Part shown: positions 1 through 64,000 of the stretch, in pieces
How the letters are laid out: every line of letters begins with the position of its first letter
How positions within the stretch are numbered: position 1 is the stretch's first letter
Virus record (IMG/VR): IMGVR_UViG_3300021226_000189
DNA length: 64,000 nucleotides
Source of the DNA: a virus
Strand: one strand, 5' to 3'
Position numbers and translations under genes: made by a program
The notes under the pieces: generated by a model
Told to the model about the DNA's origin: nothing
What the model saw: only the letters and a program-made list of their open reading frames with translations
The model's database searches: none

Positions 1-52
1 ATTTCTACTTCCATGAGTCTATTTATGCTAAAGACATAAGTGTCAAGTTTTA

Positions 53-574
53 TTATCTAACTGGTCTGGTATTTTTATTTTTTTTAACTGGTCTGGTATT
101 TTTATCATTTAACGGTCTAGCACTATTATCCCAATACTCATTACCCATGAAATGATTGGATACTGGTTTAATGATCCATTTGAATTCATCTTTATCTTTA
201 TTAAACAAAATCACTGCTTGTGGTCTGGCATATTTTCTACCAGGAACGGTTTCCCCCGTTTGTTGATTTATACCTTTTTGAGCTACCTGTAAAACATAAT
301 GCTGCCCATCAGGAAAGTTTTTACCTTTTTTAATTTTTCCCTGTTCGGTAGGAACTGGAACGTAACCCTGTTCTTCCATCCAGTCTAACATACGTTCCTC
401 TAGAGTTTGATATGCCTTTCTAATTCTTCTATAAGCTTCTCTACCACCTTGTTTGATATTGGAAATATTTTTCGCAGTCTGTGGCATAATAACACTACCA
501 ACTTCCTTCAAACCTTGTCCGAAAGCTGACCAAAATCCTTCTTCAAGTAATTCTTTTTGTTTAATTTTATACAT
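53..574 (-). CDS. Hypothetical, probable head-associated protein
   Basis: 173 aa ORF; N-terminal KELLEEG resembles an L-x-E prohead-protease site; last gene of a minus-strand late operon. Confidence 0.55.
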   Translation of the reverse strand: MYKIKQKELLEEGFWSAFGQGLKEVGSVIMPQTAKNISNIKQGGREAYRRIRKAYQTLEERMLDWMEEQGYVPVPTEQGKIKKGKNFPDGQHYVLQVAQKGINQQTGETVPGRKYARPQAVILFNKDKDEFKWIIKPVSNHFMGNEYWDNSARPLNDKNTRPVKKNKNTRPVR

Positions 575-1025
575 CTACTGTTATATTTTGGTTTGCTACA
601 TTATTCAATGCTACATCAATCAGAGCATCCAATTCGTCTTTGATAAAATCTTTTCCAATTAAAACTTTATGATCGTTGGTGGATCTATTTCCGATTGAAA
701 AAGGAATACTGGTAAATTTTTTACCACCGATAATACAGTCAAATAAACAAACTGGTCTATCAACGGTGTTGCCCTCTCCGATATTTATTCTTATGGTATC
801 TTCAACAGGTTTCTCTAATCTCATGGCATTGACAGTTGTAAATCTTACTATTTGATTTTTTGTTTTTTTATCTTCACCCCACTCAACATCTTCACCGTGT
901 AACACATTGTGTGCGCCATTACCAGAATCTAATTTAGCTGGTATAGTTCCGATTCCTTCGATTTTAATGTCTTCGACTAAACCCAAGACATTTTTTTCCA
1001 CAAAAAATTGTTTGAAACTTCTCAT
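567..1025 (-). CDS. Retropepsin-like aspartic protease (RimK-associated 'ATP-dependent Zn protease' family)
   Basis: AKLDSGN catalytic D-S-G motif, RPV, and C-terminal R..VLIGKDFI typical of the family; N-terminus MRSFKQFFVE. Confidence 0.8.
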   Translation of the reverse strand: MRSFKQFFVEKNVLGLVEDIKIEGIGTIPAKLDSGNGAHNVLHGEDVEWGEDKKTKNQIVRFTTVNAMRLEKPVEDTIRINIGEGNTVDRPVCLFDCIIGGKKFTSIPFSIGNRSTNDHKVLIGKDFIKDELDALIDVALNNVANQNITVDV

Positions 1026-1030
1026 TCATT

Positions 1031-1492
1031 TTAGAATCGGTTGAAATCATCAGCTTGTTCAAAGCCAGTATTTGCAAAATCAGCTTTAGCATCGAGACGA
1101 TGCCAGACATCAGAAACATAAGTAGAAGAAATAGTAATAGCAGAGACCATCCAATCTTCAAATTCCGCAGAATCTTTCATATCATAGAGTCTTTTAGCAT
1201 ATTCGGCAAGCTTTTTCAATTCGGAAACCAAAACTTCATTCACTTCATGGGTTTCTACTGGACCGACTGGATCAATTTCCATGACCATTCCTTGGGCTTT
1301 TCCACCACCTAAATCATCCGACATGTCATCATCAAATTCCATCCCATCATCTTCAAATTCGTCGTCACCGAATTCATCATCGGAAAAGTCATCTTCCATG
1401 TCCATATCAAGATCGTCATCAAATCCTTCGTTGATGGTTTTACCACGGAAAGACTTCCAAATCATTTCATTTTCTTCTCCTTTGAATTTCAT
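1031..1492 (-). CDS. Acidic probable internal head protein
   Basis: D/E-rich; leader ENEMIWKSF..INEG; TAAATA 5 nt before ATG. Confidence 0.55.
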   Translation of the reverse strand: MKFKGEENEMIWKSFRGKTINEGFDDDLDMDMEDDFSDDEFGDDEFEDDGMEFDDDMSDDLGGGKAQGMVMEIDPVGPVETHEVNEVLVSELKKLAEYAKRLYDMKDSAEFEDWMVSAITISSTYVSDVWHRLDAKADFANTGFEQADDFNRF

Positions 1493-1497
1493 AATAT

Positions 1498-1503
1498 TAT
1501 TTA
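1498..1503 (-). promoter_or_regulatory. gp55-type late promoter TAAATA
   Basis: 5 nt before ATG 1492. Confidence 0.65.
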
Positions 1504-1905
1504 GCTAATTGAATCTAAATTATCTCTCAATTCTTGTCCTTCTTGTGCAGGTCGAATTATAGGAAGTATTTGAGTTTGATAAATATCCTTCGCAGTTTTG
1601 CCCGAACTTTGAATTGTTTTGACAGTATCTGGTTTTTTCAACAAATCTAAGAAATTTTCTAAAACAATTCTGTCATTACCTGATGGTCTAGGCTCCATTA
1701 AAGCTGCTAATACCACATCTTCGATATAACGAATTTCTGCTTGAGAACTCAATGGAATTGTTTCTGGTTCTTCCGCTGGCATTGGAGGTGCTTCTTGCCC
1801 CATATCTGCACTCGGATCACCTTCCATACCCATCTCAGGATTTTGTTCATCCTGTTCAACGATGCGGCGGTAATGCTCAATTAATCTTAAAGTTTTCGAT
1901 TTCAT
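1501..1905 (-). CDS. Hypothetical probable head protein
   Basis: 134 aa; leader LRLIEHYRRIVEQ. Confidence 0.5.
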   Translation of the reverse strand: MKSKTLRLIEHYRRIVEQDEQNPEMGMEGDPSADMGQEAPPMPAEEPETIPLSSQAEIRYIEDVVLAALMEPRPSGNDRIVLENFLDLLKKPDTVKTIQSSGKTAKDIYQTQILPIIRPAQEGQELRDNLDSIS

Positions 1906-1906
1906 A

Positions 1907-2314
1907 TTATCTTACTGCGCTAACTCTCAATGTTTGTGATGCTTTATCAATCGCTTTCAAAGTCTCTTCGTTACGTTTTTTCAAATAGTTATTCAATTTC
2001 GGAATCACTTTTTTATCACCCTCCTCTTTAGTCTTCTTCAACTGTCTTTTAGTCGTCATGAAGGGTTTTTTGTAAATCGGTGCTTGGTCGTAACTATCAA
2101 TCGTATCGTCGGCAATTTTATCTGGATTGATCTGATAATTTTTTACGGCTTCCAAAACTACGTTACCCTTTTGAGTGTGTAGAATTATTTTATTTCCTTT
2201 AGAAGTAAAAGGAATTTTCTTTTCATGTAGAAACATTTTCGCCTCCAAAGCTGCATCCATTTTAGACTCATTTGCTGGATCATGTTCTTCAAGGATTTCT
2301 AAAAATTTGCTCAT
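1907..2314 (-). CDS. Hypothetical probable head protein
   Basis: 135 aa; leader MSKFLEILEE; TAAATA-N5-ATG upstream. Confidence 0.55.
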   Translation of the reverse strand: MSKFLEILEEHDPANESKMDAALEAKMFLHEKKIPFTSKGNKIILHTQKGNVVLEAVKNYQINPDKIADDTIDSYDQAPIYKKPFMTTKRQLKKTKEEGDKKVIPKLNNYLKKRNEETLKAIDKASQTLRVSAVR

Positions 2315-2318
2315 AGAA

Positions 2319-2819
2319 TTATTTAATCAAAATAGTCATCTTATTGGTAACTTCTTGAAAATATTGCTCATTGAGAAATGTGAGACCCTCTTTTTCCAAA
2401 TATTTGGAAATCTTTCGGAATGATGGTGTTTGTTTATTCTGAAACGCTGATTCAAATTCCGAGATCACTTCAGCGTTCCAAATTTTCAAAAGATATTCCA
2501 ATTTCTCAAAATCATAATTCTTCTCGATGATATTAATTTTGAATATTCTACGAACTTTTTTCAAAAGTTGATTACGAAACTTATCCTTTGTTAAAGTATT
2601 TGAAAAAAATACAAAATCTATTCTGGTGTATTTCAAAAATTCAGTGAATGTTTTGATAAATTCGTGAGTATACAATTTCTGATTATTTCTTTTAGAAAAA
2701 TCAAAAGTTGCCGTTAATCCTAAATTTTCCAACAGTATTGCAAAATTTTCATTGGTTTCTTTGAAAACCTCATCAATGTCAATGATCTGTTTGTTATTTC
2801 TGAAATAAATTCTACTCAC
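2319..2819 (-). CDS. Hypothetical protein
   Basis: 166 aa ORF with GTG start overlapping the upstream gene's stop. Confidence 0.55.
   Translation of the reverse strand: MSRIYFRNNKQIIDIDEVFKETNENFAILLENLGLTATFDFSKRNNQKLYTHEFIKTFTEFLKYTRIDFVFFSNTLTKDKFRNQLLKKVRRIFKINIIEKNYDFEKLEYLLKIWNAEVISEFESAFQNKQTPSFRKISKYLEKEGLTFLNEQYFQEVTNKMTILIK
2320..2325 (-). promoter_or_regulatory. gp55-type late promoter TAAATA
   Basis: 5 nt before ATG 2314. Confidence 0.65.
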
Positions 2820-3280
2820 AACCCAAGTGTAGCAGGATCTCTTTCGATGTCAACGTAATTTTTGGGGATGACTCCTAAGCGGACATTTAGAATGCCATTG
2901 TAATATCGTTGATCCATCAAAGCATTGCATTTGATTTGCCATATCAATTCTGCATAAGTCATATGGAATTTTGAGTAGCAGACCTCTATCACTTCTTTTG
3001 AGAAATGCTCAATCCCATATTTTTCAATGTCAGAAAGCAATTCTTTAGAAGAACCCCAATATTTCTCAACATCGTTATCAACATAAGAAATTCTATTGCG
3101 CGTTTTACCTTTCAATGGTTTGCGTTTTAACTTTTTGAGTAATTTCTTTTGTCCAATGTAGTATTTCTTTTTTGAATCTGGATGGTTATTGCGAATCAGA
3201 TACACGAATCCCACAACACCTTCCGTATCGGTTGGGAAATTTTTCCATGTGCTTGGGGCTTGACTTTCTGTTTTTTGCAT
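2816..3280 (-). CDS. GIY-YIG family endonuclease (Seg-like)
   Basis: GFVYLIRN...YYIGQKK and YWGSS motifs, E..VCYSK..AEL. Confidence 0.75.
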   Translation of the reverse strand: MQKTESQAPSTWKNFPTDTEGVVGFVYLIRNNHPDSKKKYYIGQKKLLKKLKRKPLKGKTRNRISYVDNDVEKYWGSSKELLSDIEKYGIEHFSKEVIEVCYSKFHMTYAELIWQIKCNALMDQRYYNGILNVRLGVIPKNYVDIERDPATLGL

Positions 3281-3709
3281 TTATATTTAATTATAATTGA
3301 TTTTGATTTATTATTATTTATTGTACATTAATCATAATCAATATCTAATGATAAGCTCATAGGTATTGTTTCGTTTTAATTTTTATATGTTATTATTTTT
3401 AACATTATTAATTATAACAATATCTAATTAAAAGATAATGATAAGCTAATCAATCAGATGATTTTTTTTTCTTTTATTTCTTTCTTTAGTTATCTTTAAT
3501 CAAAGTTAATATATAATCTATATCTAATGATAAGATAATTAATTATAATAATAAAATAGCTATTGACAAATGAATATGTCGTGCATAATTAATGGGAGGG
3601 GGGTGGGAATAGATGTACAATATATTAATCAAATATAGTTAAATTTAATCGCGGGAAAATTTTTGAAACATCCGTTTGACATCTAAAAAATCTGTGTTAC
3701 TTTCGAAAC
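3281..3709. other. AT-rich non-coding region between divergent gene blocks; candidate origin/control region
   Basis: Largest non-coding gap in the window; TATCTAATGATAAG at 3342 and 3521, partial copy at 3421-3448; G-run at 3594-3607. Confidence 0.4.
3676..3703 (+). promoter_or_regulatory. Sigma70-type promoter
   Basis: TTGACA-N16-TACTTT with TG extension, 6 nt before ATG 3710. Confidence 0.65.
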
Positions 3710-4636
3710 ATGGAACTGAATTACATCAAAAATATCGACGCAATGGCTGGATTGGAGGAATTACCCGACAAATCAATCCATTGTTGCGCCACCTCTCCAC
3801 CGTATTACAATCTTCGCCAATACACAGAAGATGAAAACGAATTTGGATTGGCAGAGACACCCGAAGATTTTGTCAATGGTTTATGTGATTATTATGATGA
3901 AGTCTACCGTGTTTTGCGAGATGATGGTGTGGTATTTGTCAATTTGGGTGATACCTATCTCGGAAGTGGTAAAGGTGTGTGGAAAGGTAGAGAAGAGGCT
4001 CAAAAGGAGTCTTTCCAATTCAAAGAAAAACCTAAAGAAAAATTGGGTGGCTGGAGAAAACCGAAACAATTGGCACTAATTCCTTTCCGTTTTGCCATTG
4101 AGATGCAGAACAGAGGTTGGATTTTGCGAAATAATATCGTTTGGCATAAGGGAAACGCACTGCCTCAAAGTGTGACAGATCGTTTTGTTGTTGATTTTGA
4201 ATCGGTTTTCATGTTTGTGAAAAGCAAATCATATTATTTCAAACAACAAATTGAACCATTCGCCAATGCTTCCAATCCGAATGAAGTGTATACAGGTGAA
4301 GCTACGAAGGATTACGAGTCTCAGAAGGCTCAGAACCCAAGTGATACCAAAAGACGCATTTTAGAGGGTATGCGTAAGCGAGGAGGACGATCCATGCGAG
4401 CAGTGTGGAAGATCAATACCAAACCCAACAAGTCCGTTCATACAGCGACATTTCCTGAAGAATTGGTGGAACGTATGTTGAAAAGTGGTTGTCCTGAAAA
4501 CGGTGTTGTATTAGACTTTTTCATGGGTTCAGGAACAACAGGTGTTGTCGCCAAAAAATTGGGCATGAATTACATCGGATTCGATTTGAATCCTGAATAT
4601 TGTGAAGTCGCAAGAAATAGAATCAATTCTTTTTAA
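3710..4636 (+). CDS. DNA methyltransferase, N4-cytosine/N6-adenine, beta class
   Basis: TSPPY catalytic motif N-terminal; LDFFMGSGTT SAM-binding motif C-terminal. Confidence 0.9.
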   Translation: MELNYIKNIDAMAGLEELPDKSIHCCATSPPYYNLRQYTEDENEFGLAETPEDFVNGLCDYYDEVYRVLRDDGVVFVNLGDTYLGSGKGVWKGREEAQKESFQFKEKPKEKLGGWRKPKQLALIPFRFAIEMQNRGWILRNNIVWHKGNALPQSVTDRFVVDFESVFMFVKSKSYYFKQQIEPFANASNPNEVYTGEATKDYESQKAQNPSDTKRRILEGMRKRGGRSMRAVWKINTKPNKSVHTATFPEELVERMLKSGCPENGVVLDFFMGSGTTGVVAKKLGMNYIGFDLNPEYCEVARNRINSF

Positions 4637-4856
4637 TTTTCTTCTTACGTCTCTTTTTCAATTTACCTTTTCTGGTGGTGATTCCCATCCCATAAGGATT
4701 TCTAGCGTCTCCAGGTGCAAACCAGTCGGTGTTTTCAATACCTGCGTGTCCTGCGACATCACCACCGTAAACATCACCAGCAGTCATATCCTCATTCAAC
4801 ATTTGTTGATAAATATTGGCGATTTCATTTTTATCGTTGACAAAGGGTTGATTCAT
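4623..4856 (-). CDS. Small late protein with basic C-terminus, probable head protein
   Basis: 77 aa; leader IYQQMLNED; TAAATA-N5-ATG; tail RKGKLKKRRKKKIKKN. Confidence 0.55.
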   Translation of the reverse strand: MNQPFVNDKNEIANIYQQMLNEDMTAGDVYGGDVAGHAGIENTDWFAPGDARNPYGMGITTRKGKLKKRRKKKIKKN

Positions 4857-4861
4857 GTTAT

Positions 4862-4867
4862 TATTTA
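4862..4867 (-). promoter_or_regulatory. gp55-type late promoter TAAATA
   Basis: 5 nt before ATG 4856. Confidence 0.65.
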
Positions 4868-4871
4868 ATCA

Positions 4872-5243
4872 ATGAACGAAGAAGTAGTTGTCGATGAAAA
4901 ATTTTTAGGAGAGGTTATCACCGATTTGGTGAAATCTTTTGACGATGATTTGTATTCTAAAACAAACAATGAGTTGAAAGAAGATTGGTATTGGAATTGG
5001 AACCCTGAACATTCGGTGAAATACAATACCTACAAATTCTTCGACATGCTTTCAATGTATCAGCGCATTTGCAGACGTTGGGAAGAAAAACATAATGGAA
5101 TTACCTGTGTTGTAGAAAGGGTTCGTGATAAATATCTCATGCCAAAAATTCCTGAATTTTTGGAAATTTTAGAAAACCATTTCGAAAGAAGTTCTTCCGA
5201 TTTTAGGGATTATCAAGAAAATTTAGACGAAATTGAAAAATGA
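4872..5243 (+). CDS. Hypothetical protein
   Basis: 123 aa ORF in operon. Confidence 0.6.
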   Translation: MNEEVVVDEKFLGEVITDLVKSFDDDLYSKTNNELKEDWYWNWNPEHSVKYNTYKFFDMLSMYQRICRRWEEKHNGITCVVERVRDKYLMPKIPEFLEILENHFERSSSDFRDYQENLDEIEK

Positions 5244-5593
5244 TCAAAGTGGTGAACAAATCAACCCATAAACCAACGACCAACGATATTTACATTGGTC
5301 GTGGTTCAATTGTGGGTAATCCTTTTCATTCCAAAGAATCCAACCACCCTCAAGCTCTATGTAAAGTGGAAACCACTGAAGAAGCTATTGAGGGGTATAA
5401 AAAACATTTCGATCATTCCTATTTCAATGATGCGACTTTTCATAAATTTGTCCGTGAATTGATTAACCGAGAGTTGGATGGTTTGGATACAAATCTTGTT
5501 TGTTACTGCGCTCCGAATAAATGTCATGGGGATATTATTAAAAAATTTGTCGAAGATGCGTCGAACCAAATCCGCTGGTCTTCTTTTATGTGA
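5240..5593 (+). CDS. DUF4326-like protein
   Basis: VVN..DIYIGRGS..GNPF and LVCYCAP.KCHGD motifs. Confidence 0.75.
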   Translation: MIKVVNKSTHKPTTNDIYIGRGSIVGNPFHSKESNHPQALCKVETTEEAIEGYKKHFDHSYFNDATFHKFVRELINRELDGLDTNLVCYCAPNKCHGDIIKKFVEDASNQIRWSSFM

Positions 5594-5997
5594 AAAATAT
5601 GAGCTACGAACTGATTAAAAAATATCAACAACAATACGAAGAATTTACTAAGATAGATGACTTCAATCTCGAAGATGTTACACGCAGAGTTCCTGCTGAG
5701 AAGCATTTTTGGGTGTGTCGTCTTATTGATGCAAAGATTGAGAAGGACAAGCTCTACAAGCAGAAAGCAGTGACCAAACACACACTTCAGAAGAAGCTCA
5801 TTGGCGAGTCTCCAGTAGCTCTCAACAAGCAAGTTTTTGATGATCTGGATAAGACCCCTTCATTAGAAGCGATTAATCAAAAAATTAAAGAACAAGAGTA
5901 TCTCATCGAATATCTGGAAAAATTAGTAAGTCAGATTACTTTCATTGGTAATGATATTAAAAATATAATTGAAATCAAGAAAATCCAAGAACAATAA
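5590..5997 (+). CDS. uvsY: Probable UvsY recombination mediator
   Basis: 135 aa helical protein close upstream of uvsW; assigned by size and synteny only. Confidence 0.5.
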   Translation: MKNMSYELIKKYQQQYEEFTKIDDFNLEDVTRRVPAEKHFWVCRLIDAKIEKDKLYKQKAVTKHTLQKKLIGESPVALNKQVFDDLDKTPSLEAINQKIKEQEYLIEYLEKLVSQITFIGNDIKNIIEIKKIQEQ

Positions 5998-6212
5998 TGA
6001 TATTCAACATACATTCACACGAAGTAGATATTGCTAACTATAGAATTTGCATAGATACTAATAATACAACTACTCAAATTTCCAATGGGCAACGATTTGT
6101 TACAAATGTTATAATGGATGGTAATGATGATAATCTTAAATTGGCAACATCACTTAGATATTTGGCAGATATGTTGGAATTTCAATGGGAGACAATAGAA
6201 AAAGAGAATTAA
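5997..6212 (+). CDS. Hypothetical protein
   Basis: 71 aa, TAATG-coupled to upstream gene. Confidence 0.5.
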   Translation: MIFNIHSHEVDIANYRICIDTNNTTTQISNGQRFVTNVIMDGNDDNLKLATSLRYLADMLEFQWETIEKEN

Positions 6213-6215
6213 ATT

Positions 6216-6539
6216 ATGGAAAATAAACCAGAAGATTTTAAAGTATATCACCATGCAATTCCTGTAAAAGAGAGTTCGTATTCGTTTACAAGCGTTGGCG
6301 TATTACCTGAACTTATCGGGAAACCTTGGAATGAAATAACGATGTGTTATGTTCTTTCGTTGGAACCCGCTGCAATTAGAGTATCGGATGGAATGGTTAC
6401 ATTAGATTCTCACACAGGACGAATTACTGTCATAGTAAATGATGAAAATAATATCCAAAAAATTTACAAAGAAGTGAGAATACCTGTTCCAGATGACATG
6501 TTTGCTTCTGATCTACAACAGGCATTAATGAGATTGTGA
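6216..6539 (+). CDS. Potato inhibitor I / I78-like serine protease inhibitor
   Basis: LPELIGK (cf. WPELVG) and VTLDSHTGRITVIVNDENNI (cf. VTxDxRxDRVRxFVD). Confidence 0.55.
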   Translation: MENKPEDFKVYHHAIPVKESSYSFTSVGVLPELIGKPWNEITMCYVLSLEPAAIRVSDGMVTLDSHTGRITVIVNDENNIQKIYKEVRIPVPDDMFASDLQQALMRL

Positions 6540-7951
6540 TGATAACATTTGATTATAAAACAACAAAGCGACAAGCGCAATTGATTACGGATTCCGAAAC
6601 ACTCGGTATGATCCGTAATCATTTTTCTGTCAAAAATGAAGGAGCTTCTTTCGCTAAGAAAAGGGGACATAGATTTGTCAAAGATCGCAAGTATGCGATT
6701 ACTCCAACTGGTTTATTTGACTTTGGATTTTACGGGGAGATTCTGAAATATCTAAGAGATAATCAGATCACAGATATCACATTTACTGACGAATTCCGAG
6801 CCAGATTGAAATGTGGTATTGGGAAGTTTGAATTCAAAGATGAACTCAAATACGATGCTCGTTATTATCAAAAAGACTCCATTATAGCTGGTTTAGAGAA
6901 AGGATACGGTGTGTTCTTATTGGCGACAGGAGCAGGTAAATCATTGACTCAAGCATTGCTTATAGAAAATTACATAGAAAATGTTCCACGTGGAACATTC
7001 AAATGTTTTATTGTAGTTCCAGGTCTTTCTCTTGTAAATCAATTACAAAAAGATTTTGAGGATTATCAAGTAACATTTTCATATTCGGGTTGGACTGGTG
7101 ATAGTCCTCTCCAAGAAACTTCCGTTGTCATTTGTAACACCCAAAATTTGGCTTCAAAATTTGCCGATAATCCGTGGATACTTGATGTGGATTTATTAAT
7201 AGTAGACGAATGTCATGGTGTTAATAGTGATGCTAATTTATCTAAAATCATCAACAAAATCAAAACACCCAATAAGTTCGGTTTCACAGGGACATTATCT
7301 GACAAACCCCTAAATCAATGGAAAACACTTGGTGTGTTTGGTCCAGTAATTTACGAGAAGAAATCTAAAGAATTGAGAGATGAGAAATATCTATCGAACG
7401 TTGCTATTAATGTTTTGAAATTGAATCATCCAAAAACCCATAAATTGAATTACAAAGAAGAATTAAAATATTTATATGAAAACGAAAGGCGTAATAATTT
7501 CATTTCTAAATTGGTCGGCAAACTTAATGGTAACGTTCTTATTATGGTCAATCATTTGGAGCATGGCGATGCTTTACTATCTACTCTGTCTAATGGATTG
7601 GATAGACCTATATATTTTGTCAAAGGTGAAGTCGATGTTCAGGATAGGCAAAAAATAATTGACATGATGGAAAAGAGTGATAATATCGTTTGTATTGCAA
7701 TGTCATCTATTTTTTCCACGGGTATTAACATCAAAAATCTTCCAAATATTATGTTTGTTGGATTGGGTAAGAGTTTTATCCGTGTTGTCCAATCCATTGG
7801 TAGGGGACTTCGTTTACATGAAAGTAAAGATAAATTGAGGATATTTGATATCACTGATAATACCAAATACTCATCTTCCCATGCTTTACACAGACAAGAG
7901 ATTTACGATACAGAAGAAATTTATTGGAATGAAAGAATTATTGAAATATGA
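6536..7951 (+). CDS. uvsW: UvsW SF2 DNA helicase
   Basis: LATGAGKS Walker A, VDECH, GFTGTL, QSIGRGLR. Confidence 0.92.
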   Translation: MMITFDYKTTKRQAQLITDSETLGMIRNHFSVKNEGASFAKKRGHRFVKDRKYAITPTGLFDFGFYGEILKYLRDNQITDITFTDEFRARLKCGIGKFEFKDELKYDARYYQKDSIIAGLEKGYGVFLLATGAGKSLTQALLIENYIENVPRGTFKCFIVVPGLSLVNQLQKDFEDYQVTFSYSGWTGDSPLQETSVVICNTQNLASKFADNPWILDVDLLIVDECHGVNSDANLSKIINKIKTPNKFGFTGTLSDKPLNQWKTLGVFGPVIYEKKSKELRDEKYLSNVAINVLKLNHPKTHKLNYKEELKYLYENERRNNFISKLVGKLNGNVLIMVNHLEHGDALLSTLSNGLDRPIYFVKGEVDVQDRQKIIDMMEKSDNIVCIAMSSIFSTGINIKNLPNIMFVGLGKSFIRVVQSIGRGLRLHESKDKLRIFDITDNTKYSSSHALHRQEIYDTEEIYWNERIIEI

Positions 7952-8385
7952 GTAATAAAAATGCGTATTATGTGAACTCCAGAGAGTTTCGAGAACAGTT
8001 GATGAATTATTATGAGTCTGATAAGATGACTAATGAACTCGCCACGAATATTGTTAAGATAGCAGAGGGTCTATCATATAACCATCGCTTTATTCGATAC
8101 TCTCGAAGTTGGAAAGAGGAAATGGTCGGTGATGCAATTGTGAAGATGTATCACGCTTTGGAGAAAAAGCTTTATAACATTGAATCAGAATTCAACCCCT
8201 TCTCATATTTTAATCGAATAGCATGGAACGCTTTCACGAATCGTATCAATAAGGAAAAGAGTCAACATGAGGGGTTGAACGAATACAAAGAGATAGTATA
8301 CATGGAGCATATGTCTGGTCCCGATTCAATGGGTCATGTGTATGTGAAACCAGTGATGGAAGGAGACGAATACGACGATGAATAA
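7948..8385 (+). CDS. gp55: Late-transcription sigma factor gp55
   Basis: YYVNSREF, F..Y...EEMVGDA, NPFSYFNRIAWNAF; position before gp47. Confidence 0.85.
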   Translation: MSNKNAYYVNSREFREQLMNYYESDKMTNELATNIVKIAEGLSYNHRFIRYSRSWKEEMVGDAIVKMYHALEKKLYNIESEFNPFSYFNRIAWNAFTNRINKEKSQHEGLNEYKEIVYMEHMSGPDSMGHVYVKPVMEGDEYDDE

Positions 8386-9079
8386 ATTATTGAAATTGAT
8401 TGGATTCGAAAGAAGAGGTTATGATTCGGACACTTATCATTTTAAATGGGGGGAAATTTCATGGCATCCGAAAAAATGGGAATTATCTTTAAGATATTGT
8501 AATTTTGGGTGTTGTGAATCTCATGATCTTTTAATTATTAAACCTTTGTTTTGCTCTATTTACATTCATCTGTCGGATGAATATGATAGACCTTGGGATG
8601 ACAACGGATTTAGTTATGGATTTTATATTTATGATTGGAACTCTCTGAATTTGGGATGGGGTGAACACTCTAAATCTTGGGATTTCCCATACATAGCGAG
8701 AGAATGGAAAAGAACTGAAATATATGATACTGATGGTGTTCATTGGTTTACTGAAAAAAAAGGTGATAAGTCATGGGATGAAAAATATGAAATCCAAAAT
8801 AATATTAAAAAATCTTATCCTTATAAGTATGTTTTGAAAAACGGTCACATTCAGGAAAGAATAGCCAAAGTTCATGTATCAAACATGGTGTGGTCACGTA
8901 AATGGTTTCCTTTTTTAGAGGTTAATAGGAGATGTATTGATGTTGATTTTTCTGATGAAGTTGGAGAAAGAACTGGTGAATGGAAAGGTGGTTGTATTTC
9001 ATGTGGTTATGAATTGAGAGAAGGGGAAACACCCGAAGAATGTTTGAGAAGAATGGAAAAAGAAAGGAAATTTGAATAA
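8378..9079 (+). CDS. Hypothetical protein
   Basis: 233 aa Trp-rich ORF. Confidence 0.65.
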   Translation: MNKLLKLIGFERRGYDSDTYHFKWGEISWHPKKWELSLRYCNFGCCESHDLLIIKPLFCSIYIHLSDEYDRPWDDNGFSYGFYIYDWNSLNLGWGEHSKSWDFPYIAREWKRTEIYDTDGVHWFTEKKGDKSWDEKYEIQNNIKKSYPYKYVLKNGHIQERIAKVHVSNMVWSRKWFPFLEVNRRCIDVDFSDEVGERTGEWKGGCISCGYELREGETPEECLRRMEKERKFE

Positions 9080-9083
9080 TAAT

Positions 9084-10103
9084 ATGATTAAGAAAACAAA
9101 AGTAGCTATTTTTTCTGACCTACATTTAGGTCTTTATGGAAATTCAACGGAATGGCATGACATCGCTCTTAAATGGGCAGATTGGATCACTGCTGATTTG
9201 AAGAAGAAAAAGATTTTTGATATCTTTTTCCTTGGTGACTTTTTCCACAATCGTTCAGAGATTTCCGTTCAAACAATTCATGTTGCATCTGAATTGATTG
9301 CTAAATTCAAGAATTTTAATATGTTCATGGTTATTGGCAACCATGATGCGTATTACAAGAATCGTGCCGATGTTCATAGCTTGGGTTTCCTTAAAGGTCA
9401 CGATAACATTACAATCATCGACCAGAATTTGGAAGTGGATGCGTTCGGTAAAAAATTACTGTTTGTCCCATGGAATCACGAATTACCAGAAGGTAAATTT
9501 GACCACATTTTTGGACATTTTGAAATCCAAACATTTCAGATGAACAATTACAAGGTTTGTGATCACGGATTCCAAGTAATGGATTTCTTAGCATCCCGAA
9601 CCACTAATGTTTGGTCTGGTCACTTCCATACTAAGAGTATTAAGAAATACAATGAAGGAACGATTCGATACATTGGTAACACCTTCCACCATGACTTCAA
9701 TGATTGTGGGGACGATAAGGGTTATCACATTTTGGATTTGGAAGATGATTCTGTAGAATTTGTGAAAAATACGGTGTCTCCTGAATTCATTAAAATCCCT
9801 CTGACTAAAATAAAAGATTATTCCATGGAGGATGTGGAAGGAAATATCATCAAATTCATAATTGACAAAGACATTGAAGATGATAAGGTAGAGAAGTTCA
9901 AGATTTACTTGTCCAATTTTGCACCTTTCCGTCTAACCACGGAATACAACGTGGCGACCAAGACAATCGGAGATGTTGAACAAGTCGATTCCATTGATAT
10001 CGTGGGAATGTTTGATGAATTTTACGAACAATTGAATCTGGATGAAGAACAACTGAAACGAGTGAAGAAAATAAACGACGAACTTTATGAAAAATGTAAG
10101 TGA
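9084..10103 (+). CDS. gp47: Recombination endonuclease gp47 (Mre11/SbcD)
   Basis: SDLH, GDFFH, GNHD, GHF, SGHFH metallophosphoesterase motifs. Confidence 0.93.
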   Translation: MIKKTKVAIFSDLHLGLYGNSTEWHDIALKWADWITADLKKKKIFDIFFLGDFFHNRSEISVQTIHVASELIAKFKNFNMFMVIGNHDAYYKNRADVHSLGFLKGHDNITIIDQNLEVDAFGKKLLFVPWNHELPEGKFDHIFGHFEIQTFQMNNYKVCDHGFQVMDFLASRTTNVWSGHFHTKSIKKYNEGTIRYIGNTFHHDFNDCGDDKGYHILDLEDDSVEFVKNTVSPEFIKIPLTKIKDYSMEDVEGNIIKFIIDKDIEDDKVEKFKIYLSNFAPFRLTTEYNVATKTIGDVEQVDSIDIVGMFDEFYEQLNLDEEQLKRVKKINDELYEKCK

Positions 10104-10311
10104 TAGAGAAAAATACCATGCACAGCATATTATCGATCATATTTTGTATAATTGTTCGTTGAGTTCGTTGAGTTCTTTGAAAGAACTTGGAATTATACAC
10201 GATCTTGATATTAAGATAATTGACACCGATGATAGTATGATTTGTAATATTTATGTAACACTCAATACCCCCCTTGACAATATTAAAATAAATTTTGAAA
10301 TAAATGCGTAA
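10087..10311 (+). CDS. Hypothetical protein between gp47 and gp46
   Basis: 74 aa overlapping both neighbours; short tandem GTTCGTTGA repeat inside. Confidence 0.4.
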   Translation: MKNVSDREKYHAQHIIDHILYNCSLSSLSSLKELGIIHDLDIKIIDTDDSMICNIYVTLNTPLDNIKINFEINA

Positions 10312-11221
10312 GATTTTATATAAACAACTTAAAGGTCAAAATTTCCTCAGTGTGGGAAATGATCAGATTGTAATTGATTTCCAATCTGGTTTCAATCTGA
10401 TTACTGGTAAGAATATTGATAATCCAGACCGTGTGAACGGTATTGGAAAATCCTGTATCGCTGAATTGTTCTACTATGCTTTGTTTGGTAAAACCATTCG
10501 TGAAATAAAAAAGGAATTCATCATCAACAATGTCACTAAAGGAAAGGGTGCTATCGAGCTTACTTTTGATGTGGAGACTGACAATGATACGCAGACATAC
10601 ACAATCAAGCGACAACTCAAACCAAGCTCTGTGACGCTCCTGCGAGGTGAAGAAGATATCACCAAGGACTCCATCGCAAATACGGACAAATTCATATGTG
10701 ATCTGATCGGTTCCAATCCTGTCATTTGTCGTAGCTGTGATATTCTATCTCTTTCGGATAACATCCCATTCATGGCGAAGAAACCAGAGGAGAAGCGCAA
10801 ATTCATCAATGATATTTTCTCTTTGGAAGTCTTTGGTAAGATGAGCAACGAATTGAAGAATCTGATTCGTGAGAACAAATCTGAAATGAATATCTCTTCT
10901 GCCAAGTTGGAAGAAATCAACAACACTTTGGAAACTCTGAATAAACAACAGGAGGATTATCTGAAGAAAGTTCAAGAACGGGAAGCAATTCTCGAAGAAA
11001 AACGTAAAGAAATTCAGCAGAAAATTGATGAAACGTCTGAAAAGATTGCTAAAATATCCATTACGGATGTTTCAGCAATCCAAACAGAAAAGGACAAATA
11101 CGAAGCTGCTTGGGATAAGTTGGATGGAAAGATTGCAGATGTGAATAGTCAAATCTCTTCCAAAGAAACTTTGAGGAAGTTGAAAGTAAAAGAAATTGAA
11201 CAAATAAATAATGTGATATGA
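10304..11221 (+). CDS. gp46: gp46 (Rad50/SbcC) N-terminal half
   Basis: NFLSVGN, Walker A NGIGKS, then coiled coil; stops just before the Zn hook. Confidence 0.9.
   Translation: MRKILYKQLKGQNFLSVGNDQIVIDFQSGFNLITGKNIDNPDRVNGIGKSCIAELFYYALFGKTIREIKKEFIINNVTKGKGAIELTFDVETDNDTQTYTIKRQLKPSSVTLLRGEEDITKDSIANTDKFICDLIGSNPVICRSCDILSLSDNIPFMAKKPEEKRKFINDIFSLEVFGKMSNELKNLIRENKSEMNISSAKLEEINNTLETLNKQQEDYLKKVQEREAILEEKRKEIQQKIDETSEKIAKISITDVSAIQTEKDKYEAAWDKLDGKIADVNSQISSKETLRKLKVKEIEQINNVI
11205..11210 (+). promoter_or_regulatory. Possible late promoter TAAATA for GNAT, inside gp46-N
   Basis: 7 nt before ATG 11218. Confidence 0.5.
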
Positions 11222-11688
11222 TAATTTTAAATGAAAATGAGATAATGTGGGAATCATACGCTGGTGGAATTGAATATCATATCAATTCTGACGAAGAATC
11301 CGATGAAATTAAAATAGAAGCTTTCTATAGAGGTGATAAGATTGGAGATGCTATTGCAAAAATATTATTCGGAGATTTTTATTATGAGTTTGATGATGTT
11401 ATGAGTGAGGATGACATTTATGAATTATTTCCAGATGATTCTTTAGCGAAAATAGAACATGTTGAGGTTAGTAAGCAATATCGAGGAAGTGGTGTAGCAA
11501 AGGAGATGATGAATCGTTTGTTAAGGGAATTGGAGCGACAAGGGTTTAAACAATTTTATCTTAATGCCTCACCAATGGGGATTGATAAAGGATTTAATAA
11601 ACCAGAATTGGTAAAATTTTATCAAAAATTTGGATTTAATACTTTATTAGACCAAGGAGTAAACACGTTAATGATTAAAAAATTATGA
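11218..11688 (+). CDS. GNAT acetyltransferase inserted in gp46
   Basis: VEVSKQYRGSGVA motif A, KFYQKFGF motif B; leader NEIMWESY. Confidence 0.88.
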   Translation: MIILNENEIMWESYAGGIEYHINSDEESDEIKIEAFYRGDKIGDAIAKILFGDFYYEFDDVMSEDDIYELFPDDSLAKIEHVEVSKQYRGSGVAKEMMNRLLRELERQGFKQFYLNASPMGIDKGFNKPELVKFYQKFGFNTLLDQGVNTLMIKKL

Positions 11689-12557
11689 TTAAATGTGATA
11701 AATGCCTCCAAGAAATACCTCATACCCATGTGGAACATCTGGAGAAGATGAAGGAACAATATCAATCCGAATTGGATGATATTGTTAAAGAAATTGAAGA
11801 TTTGAATCATGGTAAAAGTGATTTGATGGTCAAGAAATCTAAAATTCAAAATAAAATCGGGGAATTTCAAACCCAAATCAATGAAGCCAAAGTCACCAAG
11901 CAGAAATTGGAAGGTTTGGAAAACAGCCTAAAACAATACAAGGAGTCTTTGGACAATTTGAAGTTGGATGAATTACCCAAACCCAATTTTGAGGAGAGTA
12001 TCCGAAACACTTGGGAAAGACAAAATGTGGAAAACGATAATTTCCGAATGCTTAAACAGAAATCAGATGATTATGAAATCTGCAAGTTCGTTCTCGGGGA
12101 AGAAGGTGTCCGTAGCTTTGTGGTGAAGAGACTTCTTTCCATGATGAACGCAAGCATTCAGCAATACATCAACGATCTTGGTATGACAATTCGTTGTAAA
12201 TTTGATGAATACTTCGACGAGCAACTCTCCAATGATAAAGGTAAAGAGATTTCCTACTGGAACTTGAGCGGTGGCGAGCGTAGAACAGTTGATCTCGCGT
12301 GTGCGTGGGCATTCAAGGATTTGAAACGCAAGATTTCGGGAGTGTCGTCTAATGTTGAATGGATTGACGAAGTATTCGATTCGGCTTTTGATGAACGTGG
12401 TTTCGATCTTCTGGTAGAACTGATGAAACAAAGAATTGATAAAAATTCTTTATCTGTCTACGCAATCTCACACAGAAAAGAAATGGAAAAACATGTCACA
12501 GGAGAAATTATCTTCCTTGAGAAAGAAAATGGTGTAACTAGAAGAACGTCTAATTGA
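11685..12557 (+). CDS. gp46: gp46 (Rad50/SbcC) C-terminal half
   Basis: Starts MIKCDKC (CxxC hook); LSGGE signature, WIDEVFDSAFD Walker B/D-loop, ISH. Confidence 0.9.
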   Translation: MIKCDKCLQEIPHTHVEHLEKMKEQYQSELDDIVKEIEDLNHGKSDLMVKKSKIQNKIGEFQTQINEAKVTKQKLEGLENSLKQYKESLDNLKLDELPKPNFEESIRNTWERQNVENDNFRMLKQKSDDYEICKFVLGEEGVRSFVVKRLLSMMNASIQQYINDLGMTIRCKFDEYFDEQLSNDKGKEISYWNLSGGERRTVDLACAWAFKDLKRKISGVSSNVEWIDEVFDSAFDERGFDLLVELMKQRIDKNSLSVYAISHRKEMEKHVTGEIIFLEKENGVTRRTSN

Positions 12558-12581
12558 CAAACAAAAGCGAATGGGTAATTA
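12554..12581 (+). promoter_or_regulatory. Sigma70-type promoter
   Basis: TTGACA-N16-TAATTA, 5 nt before ATG 12587. Confidence 0.45.
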
Positions 12582-12586
12582 TTAAC

Positions 12587-13774
12587 ATGTTTAATAGTCA
12601 ACCATTCGCTTCTCCTTTCCCTACAAATCCATTTCAGGTTTCAAATAAACCAAAAGAAGAACCTAAAAAAGGTAATAATTACTTAAACTTTGTTGCTGAT
12701 CGACAAGGATGTGGACAATGGAGAGTGGGATGGCCTGAGTTGCATATCAATATGAATAATCTTGGGGAGTCAACATCTCTCACGAAGATGATTCTTGATA
12801 AAAATTGGTTTAGAGATGTTAAGACCGTTAAATTACAGAGACAAGCATCTACACCTCAAAAACAATACTTTGAATTTGTTAAAAGTATTCAACAGGAAAT
12901 GGGATTCAAGATCATTTATGAAGTAGATGATGTTGTTTTCCGCGAAGAAATTCCTGATTACAACTCAGGGAAAGAATCGTTTGATAATGATGAAATCCGT
13001 CAAAATTGTGTTGATATGATGCAAATGGCAGATGAAGTTACGGTTACATGTAAATTTATGCGAGATCTGTTTATCGAAAAAACAGGTCAACATAAAATAT
13101 CAGTGGTACCTAATTTTGCACCTGAATGGTGGATCGGGCATTATTATGATGCTTACAAAATCAAGCAAAATTATGATAAGAATCGTAAAAGACCTCGAAT
13201 TTTATATTCTGGTTCAGGTGCACATTTCGATATTAAAAATGGTGGGCAAGACGACTTTTCTCATGTCCTAAAATTCATTATTGATAATAGATATAAATAT
13301 CAATTTATTTTCATTGGTGCTTTTCCTCCTCAATTACACCCATATATTCAAAATAGAGAAATCGAATTCCATCCTTGGCAGACATTAACCAATTATCCAA
13401 AATTTATTTCTGGATTGAATGTCCAACTTACAATTGCCCCACTGATGGATAACAATTTCAACAAATCCAAATCAGATATCAAATACATTGAGGGTGCAAT
13501 TTTAGGTATTCCCTGTATGTGTCAGGATTTGGTGACTTACGAAGATGCTCCCGATTTTTTGAAATTTAAGGATTCAGAAGATTTGGCACTGAAAGTGGAG
13601 CATTTATTGAATTATAAAAATCGCGATAGGTATCATAATCTATCCAAAGAGTTGAGAAAACTTGGGGAAACGAGATTTCTCGAAAGACCAGAAAACATTG
13701 GAGCGTTTCTTGAAGCGATGAACACACCATTTAACGATCCATCTCGTAGATTTATGAAATATTGGAACGATTGA
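12587..13774 (+). CDS. GT-B fold glycosyltransferase (GT4-like)
   Basis: DRQGCG.WR, YEVDD, RILYSGS..H, KSDIKYIEG..GIPC; start moved to ATG after the promoter. Confidence 0.75.
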   Translation: MFNSQPFASPFPTNPFQVSNKPKEEPKKGNNYLNFVADRQGCGQWRVGWPELHINMNNLGESTSLTKMILDKNWFRDVKTVKLQRQASTPQKQYFEFVKSIQQEMGFKIIYEVDDVVFREEIPDYNSGKESFDNDEIRQNCVDMMQMADEVTVTCKFMRDLFIEKTGQHKISVVPNFAPEWWIGHYYDAYKIKQNYDKNRKRPRILYSGSGAHFDIKNGGQDDFSHVLKFIIDNRYKYQFIFIGAFPPQLHPYIQNREIEFHPWQTLTNYPKFISGLNVQLTIAPLMDNNFNKSKSDIKYIEGAILGIPCMCQDLVTYEDAPDFLKFKDSEDLALKVEHLLNYKNRDRYHNLSKELRKLGETRFLERPENIGAFLEAMNTPFNDPSRRFMKYWND

Positions 13775-13775
13775 C

Positions 13776-13803
13776 TTGACAATTGAACACATGATGCCAT
13801 AAT
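13776..13803 (+). promoter_or_regulatory. Sigma70-type promoter
   Basis: TTGACA-N16-CATAAT with TG extension, 5 nt before ATG 13809. Confidence 0.6.
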
Positions 13804-13808
13804 TGGAT

Positions 13809-14135
13809 ATGGCGTTTTTACATTGCGAAAACTGTGGTTGGAGTCAGGATGATTTCTATTCGGAAGACGGTTATAATCCTGCGAAATATCTTTCTAGTTG
13901 GAATAACTATTTGTGTGGAAAGGATTCACATAGACTCGACGAATTATTTTCAGATGATTACCAATGGTTGAAAGATGAGGGATATGTTTCTACTAGAGAA
14001 GTCTTGGCAAGACAATATGAAAAATATGCCAAAAGAATTCGTAATATGAAATGGGTCACTTGGGAGCAGTGGCAGAAAGATAAAGATACTGCCGTCTGCC
14101 CTCAATGCGGTGAAAGAAATTTTGATATAGACTAA
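13809..14135 (+). CDS. Hypothetical Zn-binding protein
   Basis: CENC at N-terminus and CPQC at C-terminus. Confidence 0.6.
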   Translation: MAFLHCENCGWSQDDFYSEDGYNPAKYLSSWNNYLCGKDSHRLDELFSDDYQWLKDEGYVSTREVLARQYEKYAKRIRNMKWVTWEQWQKDKDTAVCPQCGERNFDID

Positions 14136-14136
14136 A

Positions 14137-16662
14137 ATGTATAGAAATTGTGTTTATAACAATCGTGAACGTAAGATTTTCTTATGGACATGGAACGAGA
14201 ATGGGGAACGTGTTAAAGAGGAACACGATTTCAAACCATACATTCTTTTAGAGGATAAGAATGGTAAAGAGAAGTCCATCTATGGAACTTCCCTCAAAAA
14301 AAGGGAATTTGCCTCCTCGTATGATCGAAATAACTTCGTAAAGGATAGTAATATCAAGAGAATTTATGAGAATCTTCCCCCATACCAACAATTCCTGATT
14401 GATAATTTTTGGTCTGTTTGTGAGGATGACAATTTCTCACAATATCCTCTGAAAGTCGCTTACTTGGATATTGAGTGTCCCCATCCTGATAAATTTCCCG
14501 AACCAGAAACCGCAGAAGCAGTGATAAATCTGATTACTGTATTTGATTCATTTTCCAAAATGTATCATGTTTTTGGTTTGAAGAATTACCACACGACGAG
14601 AGATGATGTGCGGTATTATTTTTGTAAATCAGAGGAAGATCTACTCAAATCGTTTATCAAATATTTTAGGAAAGAACAGTTCGATATCATTAGTGGATGG
14701 AACATATCAGCATTCGATATTCCTTATTTGGTAAATCGTATCACATTTCAATTAGGTAAAGAATGGGCAGATAAATTGTCACCGATTGAAAGAATTTATG
14801 AAAAGACCAATCCAAATGGTAAATTCGGTATGCCATCTAAAGAGTATGTGATCGAAGGTATTTCTATTTTGGATTATTACGTCATGTATATGAAATTCAG
14901 CTTGGAAAAGCAAGAGTCATATAAACTGGATAATATTGGAGAAGTTGAATTAGGTGTTAATAAAATTCAACACGAGGGTAATTTGTGGGAATTGGCTAAA
15001 AAAGATTGGTATACCTACACGGACTACAACATTCGAGACGTTGAAATCTGTGTTAAATTGGATGAGAAAAAGGGATATATCAATCTCCTTCGATTCCTAG
15101 CATACACAGGTCTGTGTGACTTGGAGAATGCTATCAAAACGGTTCCACCAATGAATGGTGCGATTGCCATACGTGCGCGTATGCGCGGAGAGTATATTCC
15201 TACGTTTATTCGTCCTGTGACGGACTACAAAGCACCTGGAGGTTACGTTGCAGAACCAAGAGTGGGATTCGCTGAGAATATCGTATCATTTGATGCCAAC
15301 TCTCTATATCCATCTGTGATGATTTCTCTCAATCTCTCACCTGAGACTAAAATTGGTAGAGTTGAGAAAGACGGTGATAAGGTGAAAATTCATCATGTTT
15401 CTGGTAGGATTTTTGAAATGACTAAAGAGAACTTTACCAAGTTTATTAAAGAGGAAAAGGCAGCTTTGACCAAAGCTGGATTCTTATTCTCTCAGAATAA
15501 GCGTGGTCTTGTTCCTGAGTTCTTGGATAACTTGTATTCCAAACGTAAGGAGATGAAAAACAAGATGTTGGAATCTCGTAAGAAAGGAGATAAAGAAGGG
15601 GAACAGAAATTTGATAGCATCCAATATGCTTATAAAATCCACCTCAATTCCTTGTATGGTTACATGCTTAACAAATACGCTCCTCTCGGAGACGAAGATA
15701 TTGGAACATCTGTAACTTTGACAGGTCAAGCAGTTATCAAAAAGAGTAACGATTTATTCATGGAATACCTATCGAAATATTTCGACAATAAAGAAGAAAT
15801 TGAAAAGTCATTGATATACAATGATACTGATAGCTTTTACACTTCTTTGAAGATATTTGAAAAAATTGGATATAAATTGAAAGATGGTGACAAAGTTTCT
15901 GATAAATTTTATGGATTATGCCAAGATGTGGAAGATTTTGTGAATAATGGAATCACTGAATGGGCAAAATCTAACCTCAGAAGTATCGATCCAAGATTTG
16001 TATTCAAAAGAGAAAGTATTTGCGATAAAGGTATTTTCATCGGTAAGAAATATTACGCACTTCACAAATTAGATGAAGAGGGTGTCGTCATGGATAAATT
16101 CAAATATATTGGTGTCGATGTTGTGAAAACGACAATGCCTAAGAAAGTAAAACCATATGTCAAGAAAGTCATTGAACATATGATCATGACTCAATCGTTA
16201 AAAGAAACGAATGATCTTTTCAATGAAGCATACGAAGAATTTAAGAAATTACCAATCACAGATATTGCTAAAATTTCTGGTATGAATAATTATGATGAAT
16301 ATTCAGCTAGATGTAACGGTATGAATACTGTAAAAGGTATGCCAAGTCACCTTAAAGCAGCGTATTATCATGATTTGATCACGGATCAAAATGGGTGGTC
16401 TTCTAAATATGATAAATTCAAATCAGGGGATAAAGTTCGTATGGTGTATGTGAAGAAGCCGAACAAATATAATTTGGAAATGATCGGATTCAAAGGAGAA
16501 TGGCCTTCTGAATTTGATAATATTTTCACTGTTGACTATGAGAAAATGTTTGGTAAGATATTCTACGCTGCAATTGAGAGATTCTACGAAGCAGTCGGAT
16601 GGAAACTTAGAAAACCATCAGAAAATCTGACCGTAGAACTTGAAGACTTATTTGGAGAATAA
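14137..16662 (+). CDS. gp43: Family B DNA polymerase gp43
   Basis: LDIE exonuclease motif, SFDANSLYPS, KIHLNSLYG, YNDTDS. Confidence 0.96.
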   Translation: MYRNCVYNNRERKIFLWTWNENGERVKEEHDFKPYILLEDKNGKEKSIYGTSLKKREFASSYDRNNFVKDSNIKRIYENLPPYQQFLIDNFWSVCEDDNFSQYPLKVAYLDIECPHPDKFPEPETAEAVINLITVFDSFSKMYHVFGLKNYHTTRDDVRYYFCKSEEDLLKSFIKYFRKEQFDIISGWNISAFDIPYLVNRITFQLGKEWADKLSPIERIYEKTNPNGKFGMPSKEYVIEGISILDYYVMYMKFSLEKQESYKLDNIGEVELGVNKIQHEGNLWELAKKDWYTYTDYNIRDVEICVKLDEKKGYINLLRFLAYTGLCDLENAIKTVPPMNGAIAIRARMRGEYIPTFIRPVTDYKAPGGYVAEPRVGFAENIVSFDANSLYPSVMISLNLSPETKIGRVEKDGDKVKIHHVSGRIFEMTKENFTKFIKEEKAALTKAGFLFSQNKRGLVPEFLDNLYSKRKEMKNKMLESRKKGDKEGEQKFDSIQYAYKIHLNSLYGYMLNKYAPLGDEDIGTSVTLTGQAVIKKSNDLFMEYLSKYFDNKEEIEKSLIYNDTDSFYTSLKIFEKIGYKLKDGDKVSDKFYGLCQDVEDFVNNGITEWAKSNLRSIDPRFVFKRESICDKGIFIGKKYYALHKLDEEGVVMDKFKYIGVDVVKTTMPKKVKPYVKKVIEHMIMTQSLKETNDLFNEAYEEFKKLPITDIAKISGMNNYDEYSARCNGMNTVKGMPSHLKAAYYHDLITDQNGWSSKYDKFKSGDKVRMVYVKKPNKYNLEMIGFKGEWPSEFDNIFTVDYEKMFGKIFYAAIERFYEAVGWKLRKPSENLTVELEDLFGE

Positions 16663-16666
16663 TATT

Positions 16667-16918
16667 ATGACAATACAAGAAGCATATAATAAAGGCTTAG
16701 ATGATGCAGAGAATCGAGTAATTGATAATCTCATCAATCTATTAAACAGTGATGAATATGATGAACCTTTCGCCAATCCTCGATTGGAAATCGTTCGTAA
16801 AGTAGTGAAGGAAAGATCCGATTATTACTTTAAGATGGCAGAAGGAAAACATGGTGTCGCATTGGGATTCCAGAAAAAAATTAAAAACAACAGTTTAGAG
16901 CTTGAAAAAGCAAAATAA
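16667..16918 (+). CDS. Hypothetical protein
   Basis: ORF between gp43 and uvsX. Confidence 0.55.
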   Translation: MTIQEAYNKGLDDAENRVIDNLINLLNSDEYDEPFANPRLEIVRKVVKERSDYYFKMAEGKHGVALGFQKKIKNNSLELEKAK

Positions 16919-16937
16919 CAGACTAAATCAAAATAAC

Positions 16938-17288
16938 ATGAAAGAAAAACACGTAGCAATCATTGATCAAATCGGACGTAACATTATCGGCAAACTCGTA
17001 GATGAAACGGAAACCACATTGACACTTAATAATCCAGTCATTCTATTCGTTCAACCAGAACAAACAGGACAGATTCAAGTTCAGAGCTTTCCAGTATTCT
17101 TCTTCGAATTTATCAACAAGGGATATCGTGACCATAACAATTGGACGTTTAACAAATCCAATATCGTAACGAGTGATGTAATTCTGGATGATCGTATCCT
17201 TCTTCAATACGAGAAGATTAATACCCCCCCAGTTGAGCAACCATCACCGACGAACAATCCTAAAGTGGTAAGTATCGACTCGCTCTAA
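16938..17288 (+). CDS. Hypothetical beta-rich protein (possibly Sm-like)
   Basis: G.NIIGKLV.ETETTLTL.NP pattern. Confidence 0.5.
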   Translation: MKEKHVAIIDQIGRNIIGKLVDETETTLTLNNPVILFVQPEQTGQIQVQSFPVFFFEFINKGYRDHNNWTFNKSNIVTSDVILDDRILLQYEKINTPPVEQPSPTNNPKVVSIDSL

Positions 17289-17289
17289 T

Positions 17290-18414
17290 ATGTCAGATAA
17301 ATTAGATAAAGATATTTTAGCGTCTCTGAACGCTTTGGATGATGTAGTCCCATACTCAGCGTATCTGAGTGACTCCACTCTTTCCAGTGTGAACGACTGG
17401 ATTGATACGGGGAGTATGGTTCTTAATGCTCTGATTTCTGGTTCTTTGTATGGTGGTGTCCCCAAAGGACGCATTACACAGTTAGCAGGACCATCACAGA
17501 GTTTCAAATCGGGTTTGGTGATGCAAATCTTGGCAAATGCTCAGAAAAAAGGTATGATCCCTGTTATCTTCGATACAGAAGGTGCGATTGATCCTGAGTC
17601 TGCTGCTAAATTTGGCTTGGATATTACCAAAGTTAAATATGTCGGTTGTGAATCCGTTGAACAGACGAGAAACGCTATTTACAAGTTCCTCAAGAATGTT
17701 CGGGAGAAGAAACAAAATGGTAAATTTATCATTGCTATCGACTCTTTGGCAAACTTGAACTCGGAAATGGAATTGTCTCGCATGGATAAGGATTCGATGT
17801 CTGCTGATATGGGAACATTTGCAAAGTCTGTTAAGAGTCTATTGAAGACATGTACTAACATGTCAACTCTTACCAAGACACCGATTATTATCACTAACCA
17901 TGTATATGACGATCCAAGTGCGATGTATCCATCTCTGGAGAAGAACATGCCAGGTGGTAAAGCAGCAGTGTATCTACCATCCGTTACAGTGCAACTCGCT
18001 AGAAAATTGGTGAAAGATGCTGATAATAAGCAAGTAACTGATAAATTGGCAGCTTCGCAGAAGAACTACTCTGGTGTTGTTATCCGCGCCTTGACAGTTA
18101 AGAATCGCTTTATCAAGCAATACCTTGAAGGTGAATTCTATTTGTCATTCAGTAAAGGTCTGGACAAGTATTATGGGCTACTTGATATCATGAAAGGCAT
18201 GGGAGTAGTTGATAATTCAGGTTCTTCTTACACCGATTGGACTGGGGAGAAACTTGGATACTACAAAGTCTGGAGTAAAGACGTTGACCTTTGGGAAAAT
18301 AAATTACTCCCAGAACTTGAGAAGCGCATCAAAGAGCATTGGGCTTATGGTTCATCTCCTGATGATGATAATCTGGTTGAATTGGAAGAAGTTGATAGTG
18401 ATACGGACGAATGA
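17290..18414 (+). CDS. uvsX: UvsX RecA-like recombinase
   Basis: GPSQSFKS (T4 UvsX-type Walker A), FDTEGA, IDSLAN, NHVY, PGG. Confidence 0.93.
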   Translation: MSDKLDKDILASLNALDDVVPYSAYLSDSTLSSVNDWIDTGSMVLNALISGSLYGGVPKGRITQLAGPSQSFKSGLVMQILANAQKKGMIPVIFDTEGAIDPESAAKFGLDITKVKYVGCESVEQTRNAIYKFLKNVREKKQNGKFIIAIDSLANLNSEMELSRMDKDSMSADMGTFAKSVKSLLKTCTNMSTLTKTPIIITNHVYDDPSAMYPSLEKNMPGGKAAVYLPSVTVQLARKLVKDADNKQVTDKLAASQKNYSGVVIRALTVKNRFIKQYLEGEFYLSFSKGLDKYYGLLDIMKGMGVVDNSGSSYTDWTGEKLGYYKVWSKDVDLWENKLLPELEKRIKEHWAYGSSPDDDNLVELEEVDSDTDE

Positions 18415-19022
18415 TCGAAGATATCATTAAAACAGGTAAAAAATATCAAGTGATCTATGCTGATCCTCCTTGGTCATATTATAACGACATGTCGGTTACA
18501 CCCGAACATGTCGGTAAAAATGTGTTGATCAATCCCCCATACCCTGTTTTATCATCCAAGGATATTAAAAGTATTCCTGTTGCAGAGATAGCAGATGAAC
18601 ATTGTTTATTATTCCTTTGGACAACTGATTATCATTTAAAAAAAGCTATTGAAGTTATTGATTCTTGGGGTTTTGAATATAAAACAGTGGGATTTGCTTG
18701 GCAGAAACTTAATAAAAAAAATCAACCAGTCGTTTCAACTGGAGGAGCATACACCATGAAGAGTGGTATTGAGTTATGTCTATTGGCAACTAAAGGAAGA
18801 TGTCCAACATTAGTCAAAAAACGTAACGTTAGATCATTTTTAAGTTCACAAAGACAACATCACTCTAAAAAACCAGATGAAGTTAGAGAAAGAATTGATG
18901 ATATGTTAAAAGAAAATCTCAACAAAATTGAATTATTCGCTAGAGATAAATTTGATGGTTGGGATTGTTGGGGTAATGAAGTTTATGCAGATCGAAAAAG
19001 GAATACATTTGTTTCATGGTGA
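18411..19022 (+). CDS. MT-A70 family adenine methyltransferase
   Basis: YADPPW, LFLWTT, WGFEYKT, HSKKP, IELFAR. Confidence 0.9.
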   Translation: MIEDIIKTGKKYQVIYADPPWSYYNDMSVTPEHVGKNVLINPPYPVLSSKDIKSIPVAEIADEHCLLFLWTTDYHLKKAIEVIDSWGFEYKTVGFAWQKLNKKNQPVVSTGGAYTMKSGIELCLLATKGRCPTLVKKRNVRSFLSSQRQHHSKKPDEVRERIDDMLKENLNKIELFARDKFDGWDCWGNEVYADRKRNTFVSW

Positions 19023-19731
19023 TTGTCTGGAGGTATTGAAAAAAATTCCAGACAATTCAGTCGATTTAGTGTTATCTGATCCACCATACGAGCAAAATGC
19101 TAGGTTGGAGTGGGATAAAATTATAAATTTTGATAAATTATGGGTAGAATTGAATAGGATTATTAAAAATAAAACACCTATCGTTTTGATGGGCAACCAA
19201 CCATTTACAACCGATTTAATTAATTCAAAAAGAGATTGGTTCCGTTATGAATGGGTATGGGATAAACATATCCCAAGAGGAATGCATCAAGCCAAATATC
19301 AACCCATGAGAAAACATGAAAACATTATAGTGTTTTCGAGAGAATATCCCATGAATTATTATCCAATAATGGAAGAACGCGACAAACCAATTAGGAGAAA
19401 GAATTATAATAAGAATTCAAAGGGTATTGATGGTAATTATAAAGAAGATCAAACTAATAAATGGTTCACTTATACCCACAAAAATCCTAATACCATCATT
19501 ACAGATTGTTGGGAAAAAAATAAAGGTAAAATACACCCAACTCAAAAACCAGTATCTTTAATGAAATATCTAATTCAAACTTATACCAAAGAAAATGATA
19601 TAGTATTAGATTTTTGCTTTGGTTCTAACTCTACAGGAGTAGCCGCGAAAGAGTTGGGTAGACGATATATTGGGATTGAAAAGGAAGAAAAATACTTTAA
19701 TATTGGTAAAGATAGATTAATGACCATTTAA
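18985..19731 (+). CDS. DNA N6-adenine methyltransferase, beta class
   Basis: GDCLE, DPPY, HPTQKP, LDFCFGS. Confidence 0.88.
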   Translation: MQIEKGIHLFHGDCLEVLKKIPDNSVDLVLSDPPYEQNARLEWDKIINFDKLWVELNRIIKNKTPIVLMGNQPFTTDLINSKRDWFRYEWVWDKHIPRGMHQAKYQPMRKHENIIVFSREYPMNYYPIMEERDKPIRRKNYNKNSKGIDGNYKEDQTNKWFTYTHKNPNTIITDCWEKNKGKIHPTQKPVSLMKYLIQTYTKENDIVLDFCFGSNSTGVAAKELGRRYIGIEKEEKYFNIGKDRLMTI

Positions 19732-21411
19732 CCATAACCAATGCGCGTAATTTTTCGGTTTTTTGAAACCACGATCTTTAAACTCACCTTTATTATTGGT
19801 GAGTTTATCTTTTTGAATTTGTTCAGAAAAATAATTCATTATGTAACTTTCGTTTATACCACTTTTCAATGCTGCAATTTCTTCCTCTAAGCGATCAATT
19901 TCATCATAATCAGGATCATCGGAATTCTTCAATTCTTTCAATTGTTTTACGAGTTCTTTTATTTCATTTGAAGAATTATCAGTTTTTTGATTATTTTTTT
20001 CAGCTTTTTTATTTTTATCGAATTGTGCTTTCATCATTGATCCACTCTTTTTACTGAATATTTCCGCTCTACGAGCAATTTCTTTTCTTGAAAGTCTATA
20101 CCATGTTTTAAATATCTCTTTCTTTTCAGGAGTATCCAACACTTCATCTAAAACCGCATCTTCATATCCATCGTACAAATTTGATTCGTTTTCCATATTT
20201 TCAGATACATCATCTTTAGCCTTTTTAATAATATAATCACCAAAAGCTTTTATATCATTACCATATGACGCTGTTTTATCGGAAAATGCTTCCTTGGTGG
20301 TTCCTTCTTTATTAGAAGCGAAGGCTACCAATTCATCCATAATGTCATCAGATAATTGTTTATTTGTAGCTAATATTTGTTCTACTTTATCATGTGGTTT
20401 GGTTTTACCAGAACGCAGCATTTTAATACGCTTCAATTCGTCCAAGATATTTTCAGCAAACTCTTTTTCTGGCGAATGTTTAGCAGATAATGATATTTCA
20501 CCTTTTTTAAGAGAAGCGTTTAGTTTTCTTATTTGAGCTAAAAGAGGAGCAGCTTGACTGTAGATATTATCTCGATCTTCTCTAGAAAAACCAGTTCGTT
20601 CTTTGAGCCTTTCATTTGCAATTAAAGCAGCATGGGATGTTTTAGGAATTCTTCTACCCATACTGGATTTTTTCTCGACTTTCTTTTCGTTTCCGCTCAA
20701 TAATTCTTTAATTTGAAATTCGTCAAGCCATTCAACTCCATCCAGACTGAATCCTCTTGGTTTACTCTTGATGTATTGGGAATCTTCAGGTGAAATTTCT
20801 GTTCTATTTTTTAGAAATAAATTCAATCTCTGTTTAGCCACATCATTCTGATTTTTATAAAACTTTTCCCCTTTTTTCAGAATATATTCAATTTCTTCTG
20901 GTGTATAAACTTCGTCATCACTGATTATCGATTTTTTAGTTCCTTGATCCGATGGTGCATCTAAGTATTCGAGGATATTATTTTTATCTAAAAATTTATT
21001 TTTTATTTCAGGTGATAAGATTTCATCTTCATGTTTTTTAACAATTGTGAAAAGGGCATATTCTTTTTCTTTTTGTGTTGACCAAGACCATTTACCCATA
21101 TCCATCCACTTATTGAATCCGTCTGTAAAAGATTCTCTTCTTTGACCAGGTGCAACTTTACAAACTTTTTTAGTGTATTCTGAAAAATTAGACTCATATT
21201 TGAATATATCTAATAAATTCATCATCAAATATTCGATTGTTTTTTCTCTTAAATGACCAGGTGACGTTACACCACCATCTTTTTTTATTTTTCCACTGAC
21301 TTCTTTATAAAATTCGCTAAATTTAGGAAAATATGTTTTCCAAACGCTGGTTCTCTCTTCATTTATTAGATGAACTTTTTCTACCAAATAATCAAATCCG
21401 TAATTTCTCAT
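19717..21411 (-). CDS. Large charged late protein, probable internal head protein
   Basis: 564 aa, antisense to neighbours; leader FDYLVEKVHLINEE; own TAAATA-N5-ATG. Confidence 0.6.
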   Translation of the reverse strand: MRNYGFDYLVEKVHLINEERTSVWKTYFPKFSEFYKEVSGKIKKDGGVTSPGHLREKTIEYLMMNLLDIFKYESNFSEYTKKVCKVAPGQRRESFTDGFNKWMDMGKWSWSTQKEKEYALFTIVKKHEDEILSPEIKNKFLDKNNILEYLDAPSDQGTKKSIISDDEVYTPEEIEYILKKGEKFYKNQNDVAKQRLNLFLKNRTEISPEDSQYIKSKPRGFSLDGVEWLDEFQIKELLSGNEKKVEKKSSMGRRIPKTSHAALIANERLKERTGFSREDRDNIYSQAAPLLAQIRKLNASLKKGEISLSAKHSPEKEFAENILDELKRIKMLRSGKTKPHDKVEQILATNKQLSDDIMDELVAFASNKEGTTKEAFSDKTASYGNDIKAFGDYIIKKAKDDVSENMENESNLYDGYEDAVLDEVLDTPEKKEIFKTWYRLSRKEIARRAEIFSKKSGSMMKAQFDKNKKAEKNNQKTDNSSNEIKELVKQLKELKNSDDPDYDEIDRLEEEIAALKSGINESYIMNYFSEQIQKDKLTNNKGEFKDRGFKKPKNYAHWLWLNGH

Positions 21412-21416
21412 ACTCT

Positions 21417-21439
21417 TATTTAGTGGAAATAACTAAATA
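21417..21439. promoter_or_regulatory. Divergent pair of late promoters
   Basis: TATTTA 21417-21422 (5 nt from ATG 21411, minus) and TAAATA 21434-21439 (5 nt from ATG 21445, plus). Confidence 0.65.
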
Positions 21440-21444
21440 AAATA

Positions 21445-21558
21445 ATGATTCCCTTTTCTCAATTCTTTCTAATCAAAGAAGCTTTCGATACTGTATCAGA
21501 ATTTATGTTAAATCCTGAGCATTCCGATAAAACATACTCCTATCATAATATTAAATAA
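21445..21558 (+). CDS. 37-aa leader-bearing micro-ORF (not in ORF track)
   Basis: MIPFSQFFLIKEAFDTVSEFMLNPEHSDKTYSYHNIK*; TAAATA 21434-21439 + 5 nt + ATG. Confidence 0.5.
   Translation: MIPFSQFFLIKEAFDTVSEFMLNPEHSDKTYSYHNIK
21552..21557 (+). promoter_or_regulatory. Late promoter TAAATA
   Basis: 7 nt before ATG 21565. Confidence 0.5.
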
Positions 21559-21564
21559 AATTAT

Positions 21565-23301
21565 ATGGAATTTGATAAAGAATATCGTAGATTAATAATG
21601 GAGTTCTCCGAAGGAGCAATTCGTAAGATCGTGCAAAAATTCCAAAACGATGCTTCAGAACAGGAAATCCGTAGGGAAGTTCAGGATTTTGAGAAATATA
21701 AACAATCTTTACAAAAGAAAGACCCATTCCAATACAAATCATGGATAGAGTTCACAGAGGCTATCCATGCTGCCAAGGGTAAATCAGAATTTAAGAAAAA
21801 GAAAGCACCTACTAAAGATGTAGTCGCTAATCAAGAGGATATTATCGCTGATGATGAGAACGTGACAATCTATCGTGGAGATTCTCAGGATAAATGTGTA
21901 ATGTATGGAAAAGGATACACATTCTGTATTTCTAGACCAGGTGCTGGAAATTTATATTCGATGTATAGATTAAACGATAATTCCACTTTCTATTTCATAT
22001 TTTTTAAGAAAAAATCAAAGTCTGAAAAAGATCACATTATGGTCTTAGATCATACTAGCAGTGGATATCAATGGACTTTTGCCGATAATGACACTCAACC
22101 AGTTGAGGGTGGTTGGGATGCAATAGTTAGTGAATATCCAGAATTAAAGAAATATAAAAAAATATTGGTTAATAAAGAATTAGATGATGTTGAAAAGGGA
22201 TTTTTAGAGAGAAAGAGAGAATTTAAACGACAATTACCTGCTTACACTAACGACCCGAATGTAGATTTGGAAAAGGCTGTGGTTTTGTGGAATAATTTTT
22301 CCCATAAAGAAAAAGCAGCAGTTTTAACGAGTTATTATCGAGATACTTTACATGATGTAATTTGGAAACAACTGGATAGTAGTCTTAGGAATGAGTATAT
22401 AAACATGATACCTGATTTATCCCCCTATCAAATGGATAATTTAACTCCGAAAGAAGTTGCTAGGTATAAAAAATTGAGAGATACGTTATTCGATGATGAA
22501 TATCCCGATCAATATCCAGAATTTGAAGCAAATAAACTTGATGATATCGAAAATGTCTTAAAACATCCGTATTTTGCTATGACATATGCGATGTCTTGGA
22601 ATAATGATTGGGATAGTATTCCTGATGAAGTGTTTGAATTGTTGGCGGACTACCCTGATTTTTCTTTGGAATATGCTGAATGGGTTGCTAAGGAAGTTCC
22701 TAATACGTTCATACCAGCAGATATCTATGAATCAATAATGGATTCTGGTGTGTTTGAAGACATGTCCGATGAATTGAGAGAATATTTTAGAAAAAATTGG
22801 GGAAAAGATACTTTCTCAGAATCCTTCCAATTTGATAAAGAATATCAAAAATTGATGGAAGCATACCAGAAAGATTTGACAAAATTCCACCGATTCTTTC
22901 AAGAATTGGCTCGATATCAATCAAATCATTACGGGACGTACAACTCTTCCGTTTTAAGAGATGAATATCTTAAATTACCTGAAGATTTTCGTAAAATGAT
23001 GAGATTACCCAAATCTCAATATAAAAATTGCTTTAGAGGTGATGACGGTAAGACTCAAAAAGCAGTAAGTTCTTTTGTATGTAATCCTAATGTTGAAAAA
23101 GCGAGGAGAAATGCTTCTTTTTATGGTGTTAATGTTTTTTCTTTATTAAAAGATGTCTATTCTTTATCTGATACGATGGTGGTTGATTTTAAAAGGTTGG
23201 CTAAATATTTTGGTAAAAAAATTGCTTATAAAATAATGGATGAATACGGCATTGGTGATGATGAGAATGAGGTATTAGTGTTCGATATTGTTTTTAAATA
23301 G
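21565..23301 (+). CDS. Modular probable head protein with C-terminal ADP-ribosyltransferase-like domain
   Basis: Leader FDKEY..L.E at start and again near aa 423; C-terminal FRG / VSSF / DENEVLV = R-S-ExE pattern. Confidence 0.6.
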   Translation: MEFDKEYRRLIMEFSEGAIRKIVQKFQNDASEQEIRREVQDFEKYKQSLQKKDPFQYKSWIEFTEAIHAAKGKSEFKKKKAPTKDVVANQEDIIADDENVTIYRGDSQDKCVMYGKGYTFCISRPGAGNLYSMYRLNDNSTFYFIFFKKKSKSEKDHIMVLDHTSSGYQWTFADNDTQPVEGGWDAIVSEYPELKKYKKILVNKELDDVEKGFLERKREFKRQLPAYTNDPNVDLEKAVVLWNNFSHKEKAAVLTSYYRDTLHDVIWKQLDSSLRNEYINMIPDLSPYQMDNLTPKEVARYKKLRDTLFDDEYPDQYPEFEANKLDDIENVLKHPYFAMTYAMSWNNDWDSIPDEVFELLADYPDFSLEYAEWVAKEVPNTFIPADIYESIMDSGVFEDMSDELREYFRKNWGKDTFSESFQFDKEYQKLMEAYQKDLTKFHRFFQELARYQSNHYGTYNSSVLRDEYLKLPEDFRKMMRLPKSQYKNCFRGDDGKTQKAVSSFVCNPNVEKARRNASFYGVNVFSLLKDVYSLSDTMVVDFKRLAKYFGKKIAYKIMDEYGIGDDENEVLVFDIVFK

Positions 23302-23326
23302 TGGACAGAATTTGATAAAGAATATC
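21569..23326 (+). repeat. Three in-frame copies of AATTTGATAAAGAATATC
   Basis: Exact 18-mers at 21569, 22829 and 23309 (spacing 1260 and 480 nt). Confidence 0.9.
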
Positions 23327-23343
23327 AAAGGCTTCTTAAAGAT

Positions 23344-23371
23344 TTGACATTACCTAAAGATGTGTTAAGGT
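23344..23371 (+). promoter_or_regulatory. Sigma70-type promoter
   Basis: TTGACA-N16-TAAGGT with TG extension, 6 nt before ATG 23378. Confidence 0.6.
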
Positions 23372-23377
23372 ATTCCC

Positions 23378-24061
23378 ATGCCAAATCCTAATGTTTCTTC
23401 TAATATCGCCATTTTCACGGCAACCAAACGCAATGATTGGCAATTTCCCTTGACTAAAACTGCGATAGAATTCGATCTGGATGATTTCATGCACACCAGA
23501 TTGAATAACACTCAAGGACTTCCCAAGGTCTATAATGAATGTCTTGACCTAGCGATCAAAGAGAAATTTGATTACGTAATGTTCATTCACGATGATGTTC
23601 ATCTGGAACATGACCCTCGCCCAAAGCTGGAGAAGCTATTCCAAGAATACGATATTGTCGGTGTGGCGGGATGTTCCAAGGCTGAAATCAAGTCTCCTGC
23701 ACTCTGGCATCTGATGGGTGGAGGATTTGGTGGTGGCAATCTACATGGCGCGGTGGCTCATGGTAACGCTGATAAGAAGCATATGACGAGCTTTGGTGTA
23801 TATCCCCATCGTGTGGTGATGATCGATGGTGTTTTCATGGCATTTAATCGAAAGGCGATTGAGACGGTGAGATTTGATGAGGATTGTCCATCAGGCTTTC
23901 ATTTTTACGATCTTTGCATGTGTGCTAGAGCTTTAGAAAAAGGCTTGAAAATCGGTGTTGGTGATGTTATGATTACTCACGAATCACCAGGACTGAGAGA
24001 ATTTACGGAGGACTGGAAATCTGGTGAGTCTTATTATCTCTCCAAATATGGAAACGCATGA
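23378..24061 (+). CDS. GT-A fold glycosyltransferase-like protein (GT2-like)
   Basis: YNECL, MFIHDD, GVAG, IDGVFM, FHFYD.CM. Confidence 0.75.
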   Translation: MPNPNVSSNIAIFTATKRNDWQFPLTKTAIEFDLDDFMHTRLNNTQGLPKVYNECLDLAIKEKFDYVMFIHDDVHLEHDPRPKLEKLFQEYDIVGVAGCSKAEIKSPALWHLMGGGFGGGNLHGAVAHGNADKKHMTSFGVYPHRVVMIDGVFMAFNRKAIETVRFDEDCPSGFHFYDLCMCARALEKGLKIGVGDVMITHESPGLREFTEDWKSGESYYLSKYGNA

Positions 24062-25374
24062 GTGAAATTGATTTTGATTATTTTGAAAAGGTTCTGGTAA
24101 AGAATGCAATTACGAATGGAGCTTACTTAGCTTCCATCGCTGATTACGTTCAACCGAAGTATTTCACCGATAAGAATATTGCCAAGTATTTTGAGATTGT
24201 TGCGGATTTCTACGAGAAACGGCAATCTCTCCCCACATTTTCAGAGGTAAAGACCTATCTCACCACCGATGAACTCAAATCCAACTTCAAAAAGCTGATT
24301 GAGTCATTTAAGGAGATAGATTCCAACCACAATCAGGACGAATTATATGAGAATACTGAGAGATTCCTCAAAGAAAGAGGAATGTATCACTCCATTTTGG
24401 AATCCGCAGAGGCAATTTCCGAAGGAGAAGCTAATACTGCTGAGATCGTAGAGAAATTTGAGAAAATTGCTGGTATCAACCTCAATGTTGATAAGGGAAT
24501 TGAGCTTTACGGGGATATTGAGAAGGTCATTGACGACATTTTGAGCGATGAAGCTACCATTTCCTCCAAGTGGCCATGGTTGGATGAGGCTCTAGGAGGC
24601 GGATTTCAAGAAGCTGGTAAGGCTCTGTATGTGTTTGCTGGTCAATCCAACATTGGTAAGAGTATTTTCCTCGGCAATGCGGCTGCAAACATTGCATCAC
24701 AGGGTAAACATGTGCTTGTAGTGACTTTGGAAATGTCGGAAACGCTCTATGCAAAGAGAATCGCGTCCAATGTGACGAAGATTCCTATGAAGGAGTTCCG
24801 TAATTGTATTCCTACCCTCAGACATGCTCTAGAACAGGAACATAAGAACACTGATGGTCGCATTTACATCAAAGAATTCCCACCATCTACGATTACACCC
24901 AAGCAATTGGGAGCTTTCATTAAGAAAATGAAGGATTCTGGTATCAGAATTGATGCTGTTGTTCTTGATTATATCACTTTGATGACCGCTGCTGGTAGTA
25001 ACAGCTATGAAAAAGGTAAAAACATCTGCGAACAGGTTCGGGCGTTGTCTTATGTCTATAAATGCCCCATAATTAGCGCATGTCAGCTAAATCGATCTGC
25101 TGTAGGACAGAATAATCCTAATATGTCAGGTGTTGCTGAGTCTTTGGCGATTGTTATGACTGCTGACGTTATTACATCCATCTTCCAGAATGAAGAAGAT
25201 CAGGAATTGGGTGTGATTCGACTCGGTATGATGAAAAATCGCTTTGGAATGCGGGGAATGACGCAAGCCATGAGAATTGATTACTCCACGCTCACTGTTT
25301 ATCAATCGGAAGATGATGAAGAAGAGTTGATGAATGATGATGAACTTTCATTATTAGAGAAATTAAGTGATTGA
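24058..25374 (+). CDS. gp41: Replicative helicase gp41 (DnaB family)
   Basis: GQSNIGKS, TLEMSE, KEFPP, LDYI, QLNR, KNRFG. Confidence 0.93.
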   Translation: MSEIDFDYFEKVLVKNAITNGAYLASIADYVQPKYFTDKNIAKYFEIVADFYEKRQSLPTFSEVKTYLTTDELKSNFKKLIESFKEIDSNHNQDELYENTERFLKERGMYHSILESAEAISEGEANTAEIVEKFEKIAGINLNVDKGIELYGDIEKVIDDILSDEATISSKWPWLDEALGGGFQEAGKALYVFAGQSNIGKSIFLGNAAANIASQGKHVLVVTLEMSETLYAKRIASNVTKIPMKEFRNCIPTLRHALEQEHKNTDGRIYIKEFPPSTITPKQLGAFIKKMKDSGIRIDAVVLDYITLMTAAGSNSYEKGKNICEQVRALSYVYKCPIISACQLNRSAVGQNNPNMSGVAESLAIVMTADVITSIFQNEEDQELGVIRLGMMKNRFGMRGMTQAMRIDYSTLTVYQSEDDEEELMNDDELSLLEKLSD

Positions 25375-25408
25375 CATAATCGATTGATACTGTAGTGTAA
25401 TACACAAT

Positions 25409-25738
25409 ATGAACACTAATGATGATTATAAATTTAGAATTTGGTTTTATGACCAGAAAAAATTTGAGTATGGTGGTTTTGAATATTTTAAAAAATGTTC
25501 ATTTCCTTTATATTGGTGTAAAATTCAACAATACACTGGACTAAAAGATTCCAAAGGGAAAGACATATACGAGGGTGATATTATAGAATATACAAATGGT
25601 GGTTTTAAATGGGTCAAAAATATATATTTCCATTCAGGATCATTTAATCTTAATGGTCATCCTTTAAGAAGTTATAACGAAACTCATATCAACATCATTG
25701 GTAACATATTCGAAAATCCAGAATTAAATGAAAATTAA
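25409..25738 (+). CDS. YopX family protein
   Basis: [31 protein letters not shown]. Confidence 0.85.
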
Positions 25739-26090
25739 AGGTAAAATCGCATTACAAAACTTGGGATCGCCTAATAAAAATGGTAGAATCTATTCTGAAG
25801 ATCTTATAAAAGAAGCCATATTAAATTGTGATTATTTAAAAAATAAAAGGTTGTTTATAACTCGTAATGCCCCCCAATCTGTTGAAGTTGATTTAGCGGA
25901 TGTTGTGGGGGTGATTGATGACCTCTACATTAAAGACAATAATTTGATTGCGGATGTTTCTTTTATAGTAGAAGATAAAAATTTGGAATATTACGACATT
26001 AGACCAAATGGTATTGGTAATGTTGATGAAAATGGTGTTGTATCCAACTATGAATTTATATCGTTTTCGTTGACAAACGATCCTGCTTAA
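25728..26090 (+). CDS. Degenerate prohead protease (gp21-like) paralogue
   Basis: [30 protein letters not shown] align with gp21 segments; catalytic His and Ser not seen. Confidence 0.6.
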
Positions 26091-26100
26091 ATGAATACTC

Positions 26101-26128
26101 TTGACAAATTTATAGAAATTGGTAATTA
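26101..26128 (+). promoter_or_regulatory. Sigma70-type promoter
   Basis: TTGACA-N16-TAATTA, 4 nt before ATG 26133. Confidence 0.4.
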
Positions 26129-26132
26129 TAAC

Positions 26133-26987
26133 ATGCAGAAAATTTTCGCATGGGTTAATTCTGATTTGGATGGTATTGGTTCTACCGTCCTCTTGGGTAA
26201 TTTATTTAAAAATTTCGAGTATCGTCACTGCTTTTTTGGTAAATTTGAGGAGCAATACCTACCTTGGGTTAAAGAAAATGCAGAAGATTACGATAAAATC
26301 TTCGTAGTTGGTATGGTTCTTGATCAAAATCTGGTAAAAAAGATTGACGATCACCGTGTTGTGTTCATTTCAGACCGTCCTGATGACTTCAAAACATGGG
26401 ATTCCACCAAAATTCAGGAAGAATGCTCATCCTGCACCAAACTTTTATATAAAAAGTTCAAAGAAAAGGTGGAATTTACTAAGAATTTGAAAAAATTCTT
26501 TCTTTACGTGGATGATTACAACTCCTACAACCTAAAACACGAGGAAACCAAGTATTTGAATGCTCTTTATCGTAAATCGGGAGGAAATCGTTTCATTAAT
26601 TTTGTAAATCGCTTCTGGAACGGGTTCGACGGTTTCACCACTGCGGAAGTTAAGCTTGCGGAAGGATTTTTTAAAGAATTAGAGAAGGAATTAGAAGAAA
26701 TCACGCTATATTCAGGTGAATGGGAAAAATTCAAGGTCATTTCCACCATTTCCAAGTTCTCTGTGAACGAATTATCTCATTCCATCATGGAAAATTATCC
26801 AGCAGATGTGGTGATTGTGATGAATCCAGACACTCAATTCGTTTCCTTTAGAAAATACAAAGGTTCGGAGGTTGACATTGCTAAAATGGCTGCTAATCTG
26901 TGTGACGGTGGTGGTGGCGAATGGGCATCAGGAGGTAAAATCACCAAGGAATTTTTGAAATTTAGTGAAACACTTACGGAGATATAA
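26133..26987 (+). CDS. DHH/DHHA1-fold protein, degenerate
   Basis: SDLDG motif I, D.YD.Y, VSFR and GGG..ASG tail; DHH motif replaced by DRP. Confidence 0.65.
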   Translation: MQKIFAWVNSDLDGIGSTVLLGNLFKNFEYRHCFFGKFEEQYLPWVKENAEDYDKIFVVGMVLDQNLVKKIDDHRVVFISDRPDDFKTWDSTKIQEECSSCTKLLYKKFKEKVEFTKNLKKFFLYVDDYNSYNLKHEETKYLNALYRKSGGNRFINFVNRFWNGFDGFTTAEVKLAEGFFKELEKELEEITLYSGEWEKFKVISTISKFSVNELSHSIMENYPADVVIVMNPDTQFVSFRKYKGSEVDIAKMAANLCDGGGGEWASGGKITKEFLKFSETLTEI

Positions 26988-27673
26988 TGAAATTATACGA
27001 AATCCAACATATCAATCAGGATCACAATCCCAATAAACAGATGGGAGAGGAATTAAGATTTGTTTCTCAAGTATCTAATATTTCTGAAAAATTTTATCCA
27101 GCAGAGAAACAACCCAAAGATTACGATCATGTGCGTAGATTGACACACATGTTATTTTTAGCGTGGAATGATAGTAACCCCTTGGAAGGAACTGTTTATC
27201 TTGGAGAATTTTATAATCCAGAATCGGAAGATGAAAAATTTTATAGATTTTTTGAGGAATTTAATAAATTTCCTATTAATGAGACACAGAAATCTATGTA
27301 TCACCGTATTAAAAAAGGGTGGCATACTATTGGTGGAAGAAGATGTGGTGCTACCACATTACTATTGACAATCGCAGCATATGAAGCAGCGATTAATGAT
27401 AAATTCGTGGTTTATTTAGCACATACTGAATATACAGCTACTCTATATAATATAGAATTTCACAATAAAATGTATCACACACAATTTGTATTCAACCTAA
27501 AAAAAGTTCAATTTAGAACATGTATGACTGACATGAATATTTTTAGAGGACATTCTAATGTGAGAGTCATATTTGATAATATAGGATATTGTAAATTTTT
27601 TAAATATGGTCAATATAAAAATATCACTAAACCAATCCGCGACTTTAAACAATTTTCAATTGATACATTTTAA
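26987..27673 (+). CDS. Hypothetical protein with degenerate P-loop segment
   Basis: GGRRCGATTLLL resembles a terminase-type Walker A lacking Lys. Confidence 0.45.
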   Translation: MKLYEIQHINQDHNPNKQMGEELRFVSQVSNISEKFYPAEKQPKDYDHVRRLTHMLFLAWNDSNPLEGTVYLGEFYNPESEDEKFYRFFEEFNKFPINETQKSMYHRIKKGWHTIGGRRCGATTLLLTIAAYEAAINDKFVVYLAHTEYTATLYNIEFHNKMYHTQFVFNLKKVQFRTCMTDMNIFRGHSNVRVIFDNIGYCKFFKYGQYKNITKPIRDFKQFSIDTF

Positions 27674-27675
27674 TT

Positions 27676-27960
27676 ATGAACTTTGATCCATCATCAGAAA
27701 TTGTGGGGGAGGAGACCACACATCTTTTTCTCTGTTATTGCACATTTATTAATCACCTTAAAGGTAAAAAATTATCCATTCAGAATGTTTTCGTTGCAAC
27801 TCTCCAAGAAGAAAAGTTGAAAACGATTTTGAAAACAATTTTATCTCTTGACTCTGATCAAGAACTTGTTAAAGTGTTTCTTGATTATGATCCGACTATT
27901 TCGCGTAGTAAGTTCATCACGAAATACATTAACTCGGAACAGAAAAAGAAAAGAAAATGA
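27676..27960 (+). CDS. Hypothetical protein
   Basis: 94 aa in operon. Confidence 0.55.
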   Translation: MNFDPSSEIVGEETTHLFLCYCTFINHLKGKKLSIQNVFVATLQEEKLKTILKTILSLDSDQELVKVFLDYDPTISRSKFITKYINSEQKKKRK

Positions 27961-28175
27961 CGAAACCAGAAGATATCATTACCTTTGGTAAATACAAAGG
28001 TAAATCATTCGAAGAAATTTCTGATATTGAACCATTGTATATTCTGTGGTTGGATGAAAATGTTGATAGTGTTAAGTTACCTAAAAAATGGGTTGAACTG
28101 GTCGAATGGGATGTGAGGGATCAAGAAGAAATACTATTAGATGCTTGGTGTGATTGGTATGCGAGATATGACTGA
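27957..28175 (+). CDS. Small FGKYKG-motif (DUF3820-like) protein
   Basis: ITFGKYKGK..EEI...YILWL. Confidence 0.65.
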   Translation: MTKPEDIITFGKYKGKSFEEISDIEPLYILWLDENVDSVKLPKKWVELVEWDVRDQEEILLDAWCDWYARYD

Positions 28176-28797
28176 TTTTCAAAAAAGAATTTACAACTCC
28201 CACCTTGCGATTTCTCGTAAGATGCGCGATAAACCATTTCGGATTCGTAAGGATTTCTCTGATATGGATCAGACTAAAATTGATCAACTTGCCAGTCTGG
28301 AGAGATTTTTCAACAGCTATCAAAATGTAAAAATTGATGACTATTTTTCTGCTCCTTATGTGATTTTCGAGGATGATGACTACTTTGATTTGGATTTTTT
28401 CTTGACTTCCAAAGCAAAGAAAGTATACTCTCAATACATGAAGAAAATCGAGACGGATGATCCCGATTCGGAAACTTCTCTCAGACGATTAGTGGATAGT
28501 CTTAAATTTGTCAGAGACTTTTGTAAAGAAAAGGGCTTGACTTTGGAGAAATATCCGTTATATATTGAGAACGCTTTACCAAATATTATTGATCATTTGA
28601 AGAATCATCGTATAAATATGTATACGCTCCATGCTTTAGGTGTTTCAAAAATCGAGGTAGAGAGTCGTATTCTGGATTTTATTTTCTCAGACTTTTGGAT
28701 TACGTTTCAAAAAACGAAAAACAAATTTTATCTGTCGAAAAAAATGAAGGAATTATCAAAACAAGCATTGACTAAAATACAAAATCAACTACAATAA
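28168..28797 (+). CDS. Probable helicase loader (gp59-like)
   Basis: About 210 aa directly before gp32, the T4 gp59 position; little direct motif evidence. Confidence 0.4.
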   Translation: MTDFQKRIYNSHLAISRKMRDKPFRIRKDFSDMDQTKIDQLASLERFFNSYQNVKIDDYFSAPYVIFEDDDYFDLDFFLTSKAKKVYSQYMKKIETDDPDSETSLRRLVDSLKFVRDFCKEKGLTLEKYPLYIENALPNIIDHLKNHRINMYTLHALGVSKIEVESRILDFIFSDFWITFQKTKNKFYLSKKMKELSKQALTKIQNQLQ

Positions 28798-28809
28798 CTA
28801 AACAACAAT

Positions 28810-29727
28810 ATGGCAACAAAAACAAAAAGCAAATTCGGCGCAGCTATGTTCGATTCGATCAAAGCAGCATTAAACAAGAACAGTGAGTCATCTGGTGGAC
28901 AATTCTCAAATATCATGAGTTTTCCCGCTGGTTATACTTACACTCTTCGATTGATTCCAAACGTGGAAGACCCTGAAAAGACTCTCTTCCATCATTGGGT
29001 ACATGGTTGGAATAGTAAGGCGACTGGCTCTTACATGAGTTTCTTAGGTCTTCAAACATTTGGTGATCGTGATCCGATTTCTGAATTGCGTTGGAAGCTT
29101 TGGAAAGCATGGAAAGAAGTTAATCCAAAAGTGGAGAATAAAGAATATAAAGCTGAAATCACCCAAAAAGAACAATGGTTGGTGAATGTTTATGTGATTG
29201 ATGATCCAGCTAAACCTGAAAACAATGGCACTGTCAAGATTCTTCGTATGGGTCCTCAACTCAAGAAGATTATTGATGATGCTACTGAAGGTGAGCGTTC
29301 CGATGAACTTGGTTGGGATATCTTTGATCCTACTAAAGGACACGATTTCAAAATCGTAGTTGAAAAGAAAGGTGATTACACTACATTCGAGCGTTCTTTC
29401 ATCACCACTAAGTCCAAAACCGTTTTGGATGAGGAGGAAATTGATAAGATCTGTGAATCTCTTCATGATTTGGAAGCAATTTATTCTGTGAAAACTTATG
29501 ATGAACTTCAAGAAGTTCTCAATGAACACTTCTTCGTTGGTGAAGAAAAAGAAGAGCGCAAACCCTTGGCTAAAGCTAAAAAAGAGGTGGTTGTGACTGA
29601 AGATGAGGATGAAGATGATGACATTCCCATGTTTCACGAAAAACCCAAAGCGGTAGCGACAACTAAAAAGAAAGTAGTCGATGATGATGAAGATATTGAT
29701 GATCTTCTCGCTGGTTTAGACAACTAA
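28810..29727 (+). CDS. gp32: Single-stranded DNA binding protein gp32
   Basis: LRLIP, HHWVHG, NVYVIDDP..PENNG.VK, DIFDP..G.DF; acidic tail ending DDLLAGLDN. Confidence 0.9.
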   Translation: MATKTKSKFGAAMFDSIKAALNKNSESSGGQFSNIMSFPAGYTYTLRLIPNVEDPEKTLFHHWVHGWNSKATGSYMSFLGLQTFGDRDPISELRWKLWKAWKEVNPKVENKEYKAEITQKEQWLVNVYVIDDPAKPENNGTVKILRMGPQLKKIIDDATEGERSDELGWDIFDPTKGHDFKIVVEKKGDYTTFERSFITTKSKTVLDEEEIDKICESLHDLEAIYSVKTYDELQEVLNEHFFVGEEKEERKPLAKAKKEVVVTEDEDEDDDIPMFHEKPKAVATTKKKVVDDDEDIDDLLAGLDN

Positions 29728-29737
29728 TCCTCAACCC

Positions 29738-29774
29738 ACCCTCTCCATCAATCAGTGGAGAGGGTTTCCCCTTT
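29738..29774 (+). terminator. Intrinsic terminator-like hairpin after gp32
   Basis: ACCCTCTCCA-N8-TGGAGAGGGT perfect 10-bp stem followed by a pyrimidine run. Confidence 0.7.
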
Positions 29775-29782
29775 AATAAATT

Positions 29783-30244
29783 ATGAGTAATATTCCCGAA
29801 GAAATCGAAGCAATGGCATTTTTGATTGGTCAATCCAAACAGATGGATGATCTGTGGGTTGATAGACCTGACACATTAGTGACAGATACCTCAACATTGA
29901 AAAGAGGTATGAGTGATTATATCCAACAACAGAGACGGATACAACAACCGCAAGTCGCGTTACCAACACATCCTCTCCAATATCCACAAGTTCCACAACC
30001 ACCCATTGTTCCAATTCCTAATTATGTCCCACCACAGGAATTACCCCAAGTCCAGCAAAAAGTGGATGACGGGCAATTGGAACTGAATTTCGAACCAACT
30101 AAAGTGGATGAAATTATTATTTTGTTGAAAGAAATTTCTACAAAATTGACAAAACAGAATAATATGCTAGAAAAGCATTATGCAAATAAATCTAAACAGA
30201 AAACCCTTTCAGAACCTGTTACTAAGCTTATCCCAAATAAGTGA
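29783..30244 (+). CDS. Hypothetical protein, Q/P-rich centre
   Basis: 153 aa ORF. Confidence 0.6.
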   Translation: MSNIPEEIEAMAFLIGQSKQMDDLWVDRPDTLVTDTSTLKRGMSDYIQQQRRIQQPQVALPTHPLQYPQVPQPPIVPIPNYVPPQELPQVQQKVDDGQLELNFEPTKVDEIIILLKEISTKLTKQNNMLEKHYANKSKQKTLSEPVTKLIPNK

Positions 30245-30887
30245 TACATGCGTTTTGGAAATGAAAGATGATGGCATACATGGAATTTCCTCTAGTGAGG
30301 ACAACTCCATGTATGCTCATGCTTATCTCAAAGGTGATTTTGAGGAACAAAATCTAAATTTACCGTCTCTAAAGAAACTTTCCAAAGCACTTGATATGGT
30401 ATCGTCTGATACTATCAAGTTAAAATTGAATGGTAATCATTTGGAGTATAAAGATAAGCAAATCAAATTCAAATATCATCTACATGAAGATGGTGTTATC
30501 ACTAGACCTAAGTTGTCCTTGGAAAAGATTCGTAATTTTGAATACGGTATCGAATTCGAATTGGATTTTGATTTCCTTTCCAATATTCTCCAGAAATCTT
30601 CTATCACTAATACTAAAAAATTGTATATTTCCACAGAAGATGATCATCTGGTGTGGAAAGTTGGGGATGAAACTGTCCCTAATAGCGATTGTTTGAGCAT
30701 CGTGGGAGATGATGTTGATTTTGAATTAAATTCTTTCATTTTGAAGATTGATAATTTGAAATTATTATCTAAAGTATCGAAGACTGGTAATCTATTTAAG
30801 ATCAACTCTAAGTTAGGTGTTGGTTGTATCATCACGAAGAGTGGTGATTTTGAAATGGAATATATTTTTAGCTCATTGAAGAATTAA
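30180..30887 (+). CDS. gp45: Sliding clamp gp45
   Basis: 235 aa with clamp-like alpha/beta periodicity; position in replication block. Confidence 0.7.
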   Translation: MQINLNRKPFQNLLLSLSQISDTCVLEMKDDGIHGISSSEDNSMYAHAYLKGDFEEQNLNLPSLKKLSKALDMVSSDTIKLKLNGNHLEYKDKQIKFKYHLHEDGVITRPKLSLEKIRNFEYGIEFELDFDFLSNILQKSSITNTKKLYISTEDDHLVWKVGDETVPNSDCLSIVGDDVDFELNSFILKIDNLKLLSKVSKTGNLFKINSKLGVGCIITKSGDFEMEYIFSSLKN

Positions 30888-30889
30888 TC

Positions 30890-31096
30890 ATGGACGAAGA
30901 TACAAAATTACAGATAGAAGATGCGAGAGCGACTATTCAAGCTCTCGATCATCAGCAACAGGAAATCTACAATAGTATCAAACATTTAGTCGATCCCGAT
31001 ATCGAGGATTATCTGTGGGACTATTGTTTTAATTGTGAATTCGGTAAAAAAACAGAATTCACCACAAGAATAAAAGAAATTATTTATGGCGATTAA
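30890..31096 (+). CDS. Hypothetical protein
   Basis: 68 aa. Confidence 0.5.
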   Translation: MDEDTKLQIEDARATIQALDHQQQEIYNSIKHLVDPDIEDYLWDYCFNCEFGKKTEFTTRIKEIIYGD

Positions 31097-31340
31097 CGAA
31101 ATTACAGGGAAAGTTATTAAAACATCACCACAGAATTCAGCATATTCTGATGGATGGGATAAAGTATTTGCTAAAAAATCAGCACACGAGTGGCTCAAAA
31201 CCATGCCAGATGTCCGAATGATGGACCCTGATGGCTGGAGACAGAATGATGGTGTCGATATGGATACACCTATCAAATGGTCTGATTTTCAAAAACGTTT
31301 GAATATGTCAACAATTCTTTTTAAGAATCTCAATGTATAA
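31086..31340 (+). CDS. Hypothetical protein
   Basis: 84 aa; MDPDGWR motif. Confidence 0.55.
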   Translation: MAINEITGKVIKTSPQNSAYSDGWDKVFAKKSAHEWLKTMPDVRMMDPDGWRQNDGVDMDTPIKWSDFQKRLNMSTILFKNLNV

Positions 31341-31731
31341 CTTATTCTTAGATGATGTTCGTAGACCCAAAGAAGCATTTCTTTATGGGGAAGGTAAAAT
31401 GTTATGTGAATACTCTGGTGTTCCCAATGGTTGTTGGGAGATCGTGAGGAATTATGATGATTTCGTGAAAATTCTCAACGAAAAAGGACTACCGAGAGCA
31501 ATTTCTTTTGATTGTGATTTGGCGAAAGAACATGTGCAACATTACATGTCAGAAAGTTTAATAACAGGTGTGTATGAGTGGGAAAATTTTCAAAATAAAT
31601 GTGGTATCCACTGTGCAAAATATTTGAAATCTATATTGTCCGATAAAGATGATGTTAGAATATTCATTCACTCTGCTAATGAGTTAGGCAGGGGGATAAT
31701 TAAAAATATACTATCGCAATGGATATTTTAA
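31333..31731 (+). CDS. Cyclic-phosphate-processing receiver-like domain
   Basis: LFLDDVRRP, WEIVRNYDDF, ISFDCDL, IHSAN..G. Confidence 0.7.
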   Translation: MYNLFLDDVRRPKEAFLYGEGKMLCEYSGVPNGCWEIVRNYDDFVKILNEKGLPRAISFDCDLAKEHVQHYMSESLITGVYEWENFQNKCGIHCAKYLKSILSDKDDVRIFIHSANELGRGIIKNILSQWIF

Positions 31732-32681
31732 TAATGGGGGACTAGTATCCATCCTTTATGAATACCCGATTTTGTTGGTTTATTATTCTTTCCTGCTCTT
31801 CTCAATACATTTGGATTAAAATTTTTATTTCGACAAAATTCGTTTATATCATGTGTTGAATACTCTTCACCAGTTAGAACATTTCTAATGATTCGTTTAG
31901 TGTTTTCAAATGCTTTTATATTATCTGTAAATTTCTTATATTTTCTATCCAATCTAATTGATTCGGTGGAATCTTTATACACCCATTTTAAAAAATTAAA
32001 TGCGTCTTTGCATAACCCTATGTTATAAAGATTCACATATTTAGTTTGTGTTATTTTATGTGTTTGTATTCCGATGGATGAAAGATGATTTCGTATGAAA
32101 CTTAAACATTCTAAAGTGCTTAAAAAGCTTACCCGATACTTACCATCTACTATGGTTAAATTACCATCTCCATCGTACAACCCTCTTATGAAATGAGAAT
32201 AATAATCTTCTTTTATTTTCGGAAAATGAAAAATTTTAGATTTATATTCGTCTACACCATGATTTTTTATATATTGACAAAATTCTTTTGATGATATCTG
32301 TATGCTTATTTGTGTGTATGTCTTATCAGTGCGATTATCATAACGATCACGAATTCTAACTGGACTACCAGCACCGATAGCATTTTTAAATTTTGGTAAT
32401 ATATCTTCGTCTCTTACATAAAAACTTAATTTGTAACCATTTTTATGTATACAACCATCTGCCGTGATAAATCCTAACCAATATGCTTTTGCGGGACTAT
32501 CAATATTTTCAAAATAATTCACGTTTAATGGTTGTTTTCTACGCGAAACGACCACTCCATTGGATTCTAAAATTTGTTTTATATTTTTCATACTTGTTTT
32601 GAATTGCGATCTAACTTCATATATTTTCCCACATTTTAGATACGCATCCACGACTTCTTTTTCCTTTTCAAATATTGACAT
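31728..32681 (-). mobile_element. Free-standing two-motif LAGLIDADG homing endonuclease
   Basis: YWLGFITADG and FIRGLYDGDG motifs; antisense insertion. Confidence 0.85.
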
Positions 32682-32708
32682 AATAATAATTTGGTGTAAA
32701 TATATTTA
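32675..32708. promoter_or_regulatory. Overlapping divergent promoters
   Basis: TTGACA 32675-32680 (+) 16 nt before the palindrome TAAATATATTTA 32697-32708. Confidence 0.4.
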
Positions 32709-32726
32709 ACTCCACAATCTAAAAAA

Positions 32727-33251
32727 ATGATAAAAAGAATATTTATTGATTGCGACGAGACACTTATATTCGGGGATAGACAATTAAGAGAGAAAAAAGA
32801 TTGTGATTTCACTATCGTATTGGAATACGGTGGTATTTACGATGTTAAAGTAAGACCTTCAGCGCACGATGTTATCAATTTAGCACGTAATTACGTTGGA
32901 ATCGACAATGTTTATCTATTAACAATTGCCACTAGAGAATATGCAACAGAAATTTCTGTTCAAGCTAATTTCGGATTCACCTCCGATAATATAATCTCTA
33001 GAGAGGACATCAACGAAGCAAGATTTAATACGATGTATGGTGGATATCAATACGGAACGAATGTGAATCTGTCTCATTCTGATAATGTGTTAATCGACAA
33101 TCTCCCAGTAAGAGAGAATGGACAAAAAATGATATACATCGGTATTAAACCAGATCGTTATCTGAACATCACGCCTTATTATGGATTCGATTTAAAAGAT
33201 GATGATTTCTATTCATCAGTGGAAAATTTTCTCTTGCAAAAATCCAAATGA
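32727..33251 (+). CDS. HAD-superfamily phosphatase (FCP1/NIF-like)
   Basis: IFIDCDETL, VRP, T..YA, LIDN. Confidence 0.75.
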   Translation: MIKRIFIDCDETLIFGDRQLREKKDCDFTIVLEYGGIYDVKVRPSAHDVINLARNYVGIDNVYLLTIATREYATEISVQANFGFTSDNIISREDINEARFNTMYGGYQYGTNVNLSHSDNVLIDNLPVRENGQKMIYIGIKPDRYLNITPYYGFDLKDDDFYSSVENFLLQKSK

Positions 33252-33592
33252 CAGTAAATATTTCTATGAAGAATAATATCACCACGCAGGGTTATTTTGT
33301 TAAAAGATTGAGAGATTCTGGTTTTGTTGTTGTGAAAATGTTTGACCAATATGGTCAACACGATCCTCGTAAATGGACTGTGATGGTAGATCCGAGTAAT
33401 ACATCTGTCATCATTACTTGTTATCAAAATAAAGAATTCAAAGGTGATGTGTTATTTGAAATCAATGATGGTGGTAATCGATTTATTAAAAATTTTAATC
33501 TGAAAACCCAAAGTATGGAGATTATTATCACCACTTTGATTGAAAAAGGTATTGGTCAGATCGAAAACGATTCAGTCTATAAAAAAGACTAA
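33248..33592 (+). CDS. Hypothetical protein
   Basis: 114 aa. Confidence 0.6.
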   Translation: MTVNISMKNNITTQGYFVKRLRDSGFVVVKMFDQYGQHDPRKWTVMVDPSNTSVIITCYQNKEFKGDVLFEINDGGNRFIKNFNLKTQSMEIIITTLIEKGIGQIENDSVYKKD

Positions 33593-33595
33593 ATA
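33590..33595 (+). promoter_or_regulatory. Late promoter TAAATA
   Basis: 5 nt before ATG 33601. Confidence 0.6.
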
Positions 33596-33600
33596 TTATT

Positions 33601-33912
33601 ATGGAAAAGGGTGAAGAACCACCTGATGAGGTGTTTGTGGATGAAAAAGTTTTAGAAATCCTTCGTGAATCTTTGAAGCAAAAACTTAAAAAAGAAAGAA
33701 AGGGTAATAAAAATCATATTAAAAATGCTCTCAAAGCGACAATGCAAGAATTTTTAGCATGTGGTAAATTGTTTGGGTATGATTTAGACGGTAATATCGT
33801 CGAAATATCATTTCATAATAATAAATTAGAGGATAATGCCATGCAAAATCTTTTCGTTCAGAAATTCGGAGAATTCATGGCTGGAAGAATGAATATTCAA
33901 GATGATATTTGA
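33601..33912 (+). CDS. Hypothetical protein (late promoter)
   Basis: 103 aa; TAAATA-N5-ATG. Confidence 0.6.
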   Translation: MEKGEEPPDEVFVDEKVLEILRESLKQKLKKERKGNKNHIKNALKATMQEFLACGKLFGYDLDGNIVEISFHNNKLEDNAMQNLFVQKFGEFMAGRMNIQDDI

Positions 33913-34189
33913 TTTATTAAAATCTAAAATCAAAAAAGGCGATGTCTATGCTGTGCAAGCGGGGGATTTCGTTGGTCAATTTTTTAATTATGTCACTAAA
34001 AGTGATGACTGTTATCATTTTCTTTCTACTCCTTTGATGGAGATACAGAAAGTCCCGAAAAAAGAATTTGACTTTGCAAAAGAACAAGGTATTATTGAAT
34101 ACGTTGAAACTCTTCCAAGAAATATCTTCAAAGTTATCCAAGCGGAATACGAACACCAATCAAAAAAGAATGGTGGTAATTCCAAGTGA
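33902..34189 (+). CDS. Hypothetical protein
   Basis: 95 aa. Confidence 0.55.
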   Translation: MIFDLLKSKIKKGDVYAVQAGDFVGQFFNYVTKSDDCYHFLSTPLMEIQKVPKKEFDFAKEQGIIEYVETLPRNIFKVIQAEYEHQSKKNGGNSK

Positions 34190-35186
34190 TTACGTAATTT
34201 CTAAATTTTACGAATACGGTTACAAAGTAAATCGTAGTGGTGATGTTTATAATTGCTGTTGTCCCATATGTAGAGAGGGTAAGAGTTGGGGGCGTAAAAA
34301 GAGATGTTTTTACATTCCAGAGAACGATAACATATTTTGCCATAACTGTGGCTGGTCATCCAAACCATACAAGTGGATTAAGGAAGTCTCGGGTATGTCT
34401 TTCAATCAAATTGTAGATGAAATTGAAAAAGGTAATTATGGGATGATAAATGTTATGGATTTAGAAGAAAAGGAAGAAAAACCTAAAATTATATCTTCTT
34501 TACCGCTCGATAGTATCAATTTATTCGATAAAAATCAGACAGATTATTATAAAAATAATAAAATTGTCCAAAAAGCATTAGATTATATCAAAGAAAGACG
34601 ATTGGATAAAGCGGTAAATCGTCCTGATGCTTTTTATCTATCTCTAAAAGATGAGAAGCATGATAAGCGTTTGGTGATCCCGTTCAAAGACGAGTCGGGT
34701 AAGATTATTTATTACCAATCGAGAAAGATTTTAGATGATGAATCCTCAAGTTATCTGTCAAAAGACGGTGGAGATCGAAGTATTTTTGGAATCGAGAGAA
34801 TTTCATCCGAGTTGGATAAAGTCTTCATCATAGAAGGTCCATTGGATGCCTGTTTTGTTAGGAATGGTCTTGGTCTTGGGGGTATTACTAAAGGTGAACA
34901 ATTGTTTACTTTTAGTCAACAAGAACAAATAGACAGTTTGAACTTTTTTGAGAGGATTTGGGTGCTTGATAGCCAATGGATTGACAAAACTGCACGAGAA
35001 AAGACCCTGAAGCTCATTGAGATGGGAGAGAAAGTCTTTATTTGGCCTGAATATGACGGAAAACGCTTCAAAGACATAAATGCCGTATGTATGGCTTATG
35101 AAATGAATGAATACCCAACAGATTTAATTCTAAAGAACACCCATAAGGGTTTGGCAGCAACAGTGAAGATGAAATTGATAAAATAA
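34170..35186 (+). CDS. gp61: DNA primase gp61
   Basis: Zn finger CPIC...CHNC; TOPRIM EGPLD and D.QWID; KD.N. Confidence 0.92.
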   Translation: MVVIPSDYVISKFYEYGYKVNRSGDVYNCCCPICREGKSWGRKKRCFYIPENDNIFCHNCGWSSKPYKWIKEVSGMSFNQIVDEIEKGNYGMINVMDLEEKEEKPKIISSLPLDSINLFDKNQTDYYKNNKIVQKALDYIKERRLDKAVNRPDAFYLSLKDEKHDKRLVIPFKDESGKIIYYQSRKILDDESSSYLSKDGGDRSIFGIERISSELDKVFIIEGPLDACFVRNGLGLGGITKGEQLFTFSQQEQIDSLNFFERIWVLDSQWIDKTAREKTLKLIEMGEKVFIWPEYDGKRFKDINAVCMAYEMNEYPTDLILKNTHKGLAATVKMKLIK

Positions 35187-35187
35187 T

Positions 35188-35622
35188 ATGAGTGAAATGG
35201 AAAAATATTTATTTGTAGGTGGAAAAGCGGATGGTCACATGATTATGTTGAATCGTAACCATCACCATCACCAAATTCCTTACCTAGATGCAGAATTTAG
35301 CGGTGAGTATCACGAACATACTCCAGTTAAAGCGGAATTGTATCGGAAAATTAAATGGGAGAGCGGAGACAGAGAAATATTTGAATTTTTCGCATTAGAG
35401 TCTCTTTCAAACTCTGAGGTTATGAGTATTATATTGAATAATTATAAACCAAAGCAAGAGGTTAGAGAAAATAAATTAATCAGTGAAATGAAATTTTTAT
35501 TAAACGAGTGTATATCAATGTTGAATTTTGCTCATCCTTATATAACTATATGGTCAGATAGTAATATGATATCAAAACATATTTCAAAAATTCACAAGTT
35601 TCTAAATTTGAATAAAAACTAG
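35188..35622 (+). CDS. Hypothetical protein
   Basis: 144 aa; LFVGG.ADG start. Confidence 0.55.
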   Translation: MSEMEKYLFVGGKADGHMIMLNRNHHHHQIPYLDAEFSGEYHEHTPVKAELYRKIKWESGDREIFEFFALESLSNSEVMSIILNNYKPKQEVRENKLISEMKFLLNECISMLNFAHPYITIWSDSNMISKHISKIHKFLNLNKN

Positions 35623-35636
35623 AATATACTGAAATT

Positions 35637-35876
35637 ATGATTGATTACAAAGAATTATTCGACTGGCTAGATGAAAATGCTAGCGAACTTGTATGTGAAA
35701 CATGGGCTATCGCTGATACTGGTGAATACGACTCACAGTGGGTGGTCTATGAGGGATATGGTAAAGAACGAAAAGCCATGGGGTGGGGTTCTACGCCTGA
35801 TAAAGCAATCCATGATGCAATGAAAGATTCCGAAGATCCGACGAAATATAATTACATTCCACCAGAATATAGATAA
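35637..35876 (+). CDS. Hypothetical protein
   Basis: 79 aa. Confidence 0.55.
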   Translation: MIDYKELFDWLDENASELVCETWAIADTGEYDSQWVVYEGYGKERKAMGWGSTPDKAIHDAMKDSEDPTKYNYIPPEYR

Positions 35877-35878
35877 TC

Positions 35879-36295
35879 TTACTGAGACTTCTTTGCAGTC
35901 AGAAACGCTTGCTGAAGAGCAGCAAGGTCAGAAGCAATTCGACCGATTTTAACTTGTTGGTTTTTCAGATTACCTAAAATAGACTCTGGATTTGCCGTGG
36001 CAAGGACACTTTGAATACTATTTGGCTGATCGCCGTTGAGATATCCAAGGAATTTGTCAATATTCGCAGACCATTTATCGATAACGCTAACCATTTGCTC
36101 ATTTTGTCGAGCTACAGCATCACCAATTTCATCTACCGCATCTGGATCAGGTTCAACATCCACATCGTAATCATCCATGGATACATCATCATCCAGTGAC
36201 ATTTCAGCAGCATCACGCTCTAAAGTAGGATCGATATCGAGTTCAGGAGCTTCTTTGAGTAATTTGAGGAATTTAGCTTTGAATTTGTTCTGCAT
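35879..36295 (-). CDS. Probable internal head protein
   Basis: Leader FKAKFLKLLKEA, acidic segment; antisense, own TAAATA-N5-ATG. Confidence 0.55.
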   Translation of the reverse strand: MQNKFKAKFLKLLKEAPELDIDPTLERDAAEMSLDDDVSMDDYDVDVEPDPDAVDEIGDAVARQNEQMVSVIDKWSANIDKFLGYLNGDQPNSIQSVLATANPESILGNLKNQQVKIGRIASDLAALQQAFLTAKKSQ

Positions 36296-36300
36296 ATCTT

Positions 36301-36306
36301 TATTTA
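36301..36306 (-). promoter_or_regulatory. Late promoter TAAATA
   Basis: 5 nt before ATG 36295. Confidence 0.65.
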
Positions 36307-36345
36307 GTGGAATTGGTGTTAAAAAACTAGAATATATTAGTAATT

Positions 36346-36564
36346 GTGAAAAAGAAAGACTTGATTAAAGCATTGGAAAAATTTGAAGATGATGACCGTA
36401 TCATGATCGGTGATGGAGTATGGTCGTGGGTTCCTAAAATTACTAGAATATGTGGTGGGAGACAAAAATATATGCCATATTACTGTATCCGTGAGAAAGG
36501 ACATGAAGGGGATTGTTATTGCGGGTGTAAGTATGTTGATTTTGAAGCTGAAACATACGATTAA
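36346..36564 (+). CDS. Small Cys/His-containing hypothetical protein
   Basis: C...C..GH.G.C.C pattern. Confidence 0.5.
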   Translation: MKKKDLIKALEKFEDDDRIMIGDGVWSWVPKITRICGGRQKYMPYYCIREKGHEGDCYCGCKYVDFEAETYD

Positions 36565-36568
36565 TTGT

Positions 36569-36574
36569 TAAATA
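36569..36574 (+). promoter_or_regulatory. Late promoter TAAATA
   Basis: 5 nt before ATG 36580. Confidence 0.6.
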
Positions 36575-36579
36575 ATAAC

Positions 36580-36933
36580 ATGTCTGCTTCCAATTCTCCA
36601 TATTCCACCGCTATTGCTTCAGGAGCCATCGATTTCGACTTTGAAAGTTCACTAAATCCGTCCCAACAAATGAGAAAATATAAAACGGATGAAAAATTGG
36701 CAGAAGCACCTCATACTTTACCGTTTGAGTTTGGAGATCTACCACAATCGTTGGCAAACATTGTAGATAATGCGTTCGCTGCGTCTTCCAAGTTGGAGAA
36801 CATCATAAAAATGGAAAAATATCAGAAAAATGGTGATTTGATCAAGTTGAAAGGTAATCTGGAAAAAATGATCATGTATTTGATGGAAAATGGTGATAAA
36901 ACTCTTGAAAAATACACCATAGGTAACGAATAA
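36580..36933 (+). CDS. Hypothetical protein (late promoter)
   Basis: TAAATA-N5-ATG at 36580; track's MLNNN extension is the promoter. Confidence 0.6.
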   Translation: MSASNSPYSTAIASGAIDFDFESSLNPSQQMRKYKTDEKLAEAPHTLPFEFGDLPQSLANIVDNAFAASSKLENIIKMEKYQKNGDLIKLKGNLEKMIMYLMENGDKTLEKYTIGNE

Positions 36934-36955
36934 AAAACTAGATTACAATCAGGGT

Positions 36956-37147
36956 ATGTTCGAGATACCCGATAAATCAGATTTAACACATATTAACACT
37001 TATGAACCACTGGTTCAATTGTTAATCCTTAAAGACATTTGTCATAAAATTTATATCAATCGCAATATTTCCATGTCTCAGGAGAATATTATTGACAATC
37101 TGGAGAAAATTGATATTCTCTTTAGAGATAGAGAAAATTTTAATTAA
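36956..37147 (+). CDS. Hypothetical protein
   Basis: 63 aa. Confidence 0.4.
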   Translation: MFEIPDKSDLTHINTYEPLVQLLILKDICHKIYINRNISMSQENIIDNLEKIDILFRDRENFN

Positions 37148-37148
37148 T

Positions 37149-37547
37149 ATGACCAAGAAAAAGAAAAATCGACAAAAATGGCTTACTGACAAGCTTAAAG
37201 GTGACTGGAAAGACAAGGATTATATCATTGAAATTGTTTTATTTGAGTCTCTAATTCATTATGTGGAAAAGGAAAATGATCTTATTTTCAACGAAAAAGT
37301 TTGGGCGGACGAGCTTGACAAAGGCCATATCGATCAAGATACGATTGATAAAATCAGAAAACGATATGAAGAGTTGAGACAAGCATATCTTTATTTGAAA
37401 AATGAACGTCCTGAGCTAGAACGTCAAGTTGATAATTGGGAAGGGGAGAACATTAAAGAATTTGATGCGTTGGAAAAATCTCTATCGTCTAAAGATACGG
37501 AGATTATGAACACAATTGTGAAGTATAGAGAATACATGTGGACATGA
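37149..37547 (+). CDS. Hypothetical protein
   Basis: Helical ORF ending YREYMWT. Confidence 0.6.
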   Translation: MTKKKKNRQKWLTDKLKGDWKDKDYIIEIVLFESLIHYVEKENDLIFNEKVWADELDKGHIDQDTIDKIRKRYEELRQAYLYLKNERPELERQVDNWEGENIKEFDALEKSLSSKDTEIMNTIVKYREYMWT

Positions 37548-37777
37548 AAGCAAATTATAGGGGTTTTGAAATAGAATCGAAAAGTGAAAAATCTTTAGGT
37601 GGATGGAATGAAGTCTATTGGAGTGCTTATCGAACATCAGATGGTTATGAATTAGCTTGTGGATTCGGTGACGGCACTGTTCGAGAGATGTTTTCTTGTA
37701 TGAAAACAATCGTAGATAGGTTTATTGATGAATATGATGAAAATGTAGAAGAATATGAAAAACATGAAGGATATTAG
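37538..37777 (+). CDS. Hypothetical protein
   Basis: 79 aa. Confidence 0.5.
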   Translation: MDMKANYRGFEIESKSEKSLGGWNEVYWSAYRTSDGYELACGFGDGTVREMFSCMKTIVDRFIDEYDENVEEYEKHEGY

Positions 37778-38522
37778 TATTGAAAATCACGAAGCATATA
37801 AAAATTGTGGAGGAAAGTTGATCTGTCAATTGATTGGTGGTTCGACTCTGTATGGATTGAATACACCAGAATCGGATGTCGATCATCGTGGTCTATTTGT
37901 AGCTAAAAATAAGCGATATTTGGCTAATCTGGACACGATTGAGTCTATTGTTCAGACTGGTGATATTGATTCCACTTATTACGAGATTACTCGTTACTTG
38001 AAATTGTTGAGAAAGAGTAATACTCAGGTGTTGGAGATTCTATTTGCACCCGATACAGCATTTACATACAAGCATCCAATTTTTGATGAAATCGTTGCAC
38101 ATGCTTATGACCTTATTGACACGAATACTCTCAAGAATTCGTTGAAAGGTTATGTATTCAGTGAAATTAAATTGGCAACTGGTCAAAGAAGTGGTCAATT
38201 GGGGGGTAAAAGGAAAAAAGCAGTGGAAACCTACGGATTCAGCCCGAAAAACTTTGTCCAAATCCTTCGATTGTGTAAGGTTGGTATCGAGTTCTTCACT
38301 ACTGGTAAATACATGGTGAACGTCAAGGAATTTGATGAGAAGTATTGGGAGAAATTGATGGACTTAAAAACTAGCCCACAATACTACACCTGCGAGCAAC
38401 TGGAACGAATGGTGAACGAAGAATTCGCCAAATTGGAAGGAGTAATGGAGTCATCTAATATCTCTTTCAAATTTAATCCAGATATTGCAGCAGATATCAT
38501 TTTAAAAGTAAAAAATATATGA
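37764..38522 (+). CDS. Pol-beta superfamily nucleotidyltransferase (RlaP-like)
   Basis: GGSTLYGLNTPESDVDHRGLF (GS..YG...SD.D.RG), N..VLE.L. Confidence 0.8.
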   Translation: MKDISIENHEAYKNCGGKLICQLIGGSTLYGLNTPESDVDHRGLFVAKNKRYLANLDTIESIVQTGDIDSTYYEITRYLKLLRKSNTQVLEILFAPDTAFTYKHPIFDEIVAHAYDLIDTNTLKNSLKGYVFSEIKLATGQRSGQLGGKRKKAVETYGFSPKNFVQILRLCKVGIEFFTTGKYMVNVKEFDEKYWEKLMDLKTSPQYYTCEQLERMVNEEFAKLEGVMESSNISFKFNPDIAADIILKVKNI

Positions 38523-39022
38523 AATATAGGAAACAAATATTATTGGGAGTATTAGTATCAAGTGCTATTGCTTATGGTTTATCGAACAATCTACAAGAGT
38601 TTTCGCAAAGATTCGTATTGGCGGCTCTAGGATACGCTGTTGTGACCTATTGGGTTGATAATAGAACATCAAAAGATAAAAGAGTTGAGGAATTGGAAAC
38701 ACTCTTAGGTAAGAAACAAATTGACGAGAGAGTCGAGACACTTGAAAATATGCTACAGGAGTCCGATGCTGTTATCGTCGAACAGGAAGAAGTGATTCGC
38801 ACGTATGAAAGTTTATTAGACGATGCTTCAGTAAAATTCCCATGTAACTGTGGTCAAAATATGTTTGATGGTATCTTCAAACCTATGGAAGAATTTGTAG
38901 TAGAGTGTGATTATTGTAATAATAAATATGGTGTCACTCTTAAATTAGATACCGTGTTGATCACAGAACCGATTGAAGATCTTAATATTGATAAATTAAT
39001 TAAACAAAAAACAAACGAGTGA
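38519..39022 (+). CDS. Membrane protein with coiled coil and Zn ribbon
   Basis: Two hydrophobic N-terminal segments; C.C...C..C near C-terminus. Confidence 0.55.
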   Translation: MKYRKQILLGVLVSSAIAYGLSNNLQEFSQRFVLAALGYAVVTYWVDNRTSKDKRVEELETLLGKKQIDERVETLENMLQESDAVIVEQEEVIRTYESLLDDASVKFPCNCGQNMFDGIFKPMEEFVVECDYCNNKYGVTLKLDTVLITEPIEDLNIDKLIKQKTNE

Positions 39023-39249
39023 TAACGATAAAAACTAAAAAAGGTGATGAAAAAATGACTCTGACTGAATTTGCTAGATGGGCATGTTTAGCAGAAGCTT
39101 TCATTTTCATCGAAGAGAAAGCTGAAGAATTGAATATCTCTTTGGATGGTCTTATGAAACCGATGGCATTGGAGAAATATATTGAAGAGAGATATCATGC
39201 CATGTTATCAGATGTTCGATATGAATATGATTTAGGGATTCTCGAATAA
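39019..39249 (+). CDS. Hypothetical protein
   Basis: 76 aa. Confidence 0.55.
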   Translation: MITIKTKKGDEKMTLTEFARWACLAEAFIFIEEKAEELNISLDGLMKPMALEKYIEERYHAMLSDVRYEYDLGILE

Positions 39250-40071
39250 TTTCGAGACTTCCTTTTCCATATCTTGTCTTTCTTTTAAAGTCAGGACTCT
39301 TGAAAAATGTTTATTCATTTCTTTAGTATCTAAACCTAATTCTTTGAATCCTATCAAATAATTACGGAAACGTTCTTTCAAACTGTTTGGATATGTTGCT
39401 GGATTTGGTCTACCGAAACGGTGCATCCACCTCAAAAACGGTAAACATAATGTTTTTTTACCGTTTTGACGATATTTTTCATGGATATAACCCTCTTCAA
39501 CACCAAATCCCCTAAATTCTTTATTGAATCCTAACCAAGAGTCCTTTCTACAAGAGAATAAACCCATTCCTTGAGACGGAATTTCAAATGGTGGGTTGTC
39601 TTTTGATTCCCCTCGTTCATCTGTTTGCCATGTCCCCCACATGTAGCTACTCCAAGTATCATCAAAATGTGTTGAATAGCTTTTGAAATCGTCATATACA
39701 ATAGGCCCCTGTAGTAAATTGCCTTCATCTAACCCATTATCATAAAATTCTATCAATTTTTTAATAGAATTTGGTTCTAAAAGAACATGGGAGTCGATAC
39801 ATAATACGTATGGAGTGTCTGCCAATTCAAAAACCTTATTTTTTACAGTAGTTGACTTATATTTGGTGAATGGGAGATATTGAAATGGTTCTTTTATCCA
39901 ATCTGTTAGCTCTCTAACGGCTTTACCATGTTCCGATGATGGATTATTGTCAATTATTACGAACTCGATATCATCCAATACTTCGCTATGATACATTCTT
40001 ATTGATTGTATGGTGAAATACAGTCCATCGAAATCATCATGGGTTGCCATGCCGATTGTTAATTTTCTCAT
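39232..40071 (-). CDS. GT2 family glycosyltransferase
   Basis: LTIGMAT, IIDN, LCIDSH (DxH), GFGVEE. Confidence 0.8.
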   Translation of the reverse strand: MRKLTIGMATHDDFDGLYFTIQSIRMYHSEVLDDIEFVIIDNNPSSEHGKAVRELTDWIKEPFQYLPFTKYKSTTVKNKVFELADTPYVLCIDSHVLLEPNSIKKLIEFYDNGLDEGNLLQGPIVYDDFKSYSTHFDDTWSSYMWGTWQTDERGESKDNPPFEIPSQGMGLFSCRKDSWLGFNKEFRGFGVEEGYIHEKYRQNGKKTLCLPFLRWMHRFGRPNPATYPNSLKERFRNYLIGFKELGLDTKEMNKHFSRVLTLKERQDMEKEVSKLFENP

Positions 40072-40082
40072 GGTAATAATTA

Positions 40083-40727
40083 TCAGAATCCTAATATATT
40101 ACAACTCTTCGGTGGACATTTCACTGTGGTGAAGTCTGGAATATTAGTAGTTGTCGATGTTCTGATAATTGTAGTAGTCGTCGTAGTATTTATCCCAAAA
40201 TTTAATGACCCTGATAACGATGCGGGTGGTCTAGGCATAACGAAAACGATAGTTGATGTTCTTACAGTAGTAAAATTTGGTAAAGAAGGTGGTTCGGGGA
40301 CGATAGTTGTCGTCGGAGTTGGAGTGGAAGACGATGATGACGATGATGATGATGATGATGATGACATATCAACAACGTTGATATATAAATAGATATCGAA
40401 GTAATCTAAAGGATCAATATCACTCGTTAATGTTAATGTACCGTTATTAAAAGTTTCTACTTGAAATATTGGACTAATGTAAGATCTTGTTTCCGATGCA
40501 AAAATTATCGATATTTGATAATTACCATCTCCAAAATCTGTTAAATTGAATGTTTCTATCACTTGATTAAATTCATCAAGTGTTTGACTTTGATAATAAT
40601 TCTCAATTCCGATAGTATTGATTAATACTAATCCTGGAAAAAGATTACTCAGTGTATTTACTAGAGGATTACTACCAGTATATGATATTACCCCTAAAGA
40701 TACTGTCCTACCAGAGAAATCTATCAT
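40083..40727 (-). CDS. Ser/Thr/Pro-rich (mucin-like) structural protein
   Basis: S12 run (TCA/TCG repeat at about 40330-40365), TPTPTTT and TTTTTT tracts. Confidence 0.6.
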   Translation of the reverse strand: MIDFSGRTVSLGVISYTGSNPLVNTLSNLFPGLVLINTIGIENYYQSQTLDEFNQVIETFNLTDFGDGNYQISIIFASETRSYISPIFQVETFNNGTLTLTSDIDPLDYFDIYLYINVVDMSSSSSSSSSSSSSTPTPTTTIVPEPPSLPNFTTVRTSTIVFVMPRPPASLSGSLNFGINTTTTTTIIRTSTTTNIPDFTTVKCPPKSCNILGF

Positions 40728-40729
40728 AA

Positions 40730-41197
40730 TTACACGTTAATATAATTTACATCAGATACGATATAAAAACTATTTGGATCTCTACTTGTTGATAAAGAAG
40801 CCCAAGTAGTCTTATTAACTCTGACAACATTTTCTATTTGATTACCAATCACGGATTTGGTTGTATCTGAAGTGACACCCTTACTAGCTACTGCTTCCCA
40901 ATCACTTAAAACTGAACCACTGTTTGTTTTCAGCCTGTATAACACGTTATTATCAATATTGAAAGCGAAATCACCAATTTCAGCGGGAGCCAATGTTGTG
41001 ATGTTTGAAACACTACCTAAAAATTTATTACCTGTCAAAATTCCACCAGAAGTTCCACCATCACCAACGAATAAACGTTTAGTATCAGTCGTGAAACCTG
41101 GTTCTCCAGAATTTAATACGATATTTTTTCTATCATTATCAGTTCCTTGACGAAAGAGGATTTTCAGTAAAGTGTTATTGGATATCTCTATGCTCAT
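40730..41197 (-). CDS. Tail fibre-associated protein (Mtd_N/hyaluronidase-N-like)
   Basis: FRQGT...L..GEPGFTTDTKRLFVGDG. Confidence 0.7.
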   Translation of the reverse strand: MSIEISNNTLLKILFRQGTDNDRKNIVLNSGEPGFTTDTKRLFVGDGGTSGGILTGNKFLGSVSNITTLAPAEIGDFAFNIDNNVLYRLKTNSGSVLSDWEAVASKGVTSDTTKSVIGNQIENVVRVNKTTWASLSTSRDPNSFYIVSDVNYINV

Positions 41198-41199
41198 AA

Positions 41200-42267
41200 T
41201 TAGTATGCGAAAATTGGGATTGCGAATCTACCGACACGATCACCTGTTTTAGTGGTTGTATCTCCTTCAAAAGTTAAAAATCCAGCAGAAGACAATCTAA
41301 TTCTGGTAGTAGAAATTCCGTTCGATGATATAGCTTCAAATTGTGTGATTCTAAGGTTAGGTATAGCACCGCTCAAAGTGTGGGCAGGTGTTCCACCAAA
41401 TATTGAAGATAACGAGTTAGCACCAAAACCAACGGCTGACAACCCAGTTAAAGAACTGAAAATTGAACCTTGGATTGCTCTCCTATCTCTGATTTGTGTC
41501 CAAGAATTAATATTTGTATTTGGTGTGGCGGTTAATTGATAAAATGTTCCGTCCAAGCTAGCTATGTCACCAATATTTGCACTGGACAATAGTAATAATG
41601 TTGTAACAGATTGTTGGGGTAAAAATATTTTATTAATAGCACCATAATTTAGATTCAATACGCCAGTATCGAACAAGAATTGATTCGGATTTACACGTAA
41701 TGTGATTTTATTACTATTACCACCACTAAGACCATTACCAAAAGATGATGATAAGATCTCTCTTTCAGTTAAAGAATTAGCATTCGGTGTGAATAATCCA
41801 CTTGAAAGACCGAAATAATTTGTATTATAATTGACTTGTAATTGATTATTTCTAATAACTAATCCATTTGAAACTGTATTAGGATTGATTTTGGATGCCG
41901 ATACCGAACTCATACCAATAGTAAGAGACGAATTTTGATCGTAAACAATATCAGTGGCAACTCTAGTAGCAATTCTACCCCAATTGTTGATATTAGTATG
42001 AGGTGTTGCTGTTAATTGATACCAAATATTATTAACTGGAACAATATCACCAACTTCAGCGAATGTGGATGATAAACTATTAACAATTGATAGGGGGGTG
42101 TTGATTTTATTGGTAGCTGGAACCCCTCCTAAAGTCACGCCATTGCCAACATATAATCTTTGAGTATCTGTTGTAAATGCGATTTCTCCTTGATCCAAAC
42201 GCACCAACAATCGCTGTGCATTAGTACCTCTACGAATTTTTATTTTTGAGATTAAAATTTGTGACAT
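41200..42267 (-). CDS. Tail fibre-associated protein (Mtd_N-like)
   Basis: IRRGT...L.QGEIAFTTDTQRLYVGNG; internal duplicate GDI..YQLTATP.TNIN.W. Confidence 0.7.
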   Translation of the reverse strand: MSQILISKIKIRRGTNAQRLLVRLDQGEIAFTTDTQRLYVGNGVTLGGVPATNKINTPLSIVNSLSSTFAEVGDIVPVNNIWYQLTATPHTNINNWGRIATRVATDIVYDQNSSLTIGMSSVSASKINPNTVSNGLVIRNNQLQVNYNTNYFGLSSGLFTPNANSLTEREILSSSFGNGLSGGNSNKITLRVNPNQFLFDTGVLNLNYGAINKIFLPQQSVTTLLLLSSANIGDIASLDGTFYQLTATPNTNINSWTQIRDRRAIQGSIFSSLTGLSAVGFGANSLSSIFGGTPAHTLSGAIPNLRITQFEAISSNGISTTRIRLSSAGFLTFEGDTTTKTGDRVGRFAIPIFAY

Positions 42268-42275
42268 ATTTTTAA

Positions 42276-42938
42276 TTATCCAATTCTTCTCCAGACGTAA
42301 ATACCGTAACTAGGTGGAATATTAGTATGGGAATTACTACCCCCAACGTTTGATGTAAAACCTTGCGATGAATTAGCTGTCATATCATCGATATCTATAG
42401 ATCTTGTAGCGTTTCCAGGAGTGTCTTGCCTACTTATACCATATACACTACCATTAGCTTGATTATCAGCAGATGTTTTAGCGTAAACACCATTTAAATG
42501 ATTATGTGTTGGGATTTGGTCTGTCGTTAGTTTAACTGAATATACTCCCCTAATATCATTACCAGAGATAAAAGCGACAGATTCTGAATTAACATCTACC
42601 CCCGTCCCAACACCTACTAAAAATCTTCCTTGAGAAATCTGTTCCCATGAAGTTCCAGTGAATCTAGATTGTGGATTCGTATCATCGAAACTCAGATATA
42701 CCGAATTTACTGGATAGAGATAATCAATGATAGTATTGAACCCTTCAACTGTTAATTTTTCAGTGGAAAGTGTTCCTGAAACATGAACACCATCTTTACC
42801 AACGTTTAATGCTGTTTTATTACCCAATCCGTCAAATACTGGAACTTTATTTGAAGAATCTACTGGGGTATTGGAAGTATGGAGCATACCTTTGTATGAA
42901 TCCGAAATGAATTGGTCTGTAAGATCTGGAAGTGCCAT
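42276..42938 (-). CDS. Baseplate wedge/short-fibre protein with gp10 C-terminal-like domain
   Basis: YPVNSVYLS..NP..F.G..W...GRFLVG, IP.HNH, GG..SH.NIPP.Y..Y.WRR. Confidence 0.75.
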   Translation of the reverse strand: MALPDLTDQFISDSYKGMLHTSNTPVDSSNKVPVFDGLGNKTALNVGKDGVHVSGTLSTEKLTVEGFNTIIDYLYPVNSVYLSFDDTNPQSRFTGTSWEQISQGRFLVGVGTGVDVNSESVAFISGNDIRGVYSVKLTTDQIPTHNHLNGVYAKTSADNQANGSVYGISRQDTPGNATRSIDIDDMTANSSQGFTSNVGGSNSHTNIPPSYGIYVWRRIG

Positions 42939-42943
42939 GTTAT

Positions 42944-42949
42944 TATTTA
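42944..42949 (-). promoter_or_regulatory. Late promoter TAAATA
   Basis: 5 nt before ATG 42938. Confidence 0.65.
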
Positions 42950-44722
42950 TTCATTAGTGATCAAATTAGCAATCAATTTTTCTTGTATTTCAACTATTAG
43001 AGAAAATATCCTTTGCATGGTGACAGTATTAACACTCTCATTACCATTAATTCTTAAATTATTCAAATCAAATTCGATTTGATTGATTCTGTTTAACAAA
43101 ACATCATCATTTTTTATGATGTAGCAATTAGTAGCTTTGGTGTAAAGTGTCAACATATCTTTAGTTATATTGAAAAGTTCTTTATTGAACAGAATACCAA
43201 ACGAATCGTTGCTACATTTTAACCCATTGTAGTATTTTGACATACTCTTATCAATAGCTGAATAGAAAGTATCTTGAATATCGTGTTTCAGTGCATACAA
43301 TCTACCTGAATTGTGTAACAAATTATAATTTTTAACCCCTTTTGATATTTCTTTGAAATTTATATTCGTGAATAAATTAGAATCCTCCACATTCCATTTG
43401 ATCGTATTAGTATTTATTTTTATAAATGCTTCCCCAAATTTCAATCTAGGTGGATATTTCAAACCAAATTCTCTAAAAGATGCTGCTGTATTAGTGGGGT
43501 TAGATATGAATCTGGATTCTACTTTATTTCTTGTTGATAAAAAGATAATATTTGAATCAAATGATGAAAATTTTAATGTGTAAACATCAGACTGTTTAAC
43601 ATTGTTTATCGGATAATTGACTATAGTGTTATCAACATCATTTGGATCGAAAAAACACATTTGATAATTACCGACATTCCCATGTAAAATACCAACCAAA
43701 TCGTCAACATCCCTGATATCAATGGAAATAACATTAGCTATATTATAGCTGGATAATTTAAAATTGACTAAAGGTTCAGTCTCATTCTTTTTAAACAAAG
43801 TTAAAACGTTACTTTCTAAAGTAGTTCTCATTTTGTCGCCAAATTTCATGAAATCTGTCTCATTTTCATTTTGATTGTAGTATTTGGTATTATAAACACC
43901 TTTGGTTTTTGAAAATTCTCGTTTCAAATTCCATTTCAATCCGATAGTATCCACCGATTTAATTTGAATTGTGTCTGATATTACAAAATTATCACATTCG
44001 ATAAAATTCAATCCTTCATAAATGTATATCAAATCATTGATCGTCACATAAATTTTGTTATCAAATTCATCGTAATATATATCGTATACTTCTCTACCGA
44101 AACCTAAAGGCGTTATTTCATATATCAATTCGTCAGTATTATCAAATGAACCTTTAACTATGATCAAATCGTTACCTGTTGAACATAGATATTTGAACGA
44201 TTGGTCAGATTTAACCACGAAATCACCATATTTAATTTCTCCTAAAAATGCCCATTTCTCCGAATTTTGAAATCGCTCAACACCGATTGAAACTTGTTTC
44301 CCAGTCATCACATCGGTTGTTTTTTCATCTAATTCACTGGATGATATTGCGTAGTAATGGCAATTATTTTCGTCGAAATCGACAATCTGCGGGTTCTGTA
44401 ATATCAGAGATTTGAAAACGACCAAATTGTTTCTATTTATGATTTGGAAAATCTTATCCAACTCGGTTTTATTCAAAACATCGAATGAATTTGAGAAATA
44501 AGGCTGAACACCTTCAATTTTTTCAAATTGATTGTCGAATTCTAAATTGTTTAGATAAAATTCTGATATGAAATTTTGCTTCGGTGTTAAAATTTCAGAT
44601 TTCCCCGTTTGATATTGCTTACCAGTATAAGGATTACCATCAGAAATCGTGAAAAAACCCTGATAATCTATCCCATTCAGCGTGAATGCTTCTCCAGCAG
44701 TGTATTTATAATAAGAAATCAT
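42947..44722 (-). CDS. Structural protein, baseplate region
   Basis: 591 aa in late structural operon. Confidence 0.6.
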   Translation of the reverse strand: MISYYKYTAGEAFTLNGIDYQGFFTISDGNPYTGKQYQTGKSEILTPKQNFISEFYLNNLEFDNQFEKIEGVQPYFSNSFDVLNKTELDKIFQIINRNNLVVFKSLILQNPQIVDFDENNCHYYAISSSELDEKTTDVMTGKQVSIGVERFQNSEKWAFLGEIKYGDFVVKSDQSFKYLCSTGNDLIIVKGSFDNTDELIYEITPLGFGREVYDIYYDEFDNKIYVTINDLIYIYEGLNFIECDNFVISDTIQIKSVDTIGLKWNLKREFSKTKGVYNTKYYNQNENETDFMKFGDKMRTTLESNVLTLFKKNETEPLVNFKLSSYNIANVISIDIRDVDDLVGILHGNVGNYQMCFFDPNDVDNTIVNYPINNVKQSDVYTLKFSSFDSNIIFLSTRNKVESRFISNPTNTAASFREFGLKYPPRLKFGEAFIKINTNTIKWNVEDSNLFTNINFKEISKGVKNYNLLHNSGRLYALKHDIQDTFYSAIDKSMSKYYNGLKCSNDSFGILFNKELFNITKDMLTLYTKATNCYIIKNDDVLLNRINQIEFDLNNLRINGNESVNTVTMQRIFSLIVEIQEKLIANLITNE

Positions 44723-46908
44723 TTGAAGTAGATGATATTATTTAATTCGGTAGTTACTGGTGTGAAGTCATCACATGTTTTCTGAATTATTCGCTCCAAA
44801 TCCGATTTAATACTTTCGGGTAAGGTCGTATTTCTGATTAATATGTTGATATGATTAGATTTGAATGATTGGTTATTACAAATAGACTGTAGTAAATCAA
44901 TTTCATCATCATTATTTCTCTGACCACACGGAAGTGTTATCTCAATTTTGTCAACTCTTGCATTATCATTGACAAATGGTAATATCAGAGATTCATTGAA
45001 GGTTGTGGATTTCAAATATAATGAAAAATTGTTCTCATTATTAAAATTCGCAATAAAATTACCGAACAACACTTTCTTACCAAAAAATTGATACTTGTCG
45101 AAATTAATATTCAACACAATCTTCCCATTCAGATTCGCATAAGCGATTCCTTTCATAACATTTATTGAAAAAACGATATGATTATCCTTCAGAACTTTTA
45201 TCGGTTGAATAGTATTGAATTTGTTGTATGTATTATCACTTGGATCAAACGATATATAAGTTAATTCCACGAAATTACCATTTTTAATGATTTCTAGTCC
45301 AGCTTCTATATTGTTTCTATTACTTTTGAAAATCCAATTGCTATAATCACCCTTAAAGTTTAATAATAAAGTGAATTCTCCTGCATCATTTATCTTTTCG
45401 AAATAATTTAGATTGTCTTCATCACATAAATCAATTCTATCATCGGTAAGGATTGGATCAAAATCACCAATTCTTTCATAAACAAATTTATCATTTGGTT
45501 CAATAACAAAATCACTTTTCTTATCAAAAACTTGGAAAGCTGATAAGCTATCCCTGATAAAAGCATCATTTTTCACTAGATTTTCGACCAAATCTTCATA
45601 TGTCGGATTGAAAGTGGCTTTGAGTTTTAGTGCTTGTTCTTTTTCGATGAAATCAGGATAGTAATAACGATCAACCCAAATCTTTTCATCGCCTAATGGT
45701 GAACCCGATAACCAAGTGCATAGATAAACCTGACCATCACTGTAAAGATTATCATCATCAAGCTTATAAACTTTGTCAGAGTAAATTGGGGTGTCGAATG
45801 AGAACGCACCACATTCTACAAATTTAGTATCGTTGATATTTATTTTTAGAAAAGGGGCGAGACTAGAAGGTGCTTTCAAGTAATTCTTACCACTTTTTAT
45901 CACATAAGATTTATTGTAAAAGACATAATTCAACGTCAATTCTTCGTCTTTTTCTTTAGTAATATCGTTGAAAATAGACGTGTAATCTCTCATTTTATCT
46001 ATAAAGAACGGAGAACCTGATGTTGATAATAGATTGTTACCAGATGTAAATGTATCATCCTGTGTTAATTGATTTTTCAACACCAACAATTCCACCTCAT
46101 CATTTTCACTATGTATCAGATAATTATTTTCGATATTTTTCTCTATCAAATTGTTTGGTATAGTATTATCAGTATCGTATCCAACAATACTGAAATTTGC
46201 CATGTCTTCCACTTTCGAATAAAGTGGTCTATCAATATAGATAGTATTAGTCACTGCCAACACCTTATTAAATTCTGAAAATGGTGTTAAATTCAATGAA
46301 GTACCGCTTTTCGTCAGCATTTTACAAGTGGAATTACTATTCTCGAAAAGAGAAATGCTATTATTCGTCGCTGAATAAATGTAATTGAATACAATCGGTG
46401 ATATACCAATTTTATTTCCGAAAAATGAAATTCTATTATTATCTATCCCTAAATAATACTTTTTGTATTGATATAAGAAGTAGATCTTACAGGTGTTATC
46501 TTGTCCTATTTCTATGATGAAATTGGAAGCACTGTTTTTATCTGTCGTGAACCCATAATCACCATATTGATCGTATTTCGAATATTCCTCATTTTCTGTA
46601 AAGCGTAACACACCGAAATCTCTAGGTGAAAATGTTAAAAAAGATCCACCGAAATTCAATGTTGTTAAAATATCATCAGATTTGATTGGATTTGTTTCTG
46701 AGGATACTATGTCTGTTAATTTGAAATTTTTAGTGAGATAAAAAGAACTGTAATTTTTGAATTTTACATCCCTAACATCGGCAAATGCATCATAAAAATT
46801 AAAAGAAAATCCGCCATCATAATATCTTTGATACTTATTCAAAGTATTGATGTTGGAAGAATACGTTCTAGGGGAACAAGAAGATAATTTATTTACTGAA
46901 ACATCCAC
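44719..46908 (-). CDS. Structural protein, baseplate region
   Basis: 729 aa; TAAATA-N5-GTG. Confidence 0.6.
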   Translation of the reverse strand: MDVSVNKLSSCSPRTYSSNINTLNKYQRYYDGGFSFNFYDAFADVRDVKFKNYSSFYLTKNFKLTDIVSSETNPIKSDDILTTLNFGGSFLTFSPRDFGVLRFTENEEYSKYDQYGDYGFTTDKNSASNFIIEIGQDNTCKIYFLYQYKKYYLGIDNNRISFFGNKIGISPIVFNYIYSATNNSISLFENSNSTCKMLTKSGTSLNLTPFSEFNKVLAVTNTIYIDRPLYSKVEDMANFSIVGYDTDNTIPNNLIEKNIENNYLIHSENDEVELLVLKNQLTQDDTFTSGNNLLSTSGSPFFIDKMRDYTSIFNDITKEKDEELTLNYVFYNKSYVIKSGKNYLKAPSSLAPFLKININDTKFVECGAFSFDTPIYSDKVYKLDDDNLYSDGQVYLCTWLSGSPLGDEKIWVDRYYYPDFIEKEQALKLKATFNPTYEDLVENLVKNDAFIRDSLSAFQVFDKKSDFVIEPNDKFVYERIGDFDPILTDDRIDLCDEDNLNYFEKINDAGEFTLLLNFKGDYSNWIFKSNRNNIEAGLEIIKNGNFVELTYISFDPSDNTYNKFNTIQPIKVLKDNHIVFSINVMKGIAYANLNGKIVLNINFDKYQFFGKKVLFGNFIANFNNENNFSLYLKSTTFNESLILPFVNDNARVDKIEITLPCGQRNNDDEIDLLQSICNNQSFKSNHINILIRNTTLPESIKSDLERIIQKTCDDFTPVTTELNNIIYFK

Positions 46909-46913
46909 TTTAT

Positions 46914-46919
46914 TATTTA
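46914..46919 (-). promoter_or_regulatory. Late promoter TAAATA
   Basis: 5 nt before GTG 46908. Confidence 0.6.
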
Positions 46920-47420
46920 ATCCGATGGTGTCTCAACCTCAATCACATACCCATCTCTTTTTGTCAATAATTGATGAATTTTTTTATTCGAGTTGTAAAT
47001 GGTGTTCACCAGATAAACATCTTCAATAGTTGAATTGTAATCACCATTTTGTATCAATATTGGAATATTGAAAGTAGATACATTATCATCACAATATTTC
47101 ATCTTACACACAGCGGTTAATCTCTTAGTTAGAGAAGTCCCACTTGGATAATATGTGTTACTATGTATTTTATAAAAAAATGATGTGTATCTATTCAAAG
47201 TTATGAAGTTATTTTTGTAACTATCATCTGAAAAGATATCATTCTCTTCAAAAGTGGATTTACCATCACCCCATTGTATATTGAGATACAGAGGCAATGT
47301 TACTTCAGAAACACTTGATAAATTTACATACAATGTTGTGGTATCAATAACCGATAATTCGCGTAAGGTGGTAGTGAAATTCGATGAGTTGGAAGATAAT
47401 GTGATGTATGCGGTGTTCAT
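46917..47420 (-). CDS. Structural protein with PKD-like motif
   Basis: IQWGDG. Confidence 0.55.
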   Translation of the reverse strand: MNTAYITLSSNSSNFTTTLRELSVIDTTTLYVNLSSVSEVTLPLYLNIQWGDGKSTFEENDIFSDDSYKNNFITLNRYTSFFYKIHSNTYYPSGTSLTKRLTAVCKMKYCDDNVSTFNIPILIQNGDYNSTIEDVYLVNTIYNSNKKIHQLLTKRDGYVIEVETPSD

Positions 47421-49963
47421 TTTTGATCGTATTGGTTTAATTTTAACAATTTGAACGGATTGTTTCTATATTCGATATCAACAATACTGAATTGTTTCGA
47501 ATCGTCCTTCAATAAGAAGGATATATTGAAAATATCTTTTCTATGATTATATGATAATTTCGGTGTATCAATGTATGTGAAATCGATGTTGCCGACACTA
47601 ATATCTGAAATATCACCAGTGTAAGTTGATATTCTATATTTTTCTAAATCCATCTCGTAAATTGTCGGAGATATTCTGATATTATTTGCGGATATAGGAT
47701 CAATTTGATTCAAAATTGAGAAATATATAAAGTTATCTTTCTTGTAAGTATTCGTTATTTTGTTAAAAGGTGTTTTATTGAAACTGAAATTGAAAGTTTG
47801 TTTAGAAGGTATGTTGAAAACACCGTCTTCAAACTCAATAGGAGCGAATACTATGTTATTTTCAGTCTTGATGATCATCAAATCTTCATTCAAATCGAAC
47901 GATTCCACTGCGCTCAGGCATTCAGCGTATGCCGACAGTGGTAATACACCTGACAAGTAACTCATTTCGTTTTCAATTTTAGAAACCTTCATTGTATAGG
48001 AGTTTCTGACATACAATCCACCCTTCAACGTCAATCTATCATAAAGATTATTGGTCGGAGATGCTGATAAGATGTATTCACTATTGTTGAAAACAGTATC
48101 ATCATATCTTATGACAGGTATAGACGGTAATAAATCTTCATAATCGCTGTAGAAAAATTGCCCATCCACCATAAACGATGATAAACCGTTGGGTAATAAA
48201 TTTAGATTCAAATTAGCAGTTAAAGAAGGGAACAACGGGTCTAATAAAGCTCTTTGCGGTTTAGTTAGATTATTCACACCACCTTCCACTAAAGTAGAAT
48301 AGTAATATGATCCCGAATACTCGAAAGCACTCAAATCAGACGAAACAGTATCAATATAAGGAGTATTCCCATTAGCAAAAAATGCACCATCAAAGGTTTG
48401 AAAGTCGGGTAGATATTCACCAGAATAGTAAAAATAATCATCTGTGAAATTTCCACCGAATACTTGATAATATTGATTTATGAAACTGAAATTACTAGTG
48501 TAAGAACTCAAACCAGATCTAACAGTGCTTTCATAAGTGGTATTATCGTAAGTGGAATAATTGAAATTATACCCCTCATCATATAGAAAATCATAAAAAG
48601 TATGTCCGTTTAAAATTTGGTAATATCGAATCGGTGTATTGTTATTGATTATGGTTTTAGTGAAACTTCCATCATTTTTAAACAATCCGAATAAATTATT
48701 GTAGATGTCCGACTTAGAATCTTGGATATATCCAGATGAAAACACATCTTCGAGATATTTGGCAACTCTAGGTTCTATTCTAGAAGTATAACCATAGTAT
48801 TTTGTATCATCTTTTTTACTCCATGGGATATTTTTGGATTTACCAGATGTGAAATTCCTTCTAACATAATCATCGTTGTTGACAAATGTTAAAATTTCAC
48901 CATTATTTCCCCTAATATTTGGATCTGGAAAATAATATATAGTATTGGGTTCGACATTCTCTAGATTATAAGAAAATGTTGATATTTCTCCGTCGATATT
49001 GATAATCGAGGTTTTATGTGGTCTAAAATAACCAATTTCTTCTGGTGTGAGTAGAATTTTTCTATCTGTGGATGCAGTAGTTGGATTATCAATATTGAAA
49101 AAGTTTCTCGATGGATTATCTGCTGTGAATAAAATACCCGAAATAAAATCCGTAACCGTTGAGCCAGTCAAAAGAAAATAGTAATCACTTCCAATGTATT
49201 TTTTGGTCAATTTTCTCTTATTTTCCAATAAATCATCTATTTCTTTTAACTCCAACTGCTCTGTTGTGAAATCCGTAAAATCTTGTGCGATGATATCGGA
49301 ATTATCTCTGAGGAATAGATTCAATTCATAATCCAAATCTTTATTATCATATATTCTCTCATTTGCCTCTTGGTTGAAGTATGATGGATACCCATCATAC
49401 AATTCTTCAACTTCGATACTCAAATCTTGTTTAACATTATCAATATTGAAAGAATAATTACCATCTGGTAAACTTTCCAAGTAATTTATGATATTCTTCC
49501 TAATTTCAGATTTTAACAAATCTGAGGTCCCTATCATTTTTTTCTTTATTACTTGATATTTCAGTTCTTCTCTTTTTTGATTGTAGAAATTGGTGATTTC
49601 TATCAATTTTCTACTGTAAAATGGAATCACTAACTCCAAATCCAAAGGATCATTGAAATCGATCTGTGATAAGAATCTTTTTTCTTCATCATCTGTAAAA
49701 TTCAAAGAAACATCTTTGATGAAATTCCTACAATTTTCGATGATAGTCTTATCACTATCTTCAGCATTCACATCTTTTATCTGATTCCAATTTCTCAGAT
49801 ATTCGATATAGTAATTTTGACTGACTTCTGCCGATATGATATTATCAATATTTTTGATAAAATCTAAAAAAGAGAGGGGTTCTCTAACATCCAATGCGTA
49901 ACGAACATCCACATCAGGATTCGTTATCGATTTAGATATCTTGAAGTTCAAATTACCAGCCAT
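47417..49963 (-). CDS. Large structural protein, baseplate region
   Basis: 848 aa; TAAATA-N6-ATG. Confidence 0.6.
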   Translation of the reverse strand: MAGNLNFKISKSITNPDVDVRYALDVREPLSFLDFIKNIDNIISAEVSQNYYIEYLRNWNQIKDVNAEDSDKTIIENCRNFIKDVSLNFTDDEEKRFLSQIDFNDPLDLELVIPFYSRKLIEITNFYNQKREELKYQVIKKKMIGTSDLLKSEIRKNIINYLESLPDGNYSFNIDNVKQDLSIEVEELYDGYPSYFNQEANERIYDNKDLDYELNLFLRDNSDIIAQDFTDFTTEQLELKEIDDLLENKRKLTKKYIGSDYYFLLTGSTVTDFISGILFTADNPSRNFFNIDNPTTASTDRKILLTPEEIGYFRPHKTSIINIDGEISTFSYNLENVEPNTIYYFPDPNIRGNNGEILTFVNNDDYVRRNFTSGKSKNIPWSKKDDTKYYGYTSRIEPRVAKYLEDVFSSGYIQDSKSDIYNNLFGLFKNDGSFTKTIINNNTPIRYYQILNGHTFYDFLYDEGYNFNYSTYDNTTYESTVRSGLSSYTSNFSFINQYYQVFGGNFTDDYFYYSGEYLPDFQTFDGAFFANGNTPYIDTVSSDLSAFEYSGSYYYSTLVEGGVNNLTKPQRALLDPLFPSLTANLNLNLLPNGLSSFMVDGQFFYSDYEDLLPSIPVIRYDDTVFNNSEYILSASPTNNLYDRLTLKGGLYVRNSYTMKVSKIENEMSYLSGVLPLSAYAECLSAVESFDLNEDLMIIKTENNIVFAPIEFEDGVFNIPSKQTFNFSFNKTPFNKITNTYKKDNFIYFSILNQIDPISANNIRISPTIYEMDLEKYRISTYTGDISDISVGNIDFTYIDTPKLSYNHRKDIFNISFLLKDDSKQFSIVDIEYRNNPFKLLKLNQYDQK

Positions 49964-49968
49964 TTTTA

Positions 49969-52002
49969 TTATTTAACCAATGAAAGCGATTGATAAAGAG
50001 TATCTCTAAATAAAACATCTATCAAGAATCTTCGATATTCGGGAACTTCATCTAATATCACATTTTCATTATCAAGCATGTTGAAAAAAATTTCACTATT
50101 GTCTAAAATACTGTTACCATAAAGAGTATTGTCGAAAACATTATTATATTCAAAAAATAGGTAAAATTTCTTGATATCGTTGTAACTATATTCCGAAGGA
50201 AGAACCAGACCCCATCCCCAATTCTCGTTATAATCAGATAATTTGTAATAATTCGTATTAGTATCCTCTACAGGTTGTAGAGTGTTCAAGAAAACATATT
50301 CATTGCTGAATTTCTCCAAAGCTACAATTGGAATACCTGCCGATATCACATATGTGTCGGTATTAATCTGATTTCCTAAATTAATACCGTATGTTTCTCT
50401 AGTCGAATAACCTTTTAGGTCGAAATTCTGATTGAATTTGTTCTTGAATCCAAGTAATTTATTATCAGACAAAGATGCGATATCCATTATCCGTTTAATT
50501 TTTGATGGATAAGTGGCAATCAACGAATCGTAGATGTTATCAGGCGTTACCCCCATCATTTTCATCTGTGATATGAGAGATGTCAGTTCATCCCTATCAA
50601 CATCTTGAGTGTTTTCCACGAAATTTGTTATTTTTTCATATATCTTCTTACCCAGTGTATCATAAGATGAATCAATATTACCAAATATTGAACCTATGAA
50701 ATCATCAAACAACACTTCTTTATCGAATAAAAATTCTTGGAATCTTAAACCTTTGAACATTTCAGTCGCATCGAAATCTTCATTTTTTTTAGTTATTGTG
50801 ATGAAATCTTGAGGATATACATCAAAAACGGAAGATACCCCTTCAATGTTAAAAACAGAACCGTTTATAGAAGATACTGATCCACTAATTGTTATTTCAA
50901 CATCATTTATTTTGTAACCATTTCTAAATATGATAGATTTTCTCGTAGAACCATCGAAATCTTCAATGTTTCTCACGGTGTAATACATGGGAGGAACCAC
51001 CGCATTAGACGACAACACTACAAAATTGAAATTTGTGGAAGATAATGAGCGAATATTCTTCACTGTGTAGTCTTCAGAATCCTTGACCTTTATTACAAAA
51101 GGGATTTCAACATTGTTGAATTTCGTATCATCAAGTTCAAAAGAATTTGATGGGTAGAATTCACCATCGATACCATTTGAGGTGATCGAAAATCTGTCAA
51201 TCTCATTATTTACTACTATATTTGCTGATAATTCTATGGCTAAATTGTTATTGTAAATCTCATTATTTCTTTTATCGAAAAAGAATTTCAATCTGACCTT
51301 ATCGACAGTATCATTTTTGAAATACACCTTACTTGTTCCAGATAATCCAACGTAGAAAGAATCTTCGTCAGTCGAATTTGCTATAACTATCGAATTATTT
51401 CGAATTTTAGCGTAAATGGGAGTCGTATCTATTACAATTTTATCACTCGCTACAAATTCATCTGAAGATTTTTTGTAATTGAATTTTTTATTGTAAATAG
51501 AGTAATTGTTCCTCAAGTGGATGAACTTATCTTTCTCATCTTGGAAGAAATATTGACTATCACTACCATACACACGATAATAAATATCACTCTTCTCCAC
51601 ATTTGATGGATAAAAAGCATTGAAAATGATAGGTCCTTCAATTTTACCAGCTTTCCATGTGATACTGTTATTGTAAGTCGGATTTTCAAAATTCACATTG
51701 AATGTGAATGGTAAAAAATCTTTAATATCAACAATTTTCGATGTTCTCGATACGATAGCATTTGAAAAACAATCATAAATTGTCAAATTTGTCACATATC
51801 TACCAGGCTTCTCATAGTATTTTTTAGCTGTCAGAGCGGTTGAATAAGTATCATCTCCGAAATCCCATAATGTTCTAATATAAAAGAAATTCTCAACATT
51901 AGGAATAAATGTTAAAGGTGTTTCTTTCAAAGCATAAGAACTTAAAGACGGCTGATTCTTGAAGTCTATGATGGAGTATTCTAAATCTGCTAAATTACTC
52001 AT
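49969..52002 (-). CDS. Baseplate-region protein with PKD domain
   Basis: WDFGDDT...K.YY..PG.Y..NL. Confidence 0.6.
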   Translation of the reverse strand: MSNLADLEYSIIDFKNQPSLSSYALKETPLTFIPNVENFFYIRTLWDFGDDTYSTALTAKKYYEKPGRYVTNLTIYDCFSNAIVSRTSKIVDIKDFLPFTFNVNFENPTYNNSITWKAGKIEGPIIFNAFYPSNVEKSDIYYRVYGSDSQYFFQDEKDKFIHLRNNYSIYNKKFNYKKSSDEFVASDKIVIDTTPIYAKIRNNSIVIANSTDEDSFYVGLSGTSKVYFKNDTVDKVRLKFFFDKRNNEIYNNNLAIELSANIVVNNEIDRFSITSNGIDGEFYPSNSFELDDTKFNNVEIPFVIKVKDSEDYTVKNIRSLSSTNFNFVVLSSNAVVPPMYYTVRNIEDFDGSTRKSIIFRNGYKINDVEITISGSVSSINGSVFNIEGVSSVFDVYPQDFITITKKNEDFDATEMFKGLRFQEFLFDKEVLFDDFIGSIFGNIDSSYDTLGKKIYEKITNFVENTQDVDRDELTSLISQMKMMGVTPDNIYDSLIATYPSKIKRIMDIASLSDNKLLGFKNKFNQNFDLKGYSTRETYGINLGNQINTDTYVISAGIPIVALEKFSNEYVFLNTLQPVEDTNTNYYKLSDYNENWGWGLVLPSEYSYNDIKKFYLFFEYNNVFDNTLYGNSILDNSEIFFNMLDNENVILDEVPEYRRFLIDVLFRDTLYQSLSLVK
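49970..49975 (-). promoter_or_regulatory. Late promoter TAAATA
   Basis: 6 nt before ATG 49963. Confidence 0.55.
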
Positions 52003-53806
52003 CGGATATGATTATTTTCTGATAAATTGATTGAGGGTTGTAAAAATAAGGGAATTTGAAAAACGGTAAATTCGTAGTCTGATTAACAATCGAATCATCG
52101 GCGTTTTCATAGATAGGATTCCAAGATACAAATGATATACCATTGAAAATTTCGTTATTATCATTCACTGTTCTGATTCCAGTGACACCTTCTAAAGATA
52201 AAATTTCTGATGTTAGCTTGGAAATGTCCAATTTTTGACCTAATTTGTTATTAGAATTGTCAAAGAAATTTAGAATGACTTCCCCAACTTTCTTTTTCAA
52301 ATTTTCCGAATTAACTCTAAAATTATTCGTTCTGATAATTTGTAATTTACTAATATCTGAAATATCTTTTGAAGCTTGTGATGTTGTGAACCCGATATCA
52401 AAAGCCATGTAAACAGGATCTCTGGGGACAACTTCATGACTAATGATTTTTCTCTTGGAAGTTTTTTCGACAATCAAGTTTTTCAATGCGTTTGATAAAA
52501 ATGGTGGATAAGCACCATCTTCAGTTAATTTGAATTTCGGAACACAGAACACATTGATGTTATTAAAATCACAAGAATCTGCAAAATTGACTTGATTGAT
52601 AATAACTCTGTTTGTTTTATTGGGATCGACGCATATCTTGTAGAAGTAATCAATATATTCGTTTATAAATTGTTTGTTTCCGACCGTTTTCACAGAAGTT
52701 ACAACATTTGCCATCTCTTTATTCAAAAAGGCGTTATCATAGTCTTCCTCCGTTACCAATTTTAACTGAGAATTGAGATATTTAGGGACATTTTCTTTAA
52801 TCTGGTCAACACTTTCAGCATTCGAAATTGCTGTGGAATTTTCAGTGTTGGTGAATGTTAGATAGGAGTTATTGGATAGATTGATGATGTTTTCCGATAA
52901 AATACTGCTCGTATCATTGTAAATTTGGTTGAATTTTGAACTATTGTAATTAAAAATTTTATTACCGTTGATGGTGTTCTTACTGATTAGTCCTTTAGTA
53001 TTATCACTCAGAATATAATAGATAGCTACCTCATCACCACTTTTCAATTTTCTACCGAAAATATCATTTCCAAATTTTACTTCGTAAAAACCATCATCAT
53101 TGAGACGAACACTGTAATATCTATCACTATCATTCGCCAAAAAGATATTATCCAATTCTCTGTATTGATACCATTTCCCATCATCTACCTCTTTTACATA
53201 CACGCTGATAGTGCCATCAGCGATGAATCTGGTATCGTTATTATCCACTCTATTTACAACGACGATGGGAAGAGTTTCGAATTCAACACCAGTAGCGAAA
53301 TAGGATGGATATTCACCAATATTACCTTGATAAAGTATCAAATTATTTTTAATACTTTCAATATCTTGATCACCCGTGATCGTTTTTTCAAAAGTAAAAT
53401 CATCTACTAATGTGTATTGAATTTTATCAACTAAAAAATAGCTATATTTTCTTAAAGTGTAGCTCCCCACAGGTAAAGATGCTCCTGCAATACAAGAAAC
53501 AGGTACCAGAGATGTTTGTTTTCCAGTGGGTTTATAACCAATTAGATTTACAATTTTGTTAATATTTTCATATAAAGTAGCTTGGGAAAACATACTTTCC
53601 GAAGCAGTCTGATTCAAATAAAACAGAAGAACGTGATAACTATATGCGATAATATCAATGAAAGATGATATGTTACTACCTTCGTAGTTTTGATCTGTAA
53701 ATTTGGAATTTTCATTCAATCTTTGGATGATGAAATCTTTCAAAGAGACAGCATCAAAATTGATGTAAGCGTTTTTCGGTAAATTATATTCCAGAGATTC
53801 TTTCAT
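51995..53806 (-). CDS. gp6: Baseplate wedge protein gp6
   Basis: DAVSLK, F.D.NYEGSN, ESMF..A, IGYKP, FGNDIFG, VT..DY. Confidence 0.9.
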   Translation of the reverse strand: MKESLEYNLPKNAYINFDAVSLKDFIIQRLNENSKFTDQNYEGSNISSFIDIIAYSYHVLLFYLNQTASESMFSQATLYENINKIVNLIGYKPTGKQTSLVPVSCIAGASLPVGSYTLRKYSYFLVDKIQYTLVDDFTFEKTITGDQDIESIKNNLILYQGNIGEYPSYFATGVEFETLPIVVVNRVDNNDTRFIADGTISVYVKEVDDGKWYQYRELDNIFLANDSDRYYSVRLNDDGFYEVKFGNDIFGRKLKSGDEVAIYYILSDNTKGLISKNTINGNKIFNYNSSKFNQIYNDTSSILSENIINLSNNSYLTFTNTENSTAISNAESVDQIKENVPKYLNSQLKLVTEEDYDNAFLNKEMANVVTSVKTVGNKQFINEYIDYFYKICVDPNKTNRVIINQVNFADSCDFNNINVFCVPKFKLTEDGAYPPFLSNALKNLIVEKTSKRKIISHEVVPRDPVYMAFDIGFTTSQASKDISDISKLQIIRTNNFRVNSENLKKKVGEVILNFFDNSNNKLGQKLDISKLTSEILSLEGVTGIRTVNDNNEIFNGISFVSWNPIYENADDSIVNQTTNLPFFKFPYFYNPQSIYQKIIISDE

Positions 53807-53812
53807 TTTAAT

Positions 53813-53818
53813 TATTTA
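53813..53818 (-). promoter_or_regulatory. Late promoter TAAATA
   Basis: 6 nt before ATG 53806 (gp6). Confidence 0.55.
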
Positions 53819-54301
53819 GAGTATCGAATACCCGTTTGTGTTTAATTTCGACTTAATAGACAAGTCAGTAATATTCAAACTGGGGACATTTATCTGTAAA
53901 TAGATTTCATATTCATTATTATCTGGTTCAGCCAAAATTCTTAAATCTTTAATAGATATTCTTGGTTCCATTTTTGGAAGCTTGTTGATAATATCATCTT
54001 TGATTACTTCGGCTGTATATTTGTTGATAGGTTCGAATAAAAAACGCCTCAAATCAATACCGAAAGTAGGATTTAATATTTTTTGCCCTGGTGATGTGGT
54101 GAAACAATTGGCGATACTATTTTTTATCGACTCAATATCGAAAATAGCTTGAACATCTTTCAATTTTTCCTTTCTGTTTAATTGATTATTGAAAAAGTAT
54201 TGAGGTTCTAAATCAAAATTGATATCCTTGTAAAGATAACCGTTTTCAGTGGATTTTTGATCCATTTCACTTTTTTTAAGAGATGTTATCTTTATGCTCA
54301 T
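53816..54301 (-). CDS. gp25: Baseplate wedge protein gp25
   Basis: YKDI.., SIKNSI.N.F.T.PG....PTFG.DL..FLFEP, EPRI; start MSIK follows TAAATA-N5. Confidence 0.88.
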   Translation of the reverse strand: MSIKITSLKKSEMDQKSTENGYLYKDINFDLEPQYFFNNQLNRKEKLKDVQAIFDIESIKNSIANCFTTSPGQKILNPTFGIDLRRFLFEPINKYTAEVIKDDIINKLPKMEPRISIKDLRILAEPDNNEYEIYLQINVPSLNITDLSIKSKLNTNGYSIL

Positions 54302-54306
54302 ACAAT

Positions 54307-54327
54307 TATTTAGGTAAATGTTAAATA
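54307..54327. promoter_or_regulatory. Divergent pair of late promoters (gp25 / repeat fibre)
   Basis: TATTTA 54307-54312 and TAAATA 54322-54327, each 5 nt from its ATG. Confidence 0.7.
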
Positions 54328-54332
54328 ATAAC

Positions 54333-56621
54333 ATGCCAAAGATTTCTCAATATGTTCCTGCGTCAACACCATTATCTGGTGGTGAAGTCATTATTCTCAA
54401 TCAAAACGGGACCACATTCAACACCACTCTTAACACGGTTAAAGATTATATGGGTCCAAATGGATCTGATGTTTCAACTTTATCAGCTAATTGGGAAAAT
54501 ACCTCAACAACTTTTAGAGCGAATTCGGCTAATTGGGAAAATACCACGACAACTTTTAGAGCGAATTCGGCTAATTTTGCTAGAATTGACCAACCTAATA
54601 CATTTTCTTGTGATCAAATTTTTTCAAGTGGTAATATTTTTTTAGGAGGTGGATTACCATCAGTGGCAATTAGAAATCGAGGAAATTGTGGAGTCACAAT
54701 TGGTTATGACGTTGGCGTTCCTTCTAATAATACATTTTTAGTTGGTAATTGTGCTGGTAATTTGGCTACAAATGCGTGTCACTCTAATTTTTTAGGTAAT
54801 AATAGTGGTAATTCTGCCACAAACGCTTTCTTTTCTAATTTCTCAGGTTGTAATGCTGGTCTTTCAGCCACAAATGCTAATAACTCTAATTTCTTAGGTC
54901 GAAATGCTGGTCGCCTTGCTACAAATGCGTGTCATTCTAATTTCTCGGGTTGTAATACTGGGTGTAATGCTAGAAATGCTAGCTTTTCCAATTTCTTTGG
55001 TTATAATGCTGGATGTAACGCTACAAACGCCAGCAGTTCTAATTTCTTAGGTTCTAGTTCTGGTCGAAATTCTACAAATGCTCGTAATTCTAATTTTTTA
55101 GGTGCTGGCACTGGTAGAAACGCCATAAATGCTTGTTTTTCCAATTTCATAGGTAATTATTCTGGTTATGGTGCTACAAATGCTTTTTCTTCTAACTTCT
55201 TAGGTGGTAATTCTGGTTATTATGCTAATAACTCATCATATTCAAATTTCTTAGGTTATAACACTGGTAGGAGTGCTACAAATGCATGTCATTCTAATTT
55301 CTTGGGATTGTATTCTGGTTGTGCTGCTGCAAATGCTTCCTTTTCTAACTTCTTAGGTAGATGCTCTGGTCGTTCTGCGACAAATGCTAACAACTCCAAT
55401 TTTTTTGGTAGATACGCTGGTTTTATATCCACAAATGCGTGTCATTCTAATTTCTCAGGTTATAATGCTGGTCGAAGTGCTGCAAATGCTAATAACTCTA
55501 ATTTCTTGGGTTCTAATGCTGGATGTAATGCCACGAGTGCTAATAATTCTAATTTTTTAGGTAATGGTGCTGGTCAAAATTCTACAAATGCTTGTTTTTC
55601 TAATTTCTTAGGTAATAGTGCTGGGCGAAATTCTGCGTGTGCGGTCAATTCCAATTTCTTAGGTAATAATGCTGGTTTTAGTGCTGCAAGTGCTAATAAC
55701 TCTAATTTCTTAGGTAATAATGCTGGTTGCGGTGCTGCAAGTGCTAATAACTCTAATTTCTTAGGTCAAAGAGCTGGTTATAATGCTGCAAATGCTTGTA
55801 GCTCTAATTTCTTAGGTAATAATGCTGGTTGCGGTGCTGTAAGTGCTAATAACTCTAATTTCTTAGGTAATAATGCTGGTTGCGGTGCAACAAATGCTAA
55901 TAATTCCAATTTCTTAGGTAATAATGCTGGTTTTAGTGCAACAAATTCTAATAACTCTAATTTCTTAGGTAATAATGCTGGTTGCGGTGCTGCAAATGCT
56001 TGTAGCTCTAATTTCTTAGGTAATAATGCTGGTTGCGGTGCTGCAAGTGCTAATAATTCCAATTTCTTAGGTAATAATGCTGGATGTAATGCCACGAGTG
56101 CTTGTTTTTCCAATTTCATGGGTAATAATGCTGGATGTAATGCGACAAATGCTCGTTATTCCAATTTCATGGGTCGAAATGCTGGATTAAATGCTACAAA
56201 TGCTTTTTATTCCAATTTCTTTGGAAATAGTGCTGGTGGTAATGCTGCAAGTGCTAATAACTCCAATTTCTTGGGTCGAAATGCTGGATGTAATGCTAAC
56301 GCATCATGTGAATCGATTTTCATCGGAAACAATACAGGTAATAACAGTTGCAATAGTTGCGCTTCTGTCTTTATTGGAAGTTTTGCAAATGAAAATATTT
56401 TCAACTCTCAACGTGCAATTGCAATCGGTGCTTGTTCTAGAGCGAGTAGCTGCGGTGTTGCATTAGGTTGGGGTGCTACGGTCACAACTAATAATTTAGC
56501 CTTTGGAAGTACTAACGCGCCATTACAAGTTGCACCTGGACAAACCCTTTCAACTTCATTGAGTAGCTTATTCACCATCGTGAATGGTGTGTGTTTCAGA
56601 ATCCCATTGTTAGCTCCTTAA
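54333..56621 (+). CDS. Fibre-like protein with about 30 17-aa Asn/Ser/Gly/Ala/Cys repeats
   Basis: xxSNFLGxxAGxxAxxA units; N-terminal LSGGE..ILNQ.G.T fibre-anchor-like segment. Confidence 0.75.
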   Translation: MPKISQYVPASTPLSGGEVIILNQNGTTFNTTLNTVKDYMGPNGSDVSTLSANWENTSTTFRANSANWENTTTTFRANSANFARIDQPNTFSCDQIFSSGNIFLGGGLPSVAIRNRGNCGVTIGYDVGVPSNNTFLVGNCAGNLATNACHSNFLGNNSGNSATNAFFSNFSGCNAGLSATNANNSNFLGRNAGRLATNACHSNFSGCNTGCNARNASFSNFFGYNAGCNATNASSSNFLGSSSGRNSTNARNSNFLGAGTGRNAINACFSNFIGNYSGYGATNAFSSNFLGGNSGYYANNSSYSNFLGYNTGRSATNACHSNFLGLYSGCAAANASFSNFLGRCSGRSATNANNSNFFGRYAGFISTNACHSNFSGYNAGRSAANANNSNFLGSNAGCNATSANNSNFLGNGAGQNSTNACFSNFLGNSAGRNSACAVNSNFLGNNAGFSAASANNSNFLGNNAGCGAASANNSNFLGQRAGYNAANACSSNFLGNNAGCGAVSANNSNFLGNNAGCGATNANNSNFLGNNAGFSATNSNNSNFLGNNAGCGAANACSSNFLGNNAGCGAASANNSNFLGNNAGCNATSACFSNFMGNNAGCNATNARYSNFMGRNAGLNATNAFYSNFFGNSAGGNAASANNSNFLGRNAGCNANASCESIFIGNNTGNNSCNSCASVFIGSFANENIFNSQRAIAIGACSRASSCGVALGWGATVTTNNLAFGSTNAPLQVAPGQTLSTSLSSLFTIVNGVCFRIPLLAP
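54726..56390 (+). repeat. 51-bp coding tandem repeat array
   Basis: Units such as AATAACTCTAATTTCTTAGGTAATAATGCTGGT; most similar to each other at about 55640-56100. Confidence 0.9.
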
Positions 56622-57404
56622 AAAATTGTAATTAATATTTGCAAATTGATCATAGAGAGAACCCAACACTTCTCTACTATCATCTTTTTGCGGTTTCACT
56701 ACTGAGCGGATAGTATGAAGATCTGTAAATCCGTGTTCAGCATCGTTTTCAATGGTGTATTGTTGAACATTGTGGAAATCGTGATGATAAGATTTTTTTC
56801 CTAAAAAGTTATATACTCGATTCATTACGGTTTCAGGTGAACTCGTCAATTCGACATAATCAACAAAATGGAATTTATGTTTGTGTCCTCTGAAAAAAGC
56901 ATCTTGAATACTGTTAAAAGTTCCACCGATCAAGCCGTTTGCAGCCATCCAATTATTGACTCTATCTTCAATCGTGTTCATACCATCACCTCTAAGCATA
57001 GGACTTTCAATATTCTTAATTTCTTTCCGATACAATTTTTCCATTGACGAAATTATCTGAACAATTGGTCTGACGGTTGTGATAATTTTAACTTCTTTTT
57101 CCAAAGCTAGTTCAATCAATTCGATATTACTAGCCCATCCTCTTGATTTATTAAACACGATTGGTCTGTCTGTATCGGAATGATAAGACTGGAATAAATC
57201 TTTAATAATTCTTAATTGTTTTTTAGGAGCTTCAGATGCTTTGATAATAGGATTCGTCTTCCAAAATTGGTGGATACCAACTATCAATTCTGATAAACCG
57301 CTTGTTGGCGTGACATGGAATTCGGGATTTTGTGCTAAAATGTTACAAAAAAGTGTCGAACCAGAACGTGGCATACCATTGATGAAGAATATTTCTTTTT
57401 CCAT
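56610..57404 (-). CDS. Sulfotransferase (PAPS-dependent)
   Basis: FINGMPRSGST..NIL.QNP 5'-PSB loop, NKSRGW, TVRP; start MEKE after TAAATG-N5. Confidence 0.85.
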   Translation of the reverse strand: MEKEIFFINGMPRSGSTLFCNILAQNPEFHVTPTSGLSELIVGIHQFWKTNPIIKASEAPKKQLRIIKDLFQSYHSDTDRPIVFNKSRGWASNIELIELALEKEVKIITTVRPIVQIISSMEKLYRKEIKNIESPMLRGDGMNTIEDRVNNWMAANGLIGGTFNSIQDAFFRGHKHKFHFVDYVELTSSPETVMNRVYNFLGKKSYHHDFHNVQQYTIENDAEHGFTDLHTIRSVVKPQKDDSREVLGSLYDQFANINYNFLRS

Positions 57405-57409
57405 GTAAG

Positions 57410-57446
57410 CATTTAGTATTGCATTTATTTTTTGCAAGTGTAAATA
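57410..57446. promoter_or_regulatory. Divergent late promoters (sulfotransferase / GT9-like)
   Basis: Variant TAAATG on minus (57410-57415) and TAAATA on plus (57441-57446), each 5 nt from ATG. Confidence 0.6.
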
Positions 57447-57451
57447 CGATC

Positions 57452-58336
57452 ATGCAAGCTTTATTTCATATTACGGGTGGTTTGGGTAAACACGTTGCCG
57501 CAACAAGCGTAATTAATTCTTATAAGTTCAAATTTCCCGACGAAGAGATTATCGTATCTAGTGCTTATCCTGATGTTTTTGAGAAAAATCCAAATGTTAA
57601 AGAATCTTTAGATATCAATAATCTTCAATATTTTTATAAAAATTACATAAACAAAAAAGATGTAAAAATCTTTGCTCAAGAACCATATAGAGAGACCTCG
57701 CACATCTCGAAACAAAAACATCTCATTCAAACGTGGTGTGAAATGGTTGGGACTGAACAATATTTCCAACCATCGTTAAACATTGGTTTCAGGGAACATG
57801 AAATTATCTCCAGACAATTTATTAATGAGAAGCCGATTTTAATATTCCAACCTTTTGGTGGTATTAATTCCAATTTACCTTATAATTGGGCGAGAGATAT
57901 TCACCCTTCGGTTGCACAATCTATTGTTAATATGTTAGCTGACAAATATAATATTCTCTACATTTGCAACCCATATCACCCAGCTCTCAATAATTGCCAC
58001 AGGATCGATAACAGATTATCATTCGGAGAGTTAGTTTCTTTAGTCGGTATTTCTGATAAGAGATTTTTAATTGATTCATCAATCCAACATATCGCTGCTG
58101 CGATAGGAAAACCATCTATCGTGGTTTGGAATGTGACATCACCAGAAATATTTGGTTATAATATGCATGATAATATTACCAGTCCTGTTGATTATAGTGA
58201 TGGTCACAGAAAATCCTATTTATTCGATTATGAAATTGCTGGAATACCAGCAGAATGCCCAGTTTCAAATTATATGAACATGTTTGATATGGATCAAATT
58301 CTCGATTCGATAAAATATCTTTTAGATGATAAATAA
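57452..58336 (+). CDS. GT9/heptosyltransferase-like glycosyltransferase
   Basis: GGLGK..AATS, LIFQP.GG, FL.DS...H.AAA.GKP.IV.W. Confidence 0.72.
   Translation: MQALFHITGGLGKHVAATSVINSYKFKFPDEEIIVSSAYPDVFEKNPNVKESLDINNLQYFYKNYINKKDVKIFAQEPYRETSHISKQKHLIQTWCEMVGTEQYFQPSLNIGFREHEIISRQFINEKPILIFQPFGGINSNLPYNWARDIHPSVAQSIVNMLADKYNILYICNPYHPALNNCHRIDNRLSFGELVSLVGISDKRFLIDSSIQHIAAAIGKPSIVVWNVTSPEIFGYNMHDNITSPVDYSDGHRKSYLFDYEIAGIPAECPVSNYMNMFDMDQILDSIKYLLDDK
58330..58335 (+). promoter_or_regulatory. Late promoter TAAATA
   Basis: 5 nt before ATG 58341. Confidence 0.65.
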
Positions 58337-58340
58337 TAAT

Positions 58341-58721
58341 ATGTCAATACTAAATGATAATAAATTACCACAATCGGAAGAATTAACTTCTGAACAACTA
58401 GAGCAAAGAAAACAAGCTAGATTGAATTACAAAGTCAATTCTATTTTGAATATTGCTAGAGAAACATACAATAGCTTGGTCAATGTTCAACGAGAAGGTA
58501 TAGATATGCTATGGCATGATGATATCTTAACACCGCAGGAAATTTGTGATGGTCTTGGAGAAAATGCTGTTAAAGTTTTCGAATTTCATGGTGCGTTGAC
58601 ACAATTTGTTCAAACTTTAGCAAACAATGCTCAAATCGAAGTTGATTTGAAATATCCAACAAATTCTTTCACTGAATTGAGTGGTAATATCGTTGTTAGT
58701 GACCAACCATACGAAGTATAA
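58341..58721 (+). CDS. Hypothetical late protein
   Basis: TAAATA-N5-ATG. Confidence 0.6.
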   Translation: MSILNDNKLPQSEELTSEQLEQRKQARLNYKVNSILNIARETYNSLVNVQREGIDMLWHDDILTPQEICDGLGENAVKVFEFHGALTQFVQTLANNAQIEVDLKYPTNSFTELSGNIVVSDQPYEV

Positions 58722-58724
58722 TTT

Positions 58725-59780
58725 ATGAAAAAACAACCAACATTAGGGGATATTTACGGTAGCATGTTGAAAAGTGTTAAGGTGGTAAATGAAAGCGCGG
58801 AGGAAAATATTAATAAATCTAAGAAAAAAATTAACACGCCTAAAAATGCGTTTTCTGATAAAAATTCTCCGATTAAAGGTGGACCGACATCTGCTGATGG
58901 ATTCCATAAAGCTCTGAATGATGATTATTGTGGATGTGAAGAAGAAGATGAAGAACGCTTTGATAGAAAATATGATAGAATCAATGAATTGGAAAAACAA
59001 ATAAAAGATCCAAATATTTCAGAGAAAAAGAAAGAAGGTTTGGAGATGGCATTGAAAAAATTAAAATCTGATTTGCAAAGAGAAGAAGCAGAAGAAAATA
59101 TTGTGGAAGAATCTAAAAAAATTGCGAGGGAAAGACTAAATACTTTTATGATGAAAAAATCTACATTTGATAAATTGTTTGAATCTGTGATGGGTGGTAA
59201 CTTCGATCAACAAGAAGACGCTCAAGAAGATGCTGCTTTGGGTCTCAGCGATGCACCTACTGATGACGAATTTGGTGATGACGAATTTGGTGATGACGAA
59301 GGTGAGCAAATCACAGTTACTTTGGATCGTGCAGTTGCACAACAATTATGTGATATTCTTCAAGCTGCTATGGGCGGTGGTGAAGAAGACTTCGGTGATG
59401 AAGGCGACGATCTCGATTTCGAAGTTGGAGATGATGAAATGGAAGATGAAGAAAGTGACTTGTATGACGATGAAGAGGAATACGATGAAGAGGAATACGA
59501 TGAAGACGAAGAAAGCACTTTCCCCACTGACAAAGTTGGTAATGATGGAACCATCGGTGCTAAAAATTCCAAAGACGGTTTACACCGATTGCAAGGTAAA
59601 TCCAACAAAGTAGGTGGTCGTCCACAACCAAAAGGTCAAGGAACCAAAGTAACTGGAACCACTGATAAAGTTGGTAACGATGGTGATTACGGTCATGCTA
59701 TCCATAGCGGAAAACAACCAGACATGGGTAAACAAAATAAAGTGTCCGATTTGCGTCCAGCAGAAGATTACTTCCGCTAA
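58725..59780 (+). CDS. Acidic head core/scaffold-like protein with internal start at 59148
   Basis: D/E-rich; VNES and LFES sites; TDKVGNDG twice; internal TAAATA-N5-ATG. Confidence 0.6.
   Translation: MKKQPTLGDIYGSMLKSVKVVNESAEENINKSKKKINTPKNAFSDKNSPIKGGPTSADGFHKALNDDYCGCEEEDEERFDRKYDRINELEKQIKDPNISEKKKEGLEMALKKLKSDLQREEAEENIVEESKKIARERLNTFMMKKSTFDKLFESVMGGNFDQQEDAQEDAALGLSDAPTDDEFGDDEFGDDEGEQITVTLDRAVAQQLCDILQAAMGGGEEDFGDEGDDLDFEVGDDEMEDEESDLYDDEEEYDEEEYDEDEESTFPTDKVGNDGTIGAKNSKDGLHRLQGKSNKVGGRPQPKGQGTKVTGTTDKVGNDGDYGHAIHSGKQPDMGKQNKVSDLRPAEDYFR
59137..59142 (+). promoter_or_regulatory. Intragenic late promoter TAAATA
   Basis: 5 nt before in-frame ATG 59148. Confidence 0.55.
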
Positions 59781-59809
59781 TAATTTCTGACAGAAAAAAT
59801 AAACTCAAG

Positions 59810-59841
59810 AAGCGGGGATCGTGGTGATTCCCGCTTTTTTT
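59810..59841 (+). terminator. Intrinsic terminator
   Basis: AAGCGGGGATC-GTGGT-GATTCCCGCTT stem-loop followed by a T run. Confidence 0.85.
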
Positions 59842-59844
59842 CGT

Positions 59845-59850
59845 TAAATA
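59845..59850 (+). promoter_or_regulatory. Late promoter TAAATA
   Basis: 5 nt before ATG 59856, right after a terminator. Confidence 0.7.
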
Positions 59851-59855
59851 GTAAT

Positions 59856-60710
59856 ATGCAGTCCTTTCTTGAATTTTTCAAAAATCATATTTTGAAAGAG
59901 AACACATCTTTAGATGATGTGATATATGTAGTAGCGGATATAAAAACAAAAGAAGTTGTTTGGAGAGGTCCATACTCTAAGAGAAAATACGGTAAAAGAG
60001 TTAGAGATAAAAGAAATATAGAATACGGTGCTGAAAGATATGTTTTCAGAAAAGAAGAAACATCGCCCATTTTAGAATACCGCCATAAAGATTCTTTTGG
60101 TGGTATCAAACAATCATTACATGCGAATAATAAAAAGGGTGGAAATATCACTCGTGATCCTTTGAAGAGAAAAATACCATGGGTTGTAGGACCTTATAAA
60201 AAAATTAGAAATGCTGGAGAAGTCTTAATTGGTGATGATTTAATAAAAGAATTGGGTTCAATGGGTGGTGTGGAATTTGAAGATGGTAAGGAAATTAAAA
60301 GAAAAAATTCTAATCAAATTTTGAAATTGTTTACCAATCTCCATGGTCAACAGTGTGGAAAAATCGTAGAAATTAAAGAATCGGTGCAGGGTGTATTACT
60401 CACTAGAGAACTCGCGGATAAAATCGCTACAAATTTAATCGAGGGTGGTATTACGAGAAAAGGAACGATGAGAATGACTGCTGAGATTTGTGGTGTTCCT
60501 GAATCTGCTGTGAGAAGCGTGAAATCTTATTTATTGAACGGTGTCAAAGGTCATAGCAATCCTGATATGATGATCGACAGAAATGCTGATATGATTATTA
60601 AAGGTTGGGATGATGATAAGGTGGGTGTTGGTAAAGTGTTTAAGGGTGAAATTCCCGATGACATGGCAAAAGGTGAAGAAATATATCGGAAAATGAAAGG
60701 AGGATATTGA
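59856..60710 (+). CDS. Probable head protein with several leader-like motifs
   Basis: MQSFLEFF..ILKEN; internal ILEY, IKES, LIEG; TAAATA-N5-ATG. Confidence 0.55.
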   Translation: MQSFLEFFKNHILKENTSLDDVIYVVADIKTKEVVWRGPYSKRKYGKRVRDKRNIEYGAERYVFRKEETSPILEYRHKDSFGGIKQSLHANNKKGGNITRDPLKRKIPWVVGPYKKIRNAGEVLIGDDLIKELGSMGGVEFEDGKEIKRKNSNQILKLFTNLHGQQCGKIVEIKESVQGVLLTRELADKIATNLIEGGITRKGTMRMTAEICGVPESAVRSVKSYLLNGVKGHSNPDMMIDRNADMIIKGWDDDKVGVGKVFKGEIPDDMAKGEEIYRKMKGGY

Positions 60711-60712
60711 TT

Positions 60713-61582
60713 ATGGCTGGATGTTCTACAATACCTTTATCATGTTTGAAACCTGAAAACATCTTTGCTGGTGTATATCGTCCTAATTGTGGGGGATTCG
60801 CAGATCCATCAAATTTTCAAGCAGAGAGAGCGATTTTTAATTCTCAGTTTGGTGAACTCATCAATAACTATGGTGTTACGATTGGTTACATGGTCAATAC
60901 ATTCAATCCTGAGAAGATGAATAGTATTTACGGTGAACACACTTTAATGTATTGGTTGGAGCCGAAAGAAATCAAAGCATATATGCAAATGGAGAATGGT
61001 TCACCCATTTATGCTTTGGCTGGCATGGATTCTCCTGATACTTTAACCCTGTATTTACATATTGATGATTTCAAAACAAAATTCTCAACATTGAGTATAT
61101 TTGACGGAGTTCTTCAAGATGAAAACGGGAATCCCATATTAAATGAAAGAGGGGAAGAAATCATAATCGATCAAGAAAACGGACCTTTTGCATGTGAACC
61201 TAAATCGCAGGATAAAATTATCGTTTATCCATTCGGTTGTGATAGACCCAATGGTAGAGGTGCTAAGATATTTGAAGTGACAGAAGTATTAGATGAAGAT
61301 CAATCAGAACTCAATCCAGCGATGGGTCATTATGTGTGGAGATTGAAAGCAGTTCGTAGTGAGCATAATTTTACCACGAATGAACCACGGGAAGCAGTTA
61401 ATCAACAAATTGTTGATAATTCCTATTTCGGTAAGTTATCTTCGGCATTATTCCCTGAATTGTCGAGCGTATTAGATAATAATAAAATTTATACTGATAA
61501 TTCTGACGATATTGTGAGAAATGATATATTCCCACCTTCCACAGGGGGTAGTAATGGCAGTGTTTACGGTAACTATTTTTAA
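60713..61582 (+). CDS. gp14: Neck/head completion protein gp14
   Basis: ELINNYG, IYGE, D.LTLY.HI, IFEVT.V.D, YVWRLKA. Confidence 0.75.
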   Translation: MAGCSTIPLSCLKPENIFAGVYRPNCGGFADPSNFQAERAIFNSQFGELINNYGVTIGYMVNTFNPEKMNSIYGEHTLMYWLEPKEIKAYMQMENGSPIYALAGMDSPDTLTLYLHIDDFKTKFSTLSIFDGVLQDENGNPILNERGEEIIIDQENGPFACEPKSQDKIIVYPFGCDRPNGRGAKIFEVTEVLDEDQSELNPAMGHYVWRLKAVRSEHNFTTNEPREAVNQQIVDNSYFGKLSSALFPELSSVLDNNKIYTDNSDDIVRNDIFPPSTGGSNGSVYGNYF

Positions 61583-61584
61583 TT

Positions 61585-63357
61585 ATGGCAGCTAAAAAGA
61601 GAAAACAGGAGTATATGGGTAATCCCAATCTCCCAACTGCTGATGCAGTCTTTGAATACACACCAGAGATGGTGATGGAGATTGAAAAATCCAAAGAATC
61701 TCTATTATATTTTGCATCCAATTACTTTTACATCATCGATCCCGATGAAGGTAAGAAAGTTATTCCTTTGTTTGATTATCAAGAGAGATTATTAAAAGCT
61801 TTTGATGAACACAGATTTAATATCGTTTTGTCCTCTAGACAGAGCGGTAAGACTACAATTGCAACTGCTTTAGCTTTACATGAGGCATGTTTCAAAGACC
61901 ATAAAAACATCGTAATCGTTGCTAACAAAGAGGAGACTGCTAAGAACATCTTCAAGAGAGTTCGACTCGCTTATTTGGAATTACCGAATTGGTTAAAGCC
62001 AGGTATTAAAAAATGGGGTGATACTGGACTTGAATTGGCAAACGGTAGTAGTATCGAAATTTCAACCACTACTGGTAACGCTGCAAGGGGTAAAACTATT
62101 AACCTTCTCCTTCTCGATGAGTTAGCGTTCATTGAACCAGAAAGCATCGTTGAAGATTTCTGGCGATCCGTATACCCCACAATTTCTCGTGCTAAAACAT
62201 CTAGGATTCTCATCACATCAACTCCAAATGGTGTTGGTAATCTATTCCACCGTTTGTATGTCGGTGCGACTAAAAAAGAAAACAGATTCCACTATGAGAG
62301 AATTGACTGGTGGGAAGTTCCAGGTCGTGACGAAGAGTGGAAACAAGAACAAATCAAAGACTTAGGCTCTTACGAAGCATTCAATCAGGAATACGGCAAC
62401 GAATTCTTAGACAATAGTCAACAGTCGATTGATGAAGCATTATTTGATAGGTTGAAATCGCAATGTTGTGAACCGAAACATGTTCTGAAAGATGGTCATT
62501 ATAAAATTTGGGAAGAATATGATCAAGAAAAAATATATGCTATCGGTGGAGACGTGGCAGAAGGTGTCGGATTGGATGCGTCTGTTTTAGAAATCTTTGA
62601 TATTACAAATCCAAAAGAAATCATTCAAGTTGGGGAATACGTGAACAATAAAATTGGACCATCCGAATTTACAAACATGGTTGCTGAAATTTGTGGTCAT
62701 TGGGGTAATCCTTTATTATTGATTGAAAGAAACAATCAAGGATCAGGTGTTTGTGATCGAATGGCTAATGAGTTCATGTATCAAAATCTCGTTTCTTGGG
62801 GTGCTAAAGAAGCACACAAGAATAAACAGAATGGTATGATTTCCCATATCAATACGAAATACAAAGCAGTCCTCAATATGCGTTATTTTGTCAATGAAGC
62901 GCAATCCGTGACTTTCCGTTCTCTGGATTGTCTGAAAGAATTCAAAACATTCATTCGATATCCTAATGGATCATGGAAAGCAAAAGCAGGGGAACATGAC
63001 GATAGAGTTATGGCAACTGTCTGGATGCTCATGTCATTATACAATGATATCACGGAATTATACTTTGATATTAAGGAAAAAGACGATTGCGACCATCCTC
63101 TGGTAATCGAACCTTTTGACATGGGTCTAATCAAATATAAATCAGCGACTTCTATTTATACTAACGAAGAAGTGGCAAAAATTGAACACTCTAATCTAGC
63201 CCCCATGCTTTTTGGTGGTGAAAGTTCTATGGCAGCTAGTGATATGGCTGAATTAGAAGCTCAGGGTTGGTTCATTCCTGAAGGTGCTATCTACTCTAAT
63301 CCTGATAGGAACATTTCTTATGAACAATGGGATGCGATGAATAAATATTTCGGTTGA
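61585..63357 (+). CDS. gp17: Terminase large subunit gp17
   Basis: YMGNPNL, SSRQSGKTT, LLLDELAF, STPNG, GGDVAEG.G.D, HDD.VM. Confidence 0.96.
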   Translation: MAAKKRKQEYMGNPNLPTADAVFEYTPEMVMEIEKSKESLLYFASNYFYIIDPDEGKKVIPLFDYQERLLKAFDEHRFNIVLSSRQSGKTTIATALALHEACFKDHKNIVIVANKEETAKNIFKRVRLAYLELPNWLKPGIKKWGDTGLELANGSSIEISTTTGNAARGKTINLLLLDELAFIEPESIVEDFWRSVYPTISRAKTSRILITSTPNGVGNLFHRLYVGATKKENRFHYERIDWWEVPGRDEEWKQEQIKDLGSYEAFNQEYGNEFLDNSQQSIDEALFDRLKSQCCEPKHVLKDGHYKIWEEYDQEKIYAIGGDVAEGVGLDASVLEIFDITNPKEIIQVGEYVNNKIGPSEFTNMVAEICGHWGNPLLLIERNNQGSGVCDRMANEFMYQNLVSWGAKEAHKNKQNGMISHINTKYKAVLNMRYFVNEAQSVTFRSLDCLKEFKTFIRYPNGSWKAKAGEHDDRVMATVWMLMSLYNDITELYFDIKEKDDCDHPLVIEPFDMGLIKYKSATSIYTNEEVAKIEHSNLAPMLFGGESSMAASDMAELEAQGWFIPEGAIYSNPDRNISYEQWDAMNKYFG

Positions 63358-63381
63358 CATTGGAGAATTTTGTGATATTTT
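63354..63381 (+). promoter_or_regulatory. Sigma70-type promoter
   Basis: TTGACA-N16-TATTTT with TG extension, 6 nt before ATG 63388. Confidence 0.65.
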
Positions 63382-63387
63382 ATTATC

Positions 63388-63597
63388 ATGAACGTTAGAG
63401 AAGAACATCTAGTGAAAGAAGAATATTATCAAAAATTTATTTCTGATATGCATCAGACGGCATCTGCTTATGAAAAACAGGCTATGAAAATGTTCATAGA
63501 CAGTGACTTACATAAAGGTCATTGTGCCATGGATAATGCTAGAGCTTTGAGAGCTGCTGCGAATATTATGGATAATACTGCATGTGACGGTAGCTGA
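63388..63597 (+). CDS. Hypothetical early protein
   Basis: 69 aa directly after a sigma70-type promoter. Confidence 0.55.
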   Translation: MNVREEHLVKEEYYQKFISDMHQTASAYEKQAMKMFIDSDLHKGHCAMDNARALRAAANIMDNTACDGS

Positions 63598-63598
63598 T

Positions 63599-63979
63599 AT
63601 GCGATATACTTCAGATAACATTATAGAATTGAAAGAAAATGAGATTTTCTGTTTTGGCTCGAATTTGGCGGGGCGACATGGACTTGGAGCCGCTTTAATA
63701 GCCCGTAAGAAATTCGGTGCTGTCTATGGGGTTGGAGAAGGTTTGACAGGAAGATGTTATGCCATTCCCACGAAAGGACACAATCTGTCCCGAATGTCCT
63801 TGGCGGAAATCAAAAAACATGTGGACACTTTTCTGGAATTCGCCAAGGATAATCCAGATAAGAAATTTCTTGTCACTCAGATTGGTTGTGGTTTGGCTGG
63901 ACACAGACCAAAAGACATTGCGCCGATGTTTAGGGAAAGAACAGAGAATGTGATTATTCCAAAAGAGTTTGATATGTAG
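63599..63979 (+). CDS. Macrodomain-like protein
   Basis: IFCFGSN..G.HG.GAA, YAIPT, IGCGLAG. Confidence 0.7.
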   Translation: MRYTSDNIIELKENEIFCFGSNLAGRHGLGAALIARKKFGAVYGVGEGLTGRCYAIPTKGHNLSRMSLAEIKKHVDTFLEFAKDNPDKKFLVTQIGCGLAGHRPKDIAPMFRERTENVIIPKEFDM

Positions 63980-64000
63980 GTGTTCTTCATTAAATATTTT

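Follow-up and report, generated by a model that had tools for sequence, protein, structure and literature searches.

The gp46 locus and the position of the break

The stretch of DNA that was analyzed (the window, 64 kb) comes from an uncultured, freshwater, T4-like phage in which gp46, a Rad50-type DNA-repair ATPase, is encoded by two separate genes. The preliminary description of this DNA had reported that gp46 is split in two with a GNAT gene between the halves, and this layout was borne out: three open reading frames (ORFs) follow one another, with ATGA overlaps on both sides of the middle one. The locus contains the following features.

9072..10103, + strand: gp47, the Mre11/SbcD-type nuclease partner of gp46 (Pfam Metallophos; phrog_100, SbcD-like, E 5.8e-64)
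10087..10311, + strand: 74-aa ORF between gp47 and the gp46 N-half; no Pfam or PHROG match, family unknown
10304..11221, + strand: gp46 N-half, 305 aa; ABC head N-lobe and ascending coiled coil
11218..11221, + strand: ATGA overlap (4 nt) of the gp46 N-half stop and the GNAT start
11218..11688, + strand: GNAT acetyltransferase, 156 aa, between the gp46 halves; Pfam GNAT families above curated cutoff
11685..11688, + strand: ATGA overlap (4 nt) of the GNAT stop and the gp46 C-half start
11685..12557, + strand: gp46 C-half, 290 aa, beginning MIKCDKC; hook CxxC, descending coil, LSGGE, Walker B, and H-loop
12554..13774, + strand: glycosyltransferase-like gene (phrog_7162), overlapping the gp46 C-half stop; last gene of the conserved run

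The first gene of this tightly packed run, gp47, shares 92 to 93% identity with the gp47 of relatives, and the interval between it and the gp46 N-half varies across their loci from 0 to ~1.6 kb. The glycosyltransferase-like gene is kept 3' of the C-half in relatives, with inserts between the two in some. No terminator-like site was found on the + strand from gp47 to the end of the C-half. Because no Shine-Dalgarno-like sequence is evident 5' of the C-half start, the mode by which the C-half is initiated (re-initiation or Shine-Dalgarno-independent) can only be assumed.

Both halves were assigned to the gp46 family by profile matches. The N-half matches Pfam AAA_23 (E 1.7e-14) and positions 293 to 605 of the phrog_77 (SbcC-like) profile, the C-half matches positions 629 to 950 of the same profile (E 1.6e-38), and the family profile matches solved Rad50 and SbcC chains. 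Walker A (NGIGKS) occupies N-half residues 45 to 50 (10436-10453), with G48 and K49 invariant in 24 sequences. The LSGGE signature (C-half residues 194 to 198; 12264-12278), Walker B (12357-12371; D228/E229), and the H-loop histidine H263 (codon 12471-12473) lie in invariant columns, as do the two cysteines of the hook CxxC, C4 and C7 of the C-half (codons 11694-11696 and 11703-11705). The Mre11/SbcD-type nuclease gene next to gp46 satisfies a further test of Rad50 membership. The usual Rad50 architecture, with head and coil on a single polypeptide, is not met: the N-half ends in KEIEQINNVI followed by TGA (stop at 11219-11221), and a new start lies at 11685.

In an AlphaFold model of an intact 596-aa relative, two helices (residues 174 to 302 and 319 to 442) flank a loop (residues 303 to 318) that contains C310/C313. 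As modeled, an antiparallel coiled coil with an apical CxxC hook is present, and zinc binding itself is inferred. The N-half of the window ends at the equivalent of residue 305 of the intact relative and the C-half starts at the equivalent of residue 307; the break falls within the apex loop, four residues ahead of the first hook cysteine. Leading up to the hook, split alleles also have EQI..VI where S-S-V-D/E-G is otherwise conserved. Given this loss, hook geometry may differ from that of canonical Rad50.

Intact and split alleles and the contents of the gap

A survey of relatives, which the preliminary description had proposed as a check, retrieved both forms of gp46. Among 50 complete related loci, 37 are intact (one ~596-aa gene) and 13 are split; the nearest intact relative has a 596-aa gene at 91% identity. 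Intact alleles read KEIDKFSSVEDGIQCDKC across the hook, while split alleles read EQI..VI stop / MIKCDKC. Both forms occur side by side in a single population. Split forms were found on ~150 contigs (JGI, ENA, Logan, and NCBI), all with this same junction, and their N-halves of 305 to 310 aa form 40 clusters at 90% identity. IMG/VR holds 16 contigs with the split junction. A nucleotide BLAST search with the locus gave no match to cultured phages, and protein matches from cultured phages are at most 31% identical; thus, cultured phages offer no close comparison. One candidate for an independent split in a distant lineage (P0043, 318 aa) was rejected, as its contig carries a run of N and has ~1x coverage; this split is most likely a scaffold gap.

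Because the window comes from a metagenome-type assembly, we asked whether a chimeric contig could have placed the GNAT gene inside gp46. Against such an artifact, the gene order and the 4-nt overlaps are identical in separate JGI, ENA, and Logan assemblies. Contigs of four studies aligned to this region, and two of the studies supplied contigs that span both junctions (X1 record 2 at 11039-12100; X5 records 9 and 10 at 11106-11304 and 11297-12082); X4 record 4 (11108-11643) bridges the first junction only. Misassembly, which the preliminary description had listed among the outcomes that would refute its reading, is therefore strongly disfavored by the agreement of independent assemblies, and we give an artifact next to no credence. 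An intact gp46 elsewhere, another such outcome, did not materialize: no second gp46 copy occurs in the 64-kb window, and a 100%-complete, terminally repeated split-type genome of 207,489 bp contains a single C-half match and no second gp46.

At least eight gap states share the one split junction in relatives.

Gap states 1 to 4: 42-nt spacer (L006); 102-aa ORF; 108-aa ORF; 69-aa segment fused to the C-half
Gap states 5 to 8: 156/195-aa GNAT; 72-aa ORF; 89-aa ORF; 75-, 180-, and 91-aa ORFs in a row

An ATGA overlap joins the gp46 N-half to seven of the eight gap contents, the eighth (L006) being a bare spacer without an ORF. Gap lengths range from 42 to ~1050 nt, and the contents are mutually unrelated and in different frames. 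Apart from GNAT, no gap content matched a Pfam or PHROG family, and no HNH, GIY-YIG, LAGLIDADG, or Vsr-like domain was detected in the gap ORFs with Pfam and PHROGs, which does not exclude a past endonuclease. This comparison shows that the gap between the gp46 halves has become a slot for different, unrelated small genes.

The gap ORF of the window matches Acetyltransf_10 (36.4 bits versus a cutoff of 23.6), as well as Acetyltransf_7 and Acetyltransf_1 above their curated cutoffs, and carries the acetyl-CoA motif QYRGSGVA (Q/R-x-x-G-x-G/A type). Its GC content is 30.4%, compared with 36.6% and 37.6% for the gp46 halves, and a dN/dS of 0.09 to 0.12 (at dS 0.7 to 1.1) indicates purifying selection. 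Homologues were found at 72 to 98% identity, and all of those with context read (82 to 98%) sit in the gp46 gap; remoter homologues (42 to 46% identity) are located in unrelated phage contexts. The GNAT gene did not make the split, since seven other gap contents, one of them the 42-nt spacer, are found at an identical junction. It is shown by this comparison to be one cargo of a pre-existing slot, carried by the window and its closest relatives, with its substrate unidentified. Translational coupling to both halves, purifying selection, and the gp46-slot position of all close homologues read in context could also be expected of a working subunit or regulator that bridges the open apex or acetylates the complex. 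The distant homologues in other contexts do not fit such a role, however, and a junction found with a bare spacer and seven other contents implies that no particular gap protein is required. We regard a gap product that is more than mere cargo as improbable.

Short repeats occur at both junctions.

11210..11218, + strand: first copy of AATGTGATA, in the last three sense codons of the gp46 N-half
11692..11700, + strand: second copy of AATGTGATA, within the hook K-C-D-K codons, in another frame
11671..11693, + strand: ATGATTAAA twice (copies at 11671 and 11685), its only two copies in the 64-kb window

The preliminary description had presented the 9-mers as flanking the insert. The exact pair is real (AATGTGATA has exactly two copies in the 64-kb window), and the statement that excision between the copies would be out of frame is correct, since they lie 482 nt apart and 482 mod 3 = 2. 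As a conserved signature, the pair did not hold. It is missing from non-GNAT split relatives, and other GNAT-type relatives do not preserve it exactly; one of them (L072) carries AATGTGGTA and AATGTGACA in its place. A role for AATGTGATA as a target-site duplication or as an insertion or excision signal was rejected owing to this lack of conservation. The duplication of ATGATTAAA, also reported previously, was confirmed and recurs in every GNAT-type locus examined (L072, L076, L078, and L082). Through it, the GNAT C-terminus (LMIKKL) echoes the MIK start of the gp46 C-half, and it is probably a recombination scar of cargo insertion.

Selection on the halves and lateral movement of the split

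Comparisons between split alleles (dS ~1) yielded dN/dS values of 0.056 to 0.099 for the N-half and 0.055 to 0.134 for the C-half. The medians were 0.076 and 0.092, respectively, no higher than the values of intact alleles (0.107 and 0.094). At this divergence, neither half carries a frameshift or internal stop in any of six distinct split alleles. We note that alleles recombine freely; thus, part of the low dN/dS could have accrued while the segments resided in intact genes.

These values bear on whether the split gp46 is dead or dying, with host SbcCD/RecBCD substituting for it or its function dispensable in the lineage. A stop codon does break an otherwise single-chain enzyme, and the conserved S-S-V-D-G stretch ahead of the hook is lost. 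Nevertheless, both halves evolve under purifying selection (dN/dS of 0.06 to 0.13) without frameshift or stop, all catalytic residues are invariant, and the split allele, present on ~150 contigs, has spread into divergent backbones. Decay (dN/dS of ~1), which the preliminary description had accepted as a refutation, is contradicted by these values, and we consider a nonfunctional gene very unlikely. The split allele is shown to be old, selected, and widespread.

The identities of individual segments differ along the gene in two split alleles. The head of L110 is closest to that of intact L062 (76%, compared with 68% to the window clade), whereas its coil is 78% identical to that of split L007 and only 36% identical to that of L062. 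Similarly, the head of L108 is closest to that of L047 (63%), with a coil that shares 60% identity with the split clade and 32% with L047. In control pairs with 62 to 65% head identity, coil identity is 31 to 36%. These comparisons show that, by recombination, the coiled coil and split junction have moved laterally into two divergent gp46 backbones, which is a new result. In a tree built on whole gp46, the split seemed to have arisen three times. Because the best-matching relative shifts along the gene and the junction is common to all split alleles, this reading was rejected as an artifact of mosaic recombination.

The active enzyme could still be one chain if the halves were rejoined by a self-splicing intron, a gene 60-type bypass, or split-intein trans-splicing. 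Introns are documented in T4-type phages, as are split-intein fractured genes and the gene 60 bypass, which spans 50 nt (PMC2988022, PMC2677866), and the spacer in L006 is only 42 nt long. In addition, relatives L106/L107 have part of an intein at another gp46 site, the P-loop. The evidence at the hook site points the other way. No Rfam intron match was found in 10000-13000 at E values up to 1, and a coding gene under selection takes up the whole gap. Gaps in relatives are unrelated, from 42 to ~1050 nt, and are mostly ORFs in differing frames; the 9-mer repeats that might serve a bypass are out of frame at 482 nt apart and are not conserved. Neither junction has a Hint/intein domain match. 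Alignment to the intact form extends to the last residues of the N-half and begins at residue 2 of the C-half, and the halves sum to 595 residues (305 + 290) versus 596 for the intact gene, which leaves no room for intein halves. Splicing or bypass, also named earlier as a possible refutation, thus finds no support in intron matches, gap contents, or intein space, and rejoining of the halves appears highly improbable.

A probable two-chain Rad50 and its precedents

The reading that we favor, with a probability of about 85%, is a selected, working two-polypeptide gp46 in this phage lineage, in which reassembly of the chains is inferred. The comparison of relatives strongly supports the earlier proposal that Rad50 functions here as two chains with the break at the apex, as opposed to a fresh pseudogene or misassembly; assembly in trans remains an inference, without a complex model or proteomic data. 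The N-chain would contribute Walker A and the ascending helix, and the C-chain would contribute the CxxC hook, the descending helix, the signature, Walker B, and the H-loop. The two chains may rejoin via the antiparallel coiled coil and the two ABC-head lobes, with the hook of the C-chain still pairing two complexes through zinc. We further infer that gp47, the small ORF, the gp46 N-half, the gap gene, and the gp46 C-half are carried on one message with overlapping stop and start codons, an arrangement that would give near-equal amounts of the two chains. The idea in the preliminary description that a new start arose so as to rescue the hook is plausible but untested.

T4 gp46 is a protein of ~560 aa. 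The T4 gp46/gp47 pair, SbcCD, and archaeal and eukaryotic Rad50 have the same N-lobe and C-lobe ABC head motifs as the phage protein described here, the same long antiparallel coil with an apical CxxC, and an adjoining Mre11-type nuclease gene. In contrast to T4 gp46, SbcC, and Rad50, the protein of this phage comes from two genes, with the chain interrupted in the apex loop. To our knowledge, all described members of the Rad50/SbcC/gp46 family are single polypeptides, and full-text literature searches retrieved no report of a split Rad50, SbcC, or gp46. In laboratory two-chain Rad50 heads, N- and C-terminal ABC segments have reportedly been coexpressed for crystallography and are said to fold into a single ATPase head although not covalently joined. 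Those constructs omit most of the coil and the hook, whereas the natural phage pair keeps both and is nicked only in the apex loop.

The closest natural precedents are other genes in pieces of T4-type phages, such as Aeh1 nrdA split by mobE, T4 gene 39/60 split by mobA, and gene 43 of Aeromonas phages 25 and 44RR, in which the gap is an ORF or an untranslated spacer (PMC2988022). The split gp46 likewise concerns an essential replication/recombination enzyme that is contiguous in close relatives and encoded here by two adjacent genes, with products that would have to come together again, and it passes the test for this group in having a contiguous orthologue in close relatives and two pieces under selection. 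As with gene 43, the gap material differs between relatives (ORF versus untranslated spacer). Unlike in these genes, none of the eight gp46 gap states matches a known homing-endonuclease family, the break lies at the coiled-coil apex rather than in the catalytic core, and the gap is a multicargo slot within a split module that has itself moved between divergent backbones.

Another described group comprises fractured genes that contain split inteins and Vsr-like endonucleases, and Lake Gatun freshwater data include an SbcD-like gene split without inteins (Dassa et al. 2009, PMC2677866). Such genes resemble the split gp46 in that a phage gene occupies adjacent ORFs around a free-standing gene; they differ in that the gp46 hook site has neither intein halves nor an endonuclease. 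At a second gp46 site, the P-loop, an arrangement of the fractured type was observed in relatives L106/L107.

Rad50, SbcC, and SMC proteins are thought of as rings or rods whose long coils link the apex to the ATPase head and relay signals between the two. We know of no work on the need for an unbroken chain through the hook other than with engineered mutants. It is conceivable, though we hold it to be rather unlikely, that the open apex is an adaptation and not a tolerated accident, or else that the module spreads selfishly. If the open apex is adaptive, a coil ring that is not covalently closed could gate DNA entry and exit differently or could escape a host factor aimed at the phage enzyme; adaptation would also explain the spread of the coil and split-junction module into divergent gp46 backbones. 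Under selfish spread, the module would have been carried along either by the cargo genes of the slot or by a now-lost endonuclease.

The split gp46 adds a fourth enzyme class to the list of T4-type phage genes in pieces, and it shows that a split site can become a place where accessory genes land, and that a split module can be transferred between phages. For the Rad50 family, the split allele represents a natural, abundant, and selected Rad50 that is nicked near the hook, with intact alleles at 91% identity as matched controls. Such a pair of split and intact alleles is suited to testing what an unbroken chain at the apex contributes.

Gene organization at the gp46 locus

Between 9072 and 13774, the ORFs of the window form a single, densely packed run on the + strand, with no terminator-like site found from gp47 through the end of the gp46 C-half.

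Genes of the run
9072-10103, + strand, gp47, Mre11/SbcD-type nuclease (phrog_100, E 5.8e-64)
10087-10311, + strand, 74-aa ORF
10304-11221, + strand, 305-aa ORF, gp46 N-half (AAA_23; positions 293-605 of an SbcC-like PHROG profile)
11218-11688, + strand, 156-aa ORF, GNAT acetyltransferase (several GNAT families above curated thresholds)
11685-12557, + strand, 290-aa ORF, gp46 C-half (positions 629-950 of the profile matched by the N-half)
12554-13774, + strand, glycosyltransferase-like gene

The Rad50/SbcC-type ATPase gp46 is thus encoded by two genes, both under selection and coupled by overlapping stop and start codons, with the CxxC zinc hook on the C-chain. The split around a GNAT gene, as proposed in the preliminary description, stands on the ORFs, the ATGA overlaps at the N-half/GNAT and GNAT/C-half junctions, the profile matches, and the invariant motifs. 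The N-half ends in ...KEIEQINNVI and the C-half begins MIKCDKC; in alignments with 23 relatives, Walker A, both hook cysteines, LSGGE, Walker B, and the H-loop histidine are invariant.

The intervals flanking gp46 also differ in content among close relatives (L002, L003, L016, L025, and L047), measuring 0 to ~1.6 kb between gp47 and the N-half (window 10087-10311) and 0 to ~0.7 kb between the C-half and the glycosyltransferase gene (window 12554). Gene boundaries throughout the gp47-gp46 neighborhood are therefore prone to insertion.

Intact and split alleles

The window phage is far from cultured phages: its DNA polymerase shares ~31% identity with those of Pelagibacter phage Mosig and cyanophages, and the locus has no nucleotide match to cultured phages. 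Among 69 related loci in IMG/VR, 50 contained complete genes. In 37 of these, gp46 is uninterrupted (~596 aa), the apex reads ...KEIDKFSSVEDGIQCDKC..., and some alleles are 91% identical to the window; in 13/50, gp46 is split. The junction is identical in every split allele, with the N-half ending in ...EQI(E/N)(K/N)(V/A)I, or a variant of one to two residues, and the C-half starting with MIKCDKC. In a large protein collection, N-halves of 305 to 310 aa formed 40 clusters from ~150 contigs and four data sources.

In an AlphaFold model of an intact 596-aa relative (mean pLDDT of 74, with the loop at low confidence, as expected for a zinc-free monomer), the ascending helix extends to residue 302, the loop spans residues 303 to 318 and includes C310 and C313, and the descending helix begins at 319. 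Because the last residue of the window N-half corresponds to residue 305 and the first of the C-half to 307, the break cleanly nicks the apex loop at a point four residues ahead of the first cysteine, at the cost of a single residue. In split alleles, a more helix-like ...EQIEKVI tail takes the place of the usual S-S-V-D/E-G stretch leading up to the hook.

Misassembly, an intact copy elsewhere, or decay of either half had been named as observations that would overturn the split, and none was found. The N-half/GNAT/C-half order recurs in independent JGI, ENA, and Logan assemblies, which excludes misassembly; both junctions are bridged by contigs of two of four separate studies, and the first junction by a third. 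Neither the window nor a 100%-complete, terminally repeated split-type genome (207,489 bp) contains a second gp46 copy. Decay is excluded by dN/dS values far below 1 among six distinct split alleles (0.056 to 0.099 for the N-half and 0.055 to 0.134 for the C-half, at dS ~1), no higher than among intact alleles. We note that alleles recombine, so part of this selection history may date from intact genes.

The interval between the halves

The gap between the halves is a variable cargo slot.

Gap contents in the window and related loci (L numbers)
Window and GNAT-type relatives: GNAT
L006: bare 42-nt spacer
L007 and L016 groups: 102-aa ORF
L019: 108-aa ORF
L021: 69-aa segment fused in frame to the C-half
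L106: 72-aa ORF
L108: 89-aa ORF
L110: three ORFs (75, 180, and 91 aa)

Apart from GNAT, no gap ORF matched Pfam or PHROG, and neither resource revealed any likeness to homing endonucleases. Rejoining of the halves after transcription or translation, by an intron, bypass, or intein, is very unlikely: the region has no Rfam match, a gene itself under purifying selection (GNAT dN/dS of 0.09 to 0.12) occupies the entire gap, and the contents of different gaps are mutually unrelated, with very different lengths and frames. Moreover, the halves sum to 595 residues versus 596 in the intact protein, leaving no room for intein halves.

GNAT homologues were found at 72 to 98% identity, and all those whose context was read (82 to 98%) are flanked by an N-half of 305/306 aa and a C-half of 289/290 aa, each overlapping the GNAT gene by 4 nt; GNATs at 42 to 46% identity occur in unrelated phage contexts. 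One homologue (L082:3001-3588; 195 aa), which occupies this slot and shows identical overlaps, carries a 39-residue N-terminal extension. The GC content of the window gene (11218-11688) is 30.4%, versus 36.6% and 37.6% for the flanking halves, consistent with foreign origin. Because the identical split functions whether the gap is empty or contains unrelated cargo, the GNAT, whose substrate is unknown, is best regarded as accessory cargo and not as a part of the machine.

Two 9-mer pairs had been reported at the junctions; both are present, each occurring only twice in the 64-kb window. The AATGTGATA pair is conserved in no other GNAT-type locus and in no other split type, and we therefore read it as either coincidence or a scar since eroded. 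Through the ATGATTAAA duplication, the end of the GNAT protein (...LMIKKL) repeats MIK, the start of the C-half; all GNAT-type loci examined retain this duplication, which is plausibly a scar of GNAT cargo entering an already split junction.

Other loci record further changes. A ~70-aa gap segment is common to L021:3791-4001 and L106:2186-2404, where the A-run just before the ATG has 8 and 9 A, respectively; this homopolymer difference switches the segment between fusion to the C-half and a separate ORF. A 1,951-nt metagenome contig (X5 record 11; window 11683-11806) carries the first ~115 nt of the C-half twice, 249 nt apart, and joins window 11226 directly to 11685, with other content between. 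It is probably a further slot variant, from a sample also holding the GNAT form. Finally, L021:6289-6399 (G003:C1:120633-120749) is a second copy, 90 to 95% identical, of the last ~39 codons of gp46C, located ~1.4 kb downstream of the real gene end, beyond an insert, and has the appearance of a duplication produced by insertion at the gp46 3' end.

Lateral spread and an inferred two-chain Rad50

Split alleles are scattered in three groups of the whole-gene gp46 tree. Sliding-window identity reveals gp46 to be a mosaic; thus, we rejected this tree as a count of split origins and compared head (ABC ATPase domain) and coiled coil as separate parts of the alignment. The L110 head is closest to intact L062 (76%), while its coil shares 78% identity with split L007 against only 36% with L062. 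Likewise, the L108 head is closest to L047 (63%), but its coil shares 60% identity with the split clade and 32% with L047. Control pairs with 62 to 65% head identity show 31 to 36% coil identity. These mismatches show that the coil, together with the split junction, has been transferred laterally into at least two divergent gp46 backbones. The transfer may have been driven by general recombination combined with selection, by the cargo genes, or by an endonuclease that has since disappeared.

In two loci (L106:1-2189 and L107:3-2182), a second break interrupts gp46 at the P-loop. There, the first ~121 residues of the N-half ORF are an intein C-part (PF14890), whose ...SHN end is followed by SCIAE.... 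Immediately upstream, and sharing an ATGA overlap with the N-half ORF, lies a free-standing ORF of >350 aa whose tail is nuclease-like. Fractured genes with an atypically split intein are arranged in this way, although the N-extein piece is unseen, as both contigs end inside the upstream ORF. With the hook split added, gp46 would be in three pieces.

The split itself is confirmed. Purifying selection on both halves, intact motifs, and widespread split alleles support the functional two-chain Rad50 inferred in the preliminary description, a reading to which we assign a probability of about 0.85. By inference from known Rad50, the chains would pair via ~130 residues of antiparallel coil per side and via the two lobes of the ABC head, bind the Mre11-type partner gp47, and dimerize as complexes through zinc at the C-chain CxxC.

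The nearest parallels come from T4-type phages, whose genes-in-pieces include nrdA/mobE, gene 39/60/mobA, and gene 43 (PMC2988022), and from freshwater data, where a split SbcD-like gene without inteins was noted among fractured genes (PMC2677866). Split gp46 differs from these in the class of enzyme and in being cut at a coiled-coil apex, as well as in lacking a recognizable endonuclease, in its multicargo slot, and in the lateral spread of the split module. Full-text literature searches turned up no description of split Rad50, SbcC, or gp46. As a natural matched pair, the intact and split alleles make it possible to ask what purpose chain continuity serves at the Rad50 hook.
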